64,000 bases of DNA, taken from assembly GCA_963708075.1 (NCBI GenBank), contig OY970194.1, positions 928,001-992,000 of the forward strand. The letters run 5' to 3'. Every line of letters begins with the position of its first letter. Position 1 is the first letter of the stretch. Shown here piece after piece: positions 1 through 64,000 of this stretch. This DNA comes from Sedimentisphaerales bacterium. GTDB taxonomy: Bacteria > Planctomycetota > Phycisphaerae > Sedimentisphaerales > Anaerobacaceae. The notes beneath the pieces were generated by a model. The model searched no databases. It saw nothing but the letters and a program-made list of their open reading frames with translations, and was not told the origin of the DNA. The translations under genes and the position numbers were made by a program.

Positions 1-211
1 CGTTCTCGCCCGGCAGCTCGAGTATGCGAATCTCCATCTGAACCGTGGCAAAGAACCTGGCTTTCTCCCGGTCCTTCTCCCTCACGGTCGAAGCCAGGTC
101 GCCGATCTTGACGTTCTGCCAGATCTGCCGTTCCTCTCTCGGGGCGTCTGCGCAGCCTGCCATGCCGGCAAGCCCAAGCATCAGCGTCAGAAAACCAGGT
201 ACACGAGCCAT
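1..211 (-). CDS. Putative lipoprotein, 5' part only (runs off the window edge)
   Basis: Manual translation from ATG at 211: MARVPGFLTLMLGLAGMAGCADAPREERQIWQNVKIGDL; signal peptide with lipobox-like MAGC; open to the window edge. Confidence 0.6.
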   Translation of the reverse strand, partial: MARVPGFLTLMLGLAGMAGCADAPREERQIWQNVKIGDLASTVREKDREKARFFATVQMEIRILELPGEN

Positions 212-607
212 GACGGCCAGACTACCGGCGGCATCGGCCTTTGTCAACGCAAGCACCCATGCCCATGCCAGGCGGGCTGTGTCTGTGCAGATCTCAGGGC
301 ACGGTGCCGGGTTAGTTTCACGGATACGGCAAGCTTGCGTCTGCGGTCGTCATCGCTACTACCGATTCGACTCCCGGAAAATCAACAATCACCGATGATA
401 ACCACCGGGTGAGGATACATCCGATAACACCTCCGGCCATCAGCCCCGCACAACTCTGTTGGCGAGTTTGACCGGCCGGAAGGCGGCAGGGGGCCGGTCT
501 CTGACCTCTCGAAAGGCGGTCCTGTGGATTCATGGTTAAGCCGCCCCTTCCTCTGGTCGATTGTCCTTGTGTAAAGCGGCACCACCCTTGAGCAACACCG
601 TTGAAAA

Positions 608-982
608 ATGGAGGTACACGGCATGAAGATCGGATGGATTGAAACATTTGAATGTGACCTCACGGACGAGCAGAAACAACTGTGCGGATGGATCGCGGAG
701 CAGGCCAGAGCCGGGGTGAAGCGGGTCAACTATAAGGAGGCTCAGGCCGTACTGAACATCGAACACGAGAAAGACCTGACCTGCATGCTCCGAAATCTGC
801 GGGAGCGCCTGGATCAGATTCATGCCATCATCCAGTCGCCAATCGTGCACACGAACACCCCGTATTTCGAGATTCATCCGATCGCCGATCACATCTGGAA
901 TCGGTATCTCCAGGCGGAAGAACAAACCACGTACTCTGAACCGGATGTGTTCAATCTGCGGACAGCCCCGGTCCCCTGTTGA
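608..982 (+). CDS. Hypothetical protein
   Basis: 124-aa ORF with protein-like composition; GGAGG at about 610 could serve a second ATG at 623. Confidence 0.6.
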   Translation: MEVHGMKIGWIETFECDLTDEQKQLCGWIAEQARAGVKRVNYKEAQAVLNIEHEKDLTCMLRNLRERLDQIHAIIQSPIVHTNTPYFEIHPIADHIWNRYLQAEEQTTYSEPDVFNLRTAPVPC

Positions 983-1039
983 CCGGGTGTCGTGAGGAGT
1001 CATTCACCAAGGCTCTGCTTATCGGAGGAGAACCAGACT

Positions 1040-1213
1040 ATGCTCGTCAAAGTGAATCTTGCCGGCTCGTCGAATGTCAGTCAGAACACCGCGGCGGAGG
1101 AGAGACTGGGGTGCTACAGGCTGTGGGCAAAACCCAAGGAGCCCCGCAAGGCCGTTCGCGGCAGACCCGGCCACATGGTGCTTGGACCGTATCCGCTCGG
1201 CACACGCAAGTGA
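1040..1213 (+). CDS. Small hypothetical protein (57 aa)
   Basis: GGAGGAG upstream of ATG at 1040; in frame with ORF 992..1213. Confidence 0.45.
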   Translation: MLVKVNLAGSSNVSQNTAAEERLGCYRLWAKPKEPRKAVRGRPGHMVLGPYPLGTRK

Positions 1214-1348
1214 GTGCACCGTCAATCTTGTCACGCCTTCATTTACGCTGCGCACTATCGCACAACGGATTGGATGAGACGTGTCTCTGAAACAGGCCGG
1301 CAGTCCTGTGGCAGCCTTCTAATAGTCACTTCTTAGATAGAAAACGAC

Positions 1349-1442
1349 GGGTGGCAGCGGCAAGCGTCAGCTTGCCGATGGCTTCCCCGTACTGCGGACC
1401 ACCATCGGCAAGCTCCGCAGGCTGCGCCTGCCGCTGCCACCC
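1349..1442. repeat. REP-like palindromic element, family A (GGGTGGCAGCG...CGCTGCCACCC)
   Basis: Terminal inverted repeats plus an inner CTTGCCGATGG/CCATCGGCAAG stem; further copies at 13487, 14221, 16655, 19105, 44918 and a half copy at 60195. Confidence 0.85.
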
Positions 1443-1488
1443 ATACTCAACGCCCTGAAATCTCCGCGGAAACCCTGGGGCCAGCAGC

Positions 1489-1641
1489 GGGGTGTGGTCG
1501 GAATATGGGGGCGGTCCATACGATTTCTCGTAGGCTGAGCGTCCCCGCTCGCCTATTTTGAGAGCTTGTGACCGCTGGGGATGTCGTGCGAAGACGCTCG
1601 CCCTACGTGAGGCTTGAATCCGCCACCGAATGCGGACCGCA
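1489..1641. repeat. Nested REP-like elements: family C arms enclosing a GTAGG...CCTAC element (1529-1607)
   Basis: Left arm GGGGTGTGGTCGGAATATGGGGGCGG and right arm CCGCCACCGAATGCGGACCGCAC; the same arms occur at 4796 and 5100. Confidence 0.65.
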
Positions 1642-1658
1642 CTGTCGGCGGTTTCTCC

Positions 1659-1687
1659 TTGAAACCGGGGTCCCGCCGGCCTATAAT
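1659..1687 (+). promoter_or_regulatory. Sigma70-type promoter of parA
   Basis: TTGAAA-17 nt-TATAAT. Confidence 0.65.
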
Positions 1688-1760
1688 CAACTGAGGACAT
1701 CGGGTGATGAGTGCAGGGACGCCAGGACGATTTGCTGCGTTGTTGACTCATGCTGGCTGA

Positions 1761-2570
1761 ATGCAAATCATAGCTGTGGCGAATCAGAAGGGTGGTTGCG
1801 GCAAGACCACGACGGCCATCAATTTGGCGGCTGCACTGGCCGCCATGGGATGCAAGGTCTTGCTTGTGGACCTCGATCCGCAGGGCCACGCCAGCCTCGG
1901 ACTCGGCTACAACCCCAACGACTTCGACAAGACGGTGTACCATACGCTGGTCGGTAACCTCATGCCCGTGTCATCCATCGCCGTAGGCACGAATATCAAC
2001 CGGCTTCATCTTTTGCCCAGCAACGTGCTTCTGGGGGGCGCCGAGCTGGAGTTGCGAGGCATTCCCGGCAAGGAGTTCATTCTCAGCGAACAACTGCGGG
2101 GTGTCTCCCGCCAGTACGACATATGTCTCATCGATTGTGCTCCATCGCTCGGCCTGCTGATGCTCAAGGCGCTCATCGCCAGCACCCATGTCATTGTCCC
2201 CGTCCAGGCCCATTTCTACTCGCTGGACGGCCTCAAGCGGCTGCTTGAAACGATCCGCGTGGTCCGCACGAGGTTCTATCCTTGCGTGGTCCAGCCGCTC
2301 GGCTTGTTGCTGACCTTCATGGAGGACCGAACGCTTCTGTGCAAACGGATCGAGACCGGCCTGAGGAAACTCTTCGGGCCGCTGGTCTTTGACACGATGA
2401 TTCACAAGAACGTCGCCTTGGCGGAAGCCCCGAGCGCAGGGCAGTCCGTGCTCGACTTCGCCCCCGAGAGCAGGGGCGCGGAGGAGCACCGTGCTCTGGC
2501 CCAGGAGATCGTGACCCGCCTGCAAGGCCCCGAGGTCATCGACGTCCCCGCGAGCGGGCACACGCACTAA
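1761..2570 (+). CDS. parA: ParA/Soj family ATPase
   Basis: Deviant Walker A NQKGGCGKTT, DLDPQG, IDCAPS and LAEAPS motifs. Confidence 0.92.
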   Translation: MQIIAVANQKGGCGKTTTAINLAAALAAMGCKVLLVDLDPQGHASLGLGYNPNDFDKTVYHTLVGNLMPVSSIAVGTNINRLHLLPSNVLLGGAELELRGIPGKEFILSEQLRGVSRQYDICLIDCAPSLGLLMLKALIASTHVIVPVQAHFYSLDGLKRLLETIRVVRTRFYPCVVQPLGLLLTFMEDRTLLCKRIETGLRKLFGPLVFDTMIHKNVALAEAPSAGQSVLDFAPESRGAEEHRALAQEIVTRLQGPEVIDVPASGHTH

Positions 2571-3715
2571 GTAGGTAGCCAAAAGTCTTCACACAAAAGC
2601 CTTGAGCCAGAAATCCGCCGACAAGACACCGGCTTTGCGGAGGCCCTGGGTCGCAGTTAGTCCCAAGAGCCACTGTTCCGCGTAGGCCGCCTCATCATCA
2701 ATCGTTTGGAACTGGCGATTGGCCGCAATCAACCGTTTCAACTCCTTCCAGAGATGATCCTGAGAGTTCAGTTCCGGGCACTGCTTCGGCAACCACAAGA
2801 GGGTCACCTCCAAGTGGGTGGCCAGTCGTTGGCTTTTGATCGCCTGATGAAAAGAGGCCTTGTCCAGCAACAGCCAAATCGGGCGTCCGGGATACCGTCG
2901 CCGCAACTCCCGCAGGAAGGCTTGAAAGTCCTCTTGCCGCTGGCGGGGCCGACGCAGGACCACCCGGTGTCCGGTTCGTGGATTGATCGTGCCGAACAGA
3001 ACCCGTTTGTCGTTTTGACCCGTGATCTTGACCTGCGCCTGTTCGCCGCGAAACGCCCACACATAGCGCAAGGGCGGAAACCAGCGGAGGATGGTCGCAT
3101 CCGAAAACAACAGCACCGCCCGCGCCGGCATCCGTTTCAGGCGGCGAACCAGGCCCCCTTTTTCTGGGCTCGGTTCGGGTCCTTGGTCGCATAGACATAC
3201 CGGGGACGTTTCCACCGCAGATCCAAGTCCCGCATCCGCCGCCGCAGGGTACGAGGCGAGATTGCACACCCGTACCTTTGCTGGAGGTGATCTGCCAGCA
3301 AGGACACCGTCCAACCCGTGGCGCGATAGCCCAAACGCATCGGGTCCCGGCGGAACTCGTGTACCAGACGGGCGTCCGTGATCGGCGTGGCGACCGGAGG
3401 CCGTCCGGAACGCGGTGCGTCCTGCAGGCGGTCTGGACAATGGGTGTGCAGATAGGCCCGCACCCAGCGATAGACGCTCCACGGCCGGGTCCCGGTGATC
3501 TGCGCTGCTTCCGGAACCGTCCGACCCTGGGCCACCAACAGGATCGCTCCGATACGCCGGTAGGTGCGAATGTCAGCGACCCCCTGTAAGGCCCGCGTAA
3601 GACGATGTTTATCATATCGATCGAAACCACGTTCTGAGGCGCTCTTCGTTCTTCGCATGTACCCCATCATACACGCGAAGAGAATCGTTCCTGTGAAAAC
3701 TTTTGGCTACCTACT
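2570..3715 (-). mobile_element. Complete IS630-family insertion sequence
   Basis: 24-bp terminal IRs AGTAGGTAGCCAAAAGT(C/T)TTCACA with 1 mismatch; TA duplicated at 2568-2569 and 3716-3717; reconstructed target CTAG. Confidence 0.93.
2589..3670 (-). CDS. IS630-family transposase in two ORFs (HTH orfA 3137-3670, DDE orfB) joined by a -1 frameshift
   Basis: Winged-HTH orfA ending RPRY..QKKG; orfB with LLDKAS and WLPKQCPELN; slippery AAAAAGGGGG at 3154-3163 on the minus strand. Confidence 0.9.
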
Positions 3716-3777
3716 TAGGCGGTCGTCCCGTGCCGTCGGCAACTCTTGGTGACTGTCTCAGAACCACACCTTGGCTT

Positions 3778-3981
3778 GTCATTGCGAGTCCCTGCGCCGC
3801 TGCGCGGCTGGTGCCGGGAAGAAACGAGATGGTTTCGGTGCCATGCTTACGCTCGCGTAAGCATGCGTTGCCCATCGAGTGGAACATGTCTACGCAAGCG
3901 TAGACATGGCACCCAACCAGCCGGTTTCTCAGGAGTGAAGCGAAGCAGTCTCCCATCCCCGGGATTGAGATTGCTTCGTCG
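3778..3981. repeat. GTCATTGCGAG...GAAGCAGTCTC/GAGATTGCTTCG palindromic element, interrupted by a family B element
   Basis: Characteristic 5' end at 3778 and hairpin at 3940-3978. Confidence 0.5.
3837..3914. repeat. REP-like element, family B (GGTGCCATG...CATGGCACC)
   Basis: Two internal palindromes CATGCTTACGC..GCGTAAGCATG and CATGTCTACGC..GCGTAGACATG; near-identical copy at 4712. Confidence 0.85.
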
Positions 3982-4021
3982 TTGTGCTGCGCAACGCCAT
4001 TCACCGTTTTGAGATGATGCC

Positions 4022-4447
4022 TTAGTGACTCACATCGCCCAGGATTCGGGCGACTCGACGAGCGTACTCCAGCGTGGATGGCTTCCTGTGGCCGTTGGGG
4101 CCGCCGTTGTGAATTCGGGCCATCTCCAGGAGGCTGCATCCCGGACCATAGTGCAGCAGGTAAGCCTTGACGACCTCTCGGGCTTTTGCCTGGTCGGCTG
4201 CCTGCTCGTAGTCCCAGTCAACGCCGAGGAACCTCGTGCCGTCAGCCCAGTAAGCACGGTGAATCTGGTATACGCCAGACGCTTCCCCACCGTCGCCCTT
4301 CACACTGGGATTGTTGCGGCTCTCCACCCTCGCGATTGCGTCCAGCAGCAGATCGATTCCGCCGGAATCGGCCTCATGGATACTCCCGACCCCAGCGACC
4401 CGCGGCCAGGCCGCTACGGCAATCCATACAAACACCGCCACTCTCAT
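4022..4447 (-). CDS. Secreted lysozyme-fold protein (lytic transglycosylase or i-type lysozyme-like)
   Basis: Signal peptide; AIARVES catalytic Glu, GVYQI, YWAD and ARIHNGGP motifs; alternative start at 4468. Confidence 0.8.
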   Translation of the reverse strand: MRVAVFVWIAVAAWPRVAGVGSIHEADSGGIDLLLDAIARVESRNNPSVKGDGGEASGVYQIHRAYWADGTRFLGVDWDYEQAADQAKAREVVKAYLLHYGPGCSLLEMARIHNGGPNGHRKPSTLEYARRVARILGDVSH

Positions 4448-4711
4448 CGCATGTCCCCCAATGGTCACCTGTCCTCACGGTTGCGGCCTGAGAGCGTTCA
4501 GACCCCAACACTGTCACGATCTTCCCGGGTATACGGCGACTGGTCGCCGCGGTGCGGTAAATCGGTCCCATGCGATGATGTTTTTCAGCAGGCAGCACGT
4601 GCCGCTGCCACCCGTGCTTTCCTCCCCTGAAGGCGGTAGTTCGGCTGGTCGGTCACTTGTCGAGTTGTCGGGCCGCTGCGTGGTTGGTGTCCGGGAGAAA
4701 CAGGATAGTCT

Positions 4712-4790
4712 GGGTGCCATGCTTACGCTCGCGTAAGCATGCTCTGTCCATCGAACAAAACATGTCTACGCAAGCGTAGACATGGCACCC
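4712..4790. repeat. REP-like element, family B, second copy
   Basis: Both palindromes identical to 3837-3914; spacer differs. Confidence 0.85.
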
Positions 4791-4795
4791 GGCGT

Positions 4796-5124
4796 GGGTG
4801 TGGTCGGAATTTGGTGGCGGCGTGTAGCCGCCGTGTGCGGACTGCGCCTCTTTCGTCCCTTACGGGACTGGCTTTTGTCCTCGGCCCCGGTTCCCCAGCG
4901 ATCAATCGCTGGGCTATTCTCTATCGCCCTGCGGGCTTGGACTTCGCTCCAGTCCTCTTGCGTCGGCCCGTCCGCCCCACGGGGGCGATCGACACTAGCC
5001 CACCGTTTCAACGGTGGGTACGATAGTCAATCCTGTCTCAAAGCCCCGTAGGGGCGAAAGAAGACTGGGCTGCGCTCTTGTGTCGGTTGGAATCCGAATC
5101 CGCCACCGAATGCCGACCGCACCC
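4796..5124. repeat. Nested REP-like cluster: family C arms enclosing a multi-hairpin element (4849-5061)
   Basis: Outer arms GGGTGTGGTCGGAATTTGGTGGCGG / CCGCCACCGAATGCCGACCGCACCC; inner IR TCTTTCGTCCCTTACGGGACT / AGCCCCGTAGGGGCGAAAGA; hairpins CCCAGCGAT..ATCGCTGGG and CCCACCGTT..AACGGTGGG. Confidence 0.7.
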
Positions 5125-5154
5125 GCCGGCGTGGGCATGGCCCCATCTATCTGG

Positions 5155-6519
5155 TCACTTGTCGAGCGTCTTGATTCTGAGGTTGCGGAACTCGACCTGG
5201 TCGCCATGGCCGAGGAAGCCAATGCGGCCGGTCGGGTTCTTGAGCCCGGGGTGTTGCTGGTGGTCGAGCGTCTGCGGCGTGCTGGCCTTCTCGATATCCG
5301 CATCGACAATCGTCACGCCGTTGAGCTTCACGGTGATCTGCTTACCTTTGGCGGTGATTTCCTCGCTGTTCCACTCGCCCACGGGCTTGAGGTGGCCCGG
5401 CTTGGCGGCGACCACGCCGTAGATTGAGCCGTGATGCTGGTAGTCCTTGAGCCAGCCGGCGTAGCGGGGGGAGTCCTCGTCCAGAACCTGGATCTCCATT
5501 CCCCTGTAAGCTGAGTCGCCGTCCATCGATGTGCGAATCCCGATGCCGTTGTTGGCGCCGGGGGTCAGGCGAAATTCGAAGCGGAACGCGAAGTCGCTGT
5601 AGTCCTTGTCGGTGTACAGGTTTCCGCCGCCGCCTTTTGTCGGGTCAACAACGATCACGCCGTCCTTGACGACGTAGCCTTCCTTGTTGCCGACCCAGCC
5701 GGTCAGGTCCGTGCCATTGAAGAGCTGCGCGAAGCCCTGCGACTTCTCCTCGTCGGTGAGGGTGTTGACCGCCTTTTCGCGGGGGATCTCGCGGATGTAG
5801 ATGTTTCGGAAGTAGAGGAAGTTGCCATGATTCTGCAGCTCGATCTGTCCCGTCGGATAGATGGGCTTGTCGCGCTCCCAGTAGTTCTCCATGACCACGT
5901 TATCGACCACGAGTTCATCATTGAGAATGACAGTGACCTTCTCGCCGATCATGGTGATGCGGAAGGTGTTCCACTCCTCGATAGGTTTGTCCGCGATTTT
6001 CGTCGGCTTGCTCGGGTTCTTCTGATTGTTGTAGAGTCCGCCGGAGCCGACCTGGGCGCCGACGAGTTTGTTGGCCGTGTCCCAGATCTGCACCTGGGGC
6101 GAGCCGCGCAGGTAGATGCCGCTATCGCCGGCCTTCAGGATCTTCCAGTCCACGAGCATTTCGAAGTCGCCGTAGTCTTTCGCCGTGCATAGACTTCGGC
6201 CTTTGCCATCGAAAGTGAGCACGCCATCGACCACGCTCCAGTGGGCCCGCATGTTCTCATCGGCCTCCTGCTGCAGCTTGGCACGCTCATCCGGAGACAG
6301 TTCCGCCCGCTTGGCCGGATTGTCATAGGGTCCTTTGAGCAGGCCCTTCCAGCCGGTCAGGTCCTTCCCGTTGAAAAGGGCCACAAACCCCGCCGACGGT
6401 TGATTCAAGGGTCGTTGCGGGGCGTCGCCGGCCCATGCACTCCACGCCACGCCCAGGACAACCAGCGAAACCACAATCAACATACAACGTGTGCCCGGAT
6501 GGAATGTCTGCCTTCTCAT
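5155..6519 (-). CDS. Secreted tandem DUF1080 (3-keto-glycoside hydrolase-like) protein
   Basis: Two copies of LFNGxDLTGW...SGI/NGI...WN...G.I.LQ.HG...FRN; signal peptide; AAGGAG ribosome-binding site. Confidence 0.88.
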   Translation of the reverse strand: MRRQTFHPGTRCMLIVVSLVVLGVAWSAWAGDAPQRPLNQPSAGFVALFNGKDLTGWKGLLKGPYDNPAKRAELSPDERAKLQQEADENMRAHWSVVDGVLTFDGKGRSLCTAKDYGDFEMLVDWKILKAGDSGIYLRGSPQVQIWDTANKLVGAQVGSGGLYNNQKNPSKPTKIADKPIEEWNTFRITMIGEKVTVILNDELVVDNVVMENYWERDKPIYPTGQIELQNHGNFLYFRNIYIREIPREKAVNTLTDEEKSQGFAQLFNGTDLTGWVGNKEGYVVKDGVIVVDPTKGGGGNLYTDKDYSDFAFRFEFRLTPGANNGIGIRTSMDGDSAYRGMEIQVLDEDSPRYAGWLKDYQHHGSIYGVVAAKPGHLKPVGEWNSEEITAKGKQITVKLNGVTIVDADIEKASTPQTLDHQQHPGLKNPTGRIGFLGHGDQVEFRNLRIKTLDK

Positions 6520-6567
6520 CGAGTCATTCTCCTTTTCTATCCGATACCATTGCTTCGGAATCTCCAC

Positions 6568-6596
6568 GTAGGGGCGGGTTTCAAACCCGCCCGTAC
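6568..6596. repeat. GTAG-type REP hairpin
   Basis: GTAGGGGCGGGTTTCAAACCCGCCCGTAC. Confidence 0.7.
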
Positions 6597-6733
6597 TATA
6601 TGCCGGTATACTGACCCCGTCAAGCCTCGAAGTCCCATTATTGGCTGGCGTATGTTTGTTGAGCCCGCTACAATCTCGGTCTCAGTGGCTTGGGACAATC
6701 GGTTGTGACCGCCCACGGGCGTACAGGTGAGCG

Positions 6734-7717
6734 ATGAAGCATGGATTTTGTCAGATGTGCTGGGTGGTGTGGCTGGTCGTCGGGCTCTGGGGTGTGACGC
6801 GGGCGGTGGATCGGCCGGAGGTCGTGCTCAAGCTCGGGCATGGCTTGGACACTGAACATCCCGTGCATAAGGCGATGATGTTCATGGCCGACAAGGTCCG
6901 CGAGAAATCCGGCGGGCGGATGCAGGTCCAGGTGTACCCCGGCGAGCAGCTCGGCAATGAGAAAGAGTGCATCGAGGCCCTGCAACTCGGATATCTGGCG
7001 ATGACCAAGACGTCCAGCGCCCCGCTGGAGGGGTTCGTGCCGAAGATGCGGGTGTTCGGCATTCCCTACCTGTTTCGCGACGCGGACCATCTCTGGAAGG
7101 TGCTCAACGGTCCCATCGGCAAGGAGATTCTGCTGGCGGGCGAGTCGAAGCGGCTGCGAGGTTTGTGTTACTATGACGCCGGGGCGCGGAGCTTCTACGC
7201 CAAGCGGCCGATCAACAAACCCTCCGACCTGGCGGGCATGAAGATCCGCGTGCAGAACAGCATCATGTCCATGAAGATGGTGCAGGCGATGGGGGGCTCG
7301 CCGACGCCGGTGCCCTGGGGCGAACTGTACACTGCCCTCGATCAGGGCGTGGTCGACGCCGCCGAGAACAACGCGCCCTCGTTCCGCACGTCGCGACACT
7401 ATGAGGTCTGCGCGTACTACTGCCTCGACGAGCACACGTGCCTGCCCGATATCCTGGTGATCAGCACGAGGGTCTGGAACAAGCTGTCGCCCGAGCAGCA
7501 ACGAGTGCTCCAGGAGGCGGTCGATGAGTCCGTTGCGTACCAGCGGAAGATCTGGGCCGAGGCCGAGTTGAAGGATCTCCAAACTGTGCAGGAGCAGGGG
7601 GCCAGGATCGTCCGGCCGGACAAGGCGCCCTTCCGTGAGTCCGTCCGGCCCCTCTGGAAGGAGTTCGAGGGAACCGAGATCGGCGAGCTGATCCGGCGAA
7701 TTCAGGAGGTGCAATGA
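6734..7717 (+). CDS. dctP: TRAP transporter substrate-binding protein
   Basis: Signal peptide; DLAGMKIRV and ELYTALDQGVVDAAEN motifs. Confidence 0.93.
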   Translation: MKHGFCQMCWVVWLVVGLWGVTRAVDRPEVVLKLGHGLDTEHPVHKAMMFMADKVREKSGGRMQVQVYPGEQLGNEKECIEALQLGYLAMTKTSSAPLEGFVPKMRVFGIPYLFRDADHLWKVLNGPIGKEILLAGESKRLRGLCYYDAGARSFYAKRPINKPSDLAGMKIRVQNSIMSMKMVQAMGGSPTPVPWGELYTALDQGVVDAAENNAPSFRTSRHYEVCAYYCLDEHTCLPDILVISTRVWNKLSPEQQRVLQEAVDESVAYQRKIWAEAELKDLQTVQEQGARIVRPDKAPFRESVRPLWKEFEGTEIGELIRRIQEVQ

Positions 7718-8253
7718 AGTTTCTCCAGATCGTCAAGAAGGTTCTGGACCGTTCGCTGGAAGTGCTGGTCATGGTCGTGATGGCAATCCTGGTCCTGGAC
7801 GTGCTGTGGCAGGTCTTCACCCGGCTGGTCCTGAAAGACCCCAGCACGTGGACCGAAGAGCTGGCGGTCTTCATGCTGATCTGGGTCTCGCTGCTGGGAG
7901 CGGCCGTGGCCCTCGGCCGCGGGGCACACCTGGGGATCGACTACTTCGTCGGCAAGCTCCCCGCCCGGGCCAGGCTGGGCACTGAGGTCATCGTCTTTCT
8001 CAGCGTCTCGGCGTTCTCCCTGCTCGTCATGGTCATCGGGGGCGTCGATCTGGTCGCCAGCAACCTCGACCTGGGACAGGAGTCGCCGGCCCTGCGTGTC
8101 AAGGTGGGCTATGTCTATCTGGCGGTGCCCATCAGTGGTTTCTTTCTTACGCTCTATGCCGTCATCGGTCTGGTCGAGAGAATCAGGGAACTGCTCAAGA
8201 AACAACCGCCGGCCGGCGAGCAGATCACCCTGAGCGCCATGAAGATCGACTGA
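7714..8253 (+). CDS. dctQ: TRAP transporter small permease
   Basis: Four TM helices; WTEELA motif; ATGA overlap with dctP. Confidence 0.92.
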   Translation: MKFLQIVKKVLDRSLEVLVMVVMAILVLDVLWQVFTRLVLKDPSTWTEELAVFMLIWVSLLGAAVALGRGAHLGIDYFVGKLPARARLGTEVIVFLSVSAFSLLVMVIGGVDLVASNLDLGQESPALRVKVGYVYLAVPISGFFLTLYAVIGLVERIRELLKKQPPAGEQITLSAMKID

Positions 8254-8285
8254 AATCGTAAATCATAATTCATAAATCGTAAATC
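8253..8285. repeat. Heptamer tandem repeat (AAATCRT)x4.7
   Basis: AAATCGT AAATCAT AATTCAT AAATCGT AAATC. Confidence 0.8.
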
Positions 8286-8295
8286 CGGAGGCTCC

Positions 8296-9597
8296 GTGGA
8301 TTTGCCCATTCTCGTTCTTGCGGTCAGTTTTCTGGTCCTGATGTTGCTCAACGTGCCCGTGGCGTTCTGCATGGGGATAGCCGCGACGCTGGCGTTTCTG
8401 ACGATGGGGGGCATGCCCGCCTTCACCGCCGTGGCGCACAACATGGCCACCGGCATCGACAGCTTCGCGCTGCTGGCCATCCCGTTCTTCGTGCTCTCGG
8501 GCCTCCTCATGGGCCATGGCGGCATCGCCCGCCGGCTGATCGATTTCGCCAACGTCCTGATGGGACGTTTTCGCGGCGGGCTGGGCTACGTCAACGTGCT
8601 GACCTGCATGATGTTCGGCGCCATCTCGGGCTCCGCCACGGCGGCCGTCTCCTCCATCGGCGGGTTCATGATCCCCGTGATGAACAAGATGGGCTACGAC
8701 CGCGACTTCAACGCCGCCGTGACGATCACCGCCGCCACGACAGGACTGCTGATCCCGCCGAGCAACATCATGATCGTCTACTCGCTGGCCACGGGCGGCT
8801 TCGTCTCGATTGCCGCCTTGTTCATCGCGGGATACCTGCCCGGCTTCCTCGTCGGCCTGGGACTGCTCGTCGTCAGCGGGGTCGTCTCTGTTCGGAACAA
8901 CTACGGCAAAGGCGAGCGATTCGCCTTTCGCGAGGGCGTGGTCCGTTTTCTGGCGGCGATCCCGGCGCTGCTGCTCATCTTTATCGTCATCGGCGGCATC
9001 CTGCTGGGCTGGTTCACTCCCACGGAGGCCTCCGCCATCGCCGTGCTCTACTCGTTCTTCCTCGCGGTCATCGTGTATCGGGAAGTGAAGGTCCGGGACC
9101 TGCCCAGGCTCCTTCTCCAATGCGGCGTCACGACCTCCGTGGTCTTCCTGCTGATCGCCACGAGCATGGCCATGTCCTGGGTCCTGGCCTCGGAGAACGT
9201 GCCGCACGATATCAGCGCCGCGCTGGTGGGCTTGACCGGCAGCAAGGTGGTCCTGCTGCTGCTGATCAACGCGCTCCTGCTCGTGGTCGGCTGTTTCATG
9301 GACATGACGCCGGCGGTGCTGATCTTCACGCCGATCTTCCTGCCCGTCGTCGAGAAGCTCGGTGTACATCCTCTCCATTTCGGCATTATCATGATCATGA
9401 ACCTGTGCATCGGCCTGTGCACGCCGCCGGTGGGCACGTGCCTGTTCCTCGGCTGCGGCATCGCGGAGACCACGGTCACCAAAGTGATGCGTCCCATCCT
9501 GCCGTTCTTCATCGCCATGGTCGTCACCCTCCTGCTGTGCACCTTCATCCCCGAAATCTCCATGTGGCTGCCCGAGAAATTCGGCTTCGTCAAGTGA
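8296..9597 (+). CDS. dctM: TRAP transporter large permease
   Basis: LLAIPFF, ISGSA, LIPPS, FTPTEAS and TPPVG motifs; GGAGG ribosome-binding site. Confidence 0.93.
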   Translation: MDLPILVLAVSFLVLMLLNVPVAFCMGIAATLAFLTMGGMPAFTAVAHNMATGIDSFALLAIPFFVLSGLLMGHGGIARRLIDFANVLMGRFRGGLGYVNVLTCMMFGAISGSATAAVSSIGGFMIPVMNKMGYDRDFNAAVTITAATTGLLIPPSNIMIVYSLATGGFVSIAALFIAGYLPGFLVGLGLLVVSGVVSVRNNYGKGERFAFREGVVRFLAAIPALLLIFIVIGGILLGWFTPTEASAIAVLYSFFLAVIVYREVKVRDLPRLLLQCGVTTSVVFLLIATSMAMSWVLASENVPHDISAALVGLTGSKVVLLLLINALLLVVGCFMDMTPAVLIFTPIFLPVVEKLGVHPLHFGIIMIMNLCIGLCTPPVGTCLFLGCGIAETTVTKVMRPILPFFIAMVVTLLLCTFIPEISMWLPEKFGFVK

Positions 9598-9700
9598 GTC
9601 GCGCCCACTCCGTGTCCAATTGCTGCTTGCATCCCCTCTGGCTTGGCACTACAATGGCCGCATGTCTCCTGGGACTATTGTGCTCTGGGAGTGAGATAGT

Positions 9701-9898
9701 ATGACGAAGAAGACGTTCGATGTCGTGGTGTTCATGCGGAAGCGACGCGAGGAACTCTCCCGTGCCTACGCCGGCCTCAGCGCCGAGCAGATTGAGGAAC
9801 GGGTGCAGCAGACGCTCAAGGATGATCCCCTGTGGAAGCCACTCTCGCGGAAGGAAGCCTCGTCGGACTCGAAGAGGAGAGCCAGAGATCATCCCTAG
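9701..9898 (+). CDS. Small hypothetical protein (antitoxin-like size and composition)
   Basis: 65 aa, KKTFDVVVFMRKRREELS; helical and charged. Confidence 0.55.
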   Translation: MTKKTFDVVVFMRKRREELSRAYAGLSAEQIEERVQQTLKDDPLWKPLSRKEASSDSKRRARDHP

Positions 9899-9954
9899 TT
9901 CTCTTGGATTGAAGGTCAATTTGGCAGGTGAATGATGGACTGGAGAGGAGTCCC

Positions 9955-11077
9955 ATGAATCTTGAGACTGAGGTTAGTCGCGAGCTCTGGCAGGCTGTTC
10001 GACGCAGCTATGGGTCGCAAGCTTGGTCCAACGCGGTTCTCGATTCGGTTCACTATCTGAGCGATGCGCTGCGAACGAAGACGGGTTTGCAGAGCGACGG
10101 CGTGGCACTGGTCGGCCAGGCATTAGGCGGGAGTGTCCCGAAGCTCAGGCTCAACCGTCTTCAGACCGAGTCAGAGAAGAGCGTCCAGGGCGGAGTCGAA
10201 CAACTTCTTCGCGGGGTGTACCAAGCCATCAGAAATCCGCAGCCACGAGCGTATCGAAGACAGGCAGGTTGACGCGGATGCCATCATCCTCTTTGTCGAT
10301 TACCTTCTGAGGGTGATTGGACACGCTCGCTCGGCGTTTTCGATCGATGAGTGCGTCGGGCGTGTCGTGGAAGAGAACTTCGTGCCAAGCGAACGATATG
10401 CAGGACTCTTGATTGAGGAAATCCCGAATCGCCAACGTTTGCAGGTGGCCTTGGCCGTGTACCAGAGGAAATTGGAAGCGGACGGGCGAAAGCTCCGGTA
10501 CTTCTTTGACGCCATCGTCTCAAAGCTGGCAGAAGAAGACTTGGGAGAACTCTTCCATGCGATCTCCGTTGACCTCCGGGAAAGCTCTGATGAGGATACT
10601 CTCCGGTGCGTGCTCCAGGCACTCAGTCCGGAGTGCTGGTCACGAATTGACGAGGCTGCGCGACTGCGAACCGAGAATCGAATCATCCAAGACCTTCGAG
10701 ATGGACGATACCTGCGCGAGGCTGACAAATGTCAGGCTGGAGCGATGGCGACTTGGTCCCGAAGCTTCTGGCCTTACTTTACCCTCAAGCAGGAAGTGAT
10801 GCAGACGATAATTGAAAAGCTGCGATCTACAAGCGTCGAAAGTCAAGACTATGCTTTGATGTATTGTTTCGGTGCCTTGGATCGTGTTGCAGACAAGCCG
10901 CCAGCATCACTTCAGACGATTCTGGCGGAGCGGCTCGAAGCTGGGGATACTCGCTTCAAGGAGGCTCTCGATGCCTCATCTCTTTGGTTCGACGGTGAAT
11001 GGGATGAGCGTGTGAAGAAAGCAATTGAGTCATTTCAGCCACGTGGCATAGTGCCTGATGAGGATATCCCTTTTTAA
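9955..11077 (+). CDS. TIGR02391-like protein with helical C-terminal domain; frameshift near 10240
   Basis: DGVALVGQALGG...PKLRLNRLQTESEKSVQ.G...GVYQAIRNP continues as SHE in another frame; GAGGAG ribosome-binding site. Confidence 0.75.
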
Positions 11078-11450
11078 GCCGAGATGAAGACTTGGAGATA
11101 CTTGGGACGGGGGTTAGGTTTCTCGGGGCCGGGGGCCGTGTCTTGATTATTCATTATCGGTGCCGGGATCGAATTGACACCCTATCGCAGACTTGGGCCT
11201 GGTGTGCGGAGCGGCTCGTAGCGTCTATTGCCAAATCCGGGAGGACGTGGGGTCAACTCTTGGCACTTGACAGACTCATAAGGCGTGGGGCGCACACCGA
11301 GTCCCCTCGACCCGGAAAGCCCTCCCAAAGCAATGCCGGACACGAATAATGAACAATTAGAATGCGACCCGGAGAACCCAGGGGAGAAGCGTAGACACCC
11401 GCGCCAGATACGGCATACACTGTAGCGGCGCATTGCTAACGGATCACACC

Positions 11451-11840
11451 TCAGGATTTGTAGACAACCTCCGTCGCTTGATGTCTTGCGGCGTATGCTC
11501 CAAAGTGTTCTCGCGCGACGGCTTCGCAGCTCCTCGATTTCAGGAACACGAATGCATCCTTCCGACCCTTTTCTTCGATATCGTAGAACCCCTCTTTTAC
11601 CAGGAGTATGGCTCTCGTACGGTTGACCGAGATCAATCCCAGAAGCTTGGTCTGCTCCTGCTCTTCGACCGTCAGATGCGGATAGCCGGCAGGCGTGTCT
11701 GTTGAAGCATTTGGGGGCGGCTCTACTCTTGCGATGACGAGCTTGCCCTTGTACGTGCGGGAGTTTTCAAGATCCACGACGATTCTCTCCACCACAGCCC
11801 TGAGGTCGTCATTCTGCGATTGACTCTGAATGGTCTTCAT
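11451..11840 (-). CDS. Hypothetical protein
   Basis: Protein-like ORF; GGAGAG upstream of ATG at 11840. Confidence 0.55.
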   Translation of the reverse strand: MKTIQSQSQNDDLRAVVERIVVDLENSRTYKGKLVIARVEPPPNASTDTPAGYPHLTVEEQEQTKLLGLISVNRTRAILLVKEGFYDIEEKGRKDAFVFLKSRSCEAVAREHFGAYAARHQATEVVYKS

Positions 11841-11867
11841 GAATATCTCTCCAGACATAGGGCCTGC

Positions 11868-12206
11868 TCAGCTATGAGCGGCCCTCACCGCAAACAGGTG
11901 CCCCATCAGATGCGCGAGTACCCATACCGCTACCGCACAGAGGGTCAAGATGATAGAATATCTACGCCAGTGAGTCATGGACGCAGGTCCGCCAGTCCCC
12001 GTGCATCCGCCGAGAAACCTGATGTCCATGTATCGGATCAGTACCAGGCTTACCAGGGCGATCCAGAAGACCCAATCGGCCGTTTGGAAAAAAACGCCCC
12101 CATTGTGAAAAATGAAGATCGCACAGAACGCGAGAAGAACGTTGCCAAGGAGCATCCACCAGAGCCTCACGGCCATTCCGAGTGGCGTGCTTTGCTTATC
12201 TCCCAT
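11868..12206 (-). CDS. Hypothetical membrane protein (3 TM)
   Basis: Three clear hydrophobic segments; start codon uncertain. Confidence 0.65.
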   Translation of the reverse strand: MGDKQSTPLGMAVRLWWMLLGNVLLAFCAIFIFHNGGVFFQTADWVFWIALVSLVLIRYMDIRFLGGCTGTGGPASMTHWRRYSIILTLCAVAVWVLAHLMGHLFAVRAAHS

Positions 12207-12608
12207 TTGGCCTTCGGGTGCAGGCATAAACCATCTCCCAACAATCACAATCTTGAGATTGACTGGCAGATGGCGGCCCGACCATCCCAACGCGCCTGCG
12301 AGGTCTGGATGAACCTCGCACCCTTTGAAGAATCACCCTACAGAGATGGAACCCTCATGTCAACAGCAATTTGCACTATGATGTCTGCTGGGACGTTACA
12401 AGCAGAGCAAGAAGACACCTGATCATCAGCGGCAGGGGCCGTGTCTTCACTGTTCATTGTCTGCGCCGTAGGTATATTGACGCCTTTTCGTGAGCTTGGG
12501 CCGGTGTCCACAGCACGCCCGAGTTCTTGGACCCTGACGATTCCCGGATCATCCGCATGGGCTAAAAGCCCATCCTGCATGCTGCAAGGAAGGCCTTGAG
12601 CCTCTTAT

Positions 12609-12663
12609 GTAGGTCGTGCGTCCCCGCGCCACAGGAGGGCGAGCGCCCGTTGCTCGCCCTACG
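12609..12663. repeat. Degenerate GTAGG...CCTAC REP-like element
   Basis: GTAGGTCGTGCGTCCCCGCG...GCTCGCCCTACG, related to 1529-1607. Confidence 0.55.
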
Positions 12664-12728
12664 CGGCGCAGCCGTGCCCATGCCACGAAAGTAAGCCGCA
12701 CACCTGTCCCTGTGCAAAAAAGCAGGGC

Positions 12729-12757
12729 TGTAAGTCCCTGGGCCACAGGGGGTTACA
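12729..12757. promoter_or_regulatory. 11-7-11 imperfect palindrome, possible protein-binding or recombination site
   Basis: TGTAAGTCCCT-GGGCCAC-AGGGGGTTACA; 9 of 11 arm positions complementary. Confidence 0.4.
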
Positions 12758-12882
12758 AGTATTGTCCCTATCTAACAGAAATTCCTGTAACATTCTGCCC
12801 TCCGGGAGCGTCTATTCTGTATGGTCGTATGGCCATTGTACATCCGGTGGGGCCGCGCCCGGGCAGGCCTGCGGCCATGTTC

Positions 12883-12910
12883 AAATCAAAAATCAAACAT
12901 CAAAAATCAT
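12883..12910. repeat. Heptamer tandem repeat (AAATCAA)x4
   Basis: AAATCAA AAATCAA ACATCAA AAATCAT, just before GGAGG. Confidence 0.75.
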
Positions 12911-12928
12911 AGATTCCGGAGGTTTCCC

Positions 12929-14128
12929 ATGGGTAGCCAGGCACGAGTCGCCGCCAACCGTCGTAACGCCGCCAAATCCACCGGACCCCGCACCACAGAG
13001 GGCAAGGCCGTCGTGGCGCAGAACGCCGTCAAGCATGGCCTGTGGGCCCGCCAGGCCGTGCTCAGGAACGAAGATTCGCAGGAATTCGAGCTGCACCGCA
13101 GCCGGATGCTCCGGAAGCTGGACCCGGATGGGCCGGAGCAGGAGGCGATGGCGGAACGCATCGTCGGTCTCTGGTGGCGGCTCAAACGGGCCGAACGCAT
13201 GCAGGATGAGGCCCTCGATTATCTGATCGAGGCGGATCGCGGCAGCGACTGGGTCAAGTGCTGCCGGGAGGACGGCGATCCATCGGCCAGGGCGGCGATG
13301 AGCTTCGGCCGGGCGGTCGCGCGAGACTTCGCCGAGACAAGGACCCTCGACCGGCTGACGATGCACGAACGCCGGATCGAGAGCAGCCTGTACAGGACGA
13401 TGAAAGAGCTTCGGCTGGTCCGGCGGGAGCAAGAAGGGCAGGACGGGCACGGGGCATCGAGTTCGCACAATGTGAGGAATCACGACGGGTGGCAGCGGCA
13501 AGCGCAGCCTGCGGAGCTTGCCGATGGTGTTGGGCTGCATCCTGACGCCATCGGCAAGCCTGCGCTTGCCGCTGCCACCCGGCAGGGGACGAGCGATTCT
13601 GCGAAACAAAGCCAATTCGAGGCGCCTCAGGAAGACCATCGCCAAGCTTCGCTTGACGCTGCCACCCGGGAGGGGACGAGCGATTGTGTGAAACAAAGCC
13701 AATTCGAGGAGCCACAGGAAGACCATCGCCAAGCTGCGCTTGACGCTGCCACCCAGCAGGGGACGAGCGATTCTGTGAAACAAAGCCAATTCGAGGCGCC
13801 TCAGGAAGACCATCGCCAAGCTTCGCTTGACGCTGCCACCCGGGAGGGGACGAGCGATTGTGTGAAACAAAGCCAATTTGAGGCGCCTCAGGAAGACCAT
13901 CGCCAAGCTTCGCTTGACGCTGCCACCCAGCAGGGGACGAGCGATTCTGTGAAACAAAGCCAATTTGGGGCGGCGGAAGGCGGGCACTGTCCACCCTGCA
14001 GAACTGCGAACGGGGACGGCAACGCGAAACAAAGCCAATGCCGTAAGCCGGCCGCGGGTGCCGGCGCTATGCTGCGGCCTCGGCCACGGGTCGCATACCA
14101 CTGCCATGACATCGCCCGCTCGTATTGA
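12929..14128 (+). CDS. ANRRNA-motif hypothetical protein with a repeat-derived C-terminal half
   Basis: GGAGG then ATG at 12929; ANRRNAAKSTGPRTTEGK..QNAVKHGL N-terminus; helical domain ending ERRIESSLYRTMKELR; then reads through repeats. Confidence 0.75.
   Translation: MGSQARVAANRRNAAKSTGPRTTEGKAVVAQNAVKHGLWARQAVLRNEDSQEFELHRSRMLRKLDPDGPEQEAMAERIVGLWWRLKRAERMQDEALDYLIEADRGSDWVKCCREDGDPSARAAMSFGRAVARDFAETRTLDRLTMHERRIESSLYRTMKELRLVRREQEGQDGHGASSSHNVRNHDGWQRQAQPAELADGVGLHPDAIGKPALAAATRQGTSDSAKQSQFEAPQEDHRQASLDAATREGTSDCVKQSQFEEPQEDHRQAALDAATQQGTSDSVKQSQFEAPQEDHRQASLDAATREGTSDCVKQSQFEAPQEDHRQASLDAATQQGTSDSVKQSQFGAAEGGHCPPCRTANGDGNAKQSQCRKPAAGAGAMLRPRPRVAYHCHDIARSY
13487..13580. repeat. REP-like family A, full copy in frame inside the CDS
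   Basis: Inverted-orientation homolog of 1349-1442; translates as GWQRQAQPAELADG...IGKPALAAATR. Confidence 0.85.
13583..13966 (+). repeat. 87-bp tandem repeat x4.4 with an ABABA higher-order pattern
   Basis: Units start at 13583, 13670, 13757, 13844 and 13931; each full unit has GAAACAAAGCCAATT plus CCATCGCCAAGCT(T/G)CGCTTGACGCTGCCACCC. Confidence 0.95.
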
Positions 14129-14220
14129 TCGCCGGGAAGGACCGGCAACGCGGTTCGAATCCGCCACCGAGTGCCGGGCGCACCCCATGTCAGTGTGCCT
14201 GTAAAGACAACCTGGCAGTC

Positions 14221-14313
14221 GGGTGGCAGCGGCATGCGGAGAGCAGCGGAGCTTGCCGATGGTGTTGGGCAATTGAGGAGCCAGCGGCAAGCCGGCGCTT
14301 GCCGCTGCCACCC
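14221..14313. repeat. REP-like family A copy
   Basis: GGGTGGCAGCGGCA...TGCCGCTGCCACCC; preceded by a family C half at about 14152-14185. Confidence 0.85.
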
Positions 14314-14552
14314 GGAACAGTGCCCGAAGACTTGCACAGACCCTATGTCAGCGGGGAGCGGCTTTGCGTTCTGGGGGGGACTGTGTTATGCTCTTGCTGG
14401 AAAATAGGAAATGGCATCCTGTTGAAAGGGATTTCCATGGAGCATAGGAGAAGTGGCTGGGGTGCGAGCAGGGGGCAGCGGTATCAGAAGCTTGGCATGC
14501 CGCTGGATGAGACGGTGAATGTCAAGTAAGCAGCGATGGTTAGTGAGCGTGC

Positions 14553-15479
14553 ATGATAGTCATCAAGGTTGATAAGATAAGTAAGTCGTTCGGCAAGGTC
14601 GGTGCGGTGTGCGACCTGAGCTTCGAGGTCGAGGAGGGCACCTGCTTCGGGCTTCTGGGGCCGAACGGGGCGGGCAAGACGACCATGATGAAGATGGTCT
14701 ACGGCCGCAGCCGGCGGAATGATCATGACGGCGGGATCATCGACATCTTCGGCTACGACCCGGCACGCGATGAGCTGGCGATCAAGGCGCTCTCCGGCGT
14801 CGTGCCCCAGGAGAACAACCTCGACGAGGAGCTCAACGTCATCCAGAACCTGATGATCTACTCGAAGTTCTACGGCCTGTCGGCCAAGGTGGCCCGGGAG
14901 CGGATCGAGGTGCTCCTCGATTTCCTGGAGCTCTCCGAGAAGATCCGTGCGAGGATCAAGGAACTGTCGGGCGGAATGCAGCGGCGGCTGGTCATCGCCC
15001 GTGCCCTGTTGAACAATCCCAAGCTGCTCATCCTCGACGAGCCGACCACCGGCCTGGACCCACAGGTCCGCCACCTCATCTGGGACAAGCTCCGGCAGCT
15101 CCGGGCCCAGGGAACCACCATCCTGCTGACCACCCACTACATGGAAGAGGCGTTCCAGATCTGCGACAGGGTCCTGATCATGGATAAGGGCAAGAGGGTC
15201 CTGGAGGACGATCCGCACAAGCTGCTGGCGGAAAACATCGAGGCCTACGTCATGGAGGTGCCGATCACGAATGGCACGCCGGTCATCCATGAGTCCGACC
15301 TGCCCGAGAGCGTCCGCCTGGACCGGACCGAGGGCACCATGCGGTTCTACGCAGATGGAATTGATCAGCTCAAAGGCATGGCCGACAAGCTCTCCGGCCA
15401 GAACTATTACCTGAGGCAATCGACGCTCGAAGACGTATTCCTCAAGACGACCGGGAGGATGCTCAATGAAAAGCAGTAG
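14553..15479 (+). CDS. ABC-2 exporter ATP-binding protein (NodI-like)
   Basis: GPNGAGKT, LSGGM, LILDEPTTGLD and TTHYMEEA motifs. Confidence 0.92.
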   Translation: MIVIKVDKISKSFGKVGAVCDLSFEVEEGTCFGLLGPNGAGKTTMMKMVYGRSRRNDHDGGIIDIFGYDPARDELAIKALSGVVPQENNLDEELNVIQNLMIYSKFYGLSAKVARERIEVLLDFLELSEKIRARIKELSGGMQRRLVIARALLNNPKLLILDEPTTGLDPQVRHLIWDKLRQLRAQGTTILLTTHYMEEAFQICDRVLIMDKGKRVLEDDPHKLLAENIEAYVMEVPITNGTPVIHESDLPESVRLDRTEGTMRFYADGIDQLKGMADKLSGQNYYLRQSTLEDVFLKTTGRMLNEKQ

Positions 15480-16257
15480 CCCGGTTGCCTATCCGTCGCT
15501 GGCCCAGAGGCTCTTCAGCGTCTGGTACCGGCACGTTCGCGTGTACACGAAGAACCTGGTCAGCAACGGCCTGCCGCCGTTTCTGGAGCCGCTGCTGTTC
15601 CTGGCGGGCGTCGGACTGGGCCTGGGCAAGTATATCACGGAGAGCATGGACGGGCTCTCGTACATCGATTTCCTCGGGACCGGCCTGCTGGTCACTGCCG
15701 CGATGTTCACGGCCGCCTACGAATGCACCTTCGGCACGTTCATCCGCCTGGAGTTTGAGAAGGTCTATGACGGCATGCTCGCGGCGCCGATCACCGTCAA
15801 CGACCTGATCATCGGAGAGATCATCTGGGCGGGCACCAAGGGCCTGTTCTTCACGTTCGCCGTCCTGTGCATCCTGACGCTCTTCGGGATCATCCATCTG
15901 CCGGAGGGCCTGCTTGCTCCGCTGGTCGGCTTTCTCACGGGCCTGATGTTCGGGACCCTGTCGCTGTGGATCACGTCGTTCGTCAAGACGATCAACCACT
16001 TCAATTTCTACCTCACGGGCATCATCTCGCCGATGTTCTTCTTCTCCGGGGTGGTCTTTCCGATCAGCAACCTGCCGCCGTCCGTGCGGTTCATCGCCGA
16101 GATCGTGCCGCTGACGCATTCGGTCCGCCTGGCGAGAGCCGTAAGCACAAACCATTATCAACTCTCCCTGCTGGCCGACCTGCTCTATATCGCCGTATTC
16201 ATTGCGATCACCGGCTGGCTGGCCATCCGGCGTCTCAGAAAGCGGCTGATCACCTGA
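15466..16257 (+). CDS. ABC-2 exporter permease (NodJ-like)
   Basis: Six TM helices; EPLLFL, PMFFFSGVVFP and PLTH motifs. Confidence 0.9.
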   Translation: MKSSSPVAYPSLAQRLFSVWYRHVRVYTKNLVSNGLPPFLEPLLFLAGVGLGLGKYITESMDGLSYIDFLGTGLLVTAAMFTAAYECTFGTFIRLEFEKVYDGMLAAPITVNDLIIGEIIWAGTKGLFFTFAVLCILTLFGIIHLPEGLLAPLVGFLTGLMFGTLSLWITSFVKTINHFNFYLTGIISPMFFFSGVVFPISNLPPSVRFIAEIVPLTHSVRLARAVSTNHYQLSLLADLLYIAVFIAITGWLAIRRLRKRLIT

Positions 16258-16268
16258 GCGACTTAGAG

Positions 16269-16522
16269 GTGGAGTTTTGCAGAACGGAAGTTGGGCTTAC
16301 TTGGGGAAGGAAAAATGGGCTTTTCATTTTTCCTTCTCCATCAACAGACGCCAAGGGTGCATGATACGTACACTGGGAAGCGATCGGAGATTGCCTTGCT
16401 ACACGCGGCAAGACAGACCTGCGCGGGGTGCGCAACACGCACGAACCACTTGTCGATTCAAGGAAATCCCAAAGCGGATTTCCTTGAATGATAAGCCCAA
16501 CTTCCATTCTGCAAAACTCCAC
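16269..16522. mobile_element. MITE-like element, copy 1 (254 bp)
   Basis: 31-bp terminal IR GTGGAGTTTTGCAGAA(C/T)GGAAGTTGGGCTTA; internal hairpin ATTCAAGGAAATC..GATTTCCTTGAAT; homolog at 48387. Confidence 0.8.
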
Positions 16523-16553
16523 TCAGAGGTTTCAACGGGATGCGTCTCACTAT

Positions 16554-16643
16554 GTCACCCCCGCGCAGGCGGGGGTCCACGGCGATGCGTTTCTGGATTC
16601 CCGCCCCCGATCAGGTCGAGGGCAGGCTCTGCGCGGGAATGAC
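16554..16643. repeat. REP-like element, family D (GTCA..CCCGCGCAGGCGGG..TCCA...TGGATTCCCGC..GCGGGAATGAC)
   Basis: Double-hairpin structure; related copy at 61030. Confidence 0.75.
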
Positions 16644-16654
16644 ATGGAAGCAGT

Positions 16655-16748
16655 GGGTGGCAGCGGCGAGCGCCGGCTTGTCGATGGCTCTCACATGCGG
16701 CCGAACACCATCGGCAAGCTTCGCAGACTCCGCTTGCCGCTGCCACCC
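16655..16748. repeat. REP-like family A copy
   Basis: Same orientation as 1349-1442. Confidence 0.85.
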
Positions 16749-16868
16749 ATCTTTGGGACGGCGGAGAATCTTTGCGGGCACTGCCGGAATGTGCGCGGCC
16801 GCGAGATTTCTTCTTCTTTTCCTGCGACAGGTTGCTAAGATGAGCGGCTAAGGAATCAGGGTCGCATT

Positions 16869-17345
16869 ATGGCACAGATAATCTTGTCGAGTCACGAGCT
16901 CATCCACATCCTGCAGGCGAACGCGCGCATCCCGGAGCAGATCATAGATATCGCGGCCGATGATGGGGAGATCAAGCTGAAAGTCAAAACCGACTGGCCG
17001 ATTGTGAAGTCGATCCGCGTGGGAATGAGATTTGCGGGGTTTGACAACGGCTGCCTGGTTCTGCAGCTTGCGACGAACCTGCTGACGGACAAGTTCAACT
17101 GGCTTGTGGACAGGATGATCGAGCCGCTGCGGCTGGAGGAGCATGGCGGCCGATGGGAATATCCCCGGCTGTACGTCGATGTCAATCGGTTGATCCAGCG
17201 GCAGCTTCGCGGCGTGGCCGTCGAGAATATCAGCTTTCAGGACGGCCTCTTCCACATCACCACGACGCACACGAATTCCACCGGCAATAACGGGGATTCC
17301 CATGTACAGGAGGACGTCAGCGCCTCCCACCCCTCATCTGTCTGA
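16869..17345 (+). CDS. Hypothetical protein
   Basis: 158-aa ORF with typical codon usage. Confidence 0.7.
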   Translation: MAQIILSSHELIHILQANARIPEQIIDIAADDGEIKLKVKTDWPIVKSIRVGMRFAGFDNGCLVLQLATNLLTDKFNWLVDRMIEPLRLEEHGGRWEYPRLYVDVNRLIQRQLRGVAVENISFQDGLFHITTTHTNSTGNNGDSHVQEDVSASHPSSV

Positions 17346-17472
17346 GCAGGCGAAGGTCAGGTCATCGTGGTATGGGCATCTTGCCCATGAGTCGCAGGAC
17401 CATCTTGACCCTGCCTTTACCGGCGAGACGCCCGTGCAGAATGAAGAGGGCAGTCGGATCGCCGGCCGACGG

Positions 17473-17510
17473 AAACAGAAAAGGGACGGGTCCCTAACGC
17501 CGTCCCTTCT
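17473..17510 (-). terminator. Intrinsic terminator
   Basis: AAGGGACGG/CCGTCCCTT stem followed by a T-rich tail on the minus strand; lies between convergent genes. Confidence 0.6.
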
Positions 17511-17616
17511 GCCTTGATGCTCTGATTGGGCCACCATCTGGGGATGGCCCTCGATGGATCCATCGTTCGATTCAGCTTGTACGCCCGCCCGAACCGCACC
17601 GTTGAGGCGATCGCCG

Positions 17617-18063
17617 CTATCGCGGCCGGACCCGGACCGTCACCGTAGCCACATGCACGTTCACGCTTCCGCCGGGTTGCCCGTTCAGGTTGGCGTTGGT
17701 CAACGTGACGCACAACCTGGCAACGCCGTACGGCGGATCGATGGCCGCATTGGTCATGTTGGCCGTGTACGTGCCTCCTACGGCCCCGGTAGCAGCGATC
17801 GTGCAGTCCATGAGCAGGGCGAAGTTGGTCCTCACCCGCACGTTGATACATCCTTCGTATCTGGACAACGTGACCGGCAGTAGCTTGATCACATCGCCCT
17901 GGTTGAGGATCTCCATCCAGTACCCGACGTCCATCACAACGGGATACGACGTCACTTCGAGGGGCACGAACTGGGTGGGCCAGTTATTGGTTCCGATTTG
18001 CCCCGCTTGCAGGCTCGTTGCCAAAAGAACAACGGATGCCATGATAAATAGTCTTCGTAGCAT
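17617..18063 (-). CDS. Secreted beta-rich hypothetical protein
   Basis: AAAGGAG ribosome-binding site; signal peptide MLRRLFIMASVVLLATSLQA; alternating beta-strand pattern. Confidence 0.75.
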   Translation of the reverse strand: MLRRLFIMASVVLLATSLQAGQIGTNNWPTQFVPLEVTSYPVVMDVGYWMEILNQGDVIKLLPVTLSRYEGCINVRVRTNFALLMDCTIAATGAVGGTYTANMTNAAIDPPYGVARLCVTLTNANLNGQPGGSVNVHVATVTVRVRPR

Positions 18064-18356
18064 GTTCACTCCTTTCATCACTATCTGACCTTCACTCCTT
18101 AAAAGCCAGTCTGTTGGCTTGTCAGGCCATGCTGTCGCTGCAATCATGTGCGATATGCCGACTCGCCCCGCACAGAATCCGGCGCTTTCATCCCCGCACC
18201 GTTCTGACGTCATGGGCGCACGCCGCGTCGCGTACGTGACAGCCACAAGTTAACGCTCGGACCCTACACCTCCTTTCCCCCGGCCATGGAAGCCAAGTTC
18301 TTCACGTGGGCGCCAGGGGAGTAGGGCCTCCCCCGGCGCCGATCTCCATGAGCGAC

Positions 18357-18848
18357 TCAGCCCTCCATGACTGTTCGACCCACTTCGACGCGAGCGTTAC
18401 GAAACAGAAATGGAAGAGGTCGACTGCCGTGTGGGAACAGGAACTGCAGGGTGCAGTCGCAGCAGCGTGCCGGTTCGCGACACTGCCTGTCCGTCTTCCA
18501 TGATGCTCGCATACCGCACGGTTGAGACGGTACTGCGCGGTGTGAAACCACCGTACCATCCATGTGTTCAGCGTTTTCGCCTGGAGTCTGCGCATTCGGG
18601 TGTGAGACGGAGAGGGAGTTGGCCCAGCTCGCCTGCCATGTGGTTTCAGAGTCGTGCGCCCTGTACGAGGATAGAATCATCCATTGACTCGCACCGCGAT
18701 CGGGCAGCAAAGAGTCGAAACCCAACAGACAGGCCGTACCGTGTACTTGCACTTCAACCACCCCCATGGCGGACTGACGAGCCGGCCCTGCCTTGCGACA
18801 GGAATACGGCGCTCCGCGCACATCCGTGCACACCTTCCGCAAATCCAT
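18357..18848 (-). CDS. Possible hypothetical protein or degraded gene
   Basis: Strong GGAGGT 5 nt before ATG and an upstream promoter, but atypical amino-acid composition. Confidence 0.3.
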   Translation of the reverse strand: MDLRKVCTDVRGAPYSCRKAGPARQSAMGVVEVQVHGTACLLGFDSLLPDRGASQWMILSSYRAHDSETTWQASWANSLSVSHPNAQTPGENAEHMDGTVVSHRAVPSQPCGMRASWKTDRQCREPARCCDCTLQFLFPHGSRPLPFLFRNARVEVGRTVMEG

Positions 18849-19008
18849 TACTTACCTCCGTGTCACAGTTACGATGGATACCTCAGGCATCCATCTCCCT
18901 GTCCGAGGTGCAGACTCCACGCACCTTCATCCGTGAGAAGCGCACCGTCCCACCGGTGGCCTTTTGGCTTGGCCCTCCTCCAATGAGGGATCGCCAAATA
19001 CGGCTTCT

Positions 19009-19037
19009 TTGATACCCGCACGATCCGCAATTGTCAA
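19009..19037 (-). promoter_or_regulatory. Sigma70-type promoter
   Basis: TTGACA-17 nt-TATCAA on the minus strand. Confidence 0.5.
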
Positions 19038-19104
19038 GCGGAAAGTCCTAAAAATCCGATAAAATCTCCACACTATCGCTCTCGGGCGCGGCCTTCGAGT
19101 CGCC

Positions 19105-19182
19105 GAGTGACAGCATCAAGGCCGAAGGGCTTTATCGCATCCCAACAAAACCATCGCCAAGCTGCGCTTGACGCTGCCACCC
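19105..19182. repeat. REP-like family A variant, partly decayed
   Basis: Matches 44918-45004 (TCAAGGCCGAAGGGC...CCATCGCCAAGCTGCGCTTGACGCTGCCACCC). Confidence 0.75.
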
Positions 19183-19241
19183 GGAAACGCACCGTGCCCG
19201 ACAAAGAACTCAGTGGTAACGAGTGTCGGCGGTCGGGGTCA

Positions 19242-20644
19242 TCACAGGGGCGGGCCGTCCGGCTTTTGCACGCGGGCCGGAAGCCGCACGATGAAACGTC
19301 GCTCGATCTGCCCGAACAGGCCTATGCTGATCCTGAGTATCCTGAATTCGACCGTGTCTCCTTCCGTCACCTTCTCCATCTCCAGCGAGAATTCCTCCAG
19401 GTTGCGGACCGTGGCGTCATTGACCTGCAGGAGCAGGTCTCCGGGCTGAATGCCGGTCTGCCCGGCAATTCCTCGTGCATCGACATCCGTCACGATCAGG
19501 ATCGGATATGGATTCTGGAAGTCGAATCGGCGGGCGACGGCCGCCGTCAGTTCCGAAACCTCCATCTGGAAGAAACTCCGGGCAAGGAGGCGTCCATCCG
19601 GCAGGGGACGGGGCAGCAACGTCAGGTCGATGACCCGGCTGGTGGGCTTGGCCTCCTTCGGCCGGATATACGTGACGCGAATCGGCTCGCCCACGTCCTT
19701 GTGCATCGTTCGCACGTAGAAGTCGATGATGCTGCGGAGCTTATGACCGTCGATCGCCGTGATCAGATCGCCCGGGGCCAGGCCTTTGGCCTCCGCCGGG
19801 CTGCCCTTGCTGACGGAATCGACGATCAGGCCGGTGTACTGGCCCTGGCTTTGCATGGGGCCCATCGTCAGCCCGAGACGCACGCGGCGCAGCTTCTCGG
19901 GCATGAGCATGTGGGTCAAGTTGTCCACGAGCGTGTCAACCGGTATGGCAAAGCCGATGTTCTGTGCCTCCGCGCGGATGGCCGTGGTGATGCCGATGAG
20001 CTGGCCATTGACGTTGAGCAGGGGGCCGCCGCTGTTGCCCGGATTGATCGGGGCATCCGTCTGGATCAGGCCTCGCAGCCAATAGCCCTCAGTGACCTGG
20101 ATATCGCGTCCCACGGCGCTGATGACGCCGCTGGTCACCGTGTTGGCATATCCGTAGGGATTGCCGATGGCGATGACGGTCTCGCCGATCATCAGGTCGT
20201 TGCTGCGCCCATCTCGATGAACTGCAGCTCCGCACCGGCCTTGATCGCCAGCACCGCCAGGTCCTTGTTCGTATCGACGCTGATGATCTCCGCCTGAAAC
20301 TCCCGGCCGTCGCTGAACACGACCTTGATTCGTTTCACGCCTTCGACGACATGGGCATTGGTGATGATGTATCCATCTTCGTGTACGACGAAACCGGACC
20401 CGAGGACAGGCACCTGCTGCTCGAATCGCGGACCCCACATGTCGAACTCGTCGAACCCCGGCCAGGCCCGCCGAGAGACCATCTGCTCGCCGGATATGTT
20501 CACAACAGCCTTGTGCGTTCGTTCGTAGACCTTGACGACAGGCGTTTGCCGATCGAACTGGAGGCGCTCCTGGCCATGCAAAGGCTGAAGGAATCCAATC
20601 AGTACAAACAGGCAGGCTGCTCGGGAGATCGCTGACTTCACCAT
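19242..20644 (-). CDS. HtrA/DegP-family serine protease with two PDZ domains; frameshift near 20208
   Basis: Signal peptide; GSGF, TNAHV, DLAV (first frame) and [16 protein letters not shown] (second frame); adding 1 nt restores IEMGRSNDL. Confidence 0.88.
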
Positions 20645-20891
20645 ATCCTCTGGCTCTCCATTCCATGATGCCGGGCCATGCCGGCCGGCACTTCCTACCT
20701 TATCCGGCTCTCCAACATCGCCGGTTCCTGCATATATATGATGCATTGTACCTGCACTCTCTTACACGGAAGGCGCAATACTGCGTGTTAATTGTGAAGT
20801 GGGAATCAAATTGCAGGACCATGAAGGGACATCGCGGAGCGATAAAAATATGGGTCATACCCGGCAGACGGAAGCGAGCGGAAAGACGATC

Positions 20892-21380
20892 TCAGTGCCT
20901 TGGCGACATACGGTCATCCGGCCTTGGCCCTCTCTGCGGCTGCCTCCTCTGGCGGGATCTGTCCGGGATCTCCTTAATCTCGAACTTTCCGCCTCTCGGT
21001 CTGGGTCTGGGGCGGGCGGGCCGCTTGCCGGCCCCTTTGCCCTTTTTCAGCACAATCAGCGCATTGCGGGCGATCTCGGCCGTCCTGCTGTCCGGGTGGC
21101 TCATCGCTTGTATCAACACATCTTCCGCCTGCTTGCGCATCCTCCCCCGCATTTTCCGCAGTCCATAGGCGGAGGCGCTCTTGACCCGGCGCGGCGTATC
21201 TCCGGTCAGCCCTTCCTTGAGGATGTCCAATCCGTCCTCCTGCATCCAGGAGAGGTTGAACGCGGTCTGACGCACCGTCGAAATGTTGGAGGAGTAGAGC
21301 TGCTCTCGCAACTTGGCAAGGAGCTGTATCGAAGCTTCATCCTTTTCCCGCCCTGATGGTTTCCTCTTCTCCAATCTCAT
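20892..21380 (-). CDS. HEAT-repeat-like protein with a basic C-terminal tail
   Basis: GGAGGT ribosome-binding site; VRQTAFNL, VKSASAYGL and IARNAL helical repeats. Confidence 0.75.
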   Translation of the reverse strand: MRLEKRKPSGREKDEASIQLLAKLREQLYSSNISTVRQTAFNLSWMQEDGLDILKEGLTGDTPRRVKSASAYGLRKMRGRMRKQAEDVLIQAMSHPDSRTAEIARNALIVLKKGKGAGKRPARPRPRPRGGKFEIKEIPDRSRQRRQPQRGPRPDDRMSPRH

Positions 21381-21768
21381 AAAACCACCTCCCTGTAGTC
21401 ATCAGCGCAAGCAGCCAAATCGCGGAAGGCGGTCTTGCACTCGGCCTCCGGAGACGACAGAACTCCCCCGCTCAGGCACTCCACAAACGGGATCCAATGA
21501 GTTATCAGACGCTCCCCCGACGAACCATGGACATGCGGCCAGCCGTCAGTCACTCCATGCCTGGACATCAGCATCCTTGCTTATCCTCCAGCTAAAACCC
21601 CATACTACCTCAGCCTGCCGCCATTGGCCCTGATTCCTGCAACATCCTACCGGCAACAAGCTTGACAGTCATCGTCTGGAAGCAAGCTGCCTGGGCCCAT
21701 CGACACCCCATCCGCGGTTCCAGGCGGAACTCGCAAGTACGGCGCCAACAGATGCCGAAATCGAAGCC

Positions 21769-21797
21769 ATTGTCACAGCAGCCGTTATAGTTGTCAA
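21769..21797 (-). promoter_or_regulatory. Sigma70-type promoter directed toward the HEAT-like gene
   Basis: TTGACA-17 nt-GACAAT on the minus strand. Confidence 0.45.
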
Positions 21798-22116
21798 CCT
21801 ATTTTTGAGCAGGGTTTTACTATTTGCCATGGCAGTCTGCCTACAGGCAGTCCACGTGCTGCCACGATGACTCCCCTCGCGTCCCATCAAGGCTGCTGCC
21901 AGGCGTGTAAAAAAACGATTTTTCTGTAACAAAGGGATATTTTCGAGCGTCTGATTATAGCAACGGAGGAGTCGATGAGAGAGAGTGTACCGACGCAAAG
22001 CTTGCGGCACGGAGAGACCTGCTGCGGCCGGGATGCCATGGTGAGTATTTGGATGGGTGAAGTTGTGTCAGCAAATGTGATGATGTGTGCGTCCTGTGAC
22101 GTGCAATCCTGTATAC

Positions 22117-22145
22117 TTGACCAACACCCTCGGTTCGGATAGAAT
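22117..22145 (+). promoter_or_regulatory. Sigma70-type promoter of the T2SS operon
   Basis: TTGACC-17 nt-TAGAAT, 32 nt before gspE. Confidence 0.65.
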
Positions 22146-22177
22146 TGCGGATTCAACTTCCTTCACTTTGAGGCTGC

Positions 22178-23914
22178 GTGATACGGATGGATTCACACGG
22201 TAGTAATGCCAGAAGAAAACGACTGGGCGAGTTGCTCTGTGAAAGGGCATATCTCGACGAGGCCGGCCTGGGAGTCGCTCTGGCCGAGCAGAAGGTCAAA
22301 CACAGGCGGCTTGGACAGATTCTCCTGGAACTGGGGTACGTGACGCAGGCCCAGTTGAACGAGGCCCTGGCATGCCAGGTGGGGATTGAGAGGATAGAGC
22401 TCTCGGAAGTATCCATCGACAGCGATGTTATCGGTCTTGTGCCGGCCGATCTGGTCAGCAAGTACAACATTCTGCCTCTGTGGCGGGAAGATGGCCGTCT
22501 GGCGGTCGCCATGACCGATCCCTTCCAACCGCAGGTGATAGAGGACTTACGGCTGGTGAGCGGATGCATGATCCAGAGGTACTACGCCGACCCCACCCAG
22601 ATGGAGCACGCCATCCTGAGGTTCTACGGCAGCAACGTGGCCAGAATGCTGGACGACCTGGCGCCGACGGAGCAGCGATCTGATGATGGGGAATCGGGCA
22701 ACGGCGATTACTCGCCGGCCAAGCTGAACGAGCTGGCCCGCGAGCCGTCCCTCGTGAACCTGGTCAATCTGGTCATTCTGGAGGCCATCGAGGCCCGGGC
22801 CAGCGATATCCACATCGAGCCGTTCGACCGAGAGGTCAAGATCAAGTATCGCATCGACGGCATCCTCGTGGAGAAGACCCCGTCGTCCAAACGGCTTCAC
22901 GCCGCGATCATCTCCCGCATCAAGATCATGGCGAACATGAACATCGCCGAGCGATTCGTCCCCCAGGATGGGCACATCGAGTTTACAGGCAAGAACGGAA
23001 GGGTCGATATCCGCGTGTCCACGGTGCCCACCGTGTGGGGCGAGGCCGTGGAGCTTCGACTGCTCGACAAAACGGCGTCCCTGATCAGCCTCAGTGACCT
23101 TGGGATGAATTCCCAAACGCTCGAGGGTTTTTCGAAGTGCCTGCGAAAGACACACGGCATCGTCCTGGTGACCGGGCCGACCGGGTCCGGCAAGACGACG
23201 ACACTGTACGCTGCGCTGAACAGAATCTATTCGCCCTCCGTCAAGATGATCACCATCGAGGATCCTGTCGAGTATCAGCTCGAAGGGATCAATCAGATGC
23301 CCGTGAACCCCAAGCGGGGTCTGACGTTTGCCACGGGTCTGCGGCACATTCTCCGGCACGACCCGGATATCATCATGGTGGGCGAGATTCGCGACCGGGA
23401 GACAGCCGACATCGCCATCCGGGCGGCACTCACCGGCCACCTGGTCTTCTCCACGTTGCACACCAACGACGCCGCAGGGGCGGTGAGCCGGCTGATCGAC
23501 ATGGGTGTCGAGCCGTTCCTCCTGGCCAGCTCCCTGGAGGGAATTCTCGCGCAGCGGCTTGTACGCAGGATCTGCTCCAAGTGCAAAGAGCCGTATGAGC
23601 CCGACGAGAGCCTGCTGGTGAGCCTCAATGGCTCCTTCAAAATCGATCCCGGGGCCACGTTCTATCATGGAGCCGGGTGCAGCCAGTGCAACCAGACGGG
23701 AATGATGGGCAGGAGCGGAATCTTTGAGATGCTTCGCATCACCGGGCGTATTCGGGAGCTGATTGGCGGCAGGCCGACGGCGGAGCAGATCACGAGAGAG
23801 GCCCCGGCCGATCACGTCAGCATGGTGCACGACGGCATTGCCAAGGTGCTGCGCGGCGAGACGACGCTGGAGGAGATCTTCCGGGTCGCCAAGAGCATTG
23901 GGGATGAGAATTGA
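22178..23914 (+). CDS. gspE: GspE/PilB assembly ATPase with MshEN N-terminus
   Basis: ASDIHIEP, GPTGSGKTTT, TIEDPVE, DPDIIMVGEIRD, STLHTN and a tetracysteine motif. Confidence 0.93.
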   Translation: MIRMDSHGSNARRKRLGELLCERAYLDEAGLGVALAEQKVKHRRLGQILLELGYVTQAQLNEALACQVGIERIELSEVSIDSDVIGLVPADLVSKYNILPLWREDGRLAVAMTDPFQPQVIEDLRLVSGCMIQRYYADPTQMEHAILRFYGSNVARMLDDLAPTEQRSDDGESGNGDYSPAKLNELAREPSLVNLVNLVILEAIEARASDIHIEPFDREVKIKYRIDGILVEKTPSSKRLHAAIISRIKIMANMNIAERFVPQDGHIEFTGKNGRVDIRVSTVPTVWGEAVELRLLDKTASLISLSDLGMNSQTLEGFSKCLRKTHGIVLVTGPTGSGKTTTLYAALNRIYSPSVKMITIEDPVEYQLEGINQMPVNPKRGLTFATGLRHILRHDPDIIMVGEIRDRETADIAIRAALTGHLVFSTLHTNDAAGAVSRLIDMGVEPFLLASSLEGILAQRLVRRICSKCKEPYEPDESLLVSLNGSFKIDPGATFYHGAGCSQCNQTGMMGRSGIFEMLRITGRIRELIGGRPTAEQITREAPADHVSMVHDGIAKVLRGETTLEEIFRVAKSIGDEN

Positions 23915-23976
23915 CCAGTCACATGCAGCCGCAGGCTGTGCCGGTTGGTGGATTTCACACACACGCGGGGTAAATC

Positions 23977-25239
23977 TTGGGCCAGTTTTCGTACAAGGCA
24001 GTTGATCAATCAGGCGGACACGTGACCGGCGTGGTGGAGGCAGCCGACCGCAGGAGCGCCGTGGCGGCGTTGACCGGCCGGGGACATCTGGTCACCGAGC
24101 TTGTGGAGAAAGGGCAGCATCACCAAAGTGGGGAATCGACCGCCCGGGCCGTTGGGCTGTCGAGTCTGCCCGGCATCGGGCGGCGGGTCTCGAGCCGGGA
24201 CGTCCTGGCGGTCACGACCCAGCTCAGCACCGCGGTGCGCGCGGGGCTGCCCTTGCTGAATTGCCTCGAATTGATGCGCAAGCAACAGCGCAAACCTGCC
24301 ATGCGGCAACTGTTCGATGACCTGGTCAACTCCGTCAACGCGGGCAAAGCCCTCTCCGAAGCCATGGCCGAGCACAGGGAGGTCTTCAGTCCTCTCTACC
24401 TGTCGATGATCCGCGTGGGGGAGACCGGTGGAATCCTCGAGCAGACCAGTGCCCAACTGGCGATGATCCTGTCGCGCGAGGAGAAGGTGAAAACCAACAT
24501 GAAGAACGCCGCCGCGTACCCGATCTTCGTTCTGGCCATCGGCCTGATCTCGGCGACAATCATCGTGGCCGTGATCCTGCCGAAGATTCTTGATACCATC
24601 GATGTCGCGGCAGTCGCCCTGCCCCTGCCCACGAGGATTCTTCTTGGCGTAAGCACTTTTATCCGCGCCCTGTTCACGAGCGTCATGGGCTGGGGCGTTC
24701 TTCTCGTCGCGGTGATCAGTCTGATCGGTTTTCGGCGGTGGACGAAGACGACGGGCAGGCTCGCCTGGGACCGCTTCAGACTGGGCGTGCCCATCCTCGG
24801 GTCGGTTCTGCGGACGACGGCCGTGGGACGGTTCGCCCGGACCCTCGGCGCCCTGACGAAGGGCGGCGTGACGATTCTGGAAGCGCTCGGGGTCGTCCGT
24901 GATACGCTGGGCAATGAGGTCCTGGCCAGGCAGGTCGATCACGTGGCGGAGGAGGTCAAGCGGGGCGAGTCCCTCGCGACTCCACTGGAGGCATCAGGCG
25001 ATTTCCCGCCTCTGCTGGTGCAGATCGTGGCCGTGGGGGAACAGACGGGCAAGCTCGATGAGCTTCTGCTCAACGCCGCCGATACGTTCGACACGGATGC
25101 GGACGCCGCCATCAACCGCTTCATGTCGATCTTTCCCGCCGTGTTGATTCTCTTGCTGGCTCTGATCGTCGGGTTTATCATTGCCGCAGCACTGCTGCCC
25201 ATTGTGAACATGTCGCTCAGCGCAGGAGCGATACGATAG
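23977..25239 (+). CDS. gspF: GspF/PilC inner-membrane platform protein
   Basis: TTG start, FSYKA N-terminus; GETGG.L and GEQTGKLD repeats; YP motif. Confidence 0.92.
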   Translation: MGQFSYKAVDQSGGHVTGVVEAADRRSAVAALTGRGHLVTELVEKGQHHQSGESTARAVGLSSLPGIGRRVSSRDVLAVTTQLSTAVRAGLPLLNCLELMRKQQRKPAMRQLFDDLVNSVNAGKALSEAMAEHREVFSPLYLSMIRVGETGGILEQTSAQLAMILSREEKVKTNMKNAAAYPIFVLAIGLISATIIVAVILPKILDTIDVAAVALPLPTRILLGVSTFIRALFTSVMGWGVLLVAVISLIGFRRWTKTTGRLAWDRFRLGVPILGSVLRTTAVGRFARTLGALTKGGVTILEALGVVRDTLGNEVLARQVDHVAEEVKRGESLATPLEASGDFPPLLVQIVAVGEQTGKLDELLLNAADTFDTDADAAINRFMSIFPAVLILLLALIVGFIIAAALLPIVNMSLSAGAIR

Positions 25240-25310
25240 CGGGCGGGAGAATGAGGCCCGTGAATCGACGCGACAGGAGTCCAGCGATGACAAATGCAAG
25301 GGGTATTGAA

Positions 25311-25742
25311 ATGATACATGGAAATCGGAAGAACAGAGGATTCACGCTCGTCGAGTTGCTTGTGGTGATCCTGATCGTGTCGATGCTCGCCGCCGTCATG
25401 GCGCCGCGGGTGTTCAAGGGGCTTGGCAAGGCCAAGTCGGGCATTGCCAAAACGAACATGGCGATCATCGCCGATTCGCTGGCACGCTATCAGAACGACT
25501 GCGGGCGATTGCCCGATGAATCCGAGGGAGGGCTGGAGGCGCTGCTCGTGGCTCCGCCTGAGATGGAGGAGAAGTGGAACGGCCCCTATTTGAGGAAGAG
25601 CCAGCTTGTCGATCCCTGGGACAATCAGTACGTGTATATCTCCGAGGGCCAGATCAACCCGGGCAGTTTCGACCTGATCTGCCTGGGCGCCGACGGCCAG
25701 GAGGGCGGCGAAGGAGATGATGCGGACATCCTATATGAATGA
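25311..25742 (+). CDS. gspG: Major pseudopilin
   Basis: G-FTLVELL prepilin site; WNGPYL, DPW and GADGQEGGEG..AD motifs; alternative ATG at 25287. Confidence 0.93.
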   Translation: MIHGNRKNRGFTLVELLVVILIVSMLAAVMAPRVFKGLGKAKSGIAKTNMAIIADSLARYQNDCGRLPDESEGGLEALLVAPPEMEEKWNGPYLRKSQLVDPWDNQYVYISEGQINPGSFDLICLGADGQEGGEGDDADILYE

Positions 25743-25796
25743 GCATGAAGTGTGGTTTTTGATTGTTGATTGTTGATTCAAAGAAAGTTGGGCCTC

Positions 25797-26393
25797 ATGT
25801 CCCCAAATCAAAAATCAAAGATCGTAAATCAAAAATCAGCACAGGGTTTCACGCTCGTCGAGCTGATGCTCGTGATTTCCATCATGGTGCTTCTCGGCGG
25901 TGCTGGCGCCGGGATGTACGCGGGCACATACAAGAAAGTCCTTGTGGAGAAGGCAGCGCGTCAATTCCTGCTGATGGCCCGGTATGCGAAGATCGCGGCC
26001 GTCGAGCAGCAGCAGGTGTACGACCTGGAGTTCGACAAGGATCAGGGTTTTCTGCTGGCGACCACGCAGCCGAACGAGGTCACGGGGCAGACGGAGAAGA
26101 CGATTGTCAGAAACTACTATTGCCGGCCCGTGGAATTCGAGGGGGATGTGAAGTTCGAGGACGCAAAGCTTACGGGGATGACGGCCGAGTCCCTCGACGA
26201 GGAGGGTTCGGAGCTGAAGATCTCGTTTCTGCCGAACGGCACGACACAATCGGCCCTGGTGCAGATCGGCGATGGAAAGACCCATTACACGATTGCCATT
26301 GTTGCCTCGACCGCAAGAGCGACCCTCTACTGGGGCCCGGCCGATAAGGTCACTGACGTGAAGAACGTAGCTATCGATCTGGACGCGCAATGA
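25797..26393 (+). CDS. Minor pseudopilin, GspH-like
   Basis: G-FTLVELM prepilin site; F.PNG motif; operon position. Confidence 0.82.
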   Translation: MSPNQKSKIVNQKSAQGFTLVELMLVISIMVLLGGAGAGMYAGTYKKVLVEKAARQFLLMARYAKIAAVEQQQVYDLEFDKDQGFLLATTQPNEVTGQTEKTIVRNYYCRPVEFEGDVKFEDAKLTGMTAESLDEEGSELKISFLPNGTTQSALVQIGDGKTHYTIAIVASTARATLYWGPADKVTDVKNVAIDLDAQ

Positions 26394-26815
26394 GAGCGAT
26401 GCAACGGACAAGATGGATGGGCTTCAACCTGGTGGAGACCCTGCTGGCCACGACGATCCTTTCCGGGTCGGTGCTCGCGCTGGCCGCCATCAGCACGAAC
26501 GCCGTGACGGATGTCAGGCTCAACCGGCATTACGAGATGGCCGCGGCGGTGATCGACGAGCAATTCAGCATGATCGAGTACATGGGAATCGATCAATTCA
26601 TCGAGCTCGACCAGACCGAGGGCATCAAGGAGGACGCGGAGCCCCAGTACCACTGGCAGGTGTCTACCGAGTACCGGAGCATCGACAATCTCTACCTGGT
26701 GACCGTCACAGTGACCTGGATCGAGCGGAACCGGCCCTACAGCGTGACCGCGCAGACCATGCTGGATGGCACGGGGATAGCCGCGACCACCACATCCGAG
26801 GCCGCAACGCAATGA
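26390..26815 (+). CDS. Minor pseudopilin, GspI-like
   Basis: G-FNLVETL prepilin site; VTVTVTW motif. Confidence 0.82.
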   Translation: MRAMQRTRWMGFNLVETLLATTILSGSVLALAAISTNAVTDVRLNRHYEMAAAVIDEQFSMIEYMGIDQFIELDQTEGIKEDAEPQYHWQVSTEYRSIDNLYLVTVTVTWIERNRPYSVTAQTMLDGTGIAATTTSEAATQ

Positions 26816-27624
26816 CAGCACGGGCAATGAACAGCCGGGGATTCACGTTGGCCGAGGTACTGGTCGCCTCGACGATCAGTGCGTTCATTGCCATCTCGGC
26901 CCTCGGCGCCCTGAAGGCCGTCACGGACAGCACCCAGGTCGTCAATCGCGCGACGGAAACGGCCGGGGAAGTGCGGTTCGCCGCGAGAATGATGGCGGCC
27001 GACCTCGGCAACCTGTACCGCGACCCGGATCCCAGGAACATGAAGCTCGTCGGCGCGTCGCAGGAATCCAGCGCGGGCGGGCCCACCATATTGACCTTCT
27101 ATGCGGTGGGAAGCACCAAGGCGCGAGCCGGCCAGCCGGAGGGCGACATCTACGAAATCGAGTATTTCCTGGCCGAGAACAGGAATGCCGAGCCGGAGTC
27201 GCAGCCGGGGGAGCAACGAGAAGAGGAGGAGGCCCAGAAATTCGTTCTGTTCCGGCGATTGTGGCCGAATCCCGACAGGGAAAGGAACCCCGGCGGCATC
27301 CTCACGCCTATCGCGGAGAACATCGATCAGATGGAGATGCGGTTCTTTGACGGCAAGCAATGGGCTCCCCAGTGGCCTGAAGAGTTGCAGTCGATTCCCG
27401 AGCTGGTGGAGGTTACGCTGGTGACTGTGCCGAAGGGTCGGGGCAGTCCCGTGATCGAGAAATTCACGGTGAATTTCCCCCGGCTTGCCGCCAGGGGGAC
27501 TGGCTCTGCGGGCGAAGGACCGCAGGGCGAGCAGGGCAGCGCCCAACCACCGCAGCCGGGCGAGCCGCAAACGCAAGAGAACCAGGGTACACCCGGACCA
27601 CCTGAGCCAAGATCAAGACGATGA
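26812..27624 (+). CDS. Minor pseudopilin, GspJ-like
   Basis: ATG at 26812 overlaps the upstream stop; G-FTLAEVL; FFDGKQW..QW...IP.LVEV motif. Confidence 0.85.
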   Translation: MTARAMNSRGFTLAEVLVASTISAFIAISALGALKAVTDSTQVVNRATETAGEVRFAARMMAADLGNLYRDPDPRNMKLVGASQESSAGGPTILTFYAVGSTKARAGQPEGDIYEIEYFLAENRNAEPESQPGEQREEEEAQKFVLFRRLWPNPDRERNPGGILTPIAENIDQMEMRFFDGKQWAPQWPEELQSIPELVEVTLVTVPKGRGSPVIEKFTVNFPRLAARGTGSAGEGPQGEQGSAQPPQPGEPQTQENQGTPGPPEPRSRR

Positions 27625-29093
27625 GTACGCAAGCGAAATCCCGAAGAGCAGTTGAATCGCATGTCCCGGGTGCGAGAAGGGCGTTCGCCCTGGCTTTGGT
27701 GCTCTGGGTGGTCATGATCATGACGGCCATTGTTGCCATCGCCGGACAGACCAATCGGCTGAACATGAAGATGGCCACGGGGGCCCTGGACCAGATCCGC
27801 TGCAAATGGGCCTGTCGAGCCGGCACCGAGAGCGCCATCGCGCTTCTCATCGACGACCTGCGCGCCAGCGACTGTCTCCAGGACACGTGGAGCAACAGCG
27901 ACGAGGACTACAACGACGTCCAGTTGGAGCGCTGTGCGTACTCCGTCCGCGTCCTGGACGAGGCGGGCAAGCTGAACGTGAACATCGCCACGAAAGAGCA
28001 GCTCATGGCGTTGCCGTACATGGAGGAGAACATCGCCGATTCCATCCTGGATTGGCGGGATGGCGATGAGGAGGTGCGGACAGAAGGGGGGGAGGCGGGC
28101 TACTACGAGAACCTGCCATTCCCCTACACGATTCGCAACGGTCCTTTCAAGACGATCCGGGAACTGCTCCGGGTCAAGGATGTGACGCCGGACTTGCTGT
28201 ACGGCGAGGACGCGGATCTGGACGGCCAGCTCGATTTCAACGAGATGGATGGCGAGCTGAGCCCGCCGATGGATAATGGCGACGATTACCTCGACCAGGG
28301 GTGGATTGCCTACCTGACCTGCTACTCCTACGAGCGGAACGTGGACGCCGACGGCAGCAACCGGATCAACGTCAATCAGGCCGACGAACAGCAGTTGCAG
28401 TCGGAGTTGGGCCTCACAGCCGGGCAGGCCAGATGGATCGTGCAGAATCGCGGGCAGGGATTCCGAAGCATCGGCGACCTCGTCGGCTCGAATCCTCAGC
28501 AACAGACCGGCGGCGGCCGCGGCCGGAATCAGGGAAACCGGAATAATCAAGGAAATCAGAACAATCAGGGGGACCAGGGAAACCGGAATAACCAGGGCAA
28601 TCAGGGGAACCAAAACAACCAAGGCAATCAAGGGAACCAGAACAACCAGGGCGGCCAGGGCAACCAGAACAACCAGGCTCCCGGCGAGCCCCTGGACCTT
28701 CAGACGTTCGCCCGAATTTCCGACCGGATCACGATCAGCGGCGAACAACGGATTCCCGGCAAGATCAACATCAACACGGCGCCGTGGGAGGTGCTGGTGG
28801 TGCTGTTTGGCGGCGGAGAGCAGGCCGAGCAAGCGGCCTATGGAGTCGTCTCGGAGCGAGCAAACCTCCTGTATGGATTCCAGAGTATCGCCGATCTCGC
28901 GAGTGTGCAGTCCGTGGGCCTCGAGAGGTTCAAAAGAGTCGCCGATCAAATTACGGTTCGTTCGGACATCTTCCGGATTCGCTGCTTTGCCACGGCGGCT
29001 ATCAGCGGGGCGAAAATGCAAACCGAATGCGTTGTGGATCGTTCGGCCACGCCGTGCACGGTCCTTTACTCGTACCAGGGAGCAAACTATTGA
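27621..29093 (+). CDS. gspK: GspK-like tip pseudopilin with a Q/N/G-rich insertion
   Basis: A-FALALVLW without Glu5; DEAGKLNVN, ILDWRD, NGPF and ININTA motifs. Confidence 0.88.
   Translation: MSTQAKSRRAVESHVPGARRAFALALVLWVVMIMTAIVAIAGQTNRLNMKMATGALDQIRCKWACRAGTESAIALLIDDLRASDCLQDTWSNSDEDYNDVQLERCAYSVRVLDEAGKLNVNIATKEQLMALPYMEENIADSILDWRDGDEEVRTEGGEAGYYENLPFPYTIRNGPFKTIRELLRVKDVTPDLLYGEDADLDGQLDFNEMDGELSPPMDNGDDYLDQGWIAYLTCYSYERNVDADGSNRINVNQADEQQLQSELGLTAGQARWIVQNRGQGFRSIGDLVGSNPQQQTGGGRGRNQGNRNNQGNQNNQGDQGNRNNQGNQGNQNNQGNQGNQNNQGGQGNQNNQAPGEPLDLQTFARISDRITISGEQRIPGKININTAPWEVLVVLFGGGEQAEQAAYGVVSERANLLYGFQSIADLASVQSVGLERFKRVADQITVRSDIFRIRCFATAAISGAKMQTECVVDRSATPCTVLYSYQGANY
28521..28676 (+). 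repeat. Coding low-complexity (QGN/QNN)n tract
   Basis: GRNQGNRNNQGNQNNQGDQGNRNNQGNQGNQNNQGNQGNQNNQGGQGNQNNQ. Confidence 0.9.
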
Positions 29094-30556
29094 TGAACAA
29101 GAGCCCGAAAACAGCCCGGTCGGTGATTGCCGCCGTCAAAGAGGACACTCAGTTCAAAGCGGTTGAGTTGCGGGCACACGGTGACGAGGTGGAGATCCTC
29201 TGGGTAAAGGCCGTGCCGAGTGACGGCTGCACCTGGAGCGATTTCGCGGTCGAGTGCGGCCTGGCTCAGGCTGTCGGGACGAAAGGCAAGACGGTCCGCA
29301 AGGACGTCGTGAGCGTTGTCGGACTCGATTCGACGGCGGTGGCCTTCTACAGAATCAGCACGCCGGCCGTGGGCGAGGAGGAAACCGCCTCGATCGTCAG
29401 AATGCAGGTCGAGTCGCTGTTGCCGTTGCCTCCCGAGCAAATCGAAGTGGCCTGGCGGACCATCCCCTCGACGGATGGTAAGATGGATGTCACCATGGCG
29501 GCCGCACGCTGCGACCATCTGGAGCGATTCATCGACAGCACTCGCGACTTCCGGCCCCAGAACATTCTCCTATCCTGCGAGGGGATGGCCAGGGCCTGGC
29601 AGAGCCTGTTCATGGAGCAGGAGCGGCAGGGGGCGGTCCTGAGCATCGGCGAGCGGCACACGCAGGTCTGCCTTGTCCAGGCAGGGCGGGTCGTGCACGC
29701 CGGCGTCTTGGATGTCGGGATGAGCGATCTGAAATCGACCGGCGGACACGGCGACGCGTCGGGGGGCACGGAGGCGTCGGAGCGGTTCGCACTGGACATA
29801 CGGACGATTCTGGATTCGTTCGGCTGGGAGGTGTTGACCCTCTGGCCGATCTTCGTCCTGTCCGACGGAAGCAGGGAGATCGACCGCATCGTGGCATCGC
29901 TGAACGCCGCCGGGCTGCTCGCGCGAGCCAGCCTGCCGGGCACGCAGGGCGTGAAGGCGCCGGTGGGTTTCGACCGGGGCGATGTGTATCAGTACCACGT
30001 ACCGCTGGGCCTGGCTCTGCTGGCGATAGGAGAGCCCTCCGGCCGGCTGGACCTCTTCAAAGGCATCATTCAGGATCAGGAGGAAGTGAGCGCCCAACGA
30101 GCCCGGCTGTCGATCCTGGTGGCGGGAGCCGTCGCCGTCTTCATGTTGATCGCGCTGATCGCGACGTCTTATATCGTCGACAAGAGTCGCGACAAACACT
30201 ACAAGAACCTGCTTGCCCGGACGGACCTGGAACAGGCAATACAGCGGCAGACCCTGTTGAAGACCGTGGCGCAGCACCGGCCCGACCTGCTCCAACTGCT
30301 CACCGACATCAACACCGGCCAGAACCCCGGGATCGTCCTGGACAGTCTCCATTTCAGAAAGGGCCAGCCGGTCACCGTCACCGGGCAGGCCGACAACCAG
30401 GAGCAGTTGTGGGCCTTCCAGAAGAACCTGAGTGGCCGGAAGGGAGTCGAGAAGGCAGAGTCGTCAAACGTGAGCCAGGACAGCAAGACCAAGAAGATCA
30501 GGTTCACGATCACGTTCCAGTACAAGGGATACACGAAGAAGAACGCCGTCCTATAG
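29093..30556 (+). CDS. GspL-like / PilM-PilN fused assembly protein
   Basis: Cytoplasmic actin-like region, one TM helix, periplasmic VTVTGQA domain; TGATG coupling to gspK. Confidence 0.75.
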   Translation: MNKSPKTARSVIAAVKEDTQFKAVELRAHGDEVEILWVKAVPSDGCTWSDFAVECGLAQAVGTKGKTVRKDVVSVVGLDSTAVAFYRISTPAVGEEETASIVRMQVESLLPLPPEQIEVAWRTIPSTDGKMDVTMAAARCDHLERFIDSTRDFRPQNILLSCEGMARAWQSLFMEQERQGAVLSIGERHTQVCLVQAGRVVHAGVLDVGMSDLKSTGGHGDASGGTEASERFALDIRTILDSFGWEVLTLWPIFVLSDGSREIDRIVASLNAAGLLARASLPGTQGVKAPVGFDRGDVYQYHVPLGLALLAIGEPSGRLDLFKGIIQDQEEVSAQRARLSILVAGAVAVFMLIALIATSYIVDKSRDKHYKNLLARTDLEQAIQRQTLLKTVAQHRPDLLQLLTDINTGQNPGIVLDSLHFRKGQPVTVTGQADNQEQLWAFQKNLSGRKGVEKAESSNVSQDSKTKKIRFTITFQYKGYTKKNAVL

Positions 30557-30572
30557 GGGCAACGAGCGGATC

Positions 30573-31097
30573 ATGGCAAGAAAGCTGACTCCAAGAGAAA
30601 TACGCATGATTCAAGTCGGGGTGATCGCCGTCATCGCTATACCGGCCTTCACCTTCGGGACGAAATGGATCGACGACTGGGGAAAGGTCCGCAAGTCCCT
30701 GGCCGAGTCGCAGGAAAAGCTGAAAGATCTTGAGATCAACGAGACCACGCAGGCGGGCCTGCTCGCCATCGTGCCGGTGTGGGAGCTGCCTCAGGAAGAG
30801 AACGTGCAGAAGACCCTGTTCCGGGACAAGCTGAACGAGCAATTGAAGAAGGCGGGGGTCAATACGGAGCCGCTCCAGTTCCTTCCCATCCGAAAGGCGA
30901 AGGGCCAGACGGTCCTCAAGATTCAGTTCAAGGGCAAGTGCAAGTTCGACCAATTGCTCGACCTGCTGGCCGGCTTGAGGGAGAACCCGTACCTTGTGGG
31001 CATCGAGGAGTTGAGGGTTGAGTGCGATACCAAGCAGCCGCCGGATAAGAGGCAGGAAGTGGAAATTGCCCTGACGGCCTCGACGTTTGTGAAATGA
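30573..31097 (+). CDS. GspM/PilO-like protein
   Basis: LTPRE N-terminus, TM helix, coiled coil, FDQLLDLL...IEEL C-terminus. Confidence 0.75.
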   Translation: MARKLTPREIRMIQVGVIAVIAIPAFTFGTKWIDDWGKVRKSLAESQEKLKDLEINETTQAGLLAIVPVWELPQEENVQKTLFRDKLNEQLKKAGVNTEPLQFLPIRKAKGQTVLKIQFKGKCKFDQLLDLLAGLRENPYLVGIEELRVECDTKQPPDKRQEVEIALTASTFVK

Positions 31098-31113
31098 TGT
31101 GAGGTAGTGTCGG

Positions 31114-31857
31114 TTGAACCCTGCACATGTGACATCTGAAACCCTGAGTCATCGCCGGCGCGATCTGGTGGCCCTGCTGCTTGCAGTCACGGTGTTGCTG
31201 GGCGCCCTGGTATTCGCCAAAGTGGCGAGTTTCGTGCGAGCGCAGCGCGTCATTGCCCAGGTGGAGAACCTGGGCAGGCAGGATCCGAATGATCTGCAGG
31301 CATCCGTGCGCAAGGCCAAAGAGAGCGCAGACGCCCTGAAGAAGAACAACCTGTTCGTCAAGCAGACTCCGAAGGAGCACCCGGTCAAGCAGGTGGATGG
31401 GATCCTCGGGAATGAGGTCCTGATCGCCAACGCGTGGTACAAGGTCGGTGGGAAAATCGGCAACGCGGAGATCGTGGCCATCGCACCGACGGAAGTCACC
31501 ATCCTGTGGGACGGCCAGAAGAAGACCTTTGCCCCCATCTCGGCAGCGAGCGCGTCGCCGGAGCCGCCCCCGAAGGCGGCCGAGAGCAAGCCCGAAGCGG
31601 CAAAGGCGCCTGAGCCGGGCAAGCCCGCGCCGCAAGCGGCGCCCGGCGAGACCAAGGCGGCTGCTCCTGCAGAGGCCGACCCATTGGCCTGGATGAGCGT
31701 GAAACTGTCGCCGAAGGTCAGAGAAATGATCATGGCGAAGTGGAATTCCGTCTCCGAGGAGGAGAAACAAAAGGCCAAGGAGGAATGGAACCGGATGTCC
31801 GAGCAGGATAAGGAAAAAGCTGTCGATATGCTGGAGCGAGGCGCCCTGTCCTTGTAG
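31114..31857 (+). CDS. Membrane-anchored T2SS accessory protein (GspC/GspB-like), paralog 1
   Basis: TM helix + GIL...LI...WYKVG...IVAI.PT.V domain + Pro/Ala linker + W..(M/V)SE helices. Confidence 0.65.
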   Translation: MNPAHVTSETLSHRRRDLVALLLAVTVLLGALVFAKVASFVRAQRVIAQVENLGRQDPNDLQASVRKAKESADALKKNNLFVKQTPKEHPVKQVDGILGNEVLIANAWYKVGGKIGNAEIVAIAPTEVTILWDGQKKTFAPISAASASPEPPPKAAESKPEAAKAPEPGKPAPQAAPGETKAAAPAEADPLAWMSVKLSPKVREMIMAKWNSVSEEEKQKAKEEWNRMSEQDKEKAVDMLERGALSL

Positions 31858-31904
31858 GCGGCGGGTGTTGTGTGTAAGGTGGCGTTTGCAGTAAGAAACT
31901 CAAT

Positions 31905-32552
31905 ATGAGCAACAAAGCATACAACATGGAACCGCTTGCCGGGGTTCTGCTGGCGATTGCAGGACTTCTGGCAGCCCTTATATTCCTGCAGATCGCGACA
32001 TGGCTCGCGACCGCTGGGGAGGCCGACAGCGTCGTGGCCGCAGCCACGGGTGCCACGCTGGGCAAGCCGGCCGCCATGCCATCGGCGCAGATCCAGTCCG
32101 CCGTGGAGGGTCTTAAGAAGAACAACCTGTTTGCACCTCCTGCGATGAAAAAGTGGCCGGTCAATGACGTGATCGGGATCCTCGGCAATCAGGCGTTGAT
32201 CAACGGCCAGTGGTACAAGGCCGGGGACAGCGTGGCGGATGCCAAAATTGTCGCCATTGAGCCAACGAAGGTCAAGGTCGTGTGGAACGGCCAGGAGAAG
32301 GAATTCACGCCGATCGGCTCCAGCGGCGGGGGCGGGCCGGAAGGTCCCCGCCAGGGACCCAGGGGCAGACCGCCGACATCCCCAGGGGCGCCCATGGTGG
32401 TCACGGGCGGAGCCCCCTCAGGTGGGGCAACGGCCGGCCCGTCGCCCGAGGAACGCGACCGGCTCAGAGAACGATGGAAGGACATGTCACCGGAAGAGCG
32501 GCAGAAATATCGTGATGAGATGCGCGAACGACTCAGCCGCAAGAGCCGGTAA
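31905..32552 (+). CDS. Membrane-anchored T2SS accessory protein (GspC/GspB-like), paralog 2
   Basis: Aligns with the preceding gene: LKKNNLF, GILGN, WYK.G, W.GQ.K.F.PI. Confidence 0.65.
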   Translation: MSNKAYNMEPLAGVLLAIAGLLAALIFLQIATWLATAGEADSVVAAATGATLGKPAAMPSAQIQSAVEGLKKNNLFAPPAMKKWPVNDVIGILGNQALINGQWYKAGDSVADAKIVAIEPTKVKVVWNGQEKEFTPIGSSGGGGPEGPRQGPRGRPPTSPGAPMVVTGGAPSGGATAGPSPEERDRLRERWKDMSPEERQKYRDEMRERLSRKSR

Positions 32553-32579
32553 TTGGATCACGGACGAAAGGTCAGTTAC

Positions 32580-33137
32580 ATGAAGCACATGAATATCGTA
32601 GTCTCGGTCATCATCGCCGCGGCGATACTTGTCGCCGCGTATGCGGTTGGGCTGCTTGTACGGCACGCCCGGACGCCGGACGGGCAGCTCGAATCCGCGG
32701 CGGTCACGCCGATCGAGAGTCCCGCGACGCTCAAGGCGAGGGTCGCACAGCAGTTGCCCGGCGGCGGATCTGCCGGTGCCGCCGATGCTAATCTGGCAGC
32801 GCGGAGCCAACAAGAGAGAGAGCAGATGCTCGAACGGATGAAGGGCATGACCAAGGAAGAAAAGCAGCGGTTCACGATGGAAGAGGCGCGCAAGCACTTC
32901 GGCGCCGGCGGCACGAGGAGCGAACCGCGCAAAATGTCGCCGGAGGAACGCGAGAAGATGCTGCAGAAGTGGCAACGCATGTCTGAAGAGGAGAAGCGGG
33001 CGTCCGATGCCCGCCCAGCGGAATCCGAGCCGGCTCAGGGCGAACCGCCGCAAGCTCCTGCAAACGCGGAAGGTACGGCGACACAGCAGAGCTCCGAGCC
33101 AAACGGCGCAGAGCCAAACAAAGCCGGCAACAGATGA
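32580..33137 (+). CDS. Membrane-anchored protein with MS/TxEE(R/K) helical repeats
   Basis: N-terminal TM helix; MTKEEK, MSPEER and WQRMSEEEK. Confidence 0.65.
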   Translation: MKHMNIVVSVIIAAAILVAAYAVGLLVRHARTPDGQLESAAVTPIESPATLKARVAQQLPGGGSAGAADANLAARSQQEREQMLERMKGMTKEEKQRFTMEEARKHFGAGGTRSEPRKMSPEEREKMLQKWQRMSEEEKRASDARPAESEPAQGEPPQAPANAEGTATQQSSEPNGAEPNKAGNR

Positions 33138-33178
33138 TCTTTGAATGGGAACCAGAACCAGTACGCAGTTGAAATGAG

Positions 33179-36100
33179 GTGACTACCTTGGAACGGTCAA
33201 AGTTGGTCCTGTGGGGCGTAGTCCTTGCCGCCGCCGGCGTGATTGTCTGGCGAGTAGGCTTTCATACACCCGAACCTCGTTTGTCCGGCATGCAGCGCCA
33301 GGCAAATGCACAGCCTGATTCGGCGGCGCGAAGTCCCAATGAGCCGGCCAAACAGGCCTCGCCCCCGGCTACGGGCGAGCCCAACACGCCGATCCAGCGT
33401 ACGGAGCCCAACCGGCCTGCGGACTCGAACAAGCCGCCCGAATCGGGCAAGCCGGCCGCCGGGTCGGAGCCGAACAAGCCCGCGGATTCAGGCAAGCCCG
33501 CAGAGCCAAACAAGCCTGCGCAGGCAGGCACCTCTGATACGACGAAGCCCGCCGAGGCCGGTGCCGACGACAAGTCCGCATCCGGTGAGCCCATGGAGGC
33601 CGTCAACCTCAAGGACGTCGAGATGAAGAACATCATCGACAAGATCGCGCAGTGGACCGGCAAGACCGTCATCCCGCACGATGAGGCGATGAAGCAGAAG
33701 GTGACGATCTATGCGCCGGACAAGATGCCGCGCAAGAAGGCGCTCGAGAAGATCTATAGCGCCCTTCGTATGAAGGGGTACATGGTCGAAGAGTCGGGTG
33801 ACACGCTGTTCCTCAAGCCGCTGGCCGGGGCCAAGCTGGGCGTTTTCCCGATGGTCGGCCCTGATGAGCCTTTGGCAGCGTTCGAAAACAAGGACCAGAT
33901 CGTGCAGAAGCTCTTCAAGCTGGCCAACTATCCGCCGGCCCAGATGGGCCAGATCGTTCAACCCCTGATCGGCGAGTTTGGCCACGTTAGCGCCGATGCC
34001 ACAACGGGCACATTGCTCGTCATTGACGCCGTGGGCAACCTCCAACGGATCGAGAACATCATCCAGCAGTTTGACATCCCCGACGCGGGCAAAGCGGTCA
34101 CGGATGTCGTTGAGGTCAAATACGGCGATCCTTCGGAGATCGTGCAGATGCTCAGGATGCTCCTGGGCGAATCGCTCGATGGCGGGCGAGGCCGCAGGTC
34201 TTTCGGCGGCAGGGTGTATAACCCGTCCAGGTCCGGTGGCAACCCGGGGGGACCGCCCCAGGGGCCGGGAGGCGCCAAGACCGTCGCCAGCTCGGTGACT
34301 ATCCCGGGCAGTGAAATCCCCATCGTCCTCATCCCCGAGCCCAAGCACAAATGGATCATCGTCAGCGGCTCCGCGGAGGACGTGAAGAAGATTCGTGAAT
34401 GGGTCGAGAAACTGGATCGGCAGGAGCCGGTCCAGTCCGATTACGAGACGGTCGCGGTCGCCTATGCCGACCCGCAAGAGGTGGCGGACCGCATCGAGAG
34501 ATCGCTGGAGGAATTGCCGGGCTCGGCGTTGCGGCCCAGCGTTGTCGTGCAGGCGCTGCAACAGTCCAGGCAGATCATGATCTTCGGCCGGGCCGATCTG
34601 CGCGATATGGTCAAGAAGCTGATCGTCGAAGTGGATATCCCTGCCGGCACCTTCGTGACCGAGCATTTCCAGCTCAAGCACGCCGACCCGGAGCAGATCA
34701 AGCAAAACCTGGACAGCCTGTACGGCGAGAGCGTCCCCCGGTACGACCAGTACAGTTACTACCGATACGGGCCCGGCAGTCGGCGCACGCCCGCCGACAC
34801 CGTGAAGGTGATCGCCTTCGCCGCAATGCAGCAGCTCACGGTCATCGCGTCTGCGGAGAACATGGAGAAGATCCGCAAGCAGATCGAAGAGTGGGATGTC
34901 CCGCTGAATGTGGAGGCCGTCAAGCCGAGGATCATCGAGCTGCGCAACTCCGACCCCATCCAGATGGCGGAACTCTTGTCCAAGCTGTTCTCGGAGGAGA
35001 CGGATACGAGCCGCTCGTTCATGCGGATGATCTTCTTCGGCGACATGGGCGACCAGCGACAGAAGATTGTCGGCCCCTTGTACGGCCAGCTCACGTTCGA
35101 GGCCGTCCAGGGGACCAAGAAGATCATCGTCATCAGCAAGGTCCCCCAGGCCTATGACGTCATCGAGCAGCTCGTTCTGGATCTGGATCGCCAGGAAATG
35201 GCGGAGAGCCCACACGTCGTCCAGATCAAGTACGCGGATACGGAGGACCTTGCCGAGCGGCTGAACGCGATGTTCAACGAGCCTGGAACGAGCGCCCGCA
35301 TTCGCCGCACGTCCCGGGGTCTGGGTGATTACTCCATGGGGTCAACAGAAAGCAACCAGGGCCAGGGCGGCGCTCGGCCTGCCAGCAGCAACAATGCAGA
35401 CCAGGGGGGCGGCGAGTACACGCCGTGGTGGTCTTCCGGCGCACGGCGGACCCCGAACGAGGAGCCGATCAGCAACGTCATCGGGCATGTGCGATTCGTT
35501 CCTGATCCGAGGAGCAAGTCCATCCTCGTGCTGGCGCCGCGGGAGTTCCAGGCGAGCATTGCCGACACGATCAAGGAGCTGGATGTTCCCGGCAAGCAGG
35601 TGATGGTGAAAGCCGTGGTCATTGAGGTGGATCACCAGGACCTGACCTCTCTGGGCCTTCAGTTGTCCTCCAATCCCATCGGGGCGTTCAATGTGGGAGA
35701 AGATGCGGTCACGGCGCTTGGGGAGCTTACCTATCTCGACGAGCACGGCTCCGCGACGATCACGGGCGACATCAGTATTACGGCCCTGCTGGATTTCCTT
35801 GTCAAGAAGGTCAACGCTCAGATCCTCAACCAGCAGACGCTGTGGACTGAGGACAACGAAGAGGCCAGCTTCTTCAAGGGTCAGGAAGTGGCTTTCCAAA
35901 CAAGCGCGTCGACATCCGAGACGGGCGGCCGGGTTACGCAAAGCTTCGAGTACAAGCAGATCGGCATGACGCTCGCCGTGCGGCCCAGTATCACGCCCGA
36001 GAAGAACGTGGATATGATGGTCACGGTGCTGCTGTCAAATTTGACGGGCGACTCGATCAATAGCCAGCCGGTCACGCGAGTCATGAACACCACCACGAAT

Positions 36101-36406
36101 ATGATCGTGTCGGATGGTCAGACCCTCATGCTCGGCGGCATCCTGTTCCAGACGAACAGCAAGGTCGTCCGGAAGATCCCGCTCTTCGGCGACATTCCCC
36201 TGGTGGGCGGCCTCTTCCGGCATAACGAAGTGATCAAGGCGAACAACGAGCTGATCATTTTCATCACGCCGTCCGTTGTCGATGAGGGACTCGAATTGCC
36301 CGAAGCCACCGCTGAGCAGCTCGGAGAGACCAAGCTGAAGCTGGAGCAGGTCCAGGGAGAGCTGAACCAGATGGCCGAGGAACTGAAGGAGAACATAGAC
36401 AAGTAA
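33179..36406 (+). CDS. gspD: Secretin (GspD-like) with extended N-domains
   Basis: N0 domain, repeated secretin-N units, QVMVKAVVIEV, GQTLMLGG, KIPLFGDIPLVGGLF and ELIIFITP. Confidence 0.9.
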   Translation: MTTLERSKLVLWGVVLAAAGVIVWRVGFHTPEPRLSGMQRQANAQPDSAARSPNEPAKQASPPATGEPNTPIQRTEPNRPADSNKPPESGKPAAGSEPNKPADSGKPAEPNKPAQAGTSDTTKPAEAGADDKSASGEPMEAVNLKDVEMKNIIDKIAQWTGKTVIPHDEAMKQKVTIYAPDKMPRKKALEKIYSALRMKGYMVEESGDTLFLKPLAGAKLGVFPMVGPDEPLAAFENKDQIVQKLFKLANYPPAQMGQIVQPLIGEFGHVSADATTGTLLVIDAVGNLQRIENIIQQFDIPDAGKAVTDVVEVKYGDPSEIVQMLRMLLGESLDGGRGRRSFGGRVYNPSRSGGNPGGPPQGPGGAKTVASSVTIPGSEIPIVLIPEPKHKWIIVSGSAEDVKKIREWVEKLDRQEPVQSDYETVAVAYADPQEVADRIERSLEELPGSALRPSVVVQALQQSRQIMIFGRADLRDMVKKLIVEVDIPAGTFVTEHFQLKHADPEQIKQNLDSLYGESVPRYDQYSYYRYGPGSRRTPADTVKVIAFAAMQQLTVIASAENMEKIRKQIEEWDVPLNVEAVKPRIIELRNSDPIQMAELLSKLFSEETDTSRSFMRMIFFGDMGDQRQKIVGPLYGQLTFEAVQGTKKIIVISKVPQAYDVIEQLVLDLDRQEMAESPHVVQIKYADTEDLAERLNAMFNEPGTSARIRRTSRGLGDYSMGSTESNQGQGGARPASSNNADQGGGEYTPWWSSGARRTPNEEPISNVIGHVRFVPDPRSKSILVLAPREFQASIADTIKELDVPGKQVMVKAVVIEVDHQDLTSLGLQLSSNPIGAFNVGEDAVTALGELTYLDEHGSATITGDISITALLDFLVKKVNAQILNQQTLWTEDNEEASFFKGQEVAFQTSASTSETGGRVTQSFEYKQIGMTLAVRPSITPEKNVDMMVTVLLSNLTGDSINSQPVTRVMNTTTNMIVSDGQTLMLGGILFQTNSKVVRKIPLFGDIPLVGGLFRHNEVIKANNELIIFITPSVVDEGLELPEATAEQLGETKLKLEQVQGELNQMAEELKENIDK

Positions 36407-36430
36407 CCGTTGCTCTCCAGAAGCATTTAT

Positions 36431-36481
36431 CGAGTGGCCGCGACAAGCCTTTTGATCTCGTCGCGGCCACTCGTTTTTTTT
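36431..36481 (+). terminator. Intrinsic terminator of the T2SS operon
   Basis: 14-bp stem CGAGTGGCCGCGAC/GTCGCGGCCACTCG followed by T8. Confidence 0.85.
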
Positions 36482-36512
36482 ACAGTCCGCCGACGGCCGG
36501 TGAACGGTCGTT

Positions 36513-37790
36513 CTATTTTCGCGGGGTGATGAGTTCTCTGCCGCCCATGTAGGGACGCAGCACCTGCGGGATGGTGATCGACCCGTCCGCGTTCTGGTAC
36601 AGTTCCATGAGCGGGATCAGAATGCGGGGCGACGCGATAACCGTATTGTTCAAGGTATGGCAGAAGAGGTTCTTCTTCGTCGCGGGGTCCTTGTATCGCA
36701 GGTTCATCCGTCGGGCCTGGAAATCGTTGAATTTGCTTGCGCTGTGCGTCTCGCAGTAGCTGCCGCGCGACGGCATCCAGCCCTCGATGTCATATTTCTT
36801 GGCCTGCCCGCGTCCGAGGTCGCCCGTGCACACGACGACGATGCGGTAGGGCAGTCCCAGGGCTTTCATGACCCCCTCGGCGTTACCGAGGATCTCCGCG
36901 TGGAACTTGTTGCTCTCCTCGCCGTCGTTTCGACAGATGACGACCTGCTCGACCTTGTCGAACTGGTGGATGCGATAGAGGCCGTAGGTGTCCTTGCCGG
37001 CCGCGCCGGCCTCGCGCCGGAAGCAGCTTGAAAGGGCGACGTACTTCAGCGGCAGCTCCTCCGCCGGCAGGATCTCGCCCATCCGGTAGGCGGTCAGCGG
37101 AACTTCCGCCGTCCCCACGAGATTCAACTCATCCCGTTCCATCCGATAGGTCTGCTCTTCCGAGCCGGGGTAGTAGCCCGTGCCCATCATTGCCTCGTCG
37201 CGCATCAGCAGCGGAACGGACATCGGCAGATAGCCTCGTTCCGCCATGAAATCGATGGCGAATCGCAGCACCGCCCAATGCAGCAAGGCGCCGTCGCCCT
37301 TGAGGAAGTAGTTCCGCGTGCCCGCCAGCTTTACTCCCCGCTCGATGTCGATGATATCCAGGGCTAGGCCGAGCTGAACGTGGTCCTTCGGCTGGAAATC
37401 GAACTTGCGAACCTCGCCCTCCCGCCGGATCTCCATGTTCTCCGTGTCGTCTTTGCCGACGGGGACATCGGGGTCGGCCGGCTGTGGTACTTGCAGCACC
37501 AACGCATCGAACTCCGGCTGCAGCGCCTTGGCCTCGGCCTCCGACTGCTCCTCCTGCTGCTTCAACTGCGTCAGCTTGGCCAGCGCCGCCTCTTTCTCGC
37601 CTCCCGACAGCTTGGGAACCGCCTTGCCGATCCGGTTCTTTTCCGTGGCGATCTCCTGAAGACCCGTCTTTAACTCCCTCAAGCGGCGCTCGATCTCCAG
37701 AAGCCTCGGTATATCCACGTCGATCCGCTTGTTCAGCGCCGCCTGGATGTAGAGTTGGGGGGATTCCCGCAACAGCTTGATATCGATCAT
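36513..37790 (-). CDS. serS: Serine--tRNA ligase
   Basis: N-terminal coiled coil; GTAE, FRREAG, R.HQF.KVE and HTLN motifs. Confidence 0.95.
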   Translation of the reverse strand: MIDIKLLRESPQLYIQAALNKRIDVDIPRLLEIERRLRELKTGLQEIATEKNRIGKAVPKLSGGEKEAALAKLTQLKQQEEQSEAEAKALQPEFDALVLQVPQPADPDVPVGKDDTENMEIRREGEVRKFDFQPKDHVQLGLALDIIDIERGVKLAGTRNYFLKGDGALLHWAVLRFAIDFMAERGYLPMSVPLLMRDEAMMGTGYYPGSEEQTYRMERDELNLVGTAEVPLTAYRMGEILPAEELPLKYVALSSCFRREAGAAGKDTYGLYRIHQFDKVEQVVICRNDGEESNKFHAEILGNAEGVMKALGLPYRIVVVCTGDLGRGQAKKYDIEGWMPSRGSYCETHSASKFNDFQARRMNLRYKDPATKKNLFCHTLNNTVIASPRILIPLMELYQNADGSITIPQVLRPYMGGRELITPRK

Positions 37791-39118
37791 AGGTCCTCGG
37801 TTCCCAAACGCTTGACGATAACCACGTTGTTCTGTCCTCCGAACCCGAAGGACTCATTCATTGCCACGTTCACCGGCATCTTGCGGGCGACAAGCGGGAC
37901 GTAATCGAGGTCCAGCTTCGGATCGGGATCGACGAGGTTGATCGTGGGAGGCACGATGTTGTCCCGGATGGCCAGCACGCACGTGATCAGCTCCGCCGCG
38001 CCGGCGGCCCCGATCAAGTGCCCCATCATGCTCTTGACGCTGCTGGCGGGGACCTGCCTGGCCCGCTCGCCAAAGACTGTTTTGATCGCCAGCGTCTCGA
38101 TGTGATCGTTTTCCTGCGTGCTCGTGCCGTGCGTGTTGATGTAATCGATGTCCTTGTACGTCAGCCCGGCATCGGCTATTGCCTTCCGCATCGCCTGCAC
38201 GGGCCCGCGGCCTTCCTCGTGCATATCCGTCACGCGGAAGGCGTCCGAGCTCGAACCGTAACCGACAAGCTCGGCAAGGATTTTGGCTCCCCGCCTCCTG
38301 GCGGAGCTGAGCGACTCGATGACGAGCATCGCCGCGCCCTCGCCAATGAGGAATCCATCCCGGCTGGCGCAGAAGGGTCGCGATGCCGTCTGCGGGCTGT
38401 CGTTCCGCGTCGACAGGGCGGTCAATCGATTGAATCCTGTGATACCCAGCGGGTGGATCATCGAGTGCGCCCCGCCGGCGACGATCACGTCTGCGTGGCC
38501 CCTGCGAATCAGCATCATGGCTTCACCGACGGCCTGCGTGCTGGCGGCACAGGCCGTCAGGCAACTGCGGGTCGGCCCCCGGGCGCCGGTCAGCATGGCG
38601 ATGTGACCGGCCGCCATGTTCGGCTCCTGCTCTAACTCGCGAGTGGCGTTGAACTGCCTCACCGCGGAGGCGTTGAGGCGATCCCAGGCCATTCGTCCTT
38701 CCTGCACGTTCCAGCCGGCGATGATGCATCCGAAGAAGCTGTCATTGTCGAGCGAGCCTTCTCCGGCTCCGAGGTAGATGCCCATCCTCGCCCGGTCTAC
38801 GCCGTCGCGAGGCTCGTCTGTCTCTGTGTCGATCCCCGCCTGCCGGCAGGCTTGGGCTGCCGCTCCGATTGCGAATCCGCTGCCCCGGCTGCATCCCTTG
38901 TGCAATCCGATATCTCGCACGAATTCGGCAAGATTGTAGTTCTTCACCTCGGCGTCGAATGTCGTGGGGAACGTTGAGGCGTCGAAGACGGTCGTCCGGT
39001 CCGCGCCGCTGCGGCCGGTTAGAATCCCTTCCCACATCGCGTCTACGCTATTGCCCAGCGGGCAGACGATCCCCATCCCCGTGATGACTACCCGCTCCTG
39101 TTTCTTCGGGGTCCTCAT
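37787..39118 (-). CDS. fabF: Beta-ketoacyl-ACP synthase (FabF-like) with intact Cys-His-His triad
   Basis: TACAAS, NTHGTST, KSMMGHLIGAAG and SFGFGG. Confidence 0.9.
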   Translation of the reverse strand: MRTPKKQERVVITGMGIVCPLGNSVDAMWEGILTGRSGADRTTVFDASTFPTTFDAEVKNYNLAEFVRDIGLHKGCSRGSGFAIGAAAQACRQAGIDTETDEPRDGVDRARMGIYLGAGEGSLDNDSFFGCIIAGWNVQEGRMAWDRLNASAVRQFNATRELEQEPNMAAGHIAMLTGARGPTRSCLTACAASTQAVGEAMMLIRRGHADVIVAGGAHSMIHPLGITGFNRLTALSTRNDSPQTASRPFCASRDGFLIGEGAAMLVIESLSSARRRGAKILAELVGYGSSSDAFRVTDMHEEGRGPVQAMRKAIADAGLTYKDIDYINTHGTSTQENDHIETLAIKTVFGERARQVPASSVKSMMGHLIGAAGAAELITCVLAIRDNIVPPTINLVDPDPKLDLDYVPLVARKMPVNVAMNESFGFGGQNNVVIVKRLGTEDL

Positions 39119-40440
39119 TCGCCATCCCCCTCATCGAAACGCTTGATGACCAGAGCGGCCGTTTGGCCTCCATGCGTGTAGCTGCAGCACAACGCATGTC
39201 TGATTCGACCCTGACGAGGCGCCGTAGCGATATTCAAGTCGCAGCCCTCCGCCGGCCCGGCAAAGTTCCTCGCCGCGGGGATCAAGCCCTCGGTGATTGC
39301 CTGTACTGCGGCGACCAGGTCCAACGCACCGGATGCAGCCCCGGTCGTGCTCAACATGCTCTTCGTCGGCCAGACCGGCACCCTTCGCACGGCCGGGCCA
39401 AGTGCGGCGGCAATCGCTCTCGCCTCCGCCCGGTCATCCTGCGGTACCCCCGTCCCGTGCGGAATTACCAGGTCAAGCTCTTCAGGCCCGATCCCGGCAT
39501 CCTCCATGGCCTTTTCCAAGGCGATTTGCAGCCCTTTGCCGTCCGGTTCGAGCCTCTCATACGCGGGGCTGATGCTGTGACTCTGGCCGACGCCGACCAG
39601 CTCGGCCAGAATTCTGGCGCCTCGCTTGCGGGCGTGCTCGAGCCTTTCGAGCACCACCATTCCCGCCCCTTCACCGAAGATCGAGCCCTGGGCATCCGCA
39701 TCAAACGGCCGGCATGCCGTCTCCGTCGCATCTTTGTGAGCCGCCATACGGTGGAGCAGGAATTGCCGAACGAGCAGCAGGGGGTGGACTTTTGTCTCGG
39801 CGGCACCGGCCAGGGCGATGTCGGCATCCCCACGCGCCACCACCTGGGCCGCCTCGCCGATCGCCAGGTGTGCCGATGCTTCAGCGCACGTGATCGAGTT
39901 GCTCGGCCCCTGGATGTCGTGGATGATGCTGATGTGACATGCGAGCATGTTGGGCAGGTACTTGAGCAGCCACAGCGGCGTGATCAGCTCGAGTCCCTGC
40001 TTGCCCCATTTGCCGATATCGAAGCGGCCGTCGGTCGTGCTGGCCCCCACGGCAGGCGCCAGTTCCGTCATGTCGCAACCGATCATGCCGGCGCCGATGT
40101 TGACCGCCACGCGGGTCGGATCGACATTGACATGCTCGGGATCGACTCCCTTTGTGACCAGGCCGCTGCTCGCAATCGCATCGCGTGCGGCGATTACGGC
40201 CAGCTCAATGTCCCGGCACATCAGCTTGGTCGCTTTGCGGTGCGTCTTGGGGACATAGTCTTGAATTCGGTACTCGGGGACCTCGCCCGCCAGCTCGCAG
40301 GGCAGGCCCGTCGGATCAAAGGCCGTGATCCGGGCGATCCCGCAACGACCGGCACACAGGCCCGCCCATGTCTCGCTCGCGCTCAAGCCCAGCGGGCTGA
40401 CCGCCCCAAGTCCAGTGACCACCACCCGCGCCGATTCCAT
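39115..40440 (-). CDS. Divergent FabF-like ketosynthase lacking the second catalytic His
   Basis: VVVTGLG, ITCAEAS and HGTG present; KSMLSTTG replaces KSxxGH. Confidence 0.85.
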   Translation of the reverse strand: MESARVVVTGLGAVSPLGLSASETWAGLCAGRCGIARITAFDPTGLPCELAGEVPEYRIQDYVPKTHRKATKLMCRDIELAVIAARDAIASSGLVTKGVDPEHVNVDPTRVAVNIGAGMIGCDMTELAPAVGASTTDGRFDIGKWGKQGLELITPLWLLKYLPNMLACHISIIHDIQGPSNSITCAEASAHLAIGEAAQVVARGDADIALAGAAETKVHPLLLVRQFLLHRMAAHKDATETACRPFDADAQGSIFGEGAGMVVLERLEHARKRGARILAELVGVGQSHSISPAYERLEPDGKGLQIALEKAMEDAGIGPEELDLVIPHGTGVPQDDRAEARAIAAALGPAVRRVPVWPTKSMLSTTGAASGALDLVAAVQAITEGLIPAARNFAGPAEGCDLNIATAPRQGRIRHALCCSYTHGGQTAALVIKRFDEGDGE

Positions 40441-40943
40441 CAGCCTGACTCCGTCCCTTGTTCGACCGGCTTGGCACGGTTCAGGGCAAGATCACGCAAC
40501 AGAGACGTGAAGGTGCCGGTGAACACGAAATTCTCCTCGGGAAACTTCTTGCCCGCAAGATTGCGATCCACGTGGCTGAACATCAAGTCGATCTCAGCAA
40601 TAAGCTCGCCCGCTCGTGTGATCTTGCCGCTCGTGCCGGCGGCCTCTGGGGAAATCGAGGTGATCTGGGCGTCGAGCCGCAGGCTGTCGCCCGGCCTGAC
40701 AAAGTCGAAGAAGACGGCCTTGCCGATCTTCGCAAGAATCACTTTCTCGCGGAAATTCATGGCCTCGCCGACGAGAATGCCGCTGGTCTGGGCCATGGCC
40801 TCGATCATAAGACATTCCGGCATGATCGGGAATCCGGGGAAGTGGTCATGGAGGTGTTCCTCCGCCATGGTCACATTCTTGATGGCCGCGGCGTGATGAC
40901 CGCTCTCAAACTCGACGAACTTGTCAATCCACATCCAACGCAT
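40440..40943 (-). CDS. fabZ: 3-hydroxyacyl-ACP dehydratase (FabZ-like)
   Basis: KNVT..E..L.DHFPG.PIMP...IEAMAQ. Confidence 0.88.
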   Translation of the reverse strand: MRWMWIDKFVEFESGHHAAAIKNVTMAEEHLHDHFPGFPIMPECLMIEAMAQTSGILVGEAMNFREKVILAKIGKAVFFDFVRPGDSLRLDAQITSISPEAAGTSGKITRAGELIAEIDLMFSHVDRNLAGKKFPEENFVFTGTFTSLLRDLALNRAKPVEQGTESG

Positions 40944-41020
40944 ACGGGCTCACGTCAAACAAGCGGCAGCTCGAACATGCCCAGGCTTGCTGTTGATTCG
41001 CTACGGCTGCTCCCCATCGA

Positions 41021-41416
41021 TCAGGCGGCGTTCAGCTTGCCGTCAAGATAGGTCACGATGGCGTTGACTGTGAACAAGTCCGCCAGCTTGCTGAGGTCGG
41101 GGTTCTTCTCGAACTCGGTCAGATCGGTATGGGACACCCGCTGGCGAAGCTCCGCCAACCCCTTGGCGGTCAGTTTCCCGTTGCTGACCAGCTCCGGGTT
41201 GTTCAGCAGGCTTTCCGCCGGGAAGAGCTCCTCTCGCGGGACCTTGATCCCGAACGCCTTCTCAAGCCGAAAAACGATATCCAGGAAGTCGATGCTCTCG
41301 GCGCCGAGGTCGCCCATCAGCGTCGCGTCAGGCGTCACCTCATCGTCATCGACCCCCAGCGCGTCCACGAGGACCCCCTGAACCTTCTGAAATATCTCGT
41401 CCCGATCCATGCCCAT
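41021..41416 (-). CDS. Acyl carrier protein, long form
   Basis: DLGAESIDFLDIVFRLEKAFGIK; about 45-aa insertion before FTV. Confidence 0.9.
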   Translation of the reverse strand: MGMDRDEIFQKVQGVLVDALGVDDDEVTPDATLMGDLGAESIDFLDIVFRLEKAFGIKVPREELFPAESLLNNPELVSNGKLTAKGLAELRQRVSHTDLTEFEKNPDLSKLADLFTVNAIVTYLDGKLNAA

Positions 41417-41461
41417 GGTTCCTGATACCTCCGGTACCTGTAATCTCCTGAAAGTCCCTTT

Positions 41462-41947
41462 TCAACCGTTGTTCAAACTCTGCTGAGAAAGCAGGTTATA
41501 CCGACACTTCATCTGCTCGATGACCTGGCTGTCCACCGTTGCCAGGGCGGGATTCCGGTCGGCCAGATTGAAATGTCTCAACCCGATCCGGGCCTCGACA
41601 ATCTCCTGCCCCTCGGACACGCCGCGTCCCAGGAAGCTGCTGACGTTCTCTTCGATCGTCTTGGCCTCCACCGTGTACTCGATCTGCGACCCGGGGGCCA
41701 GGAAGCTCTTGTACTTCACGTTTCGCGCCTGCTCGAGCAGCACCATGCTGCAGGAGAAATCCTGCGTCGTGCGCACGAGCCAGCTCGCCGACTCCACCAA
41801 TCCTTCCAGCATCAGAACGCCGGGCAGGACCGGGAACGTCGGGAAATGATCGGCCAGATACTCCTCTGCCAGCGAAACGCTCTTGACGGCAGTGAGCTTC
41901 TTGCCTTTCTCCAGCGACACGATTTTATCGATCAGCACGAATTTCAT
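41462..41947 (-). CDS. Second FabZ-like dehydratase
   Basis: MKFVLIDKI start; EEYLADHFPTFPVLPGVLMLE. Confidence 0.88.
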   Translation of the reverse strand: MKFVLIDKIVSLEKGKKLTAVKSVSLAEEYLADHFPTFPVLPGVLMLEGLVESASWLVRTTQDFSCSMVLLEQARNVKYKSFLAPGSQIEYTVEAKTIEENVSSFLGRGVSEGQEIVEARIGLRHFNLADRNPALATVDSQVIEQMKCRYNLLSQQSLNNG

Positions 41948-42459
41948 AGGTCGATCATCCAGCCACACGGCCGAACTCGTGGTATTGTAGTGGGGCCCCG
42001 CGGCTTTGCCACTCTTTTTTGGGTTTTTTGCGCTGGGGGGTGTCCGTGCAGGTCCTTGGACGCTGTACCACCCGACTACCAGACCGTTTTCACAGACATG
42101 CGTCGGGTGTGTGCGACTGTGCTCCACCCATGGGCATCAACGACCGTGAGAAGCCGCGCGCAGCGTCAGGTCGGCAAGGAGAGTGCTTTCAATGATGTGA
42201 GAAGTAGTCGGCCGGGAGGCACCGCCTAGCGGCCGCAAGTCGGTGAGGCGAGGCGTTTCTGTTCCTCGCTTGATTGGTCGACCTTGGCTATGATCTGTCT
42301 CGTCTTCCAGTGCCCAAGAAGGGCGCCAACCAGCAACAGCAGGACTAAGGCTATCTCTTCCACTTGCGGTATTTGTCCCATGATGCGTCTCCATGATGTT
42401 CCGGGCCGGAGCCTGCCTTCACAAAGGCGGGGATGCCCATGCGGTGATGGATCTCGTTC

Positions 42460-43251
42460 TCAGGATTCCTCGGGCGTCCGGCCACGGGTCCTCTTGCCTG
42501 GACTGCGACCGGTCTTGACGGGGATGGCCGTGGATTGCGGAGGCATGCCGAGGAGCAGGGTGTTGCCGGAGGAAGCGCCGACGGCCTGCAGGAGGCGAAG
42601 CTGCATCAGGCTCGGATTGGATTCCACCATTTGGGCGGCATTGGCCAGGTTGCGCAGGGCCGCCGTCTCGCCCCGGGCCTTCTCCAGGGCGGCCAGGCCC
42701 TCCTTGCGGGCGCTGACGACCTGGGCAAACATCTCCTTGAGCTTGCCGGGGAACATGATGTCCTTGATGCTCACGGCGATCAGCCGCAGCCCAAGCTCCC
42801 GGGCCCGGGCCTCGGTCATCTCCAGGAGTTTCTTGGAGATGCTGTCCCTTGTGGCCAGCAGAGAGTCGATGTCGGCGGCGCCGATGATCTGCCGCAGGGC
42901 GAGTTGCAGCTCGGTGTACAGAGTCTCCTGGTAGTCCTGGACCTTGTTGATGGCGGTCTCAGGGTCTGCGACCTCGTAGTTGGCGGCGAGGCTCACTTTC
43001 AATGTCACGCCGTCGGAACTGAGGACCTCCTGTCCGGCGATGGGCACGAATCGCGGCCGCACATCCACCTTGCGGACCGCCGTGAACCACGGCAAGTACC
43101 AGTACTGGCCCGGCGGCACAACGGCGTTGAACCGGCCCCGGACGTACTTCAGGCACCGCTCGAACTCATACACTGTCACCCGCCGCACTCCGTACTTCAC
43201 GACGATGACGGCGGTGCCTGCCACCACGATTGCCGCAATCACATACTCCAT
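42460..43251 (-). CDS. SPFH/band-7 (slipin-like) protein
   Basis: N-terminal TM helix; GQEVLSSD.VTLKV, IKDIMFPG and ARGETAALRNLANAA. Confidence 0.88.
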   Translation of the reverse strand: MEYVIAAIVVAGTAVIVVKYGVRRVTVYEFERCLKYVRGRFNAVVPPGQYWYLPWFTAVRKVDVRPRFVPIAGQEVLSSDGVTLKVSLAANYEVADPETAINKVQDYQETLYTELQLALRQIIGAADIDSLLATRDSISKKLLEMTEARARELGLRLIAVSIKDIMFPGKLKEMFAQVVSARKEGLAALEKARGETAALRNLANAAQMVESNPSLMQLRLLQAVGASSGNTLLLGMPPQSTAIPVKTGRSPGKRTRGRTPEES

Positions 43252-43271
43252 TCGAGACCTCGCAATAATGT

Positions 43272-43452
43272 CCCGTCTCAAAGAACCCCGGGCGGACGGC
43301 GGAGGTCTGAGCCTGCATGGCCACCGACCCGGTGCGATGACGCCGGTCCTTTGAGACGGAACGGCTGGGAGTTGAACCCATGTGCTCGCGCACACCAAAG
43401 GGAGCTTGCTACGTGCGGAACCAGAGCGACGATGCCGCCTCGGCCGCTTCGG
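43272..43452 (-). ncRNA. Candidate tRNA-like structured RNA upstream of the SPFH gene
   Basis: T-arm-like TGGG-TTCAACT-CCCA, variable-arm-like hairpin, imperfect acceptor-like stem, then an 11-bp stem CCGTCTCAAAG/CTTTGAGACGG; no anticodon arm identified. Confidence 0.35.
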
Positions 43453-43652
43453 ACCCCTGGACAAAATATACGGAATCACTGGCCGGATGCAAATGGATGG
43501 AGCGCCGGCCGCCGTGCCGTCATCCTTTATCGGGCTAAGCAATCGGTCTTGGCCGATTAGGCACAAAACCGATTGGGTGAGTGCAGGCGATGCCGTACAC
43601 CTGTTTCTACATGGATTTTTGTGTGGATTCACTCTCCAGGAAAGGAAGTGTT

Positions 43653-44879
43653 ATGGCTTTTAACCCATTGAAGGAAAAAGGAATCCCGATTGAGAAGCAG
43701 GTGAAGAACTGGGACGAGTTGAATGTCGAGCCCTACGACAAGAACGAGGTGCACCCGTATACGCGGACCCGGATCATCCTGATGAACGGCATCGAGGTGG
43801 AAGCGGCGATGTTCGGCCATCAGTTCACCCGCCACACGGATGACTACGCACTGAAGCAGAGGCTGGCCCTGACTCGCCGGATCGAGCAGCAGCAGCAGAA
43901 ACTGGTGAACTGGCTCATCCCCGCCGACGAGTCCACCCTGGAAGTGACGATCGGTTACGAGCAGGTGGCGGTGGATCTGACGGCGTGGCTGGCCCGCACC
44001 GAGCCGGACCGCAACGTCAAGAGCGCGCTTGATTTCGCCCTGATCGAGGACTTCGACCACCTGTACCGCTACTCCAACCTGATGGGGATGATGGACGGCA
44101 AGGACCCGGCCCGCGTCGTCGGCGAGTTGACGGAGATTTTCCCCGGCCGGCCGACCGTCGCCGAGCATCGTCACCCGTTCGACTCCATCCGCAACCACTA
44201 CAACAAGGACAAGGCGGACATCCTGACCAAGCTGCACGTCCTGACGATTGTCGCCGGTGAGCAGCAGACGATGAACTTCTACATGAACGTCGGCAATCGC
44301 TTCGACACGGCCGTAGCGCGAGGCCTGTACCAGGAGATTGCCCAGATCGAGGAGCAGCATGTCTCGCACTACGAGTCACTGGCCGACCCGCGGGAAACTT
44401 GGTTCGAGCGGCTCCTGTTGCACGAGTACAACGAGTGCTATCTCTACTACTCCTATACGCTGGACGAGCCGGATACGCGGATTCTGAAATTCTGGCAGGA
44501 TCAGCTCGCCTGTGAGATCGAGCATCTGCACATCGCGGCCGAGCTACTCCAGCAGTATGAGGGGCGGGATGCCGAAAGCCTCCTGCCGTCACGGCTCCCA
44601 ACCTTGACCAAGTTCGTCTCGAACAAGGACTATGTGCGGGACATTATCGCCTCGCAGATCGACCTGACGGCCGACGGCAACATGTACAGGCCGGTGAGCG
44701 ATCTGCCCAGTTCGGCCAACTACTTTACCTGGCAGCAGCGAGTCAACGTGGACGGTTCGGCTCCCAGCCAACGGGTCATCGACCAGCATATCGACCGCTA
44801 CGGCCGGGATTACCGGCTCGAAACGGAAGGGCCCCATCCCATCGATGAGCTGCGCGCCCGCGAGATGGCCAAAGCCTGA
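43653..44879 (+). CDS. Ferritin-like superfamily protein (probable duplicated di-metal fold)
   Basis: AAAGGA ribosome-binding site; EDFDH, EEQH and EIEH (ExxH-type) motifs. Confidence 0.75.
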   Translation: MAFNPLKEKGIPIEKQVKNWDELNVEPYDKNEVHPYTRTRIILMNGIEVEAAMFGHQFTRHTDDYALKQRLALTRRIEQQQQKLVNWLIPADESTLEVTIGYEQVAVDLTAWLARTEPDRNVKSALDFALIEDFDHLYRYSNLMGMMDGKDPARVVGELTEIFPGRPTVAEHRHPFDSIRNHYNKDKADILTKLHVLTIVAGEQQTMNFYMNVGNRFDTAVARGLYQEIAQIEEQHVSHYESLADPRETWFERLLLHEYNECYLYYSYTLDEPDTRILKFWQDQLACEIEHLHIAAELLQQYEGRDAESLLPSRLPTLTKFVSNKDYVRDIIASQIDLTADGNMYRPVSDLPSSANYFTWQQRVNVDGSAPSQRVIDQHIDRYGRDYRLETEGPHPIDELRAREMAKA

Positions 44880-44917
44880 TCGCCCGACCCAACTTCTGCG
44901 GACCAGAAGAAGCCATT

Positions 44918-45004
44918 GGGTGGCAGCGTCAAGGCCGAAGGCCTTGGCGATGGTTGCATGCATCCCAAAAGGCCATCGCCAAGCTGCGCTTGACGCTGCC
45001 ACCC
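44918..45004. repeat. REP-like family A variant, full copy
   Basis: GGGTGGCAGCGTCAAG...CTTGACGCTGCCACCC; its 3' half matches the unit repeated at 13583-13966. Confidence 0.85.
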
Positions 45005-45085
45005 GGCACGCTTGGCGTCAGTTGAGATCGGTGGGCCCCGGCCTCCGGCAGGAAAGATAAATGTGCCTTGCGTGCACATTCTGCC

Positions 45086-46308
45086 CAGGGCTATCGCATC
45101 TAAATGCCAAGGACCTTAAGCAGGTAGTCTTGGTCCCAGCCGGCTCGGAGGCGTTTGGCGGCGATGCCGCCCTTGGCCGTCTTCTCCTGCTTGAGCAGCA
45201 TCAGGGCGATTCGACGCAATCGCGAGAAGTTCTCGGCGGCGTTGGCCACTCGGACTCGACTGGCGTCCTCATGGAAACTCACGTCCAGCGACCAGTGCAA
45301 CTGGACCTCCACGGACCAGTGATGGCGAATCAATGTCCCCAGACGCTGGGCACAGTGTCCCGGATGGGAGCTGATGAAGTAGTGTCGCTTTCGTTCGCAC
45401 TGGCCGTTGACCTGACGCTCTCGCTCGATGGCCGTGAGGCTGCCCAGACCCGGCCAGTCGTGACGCCCTTGCAGCCATCCCACATCGCTGGTAGTCCACA
45501 CCCGGCGGGTTTCCAGTCGTCCATGGCCTTTTTCCACGGTTTCCCAGAAGTCCTGCTCGCCGGCAAACCCGTGGGCGATGCCGTCCTCCATGTACATCCG
45601 GGCATCCTCGTACAGAGTCCCTTGGTTAGCCTTGAGGGCCAGCACATAGTCGCCGCCCTGATCGACGATCTGCTCGGCGATCTCCTTTTGACAACCCATG
45701 GCGTCAATCGTGATGGTTGCCTCCTCCACGTCGAGCAGCTTGAGCAACTCCGGGATCGCGGTGATCTCATTGCTCTTGGCATCGACCGCCCGTTGGCCGA
45801 AAGCCACGCAGTTCTCGTGGACCCAGGCACTGACCATGTGCAACGGGCCTTTGGCACGGACCCGATCAAAGCTGTTTCGCAGGGTCTTGCCGTCGATGGC
45901 GATGTGCTTGCCCCGGCTGCTGCCGGCCAGATCCGCCACAAACGCCTGCATGACCGCTTCAAACGCATCCGGGTCCAGGGCGGCAAAGACCCGACCAAAG
46001 GTATCATGCGATGGAATGCCATTGGGCAGGTCCAGAAACGTGCCAAACCATTCCTCGTTGACGTTGCCGAACATCTCTACGTCCGTCCAGTGCTCAGCCC
46101 CGCAGATCACGGCACAGACGCCAATGACCAGAATATCCTGTAATTCATGCCGTTTCGTCCGCTCCACGCGAGGATCAGGAACCGCGGCAAAATGATCCCA
46201 AATCGATTTCTTCATCAAAAACGTATTCCTCTCTACTTGAAGTGTCTTGCTTCTGAGAAGAATACGAAACCATGCCTGCAAAGGCTCAATTTAGATGCGA
46301 TAGCCCTA
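45086..46308 (-). mobile_element. Complete ISAs1-family insertion sequence
   Basis: IRs (C)AGGGCTATCGCATCTAAAT / ATTTAGATGCGATAGCCCT(A); perfect 10-bp target duplication ACATTCTGCC at 45076-45085 and 46309-46318. Confidence 0.95.
45100..46215 (-). CDS. ISAs1-family DDE transposase
   Basis: [41 protein letters not shown] and HWSVE..LHW.LDV.F.ED. Confidence 0.95.
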
Positions 46309-46327
46309 ACATTCTGCCAGTTTCATC

Positions 46328-46355
46328 TTGCAAAGGCAGTCTAAGCCACTATAAT
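46328..46355 (+). promoter_or_regulatory. Probable ffh promoter
   Basis: TTGCAA-16 nt-TATAAT. Confidence 0.55.
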
Positions 46356-46429
46356 GAACCAGCCATGGGTGTACCGTCGTATATTCTGCGCGGATTACCC
46401 TATTTGCTCAGCGTGCTGAGAGGATTTCA

Positions 46430-47862
46430 GTGTTTGAGTCTTTGACGGAAAAATTCAACTCAGTTTTCCGGTCGCTGTCCGGCCGGGGGCGAATCACCGA
46501 GGCGAACGTTTCGGACGCCATGCACGACGTGCGCAAGGCGCTGCTGGAGGCCGACGTCAACTACAACGTCGTCAAGCAGTTCTGCAAAGACGTGCGCGAC
46601 GCCGCCCTTGGGGCCGAGGTGATCAAAAGCCTGCACCCGGGCCAGATGATGATCAAGATCGTCAACGACGAGTTGGTCAAGCTGATGGGCCCGGTGGACA
46701 CGCGGGTGTACTTCGTCTCGCCCGGCCCGACGATCATCCTGCTGGCCGGTCTGCAGGGCTGCGGCAAGACGACTACCGCCGCCAAGCTCGGCAAGTACCT
46801 CGTGTCCAAGGGCCGCCATCCGGTACTGGTCGCCGACGACCTGCAGCGACCTGCCGCCATCGAGCAGTTGAAGATCCTTGGCGAGCAGACGGGCATCCCG
46901 GTGTACGGCGATGAGACCACCAAGGACGCCGTCAAGGTGGCGAAGGACGGGGTCAAGTACGCGAAGGAGCACGGCCAGGACGTGGTCGTGATCGATACCG
47001 CCGGCCGGCTGCATATCGACGAGGAGATGATGGCCCAGGTGGCCGATGTCGCCAAGGCGGTCATGCCGCACCAGATCTACCTGGTTTGTGACGCCATGAC
47101 CGGCCAGGACGCCGTCAACTCCGCCAAGGAGTTCAACGAGCGCCTCGAGCTCGACGGCATCATCCTCACCAAGCTCGACGGCGACGCCCGTGGCGGCGCC
47201 GCCCTGAGCGTCAAGGCCGTCACCGGCAAGCCCATCAAGTTCATCGGCGTCGGCGAGAAGCTCGACAAGCTCGATGAATTTCACCCCGACCGCATGGCCT
47301 CGCGAATCCTCGGCATGGGCGACGTCGTGACGCTCGTCGAGAGGGCCCAGGAGCAGTTCGACCAGGAAGAGGCCGTCAAGCTGCAACAGAAGATGGCTAA
47401 GGGCAGCTTTGGCTTCGATGACTTCCTCAAGCAGATGCAGGCGGTCAAGAAGATGGGCGGGCTCAAGGACGTGCTCAAGCTCGTGCCCGGCATCGGCAGC
47501 CAGATCCCCGACGCCGACCTCGACGGCCAGGAGCTCAAGCAGATGGAGGCCATCGTGTACTCGATGACCCTGAAGGAGCGGCGAGATCCCGACCTGATCG
47601 ATTCCTCCCGTCGGCGGCGCATCGCCACGGGCGCCGGGCGCAGCCCAATGATGTCTCCAGCCTGGTCAAGACGTTCAAGCGCAGCCGGGACATGATGAAG
47701 GCCATCAGCGGCGGCAGCTTCGGCGGGCTCAAGTCCCTCTTCTCCGGCGGCTTCAACATGGACGCGATGAACGCCGCCATGACCCGGGGCCGAAAGATCA
47801 AGCAGCGATCCAAGCGCAAGCGCGTCATCAAACGCCATGGCAAGATCAAGAAGAGGCAATAA
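46430..47862 (+). CDS. ffh: Signal recognition particle protein; apparent 1-nt deletion near 47638
   Basis: GLQGCGKTT, DTAGR, TKLDGDARGG and SRRRRIA; shifted frame continues QPNDVSSLVKTF to TAA at 47860-47862. Confidence 0.95.
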
Positions 47863-48023
47863 TGGAAGATGCATCTGACGACGCGGGAGGGCCAGAAAAG
47901 CGGACCACAGAGCTGGCAGGTTTGGAGCGTCGCATCGCCATGCACCCGCGGACGGCCGGGGTTTGCGTGTCATTTCTCGTGCCCCAGAATGGTTTTCACC
48001 GACCCAGAGTCACCAGAGCCGGG

Positions 48024-48374
48024 ATGGCTATGAACATGGATGAGCAAGCCTTGACGACAAAAGGAAAAATATCTGTTGAAGAGTATCTGGAAGAAGTTGC
48101 CCTGTTCTGCAACAGTGAGTATGGTAGTAACGTTCGCGGCCGGTTCCAGGACTTACGAGGGACGAGCGAACTGGCCATGCTGGCGGCCCCGACGTCGCGG
48201 GAGCTGGAGGAGTTGCGGCGGGCCGTCGCCATTATGACGCCAAGTGAGAAGAACGCCGCCGACCGGCTCTCGGATGAACAGATCGAGAAGATTGCCGTAG
48301 ATGCACGAATCGATCCGGCCAACTTCGCGATCTTCATGAACGGATATGCACTACTGTGTAAACGTGTTTCGTGA
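48024..48374 (+). CDS. Stand-alone SRP54/Ffh M-domain-like protein
   Basis: Colinear similarity, by eye, to the M domain of the adjacent Ffh; start could be 48024, 48030 or 48036. Confidence 0.65.
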   Translation: MAMNMDEQALTTKGKISVEEYLEEVALFCNSEYGSNVRGRFQDLRGTSELAMLAAPTSRELEELRRAVAIMTPSEKNAADRLSDEQIEKIAVDARIDPANFAIFMNGYALLCKRVS

Positions 48375-48386
48375 TCCGTAATAGAC

Positions 48387-48622
48387 GTGGAGTTCTGCAA
48401 AATGGAAGTTAGGCTTGCTTTAGGAAGGAAAAATCGTCTTTTTGATTTTTCCTTCCTAAAGCGAACAGAAAGGTGTGCGGTGCACATTCTGCATAGATTA
48501 TTCGACGCGTTTGAGAGCATGCAGGCTGTGCAATGCATACGACAAGGCCGATTATTCAAGGAAACCGCAAAGCTGATTTCCTTGAATAATATAAGCCTAA
48601 CTTCCATTTTGCAGAACTCCAC
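48387..48622. mobile_element. MITE-like element, copy 2 (236 bp)
   Basis: Perfect 30-bp terminal IR GTGGAGTTCTGCAAAATGGAAGTTAGGCTT; same internal hairpin as 16269. Confidence 0.8.
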
Positions 48623-48666
48623 CCCGATCACGAGTATTCATCATACGCATTGAAGAAAGGAACGAA

Positions 48667-49086
48667 ATGGCAGTAAAACTCAGGCTCGCGCGGATGGGGC
48701 GACGACACCGTCCATTTTTCCGAATCAACGCGGTGGACTCACGCACCCCCCGCGACGGCAAGATCATCGAGAGGCTCGGTCACTTTGATCCGCTCGAGAA
48801 GGACGTCACCAAGCAGATCGTTCTGAAGCGGGACCGGATCGAGTACTGGCTCGGGCAGGGGGCCGTCCCCTCCGACACGGTGTCCGAGATCCTGCTTCGC
48901 AACGGCATCAAGCATAAATATGCCGAGGAGAAAGCGGTGCGCCAGGCGCAGGCCCGGAAACTCGCTCACGCCAGGGGCAAGCTGTTCACGGCCACCGAGC
49001 GAATCGCCGCGGAGAAACAAAAGGCCAAGGAAGCCGAAGCGACAGGCAAGGCGGCCGAGGCCAAGCCGGAGGGCACCGGCGCTTAA
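48667..49086 (+). CDS. rpsP: 30S ribosomal protein S16 with a C-terminal extension
   Basis: VKLRL.R.G....PFFRI...DSR.PRDG..IE.LG; W...GA.PSDTV. Confidence 0.96.
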   Translation: MAVKLRLARMGRRHRPFFRINAVDSRTPRDGKIIERLGHFDPLEKDVTKQIVLKRDRIEYWLGQGAVPSDTVSEILLRNGIKHKYAEEKAVRQAQARKLAHARGKLFTATERIAAEKQKAKEAEATGKAAEAKPEGTGA

Positions 49087-49099
49087 TTGAATACGTGTG

Positions 49100-49801
49100 A
49101 TGCGGATCGATATCCTCACACTGTTTCCGGAGATGTTCGCATCTCCCTTGAACTACTCGATTCTCAAACGAGCGCAGGAGCAGGGGCTGGTCGCTGTCGC
49201 GCTCACGAATATTCGTGATTTTGCGACCGACAAATACCGGAAAGTGGACGACAAGCCGTACGGCGGGGGCCCGGGCATGGTCATGATGCCGGGCCCCGTC
49301 TTCGATTGCTTCGAGTACGTCGAACGGCTCGATCCCTGCCATGGCCGCGTCCTTTTGCTGACCCCGCAGGGCGGTCGCTTCACGCAGGCCAAGGCCCGGG
49401 AGCTGTCGCAGGAGCCGCGGCTGATCCTGATCGCCGGGAGATACGAGGGGTTCGACGAACGGATCCGGACCGGCCTGGGGGCCGAGCCCATCTCCATTGG
49501 TGACTACATATTGAATGGGGGCGAGTTGGCCGCCATGGTCATCGTGGACGCGGTGGTTCGGCTGCTTCCCGGGGCGCTGGGCGACGAGGATTCCGCAAAG
49601 GAGGATTCTTTCAGCGAAGCTCTTCTGGAGTACCCACAGTACACGCGTCCGGAGGTGTTCCGCGGCATGAAGGTCCCGGAGGTCCTTCTGTCCGGGGATC
49701 ACGCCAAGATCGCTCAATGGCGCCGGCGACAAGCTCTCGAACGCACGCAGCAATGGCGCCCCGATTTACTGGAAGCAAGCGATCACGAACGGGAGAATTA
49801 G
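49100..49801 (+). CDS. trmD: tRNA (guanine37-N1)-methyltransferase
   Basis: [30 protein letters not shown] and YPQYTRP. Confidence 0.96.
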
Positions 49802-49804
49802 AGC

Positions 49805-51811
49805 ATGGAAAGGCACGGTCCGAGCAACAACAGACCGCCGCAGAAGAACCACAAGCCTCCCAGCCAGGTCCGGTCTCTCGGTCCGGTTCCCAACCTGGAG
49901 GAGCACGTACATGCGGAGTGGTGGCGGCAAATCTTCAACTCGACATACCTCAAAACCGACGGCGACGTCGTGGACGACCAGCAAGTGACCTCGAAAGAGG
50001 TGGATACGTTCTGCGAGATCGTGGGACTCCAGCCGGATGACCGAATCCTGGACCTGTGCTGTGGGCAGGGCCCGGATTCGCTCGAGCTCGTCCGCCGCGG
50101 GTTCCAGAACGTTGAAGGTCTGGACAGGTCCCACTACCTCATTCAGCGGGCCCGAGCGCAGGCCAAGAAGGAGGGACTCAACGTCAAGTTCAAGGAAGGC
50201 GACGCCCGAAAGCTGCCGTATGCGAGCGACAGCTTCGACGTCGTGATGATCCTCGGAAACAGCTTCGGTTACTTCGAGACTGCTGAGGACGACATGCGGG
50301 TGCTGAAAGAGGTCTTTCGCGTCCTCAAACCCTGGGGCAAGATGCTGATCGACGTGGCCGACGGCGATTACCTGCGGCGCAAATTCCAGCCGAGGTCGTG
50401 GGAGTGGATCGATAAGAACTACTTCGTCTGTCGCGAGCGCTCGCTGTCTTTGGACAAGATGCGACTGATCTCGCGGGAAGTCGTCACGCACGTGGAAAAG
50501 GGCGTGATCGCCGACCAGTTCTATGCGGAGCGGCTCTATAGCCGCAAGAGCTTCCAGGAACTGCTGACCAAGGCCGGTTTCGCCGATGTCATGGTTCACG
50601 GCCAGATTGCCGGCGACTCTCAGCGCAACCAGGACCTGGGCATGATGGAGAGACGCATCATGGTCACGGCGGCCGTCCGAAAGGAATGGACGCCGCGAAA
50701 GCGCAAGAAGGACACCAAGGTCGTCACCGTGATCCTGGGCGACCCGAACAAGCCCGACCCGCTCAAGCCCTTGTGCGTGTTCGATGATGACGATTTCTAC
50801 ACCATCGATCAACTCAAGGACGCTTTGCGGGAGTTGGATGGATACCGGTATACGTACGTGAACAACCATGACCGTCTGATCGACGAGATGCAGAAGGTGG
50901 TCGGTAAAACGGACTATGTCCTGAACCTCTGCGACGAGGGGTACGACAACAGCCCCCGCAAGGAGCTGCACATTCCCTCATTGCTGGAAATGCTCGGCAT
51001 CCCGTACACCGGTAGCGGTCCCCAGTGCCTGGCGTTCTGCTACGACAAGTCCCTCGTTCGCGGAATTGCCAAGGAAATGGGGATTCCCGTGCCGGGAGGC
51101 TTCTTCATCAAGCCGGAGGACAGCACCTTCGAACTGTGCTTCCCGTTCCCGTCGATCGTGAAGCCGAATTTCGGCGACTCGAGCTTCGGCATCACGCAGC
51201 GCAGCGTCGCGAACACCGTCGAGGGGCTGGTCAACGCCATCTCGGAGATCCGTGAGCAGTTCGGGTATGAGAAGCCGATCCTCGTGGAGGAGTTCCTGAC
51301 CGGCAAGGACTTCACGGTCGGGATCATCGGGAACCCGCCGGAATCGTACACGGTCTTGCCGATCATCGAGGAAGATTACTCGGCGCTGCCGCCCGATCTG
51401 CCGAGGATCTGCGGCTACGAGGCCAAGTGGCTGCCGGACTCGCCGTACTGGCAACTGAAGTCCATCCCGGCTCTGCTGCCTGAGTCCACGGAGAAATTCG
51501 TGGTCGAGTGTTGCCTGAAGCTCTTCGAGCGATTGGAGTGCCAGGACTATGCCCGGTTCGACTGGCGGCTCGACGCTTCCGGCCAGCCGAGGCTGCTGGA
51601 GGTCAACCCGAACCCCGGCTGGTGCTGGGATGGGCACATGGCCAAGATGGCGAAAATCGCCGGCATCTCCTACTCCGAGATGCTCGCGGCGATCCTGCGG
51701 GCGGCGGAGGACCGGTTCGCCGTCCAGGCCGCGACACACAAGATCGTCGAAGTGTCCCGGCCAACCCTGGCCGAGTTGCAGCGCACGACGCAGCCGGTGT
51801 CGCCTCAGTAA
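49805..51811 (+). CDS. Class I SAM methyltransferase fused to a D-Ala-D-Ala-ligase-like ATP-grasp domain
   Basis: ILDLCCGQG and GDAR.LP (N-terminal); IPYTGS, DK, IVKP...SS.GI, VEEFL.G, YARFD.R and LEVN.NPG (C-terminal). Confidence 0.88.
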   Translation: MERHGPSNNRPPQKNHKPPSQVRSLGPVPNLEEHVHAEWWRQIFNSTYLKTDGDVVDDQQVTSKEVDTFCEIVGLQPDDRILDLCCGQGPDSLELVRRGFQNVEGLDRSHYLIQRARAQAKKEGLNVKFKEGDARKLPYASDSFDVVMILGNSFGYFETAEDDMRVLKEVFRVLKPWGKMLIDVADGDYLRRKFQPRSWEWIDKNYFVCRERSLSLDKMRLISREVVTHVEKGVIADQFYAERLYSRKSFQELLTKAGFADVMVHGQIAGDSQRNQDLGMMERRIMVTAAVRKEWTPRKRKKDTKVVTVILGDPNKPDPLKPLCVFDDDDFYTIDQLKDALRELDGYRYTYVNNHDRLIDEMQKVVGKTDYVLNLCDEGYDNSPRKELHIPSLLEMLGIPYTGSGPQCLAFCYDKSLVRGIAKEMGIPVPGGFFIKPEDSTFELCFPFPSIVKPNFGDSSFGITQRSVANTVEGLVNAISEIREQFGYEKPILVEEFLTGKDFTVGIIGNPPESYTVLPIIEEDYSALPPDLPRICGYEAKWLPDSPYWQLKSIPALLPESTEKFVVECCLKLFERLECQDYARFDWRLDASGQPRLLEVNPNPGWCWDGHMAKMAKIAGISYSEMLAAILRAAEDRFAVQAATHKIVEVSRPTLAELQRTTQPVSPQ

Positions 51812-51867
51812 CAACACTGCCCCTCGGTGGCGCATGTCTGCCGCTGAGGTTCCATGAGTGATTCTTG

Positions 51868-51909
51868 CAGGGCCGTATCGCCGATAGATGAAATGGCGAT
51901 ACGGCCCTG
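51868..51909. repeat. Perfect 15-bp inverted repeat (REP-like or terminator)
   Basis: CAGGGCCGTATCGCC / GGCGATACGGCCCTG. Confidence 0.6.
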
Positions 51910-51962
51910 ATGTGTTTACAGACGCCGCCACAGCATAGACTGCGGGACTTTGGAGACCGCCC

Positions 51963-53180
51963 ATGAAATGCCCAGCGTGCGGATCAGAGCAGATTGACGG
52001 AATCGTACGGTGTTCCTCGTGCGGTCGCCTTCTTCCCGGGGTTCAAAACCCGTCGACATCGCTCGACATCAGGATCGATCGTGTGGCGGTTGTCTCGTCG
52101 ATTTGCGCTTTGGCCGGCGTTATCCTGTCCCTACCGGGTCTGATCGCGCAGATTGACCCGGCGGTCCTGCGCCCTGAATCCGCCACGGTCATACTGGCGG
52201 CACTCGCATCCCTTCTGGCAACGGGTGCGGCATTTCTGCTGGGTGTCGCCGGCTCGCTTCAGATCGTGACCAGTGGTGGGAGGCGGACCGGCTATGGATT
52301 TGCGGCGGTCGGAATGGTCACGCCGATCGTGCTGGCCCTGCCCTTGCTGGTTTGCCTGTCCATACTCGCAGGAGTCCATGGCACGGCCTATCGCATGACC
52401 TGCGGGACGAACCTTTCGGGGATTGGCAAGGCGATGCTGATCTATGCGAACGACTACGACGACCATCTGCCCGCGGCGGGTGGACCGGGCGCACGCTGGG
52501 CCGCGCGTCTGCCATCGTGGTCGGCGAGGAATCGCGTAGACGCCTGCGGCTTGGGAGATCCAAACGGCGACGATGGGCAAGCCAGTGTCTCCGGCAGTCT
52601 GTACCTGCTCGTCAAATATGGCGGGGTCGAACCCAAGAAGTTCGTCTGCATGAATGACGCCAGAACGAGGGAATTCAAGCCGAGCAAGTACCACGCGGCC
52701 GATAGGGAGCCGTCTGCCCTCTGGGACTTCGGACCGAATCCGCCAAGACATTGCAGCTATGCCTATCATATGCCCTATGGCCTGTACTCGCTGACGACCT
52801 CATTGCCTCCCGGCCTTGCTGTCGCCGCGGACCGCAACCCGTGGATGGACTCGCTCTCCGCCAAAGCGAAGGATTTCTCACTCTTCAAGCCTGATGTCCC
52901 TCCGTTCAACGGTACTGCGCAGCAGGCCAAGAATGGCAACACCTTCCGCCATGAAGCGGACGGCCAGAACGTGCTGTTTCTCGACAGCCACGCCGAGTTC
53001 GCCAAGCGCGCGTACTGCGGCATCGATGACGATAATATCTACACGATTTCTGGGAACCCGGGGGCCGCTGATCCCCTGGGCACGCCGCCGGCCCTCGGCA
53101 GCCAGCCCGCCAACAGGAAGGACTCGCTGCTCGTCAACGATCCCGTCTTGATACCTGCTACGTCACAGGAGAAGAGGTAA
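51963..53180 (+). CDS. Zinc-ribbon + multi-TM anchor + DUF1559/H-X9-DG-like domain protein
   Basis: CPACG..CSSCG, three TM segments, CGTNLSGIGKA..YANDY, CSYAYH and H..DGQNVLFLDSH. Confidence 0.8.
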   Translation: MKCPACGSEQIDGIVRCSSCGRLLPGVQNPSTSLDIRIDRVAVVSSICALAGVILSLPGLIAQIDPAVLRPESATVILAALASLLATGAAFLLGVAGSLQIVTSGGRRTGYGFAAVGMVTPIVLALPLLVCLSILAGVHGTAYRMTCGTNLSGIGKAMLIYANDYDDHLPAAGGPGARWAARLPSWSARNRVDACGLGDPNGDDGQASVSGSLYLLVKYGGVEPKKFVCMNDARTREFKPSKYHAADREPSALWDFGPNPPRHCSYAYHMPYGLYSLTTSLPPGLAVAADRNPWMDSLSAKAKDFSLFKPDVPPFNGTAQQAKNGNTFRHEADGQNVLFLDSHAEFAKRAYCGIDDDNIYTISGNPGAADPLGTPPALGSQPANRKDSLLVNDPVLIPATSQEKR

Positions 53181-53210
53181 ATGACATCGGCTGGAAGTCG
53201 TGGAGTTCGC

Positions 53211-53239
53211 TTGACGGCAGGCGCGCATCACTATAGGAT
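53211..53239 (+). promoter_or_regulatory. Sigma70-type promoter
   Basis: TTGACG-17 nt-TAGGAT. Confidence 0.55.
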
Positions 53240-53317
53240 CGGGTCGTTGGAGGCCGAACGGAACTGAAAGAAGGGCGCTGCGGTTGGGTAGCCGCAACAG
53301 TGAAAGGGGGAACGCGA

Positions 53318-54463
53318 ATGTACTGTCCGAAATGCGGAATGCAGAACGCGGAGAACGCCCAGATATGTATTTCATGCGGCTATGTCCTGCCTGTCCTTGT
53401 TGCGGGCGGCATGCCGGTCCAGGTCAAGACGAGTGGACTGGCCATCGCGGCGTTCGTGCTGGGCATTCTCAGCCTGTTCACGCTGGGGCTCACGGCTCTG
53501 CCCGCGATGATCCTTGGGGCCATCGCCCTTGTTCTCATCGGCAAGAGCGGCGGGCGACTGACGGGCACCGGCTTTGCCATCACTGGGATCGTGATTCCCG
53601 CGGTCACCATGGTTCTCATCCCGCTGGCCGTGCTCATGCCCGCGCTGGCGAGGACCCGCCAACTGGCATTCCGGATGACCTGCGGCACCAATCTGTCGGG
53701 CATCGGCAAGGCGATGACTGTCTATGCCGATGACTATAACGGGGAGTTGCCTCGCGCGGGTGGCCGCAGCACGGAATGGGCTGCGAGCACACCGAACTGG
53801 TCCGGCACTGACCGCCGACAGGCCTTCGACCTGGCCGCAGATGATTCTGCCGGGCGGGCGAGTGCCGGCGCAAGCCTGTATCTACTGGTCAAGTATGCCG
53901 AGGTGACGCCGAAGTCGTTCGTGTGCAAAGGCGACGCCGGAACAACGGAGTTCAGGCCGTACGACAGAGCGGATATTCCGAGCAGCTTCGAGTTGATCGA
54001 CGGCTGGGATTTCGGTCCGCCGGCAGAGTCATTCAGGCATTGCAGCTACGCATACCACATGCCGTACGGCCGGTTTGCCCTGACGACCTCGAATGAACCA
54101 GGCTTGGCGGTGGCGGCCGACCGCAATCCATGGATAGACTCGCACTTACCTGCGGCCAGTGACTTCTCCTATTTCAAACCCGATATCGCCCCCTTCAATG
54201 GCGCCGCGAATCAGGCGCGGCACGGCAACGCCATGACTCACCAGTTGGACGGCCAGAACGTGCTGTTTCTCGACAGTCATGTCGAGTTTGCCAAGCGGGC
54301 TTTTTGCGGCCTTGACGACGACAACATCTATACCATTTCGACCAGCCCGACAGCCGGCGATCCCCTGGGCACGCCGCCCAAGCTTGGCAGCCAGCCGGCC
54401 AACAGGAAAGACTCCCTCCTCGTTCACGATCCGCCCCCGCCCCCCGAAACCAGGAGGAGGTGA
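53318..54463 (+). CDS. Zinc-ribbon + DUF4190-like + DUF1559/H-X9-DG-like domain protein
   Basis: MYCPKCG..N..NA..C..CG; TSGLAIAAFVLGILS...G.G.AITG; MPALAR.R; same C-terminal domain as 51963. Confidence 0.85.
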   Translation: MYCPKCGMQNAENAQICISCGYVLPVLVAGGMPVQVKTSGLAIAAFVLGILSLFTLGLTALPAMILGAIALVLIGKSGGRLTGTGFAITGIVIPAVTMVLIPLAVLMPALARTRQLAFRMTCGTNLSGIGKAMTVYADDYNGELPRAGGRSTEWAASTPNWSGTDRRQAFDLAADDSAGRASAGASLYLLVKYAEVTPKSFVCKGDAGTTEFRPYDRADIPSSFELIDGWDFGPPAESFRHCSYAYHMPYGRFALTTSNEPGLAVAADRNPWIDSHLPAASDFSYFKPDIAPFNGAANQARHGNAMTHQLDGQNVLFLDSHVEFAKRAFCGLDDDNIYTISTSPTAGDPLGTPPKLGSQPANRKDSLLVHDPPPPPETRRR

Positions 54464-54533
54464 TGGAGAGCAGGGCTGCATAGGCCAAGGCCCGTCTCGC
54501 GTTTGCTCTCAGGCTTTCGGAGGGGTGCCGTCA

Positions 54534-56812
54534 TCACTTGTCCAGGAGCACGTAGCAGTGTGTGCGGAGGAGTCGGCGGATGTCGATGAGGCTGCCCTCA
54601 TCGCCGAGATACTTGCGCAGGTAGTCGATCATCCGGGCCGTCTGCTCATCGCCGGCGGGATAGGCGAACAGGTACTTGATGCTGCTATCCACGGCCCGCT
54701 CCATATCGCCCGTGGCTTCGGCCTTGTGCATCTCCACGGCAAACCGGTGCCCGTGTTTCTCGCACGCCTGGCTCAGGACCTGTCTGAGCCTTGTCATGGC
54801 AGGATCGCTCGCTCGTTCGAGCATTGTGGCATCATCGGAAAGCGCGAGCGGGTCCTCGGGGACATTCCTCTGCGGGTCGCCCGAGATCACGCGGTCGGAC
54901 TCGTCGTGCCGGCCCTCCAGACGTTCGGCGATGATCAACTCGCCTGTGGCGGTATCGAGCAGCTTGATCATACCGTTGACCTTCGCGGTCTTCGTGAAGG
55001 TTTGAATCGGATACTGGTATTTAACCATGTTGGGCACGAGCACCTCCGGCGGAATCGCCCCCAGGCGGATCCGGGCGGTGGTCACATCGGACGCCGCATT
55101 GACCAGCCGCTGCTTCGCTTCATCCACGTCGGCCTGGGCCTTTCGCTTTCTCGCCATTTCCTCGGCATCGGCCGGATCGATGTTTCTATATCGTGCCAGC
55201 CTCGCCTCCGCCTCGGCAAGTCTCTTCCTCGCGTGTTCGAGTTCGGCAATCGCCCCATCGAGTTCCTTGGCCGCATGCACGTGGTCCGGGTTCGGCTCCG
55301 TCCGGTACCCATCCTGGTACGTCGATTCACTTTGCCCTGACCGTTTGCTCTCAACAACTACGTTGCCTTCGAGGATCTTTCCCACGAGAAGCGCATCGAC
55401 TCCGTTCAGTTCACCGGTCGCCCCACGGCGGCCCGGATCGACGGGCCCGCTCATGTTAAGATCCTGCTCTCCAAGGCTCATCTGCAGATCAAATCGCTCG
55501 ATCACGGTCACGTTGGCCGGCCGCGTCCGCGTCAGGTGTTCGAGGGTCGCGGCGTCGAACGCGGCGGCGAGGTTCTGATGCTCCGGCGCCGCTTGAAAGC
55601 CGACGAACGCAATCGCATAATCGACCTCTTGGCGGACCTGCTCGGCGCACTGGCTGAGTTGACGCTTGGCTTCGAGGCTGTCGGGCAGGTAACCCAGCGC
55701 GGCCGCCGCATGCAGGACCGCGGCGCCGCTGGCCCCTTCCCGCTGGTGCTGCCGCGAGATCTTCAGGTGGTCTTCGCCAAGCCGGGATCGCGCATCGGCC
55801 AGCAGCGCGTCCACTCCGCCATATTCGCGGAGCAGGTCACGGCTCTTATCGAACAGACGGATCGCGGCCACATAGTTGCGAGACTCCATGGCGCGACGGC
55901 CCTGCGCCAGCCACGCATCGCAGACGGTCCGCCTCGCCTGCCCAAGCAGGTCCGGCAGCTCGGTGTGCGACGGATGCAGTTTGGCGGCCCGCTCCAACTC
56001 GTGCAGCGCCCCTCGGCCTGCCCCTGCTCCAGCAGTTTCCGTCCGTGGGCGATCAAGCCGGCGGCTTCTCGCCGATCCTTCACGGCCTGGATCACGGCCT
56101 TCGCCTCCTTGCCCGCTCCTTCGTACAGCAGTGCGGCCTGTGCCCCCGCCTCGGCATTTGCGAGATCGCCCTCCAACAGCTTCCCCTGGGCCCGATCGAT
56201 GTAGTAGCCGTAGGCTCGCTCGCGGATATGCTTCAGATTGGCGTCTCCACCGGGCATCGTCCTGTAGAGTGCAAGCGCCTCATTCATCCGCTGCATCGCG
56301 GCCTGCCACTGTTGTTGCTCGGCCAATGCGAGTGCCTCGTCCCGGAGTTGCTCGGCTTGGGCCATGGCCTGGAGTATCCGCTGGCGAAACGTTTGGTAGG
56401 TCTGTTCCTGAGGGCAGTACATGATGGACTTCTCGATGAGACTCTGGGCCGCACTGAGCTCCGCCCATTTGAGCCGCATCTCCGCCTCACGATAATAGAA
56501 CTGCCCCGCCTGCAGTTTGACCTCGTCAAGCCTCTGCTGGTACTCGGTTGCCGCCCTGTAATTCTTGCGTTCCTCGGCCAGCCGGACCGCCGCCTCCAGC
56601 TCCTGCACCGCCCGGTCGTATTGTCCTTCCTGCGATAGCTTCTCCCCTCGCTTATACGCCTGCTCGTGAGCGCAACCGGCGGACAGCAGGAGAGCCAACA
56701 CGATCACGCCCAGAATGCCTGAGCGGATTGGATGTTGAAGCTGCGCCTGTGTGGACGTCCTCAACGTGAGAAGTTGGACCCTGTCTGTTTCCATCCTGCA
56801 CCTGGTCTGCAT
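54534..56812 (-). CDS. TPR-repeat lipoprotein with a CsgG-like C-terminal region; frameshift near 56010
   Basis: Lipobox LSAGC; TPR helices; VIERFDL...EQ and GVDALLVG; one added base restores ALHELERAA. Confidence 0.75.
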
Positions 56813-56995
56813 CGTTCACCGCTGCCTTTCTCCCTCCCCTTGTCCATTCAGCAGCCTCCATGGCCGCCGCGCCAGATTGTACCGTCGCCCGAACATAAAA
56901 CAACTGTTCTCAAGGAACCGCAAGGTTCCCTATATATAAGGCCGTCAAAGAGGCACTCGTCACGCATTCCCCGATGGGCTCACGCGCATTCGCTC

Positions 56996-57024
56996 TTGCG
57001 GATTGTCGTGCAGCCTCATATAAT
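56996..57024 (+). promoter_or_regulatory. Sigma70-type promoter
   Basis: TTGCGG-17 nt-TATAAT. Confidence 0.5.
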
Positions 57025-57109
57025 ATCATCTACCGAGGCATGGATGTTGTGGAGAGCAGGTGTATGGTTCGGTGATGCGGATGAGATCTCTTTGCGAGGG
57101 AGGACGAAA

Positions 57110-58042
57110 ATGGCGGAGCAATACGGTTTGAGAAGACTGAGTCACGCGGATGTTCTGGTCGCGGCAATCACCTGTCTGCTTTTGATCTTCCTCGTGCCGG
57201 TTCTGTTCGCCAAGCCACGGGAGCAGTCCATGCGCACACTCTGTGCAGCGAACCTCGCCCAGATTGGCAAGGCCATGTTCCTCTATGCCGGCGATAATGA
57301 GGGCATCTTGCCGCGCGCCGGTGGGCGAAACACCGCCTGGGGCATGACCGTGAACTGGATGGCCGCAGATCGCCGGGCGGCCTTCGGCATAGCCACGGAC
57401 GGTTCGGGGGGTGTGGCGAGCACCAACGCGAGTCTCTATCTGCTCGTCAAATATCTTGGCGTCCCACCAAGTCTCTTTATCTGTAAAGGGGATCGCGGGA
57501 CCACGGAGTTCAAGCTTTCCGATCTCTTCCTGCCTGCGTCACGCACATTGGCCGATCTTTGGGACTTCGGCCCGCCGGCAGAATCGTTCAGGCACTGCAG
57601 CTATGCGTACCACATACCCTACAGCCAGTATGCGTTAACCACCTTCCGTGATCCGAACCTCGCCGTGGCGGCGGACCGAAACCCCTGGATTCAAAGCCCG
57701 GCAGCAGACCCTCAGGACTGGAGCAAGTGGAGGCCCGATGTGCCTTATCCCGGCGGTATTCCCGGCACCAGTGCTCAAGCTCTCATGGGTAATTCGGTCA
57801 CCCATAAACACGACGGCCAGAATGTGCTATTCCTTGACGGTCGAGTCACATTCGAAACGCGGTCCTACTGCGGGGTTGAGAGAGACAATATCTACACGTT
57901 GTCCACTAATACGACTGGCAGCCATGTCTACGGCGCGATGCCGGTATCAGCTTCCGTCGTGCCCACGAATCGCAACGACTCTCTCCTCGTCCACGATCCG
58001 CAATCGATGCCTTATTCTGAACCCAAGAGACGCCGACCGTGA
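57110..58042 (+). CDS. DUF1559/H-X9-DG-like protein with a degenerate prepilin leader
   Basis: GGAGG ribosome-binding site; RRLSHADVLVA + TM; REQ...CAANL.QIG; H..DGQNVLFLDG.V. Confidence 0.82.
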   Translation: MAEQYGLRRLSHADVLVAAITCLLLIFLVPVLFAKPREQSMRTLCAANLAQIGKAMFLYAGDNEGILPRAGGRNTAWGMTVNWMAADRRAAFGIATDGSGGVASTNASLYLLVKYLGVPPSLFICKGDRGTTEFKLSDLFLPASRTLADLWDFGPPAESFRHCSYAYHIPYSQYALTTFRDPNLAVAADRNPWIQSPAADPQDWSKWRPDVPYPGGIPGTSAQALMGNSVTHKHDGQNVLFLDGRVTFETRSYCGVERDNIYTLSTNTTGSHVYGAMPVSASVVPTNRNDSLLVHDPQSMPYSEPKRRRP

Positions 58043-58096
58043 GCAGGGGTACTGCTGGGAGATACCGATGACGGCTATTTGTGAGGGAAGACGAAA

Positions 58097-59023
58097 ATGG
58101 CGGAGCAACATGGTGTGAGAAGACTGAGTCGCGCGGATGTTCTGGTCGCTGCAGTCACCTGTCTGCTTCTAATTCTGCTTGTGCCGGTGCTGTTCGCCAA
58201 GCCACGGGAGCAGTCCATGCGCAAGCTCTGTGGCGCGAACCTCGCCCAGCTCGGCAAGGCCATGTTCCTATATGCCGGCGACAATGAGGGCGACCTACCC
58301 CGCGCCGGCGGGCGAACCACAGTCTGGGGTACGACCCCAAACTGGACGGCGCCACATCGTATGATAGCTTTCAACATGAGGCCCGATGGCACAGACGGCA
58401 CGGCGAGCATCAATGCGAGTCTCTACCTGCTCGTCAAATACTGTGGAGTGACGCCCCGGGTCTTCGTCTGCAAGGGGGACCGTGGAACTACCGAGCTCAA
58501 GCTATCCGACCTCACAGGGCTGTGGTGGAGTTTCAAGTGGAGCGACGCCTGGGACTTCGGCCCGCCTTCGGAGTCATTCAAGCATTGCAGTTATGCGTAT
58601 CACATCCCCTACGGTTCATACCCGCTGAGCACGTCGCTGGACCCAAACATGGCCGTGGCGGCGGATCGCAGCCCATGGATCAACAGCCCGGCGCACACGG
58701 CCGAGGTCTTTCCTGGCAGTTTCAAGCCCGATGTGCTTTACCCCGGAGGCACGCTCGGCACGAGTGCCCAAGCGCGCAATGGCAATTCGATCACGCACCA
58801 GCGTGATGGCCAGAACGTCCTGTTTCTCGATGGCCGAGTTGCGTTTGAAAAGCGAGCCTACTGCGCGGTCGATAAAGACAACATCTACACCCAGTCCACC
58901 GACCCGAGCGGTCGCGGCCACGTCTTTGGAGCGTTTCGGGGCAGTGGGTTCCTTGAGCCCACGAACCGCAGAGACTCTCTCCTCGTCCATGACCCGGATG
59001 CCTTCGGCGGGATACGCCGGTGA
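58097..59023 (+). CDS. Tandem paralog of the preceding H-X9-DG-like gene
   Basis: Near-identical 5' leader and first ~75 codons; same C-terminal motifs. Confidence 0.82.
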   Translation: MAEQHGVRRLSRADVLVAAVTCLLLILLVPVLFAKPREQSMRKLCGANLAQLGKAMFLYAGDNEGDLPRAGGRTTVWGTTPNWTAPHRMIAFNMRPDGTDGTASINASLYLLVKYCGVTPRVFVCKGDRGTTELKLSDLTGLWWSFKWSDAWDFGPPSESFKHCSYAYHIPYGSYPLSTSLDPNMAVAADRSPWINSPAHTAEVFPGSFKPDVLYPGGTLGTSAQARNGNSITHQRDGQNVLFLDGRVAFEKRAYCAVDKDNIYTQSTDPSGRGHVFGAFRGSGFLEPTNRRDSLLVHDPDAFGGIRR

Positions 59024-59036
59024 GCCGGGTCGACCG

Positions 59037-60092
59037 TCAGGGCTGGGAACGTATGTTGTAGGTGCGTTTTTCGCCAGCGGGGCCGATCTGGAGGGTGAAC
59101 GTGCCTTTGTCGGGGTGGACGGTGGCTTTGATGAAATCACCTTTGTTGGGGTTGTCCTTTGGGTTGGCGATGAAGTCGGGTTTCGTGTTGTATTGGCCGT
59201 CGTGTTCGATGTTGTAGTGGATCTGGTAGAGGGCCTGGAGGCTCGGCAGGGCGGCTAGGCTCTTGAACGTCTGTGGTTGGATGCCCTTGCGCGGGCCGTT
59301 CATGGCTACGGCGACGGTGGGGGCCAGCGCCTTGAGCAGAAGCTCGTTGTTGCTCAAGTCCCATCCGTGATGCGTCACCTGGTACAGGTCCACCTTGCCG
59401 ATGCGGTTGACCGGATGGACGAGGTGATGCTCGACGTTCCGCGTGATGTCGCCTCCGGCGAAGAACTTGAACGGGCCGCAGGTCAGGAGCAGGGCGATGC
59501 TTCGGGCGTTGTCGGTGTCGTCGGCGCCGGCCATTTTGAATCCATCGACCGGGGCGTCAGTATCGCCGTCGAAACCCTCGACTTTCTTATCCGACGCGAC
59601 GCAGCGCAGCTTGATTTGCGGCACTTTGCCGGCCGGGTCGTTCCTGAGTGGGATGTCGTCGCCGGCCCGGACGACTTTCACGTTGCCCTTCGTCGCCTGC
59701 TCATAGAGCGAGTAAAGGTTCCGGTTGTTGCCATCGTTGGCGGGCGCACGGGTTCCTTTGTCGATGAAGCACTTGACCGGGATTCTCTGCGAGACCTCCA
59801 GAATCGCGCCGAAGTGGTCGGAGTGGAAGTGCGTCGTGACGAGGAAGTCGATCTGCTTGAGCTTAGCGTCCGCACACGCCCTCAGAATCCTGTCGGCATC
59901 GCGGTGCTCTGGTCGCAGCGAGCCGGTGTCGATCAGAACGGATTCGCCCAGCGGCGTGACAATCAGTGTCGAGCCGCCGCCGACCATGTCGAGGAAGTAG
60001 ATGTCGAGCGTCCGCAGCTCCTGAGCGCGGGCCGGGCAGAGTATGGAGAACAGGACAAGCGATACACAGAACGAGAACGCCGTGCGCCTCAT
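59037..60092 (-). CDS. Secreted metallo-beta-lactamase-fold hydrolase (ComEC/Rec2-like)
   Basis: LIDTG, THFHSDH.G, N..S, GD and HHG motifs; signal peptide. Confidence 0.85.
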   Translation of the reverse strand: MRRTAFSFCVSLVLFSILCPARAQELRTLDIYFLDMVGGGSTLIVTPLGESVLIDTGSLRPEHRDADRILRACADAKLKQIDFLVTTHFHSDHFGAILEVSQRIPVKCFIDKGTRAPANDGNNRNLYSLYEQATKGNVKVVRAGDDIPLRNDPAGKVPQIKLRCVASDKKVEGFDGDTDAPVDGFKMAGADDTDNARSIALLLTCGPFKFFAGGDITRNVEHHLVHPVNRIGKVDLYQVTHHGWDLSNNELLLKALAPTVAVAMNGPRKGIQPQTFKSLAALPSLQALYQIHYNIEHDGQYNTKPDFIANPKDNPNKGDFIKATVHPDKGTFTLQIGPAGEKRTYNIRSQP

Positions 60093-60194
60093 GATCGGCT
60101 CCTTTCACTGGATCTGCCAGATGATACCGCCGAATCAAAGACTTGACAATCGTCTTGATGAGGACCCTGTACCTTGGCAACAGCGGACGGGAGA

Positions 60195-60228
60195 ACCATC
60201 GGCAAGCTGGCGCTTGCCGCTGCCACCC
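60195..60228. repeat. REP-like family A, 3' half
   Basis: ACCATCGGCAAGCTGGCGCTTGCCGCTGCCACCC. Confidence 0.7.
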
Positions 60229-60250
60229 GGTAATTCAATTCATGCGGGGG

Positions 60251-60987
60251 TCAGCCAGGATGAATCAGGAGCTTGAGGCCGATGATGAAGAGGAAGGCGG
60301 CGATGACTTTGCGGAAGTGCCGCTCGGGAATCCTGTTCACGAGGCTCTTGCCCAGATTGGCCCCGAGGAAGGAGGCGGGGACAAACAGGAGCGTGCCCCA
60401 CAGCAGCAGCGGCTCCAAGCGAGCGCCTTGCCAGACATAGGTCGCCAGGCGCGGCGTATCAATTGCAATGGCGATGGCTCCGGCGGTGGCAAGGTAAACC
60501 GCCTTGGGCAGATCGAATGCCGACAGGAACAGCGCGCGGATCGCGCCGCCCATGCCGAAAATTCCGGCGGAGAATCCTGATAATGCCCCTCCGATGGCGG
60601 CGGTGGCGGGGCTCTGTCTTATCTTGAACGCGCTCTTTGTCAGCAGAAAGACTACATAGACAATGAGAAACACGCCGAGGATGCGCCAAGGACTGTGCCG
60701 GAGATGCTGAAGAGCAGGCGGGCTGCAAGGATCGTAGCCGCCATGCCGGGGATGCCGAAGCTCAGGATCAGCCTCCAGCGGATGCCCTCGCGAAACAGCA
60801 GCAGCTTCCAGAGGTCGCTGAACCAGTGGATGGCGCCGACGAACAGGAGCGTCTCGGGCATCGGGTAGAACAGGACCATCACGGGGATCATGATGGTGGA
60901 AAGGCCGAAGCCCGTCAGCGTGCCGACAGTGCTGGCCACAACGACGATGATCAGAATGAGAACCACTTCCATAGCCGTCATCTCCAT
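60251..60987 (-). CDS. TauE/SafE (TSUP) family membrane transporter; frameshift near 60687
   Basis: GTLTGFG...IMIP and G..SG...G.FGMGG half repeats in two frames; one added base restores RILGVFL. Confidence 0.8.
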
Positions 60988-61029
60988 AGAGTCCTTAGCA
61001 CAATGAAAATGTGGCAAGGCTGCCCACAT

Positions 61030-61100
61030 GTCAGTCCCGCGAAGGCGGGAATCCAGGCACCTGTCGAATGTTCCTGGACCCCCGCATGCGCGGGGGTGAC
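61030..61100. repeat. REP-like family D, second copy
   Basis: GTCAGTCCCGCGAAGGCGGGAATCCAG...CTGGACCCCCGCATGCGCGGGGGTGAC. Confidence 0.75.
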
Positions 61101-61166
61101 ATAATAAGGCTCATTCTGTTGCAGCCTCTAAGGCACCGGCCGTATCCATTCAACGCCCGGGCACGC

Positions 61167-62858
61167 TCAGCTCGTCAGCAGCTCGAACTGCTCCTGGCTC
61201 AGGCACTGCCGCAGCTTCTGCAGCGCGATCAGCTCGATCTGGCGGATACGTTCCTTGGTCAGGCCAAGTTCATCGCCGATCTGCTTAAGCGTTTTCCTGT
61301 TCTTGCGGATAGTGGAGCCGATCAGGCCAAAATGGTTGAGGATGACGTACTGCTCCCGCTCGTCGAGTTCCTCGCGGATCAATTGTGTGAGGCTCTGGCG
61401 GGTCCGCTCGATGGCCAGAACGTCGGCGGTTGTCTCCCGCAGACCTCGCTGGAAACTGGCAACCGAGGCAGCCCGCTTGGCCGTCAGCTCGGTGCTGCGG
61501 CCGGAGACCCTGGCATACTCCTTGGCGATATTCAACGACGCCCACCGGCCGAAGCGAAATCCTTTCCCATAGTCGAATTCTTCCACCGCCTGGATCAGCG
61601 CGAAGTTGCCCTTGCTCACCAGCTCGAGGAAATTCGCCCCATCGCTGGTGTGCTTGCCCGCGATGCTGACCACCAGACGCAGGTTCGCCTCGACGAGGAG
61701 CTTTCGAATCTCCTCGGCTTGTTCCAGGTATTCTTCGAGCTTTGCCAGCAGCGAGGCCGAGACCTTCGAGAGCTTGATCTGATGCCGCTCGGTGGCGGCC
61801 AGGTGCTTGAGGTAGTTGTACCGGCGGAACAGGTCCAGCTCCTGCTCGCGGGTCAGCACGGGCGTGGTCTTGAGCACCTGCATGTACTCCGGCAGAAGGC
61901 TCTCGCCGACGAGCTCGAACGGCTCGATCTTCTTCTCGAGCTCCGACTTCTCCATGGCGAGCGGCTGGCCGAGGATTCGTTCCATCGCCCCTTCCTGAAG
62001 GAACTCGTCGCTGAGGACGCACTCAATTTTGCGGGCCAGGATGGCGGCCGCCCTTCGCTGGTTGACGATCCGGTAGACCGTGGCCCGGCTGCGGTCGAAT
62101 CGCTCCATCAGTTCCCGCATGCTCAGTCCCTGCCCGTGCAAGCGGTACAATTCCGTCGCCTCCGTCGGGCTGATCCGGCCGAGCGGCCGGCGAAAGACCG
62201 GCTTGTCCGGGTGCTTCTGCTCGTACTGCTGCAGCGTGTACCGAACCGTCTCCTGCGCGATGCCGAGCCTCTCGGCGACCTGCTTCGTGATCTGATATCG
62301 CGACAAGGACATCCTCGACGCCAGGCTGCGGGCCTGCCTCACGGCCTGTTGTCGCTGGGCATCCGTCAACCTGCGAAACTTCGTGGCGTTGGCCACGAGG
62401 GCGGGGTTGTCCTGGATGAACTTTTCGACAGCGGACTCCAGGACGCCGAAACGGTGAGTATCGTCGGCGAAGATGAATTTCCTCGCGAGCAGGCCCCGCT
62501 TTCGCCAGCGATCGATGGTCTTGGTGGACACGCTGAACCGCTTGGCCAGTTCCTCGATGGTGTGTACGGGCTCGCTCTCCTGGGCGACCGGCGTTGCGAG
62601 CCTGCCGCTGAGCTTGGCGATGAAGAGCTGCAGATCATCCAGCAGGTCGCGACCGGTCAACAGCTCCTGTTCGAGACCGCCTTTGGAATGAAAGCCTGTG
62701 ATGTGAAAGTACACGAACTCCCAGGGGTACTGCCTGTCGTCCTGGACGAGCGCATAGAGCCTCTCGGCCGCTTCGAGCTGCGCACGGCGTTTCGACTCCG
62801 GCGTGAACCGAAGCTGCATCAGCAACTGCGCCAGCTTGTCGCTCTTGATCTTTCTCAT
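61167..62858 (-). CDS. Sigma-70 family sigma factor with a long N-terminal multi-HTH extension
   Basis: Region 1.2 (P.LTREQE..LF), region 2 (ANLRLVVSIA..AVEEFDY.KG.RF) and region 4 (TLKQIG..LGLTKERIRQIE). Confidence 0.88.
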   Translation of the reverse strand: MRKIKSDKLAQLLMQLRFTPESKRRAQLEAAERLYALVQDDRQYPWEFVYFHITGFHSKGGLEQELLTGRDLLDDLQLFIAKLSGRLATPVAQESEPVHTIEELAKRFSVSTKTIDRWRKRGLLARKFIFADDTHRFGVLESAVEKFIQDNPALVANATKFRRLTDAQRQQAVRQARSLASRMSLSRYQITKQVAERLGIAQETVRYTLQQYEQKHPDKPVFRRPLGRISPTEATELYRLHGQGLSMRELMERFDRSRATVYRIVNQRRAAAILARKIECVLSDEFLQEGAMERILGQPLAMEKSELEKKIEPFELVGESLLPEYMQVLKTTPVLTREQELDLFRRYNYLKHLAATERHQIKLSKVSASLLAKLEEYLEQAEEIRKLLVEANLRLVVSIAGKHTSDGANFLELVSKGNFALIQAVEEFDYGKGFRFGRWASLNIAKEYARVSGRSTELTAKRAASVASFQRGLRETTADVLAIERTRQSLTQLIREELDEREQYVILNHFGLIGSTIRKNRKTLKQIGDELGLTKERIRQIELIALQKLRQCLSQEQFELLTS

Positions 62859-62891
62859 TTCACCAGGTGTCTATTCTACCACCTCCCGGAC

Positions 62892-62926
62892 AAAAAGAAA
62901 AGGACAGCGCGGAATGCACTGTCCTT
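62892..62926 (-). terminator. Intrinsic terminator after the corrinoid gene
   Basis: AAGGACAGTGC-loop-GCGCTGTCCTT then TTCTTTTT on the minus strand. Confidence 0.7.
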
Positions 62927-62950
62927 GGAATGTCGGAGCTGGCAAGAGCG

Positions 62951-63010
62951 AGTCTCAAGTCTGAAGTGTCATGTTCTTGAGCTTCACACTTCAAACTTCA
63001 CACTTCAAAC
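62951..63010. repeat. Heptamer repeats (CTTCAMA)n with degenerate inverted partners
   Basis: CTTCACA CTTCAAA CTTCACA CTTCAAA, preceded by TCAAGTC TGAAGTG TCATGTT. Confidence 0.7.
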
Positions 63011-63019
63011 CCTCTCTGC

Positions 63020-63646
63020 TTACGCCACGAGCTTCTTGGCGGTGTCGACGGCCGATGCGGCGTCGGGGGCGTAGCCCTGGGCGCCGATCTTGTCGGCGAA
63101 GCTCTGCGTCACGGGGGCGCCGCCCACCATGACCTTGGCCTTGACACCCGCCTGCTGCAGGGCCTTGATCGTCTTTTCCATGCCCGGCATCGTCGTCGTC
63201 AGCAGGGCGCTCATGCCGATGAGGTTGACGCCGCGAGCCTTGGCCTCGGCCGCGAATTTCTCCGGGGCGACATCGACGCCCAGATCGATCACTTCAAACC
63301 CGGCGCCCTTGAGCATCATGGCGACGAGATTCTTGCCGATGTCGTGCAGGTCGCCCTGGACGGTGCCGATCAGCAGTCTGCCGATGGGTTTGACGCCGGC
63401 CTTGACCAGTTCCGGCTCGAGCACCTCCATCGCCATCTTCATGGCCCGGGCCGCGATCAGGACCTCGGGAATGTAGATCTCGTTGTTCTTGAAGCGGCTG
63501 CCCACCACGTCCATCCCGGCGATCAGGCCCTCGTCGAGAATCTTCTTCGGGGCCACCTTCTCCTTTAACGCCGCCTTCGTGACGTTCACCGCCGTCGCCT
63601 GATCCCCGCGAATTACCGCCTCAGCCAATGCTTTCAGATCTGCCAT
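63020..63646 (-). CDS. Corrinoid (B12-binding) protein, methyltransferase-system type
   Basis: Cap domain M..VG.RF...E..IPEV; GDLHDIGKN, SALLTTT and VGGAP. Confidence 0.92.
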   Translation of the reverse strand: MADLKALAEAVIRGDQATAVNVTKAALKEKVAPKKILDEGLIAGMDVVGSRFKNNEIYIPEVLIAARAMKMAMEVLEPELVKAGVKPIGRLLIGTVQGDLHDIGKNLVAMMLKGAGFEVIDLGVDVAPEKFAAEAKARGVNLIGMSALLTTTMPGMEKTIKALQQAGVKAKVMVGGAPVTQSFADKIGAQGYAPDAASAVDTAKKLVA

Positions 63647-63774
63647 GTCAACTCACCTCAAATCCATACCCAAATTATGTGTCTCCATGTATCTCCAAGG
63701 CCCCAATTAGACCGCACTCAATCCCGCCCGACAAGCAAAAAAACCGTCGAATTCACATGGGGTGAGACTACTGT

Positions 63775-64000
63775 CTATCGGGAGGGCCTTGGCGTGACCG
63801 GTAGAAAGGCGTCCGGATCGTGGACAAGGACAGAATCGGCTTTATTCGCCGGAATGCAGTAATGGCTGAGCGTGGGCGGGACGCCGAACACATGGCCGCG
63901 CCCAGTTACATCCGTTGAGATCGTGTAGATGTTGTCGCTATCGACTCCGCAATAGGCTCGCCTCTCAAACTCCACGCGGCCGTCCAGGAACAGCACATTC
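63775..64000 (-). CDS. 3' end of a fifth H-X9-DG-like paralog (runs off the window edge)
   Basis: NVLFLDGRVEFERRAYCGVDSDNIYT...DSVLVHDP. Confidence 0.8.
   Translation of the reverse strand, partial: NVLFLDGRVEFERRAYCGVDSDNIYTISTDVTGRGHVFGVPPTLSHYCIPANKADSVLVHDPDAFLPVTPRPSR

Follow-up and report, generated by a model that had tools for sequence, protein, structure and literature searches.

A polar repeat element linked to a very large protein family without a name lies between native and foreign-type genes in a Sedimentisphaerales genome

The locus described here lies in a window of 64,000 nucleotides (the whole stretch of DNA that was analysed) and belongs to a set of about 40 copies of a hitherto undescribed repeat element with a fixed direction, which is linked to a very large protein family without a name. 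The repeat end of the element faces native genes, its promoter end faces foreign genes that can be swapped, and we have here what may be a new gene-moving or gene-exchange device. The element is real and carries a strong and surprising genomic signature, while its mechanism is putative. Our tentative reading, to which we give somewhat less than an even chance, is that of a polar, protein-bound recombination or mobility element in which the array would be one end point of an exchange or integration that is completed on the promoter side. A search of mainly openly accessible literature found no description of the element, the gene or the arrays. About half of bacterial transfer hotspots have no recognisable mobile element and 27% have neither integrase nor transposase (PMC5635113). 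A dispersed, oriented element that marks one edge of a hotspot is a concrete candidate for a further transfer mechanism. It is also an entry point to a protein family that has no Pfam, NCBIfam or PHROG name and of which 23,107 clusters (at 50% identity) match the protein. Even if a neutral explanation holds, the element still marks accessory-gene islets.

The module starts on the plus strand with an A-tract (12711-12728), an edge that six paralogous copies have in common about 217 nt before the ATG. A dyad of 11-7-11 form and TAA-N19-TTA type follows (12729-12757), the same kind of dyad that is found within the conserved 88-92 nt unit of other arrays. Next on the plus strand come a promoter-like block, recognised by sequence conservation (TGYAAC...CGTCT...TATGG, 12784-12824), putatively of ECF-sigma type, and a heptamer tract with a GGAGG ribosome-binding site (12881-12922). 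The preliminary description had placed this palindrome and the heptamer tract upstream of the gene, and both are in the sequence. The ANRRNA open reading frame (12929-14128, plus strand) has 399 codons. It starts with a conserved 170-aa domain (12929-13438) made of a basic N-terminal arm and an antiparallel helical hairpin; the remainder (13439-14128) is a variable tail that is read through the array, which in this copy sits inside the reading frame. The tail contains a full family-A REP-like hairpin (13487-13580), within which the tandem unit begins, and six direct motif copies (13599-14040, plus strand) with cores at 13603, 13690, 13777, 13864, 13951 and 14026. The conserved 3' tail of the gene-bearing subfamily (14040-14186, plus strand) ends in a family-C half, a sequence with 65 genome matches, which forms the 3' edge of the module. 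A second family-A copy (14221-14313) lies outside the module, and one congener has family A at the equivalent position without the module. The family-A copies at 13487 and 14221 and the family-C half had also been listed previously, and all are present at the reported places.

On the motif side the module is followed by native ABC-transporter genes (14553-16257, plus strand), and the motif was absent upstream of their orthologues in three of three congeners examined. On the promoter side (9701-12290) open reading frames and Pfam indicate accessory-type genes, namely a 65-aa ORF, a Hypoth_Ymh ORF, a 314-aa ORF in another frame and two minus-strand ORFs. Part of the region 11446-12331 has matches of about 70-77% in a few congeners. 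Over flanks of 2.5 kb the GC content is 0.549 on the promoter side versus 0.598 on the other side. As an observation in its own right, the Hypoth_Ymh ORF runs on in another frame into the 314-aa ORF (9928-11077), and the two are possibly one frameshifted defence-type gene.

The six copies of GAAACAAAGCCAAT that had been claimed for the array were confirmed at all six positions. They are all the matches within the window, where 0.09 are expected, and none of 100 shuffles reaches six. The motif is constant, as had been proposed, but it is longer than the 14 bp first given, about TGCGAAACAAAGCCAATT. The family-A 3' half is indeed carried by spacers 1-4, a duplicated 74-nt spacer (13617-13950, plus strand): 36 nt in each (13632-13667, 13719-13754, 13806-13841 and 13893-13928) match positions 52-87 of the free copy at 44918-45004 at 94-97%. 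An 87-bp tandem repeat (4.9 copies, 92% matches) that sets in within the full family-A hairpin makes up units 1-4, which thus represent one duplicated unit and not four captures. Spacer 5 (13965-14025, plus strand) is unrelated to spacers 1-4 and has no BLAST match outside arrays (E<0.01); by BLAST clustering it groups with a class of 24 spacers in 19 arrays. GTAG REP families are described in PMC3733652; the labelling of spacer 5 as half of such a REP rests on appearance.

The motif is conserved as nucleic acid rather than as peptide. It is enriched next to homologues of the gene, being found within 2 kb downstream of 59 of the 80 homologous genome loci, and 133.7 kb of DNA upstream of these 80 loci contain no motif. 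The 132 sense copies downstream fall into the three frames in numbers of 51, 37 and 44, about 80 lie beyond the stop codon, and a further 11 copies are antisense. In 150 homologue tails the motif is read 130, 106 and 35 times as TKPI-, KQSQ- and NKAN-type peptides, with 2 cases in conserved domains. Among selected copies the wobble positions are 97-100% fixed, and no frame is open in 25 of the 30 arrays without a gene. Conservation merely as KQSQF with synonymous changes does not agree with three frames and fixed wobble positions, and the three-frame reading together with the closed frames of gene-less arrays rules out an ordinary coding tandem repeat. With the linkage to the gene, the three-frame reading supports the earlier proposal of a protein-plus-motif-array module. 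The odd hypothetical-protein tails with KQSQF, NKPN or TKPI are hence three readings of one DNA motif. In the gene-bearing copies of this genome the reading frame stays open through arrays with out-of-frame units, and at seven of nine loci the predicted protein closes with much the same peptide, of RPRVAY type, a hint that translation across the array may be under selection. We also observed a subfamily whose gene tails hold an antisense motif together with one or two sense motifs, making a divergent pair (L005, L012, L020, L023, L030, L031, L033, L038, L039).

The genome itself (G000) is a single contig of 7.5 Mb. It contains 218 copies of the exact 13-mer, and a relaxed pattern finds 263 copies in 54 clusters. 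Forty of the clusters are multi-copy, and each of these is on one strand; since two of them are parts of a single interrupted locus, the number of elements is given as 39. Nine elements are gene-bearing and 30 are gene-less arrays. The array comes 56-265 nt after the conserved domain in all nine gene loci. Many gene-less arrays retain one of two promoter-like leaders, with putative sigma-type labels, many keep a ribosome-binding site and start codon, and some a decayed gene start. Both ends could be placed for six gene-bearing modules (the other three are not fully placeable), and these paralogues have the 5' edge and the 3' edge at the family-C half in common, within differing surroundings. 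The common 3' end of the gene-bearing copies lies about 150 nt past the last motif and not at the motif itself. No terminal inverted repeat or target duplication recurs consistently in the six modules, where direct matches reach at most 4-5 nt and inverted ones 4-6 nt, and this speaks against a MITE. An inverted motif is absent upstream of five of five elements from the G202 genus. In many G202 elements (L104-L121) an imperfect inverted repeat of about 110 nt lies about 550 nt before the first motif and may be their 5' end. One gene copy of this genome (C1:4778158-4780460) has a frameshift near codon 81 and about 1.3 kb inserted in its array. A KOPS-like replichore bias of the elements was considered and rejected (16 leading vs 23 lagging).

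The unit that recurs across genomes is motif, dyad, motif at a fixed spacing of 88-92 nt and free of REPs (26 aligned cases, with one case that has no dyad excluded), and further motifs often lie 10-11 nt beyond it. The unit lengths are without clear helical phasing (p=0.14 for a period of 10.5; p=0.018 for a period of 11, among five periods tried). The TAA-N19-TTA dyad occurs at 142 sites in this genome versus 28-64 at other spacings. Within 1.2 kb of arrays lie 31 of the 142 sites, most copies being away from arrays, and only 2 of the 142 are tRNA-linked. About 100 sites are over background, most of them far from arrays and tRNAs (the dyad of the window is C1:940729-940757), and the dyad may be the site of a host protein, e.g. 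a regulator or nucleoid protein.

These features bear on the idea that the element makes a promoter-driven, many-sited RNA that either the ANRRNA protein or an RNA-binding protein of the host would use as a sponge or scaffold, and that acts on the expression of neighbouring or foreign genes. We consider it improbable. The placement of all motifs of an array on one strand, the A/C-rich motif, the excess of G over C in 219 of 249 spacers and the even distribution over the replichores agree with an RNA, as do the leaders, ribosome-binding sites and start codons of gene-less copies; the promoter-like leaders in many of these fit an RNA role better than our preferred reading, and we count them against the latter. 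However, the 27 core units yielded 0 pairs and no consensus RNA structure. The 88-92 nt spacing around the dyad and the motif tandems at 10-11 nt resemble duplex-DNA geometry, and an RNA does not predict the variable site occupancy and the one-sided cargo described below.

The chief property of the element is its polarity. On the promoter side there are 2-3 kb of foreign-type, fast-turning genes, and on the motif side there are native genes. With composition as a proxy for foreign origin, the hexamer score over 2.5 kb flanks points to more atypical DNA (a lower score) beyond the promoter end than beyond the motif end for 35 of the 39 elements (p=1e-8), and flank GC over the elements is 0.576 on the promoter side versus 0.610 on the motif side. 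An atypical flank is found on the promoter side only in 24 elements, on the motif side only in 0, on both sides in 3 and on neither in 12, the last of which we count against our reading. Control cases of a gap leading to a gene start (gaps of at least 500 nt, n=745) gave 131 vs 114 for the same two sides. The atypical zone extends over about 2-3 kb and then fades. In other genomes, GC is lower upstream in 30 of 40 gene loci with motif (p=1.7e-5), and 10 gene loci without motif show no GC trend; 30 of the 80 loci did not have enough flank for this comparison. Genomes in these comparisons are related and not independent samples, so that p-values overstate. A Pfam scan covered 71 flank proteins picked by hand; they came from the window, from G202 and from 20 of this genome's 39 elements. 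Many have no match; the matches include ResIII, HEPN-nucleotidyltransferase, N6 methylase, nSTAND3, PD-(D/E)XK, DUF4238 and transposases, with housekeeping genes further out. A common cassette boundary was not found in the cargo, in that there is no boundary 12-mer beyond general repeats. At one gene-less array, three tandem paralogous small orphan genes lie directly on the promoter side (L197:408-2222).

The same polarity is seen when congeneric genomes are compared. In the G202 genus, six stretches chosen around elements were compared with up to four congeners, and in six of six the accessory genes (unmatched or non-syntenic) are on the promoter side and the conserved genes on the motif side. 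At five orthologous sites the element occupies 10 of 19 positions, which represent congeneric species and not strains. Common host DNA resumes right after the last motif, and upstream DNA is common in 0 of 18 informative comparisons. At three G202 sites studied in detail the element is present in 4/5, 5/5 and 1/5 genomes with different genes beside each; at the first of these one genome has the gene, and the fifth genome is without element and cargo. Over the detailed sites one copy includes the gene start, and two genomes are without both element and cargo. At one G202 site the cargo is present without the strict motif in 3/4 congeners. For two sites of the present genome, the motif occurs in 0/9 congener gaps fetched, 7/9 of which hold other genes, and the cargo there has no match in 17 congeners. 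Gaps thus vary in congeners without the element, so hotspots exist with or without it, and a required sedentary platform is ruled out. We have also dropped the notion of the elements as general rearrangement breakpoints, since in 20-kb comparisons the flanking core blocks usually stay linked.

Hotspots that vary without the element are what one would expect if it were a selfish, oriented intergenic element that settles or survives beside native genes at existing hotspots, with the cargo turning over independently by homologous recombination between flanking core genes. According to PMC5635113, many bacterial hotspots have no mobile elements and are thought to turn over in this way. In the present genome 28 of the 39 elements point into a co-directional gene. 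A selfish element would, however, need an extra rule for the 24:0 polarity, of which the oriented control gaps show nothing, and the REP-A copies of this genome have no link to atypical DNA (31/141). We regard this explanation as unlikely, although it deserves to be kept in mind. The polarity data and the location of the array next to native promoters or gene ends would also suit a boundary or insulator, in which an array-bound protein protects native genes against silencing or read-through that spreads out of foreign DNA, with selection for it setting in once such DNA is in place. Since congeners have foreign genes at the same sites without the element, and since the spread of copies is left unexplained, we think this quite improbable.

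Our preferred reading of a polar, protein-bound recombination or mobility element builds on the observed anatomy, the gene-motif linkage in several phyla, the 88-92 nt geometry, the presence or absence at orthologous sites and the one-sided arrangement of foreign-type and native genes. It draws further support from the joint occurrence of gene and repeat, from the common ends of the six paralogous modules, and from the phage genes with the arm and the viral-collection loci described below. It is weakened by hotspots that vary without the element, by the missing terminal repeats and target duplication, by the common 3' end past the last motif and by the lack of an exact motif near terminase-position phage genes. 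The complete form consists of dyad, promoter, ANRRNA gene and array of direct motifs, and most copies have lost the gene and retained leader and array. The ANRRNA protein may be a non-catalytic, probably oligomeric binder of motif DNA that uses its terminase-like basic arm and acts in trans on gene-less copies. The bound array would mark one end of a recombination or integration event. Host recombination would settle the other end, at a distance of several kb beyond the promoter, and in this way the element would arrive with, or exchange, accessory genes on that side. Repeated exchange and slippage between arrays would lengthen the arrays and shuffle the spacer classes, with trapped REP halves and heptamer tracts as probable passengers. 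A bolder version, possible but doubtful, is an integrase-free, multi-copy gene-exchange system, in which the terminase-arm protein on polar arrays would recruit host or phage recombination (or packaging) machinery for the one-sided uptake or replacement of 2-3 kb of defence-type and orphan genes at dozens of hotspots per chromosome.

The protein itself gives few clues, and the lack of a recognised catalytic family or fold also counts against our reading. Pfam, NCBIfam and PHROGs made no assignment for the window protein and 92 homologues, a PDB sequence search assigned nothing, Foldseek against the pdb and viral sets gave 0 matches at E<=0.001, and the ESM Atlas returned unnamed clusters only. 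Six homologues that were looked up are named 'hypothetical protein' only. The protein model is all-helical (pLDDT 87), and VIA-align found only generic helical hairpins (best Z 8.1, rmsd 4.9 over 97 residues). Residues 3-45, the basic arm of about 45 aa, have counterparts in phage genes immediately ahead of the gene for the terminase large subunit; one of these phage genes has a Terminase_4 domain. We infer that the protein binds nucleic acid, as had been suggested from its basic N-terminus. In its arm the protein resembles P27-type terminase small subunits (Pfam Terminase_4). However, the resemblance is confined to the arm, the window protein has no TerS-domain match and no TerL neighbour, the chromosomal elements examined have no packaging genes, and no exact motif lies close to the phage genes that carry the arm at the terminase position. 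At four viral-collection loci an ERF-type gene is directly followed by a full-length homologue, with the motif at -29/-30 and YqaJ before ERF where seen; three other viral loci have the motif antisense just past the stop, and a downstream sense motif is found in 1 of 23 viral loci. The viral-collection elements L083-L087, L090, L091 and L101 bring together a full-length ANRRNA homologue, the recombination genes YqaJ and ERF, and a module of terminase, DUF5681 and ParB-methylase, with the parts not all seen in each, and have the motif at a fixed place beside the homologue. Separately, phage genes ahead of terminase large subunit and portal (L088, L092, L093, L095, L096, L099) have a basic arm, a Cys-rich segment and a Terminase_4-like end, and phrog_26872 was matched in five scanned phage genes of this pre-terminase, basic-arm group.

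Gene and repeat go together across genomes. Within the order (60 genomes), 12 genomes have 10-220 motif copies and 10 of these 12 have the gene, the two gene-less ones being assemblies of 240 and 330 contigs; among the 48 genomes with at most 4 copies, 4 have the gene. All eight genomes of the G202 genus carry 56-100 motif copies. A phylum sample of 150 genomes has 0-6 copies, mostly background, and the gene in 8. Related gene-motif pairs were found in Planctomycetota, Acidobacteriota, Alphaproteobacteria and Verrucomicrobiota.

Repeats of the genome itself are over-represented in the spacers. A 14-mer with at least 10 copies outside arrays is contained in 89 of 229 spacers (those of 25 nt or more), compared with a mean of 33 and maximum of 42 in intergenic controls and 9 in random ones. 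This enrichment upholds one side of the proposal that the motif collects REP halves, but a functional set of halves is not supported: the number of distinct spacer classes is 101 vs 103.6 in shuffles, which led us to reject 'one spacer class per array', the cross-genome unit is REP-free, and most arrays are gene-less. An acquisition site for REP halves that yields guide-like RNAs or decoys against the genome's repeat families is in our view very improbable, even though 68 of the 70 commonest repeat words are never antisense in spacers (the words overlap and were chosen on the sense strand) and one spacer class stands first in 15 of 30 gene-less arrays. Against guides or decoys, unit lengths vary from 32 to 375 nt and the spacers fall into a few old classes common to arrays, with a same-strand match in 164 of 228 (median 86%; classes defined by BLAST clustering alone). 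REPs are also absent between motifs in G202 core units, and reiteration of REPs in tandem with flanking DNA is known (PMC3733652). Paralogues with at least 90% amino-acid identity carry different spacer strings. The REP halves thus look like passengers of unit duplication and exchange and not like a curated guide set. The unit lengths and the sharing of spacers between arrays likewise speak against a CRISPR array, as does Rfam, which returned hairpin matches below threshold and no family at gathering score.

The element differs in defining features from NIME arrays, RAYT/REP, IS91/ISCR, MITEs and integrons as well as CRISPR. Among the closest known systems are the neisserial NIME arrays, which, like the present arrays, have a constant short repeat between spacer families (many, of about 50-150 bp) and are dynamic (PMC1797815). 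They were hypothesised to be recombinase-binding sites that promote the exchange of adjacent genes (PMC1797815), and by analogy our array may work in a similar way as the end of an exchange. However, the NIME repeat, dRS3, is inverted and 20 bp long, and NIME arrays mostly keep syntenic positions (PMC1797815), whereas here the motif is asymmetric, direct and on one strand per array, and occupancy is patchy (10/19 orthologous sites; 0/9). Arrays led by a promoter and a dedicated gene, with a one-sided effect, further set our element apart from NIME. RAYT/REP(IN) systems follow a scheme of autonomous and non-autonomous copies, and here too each genome that has the gene in one or a few copies tends to have tens of dispersed repeats without it. 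Unlike RAYT, the protein is without a Y1/HUH domain (no Pfam match, all-helical model), and the repeat is no hairpin and has REPs as passengers only. Y1 transposases occur in 55 of 61 genomes, too common to inform, and were not found in G202. IS91/ISCR elements capture DNA by one-ended rolling-circle transposition, and our element is like them in that passenger genes lie upstream of the gene while the end downstream of it is defined. A Y2 transposase was found neither in the element nor in the 13 motif-rich genomes including this one, and in 5 of 61 overall (assemblies incomplete). In integrons the gene is transcribed away from the variable gene tract with a dyad in between, an arrangement that is also seen here. 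Unlike an integron, the element has no integrase and exists in 39 copies with patchy occupancy; the 12-mer comparison of its cargo gave no repeated cassette boundary. The four Phage_integrase matches of this genome, by eye XerC, XerD and two shorter enzymes, are not at any element. The att site of R. etli IntA was set aside as well, being a different 23-bp palindrome (PMC4928290).

Finally, a short repeat lies between the accessory genes of the window (11125-11160 and 12435-12468). It has 10 matches in the genome. Seven of them are found beside arrays, at most 5 kb away and on the promoter side, and five of these seven have the same orientation.
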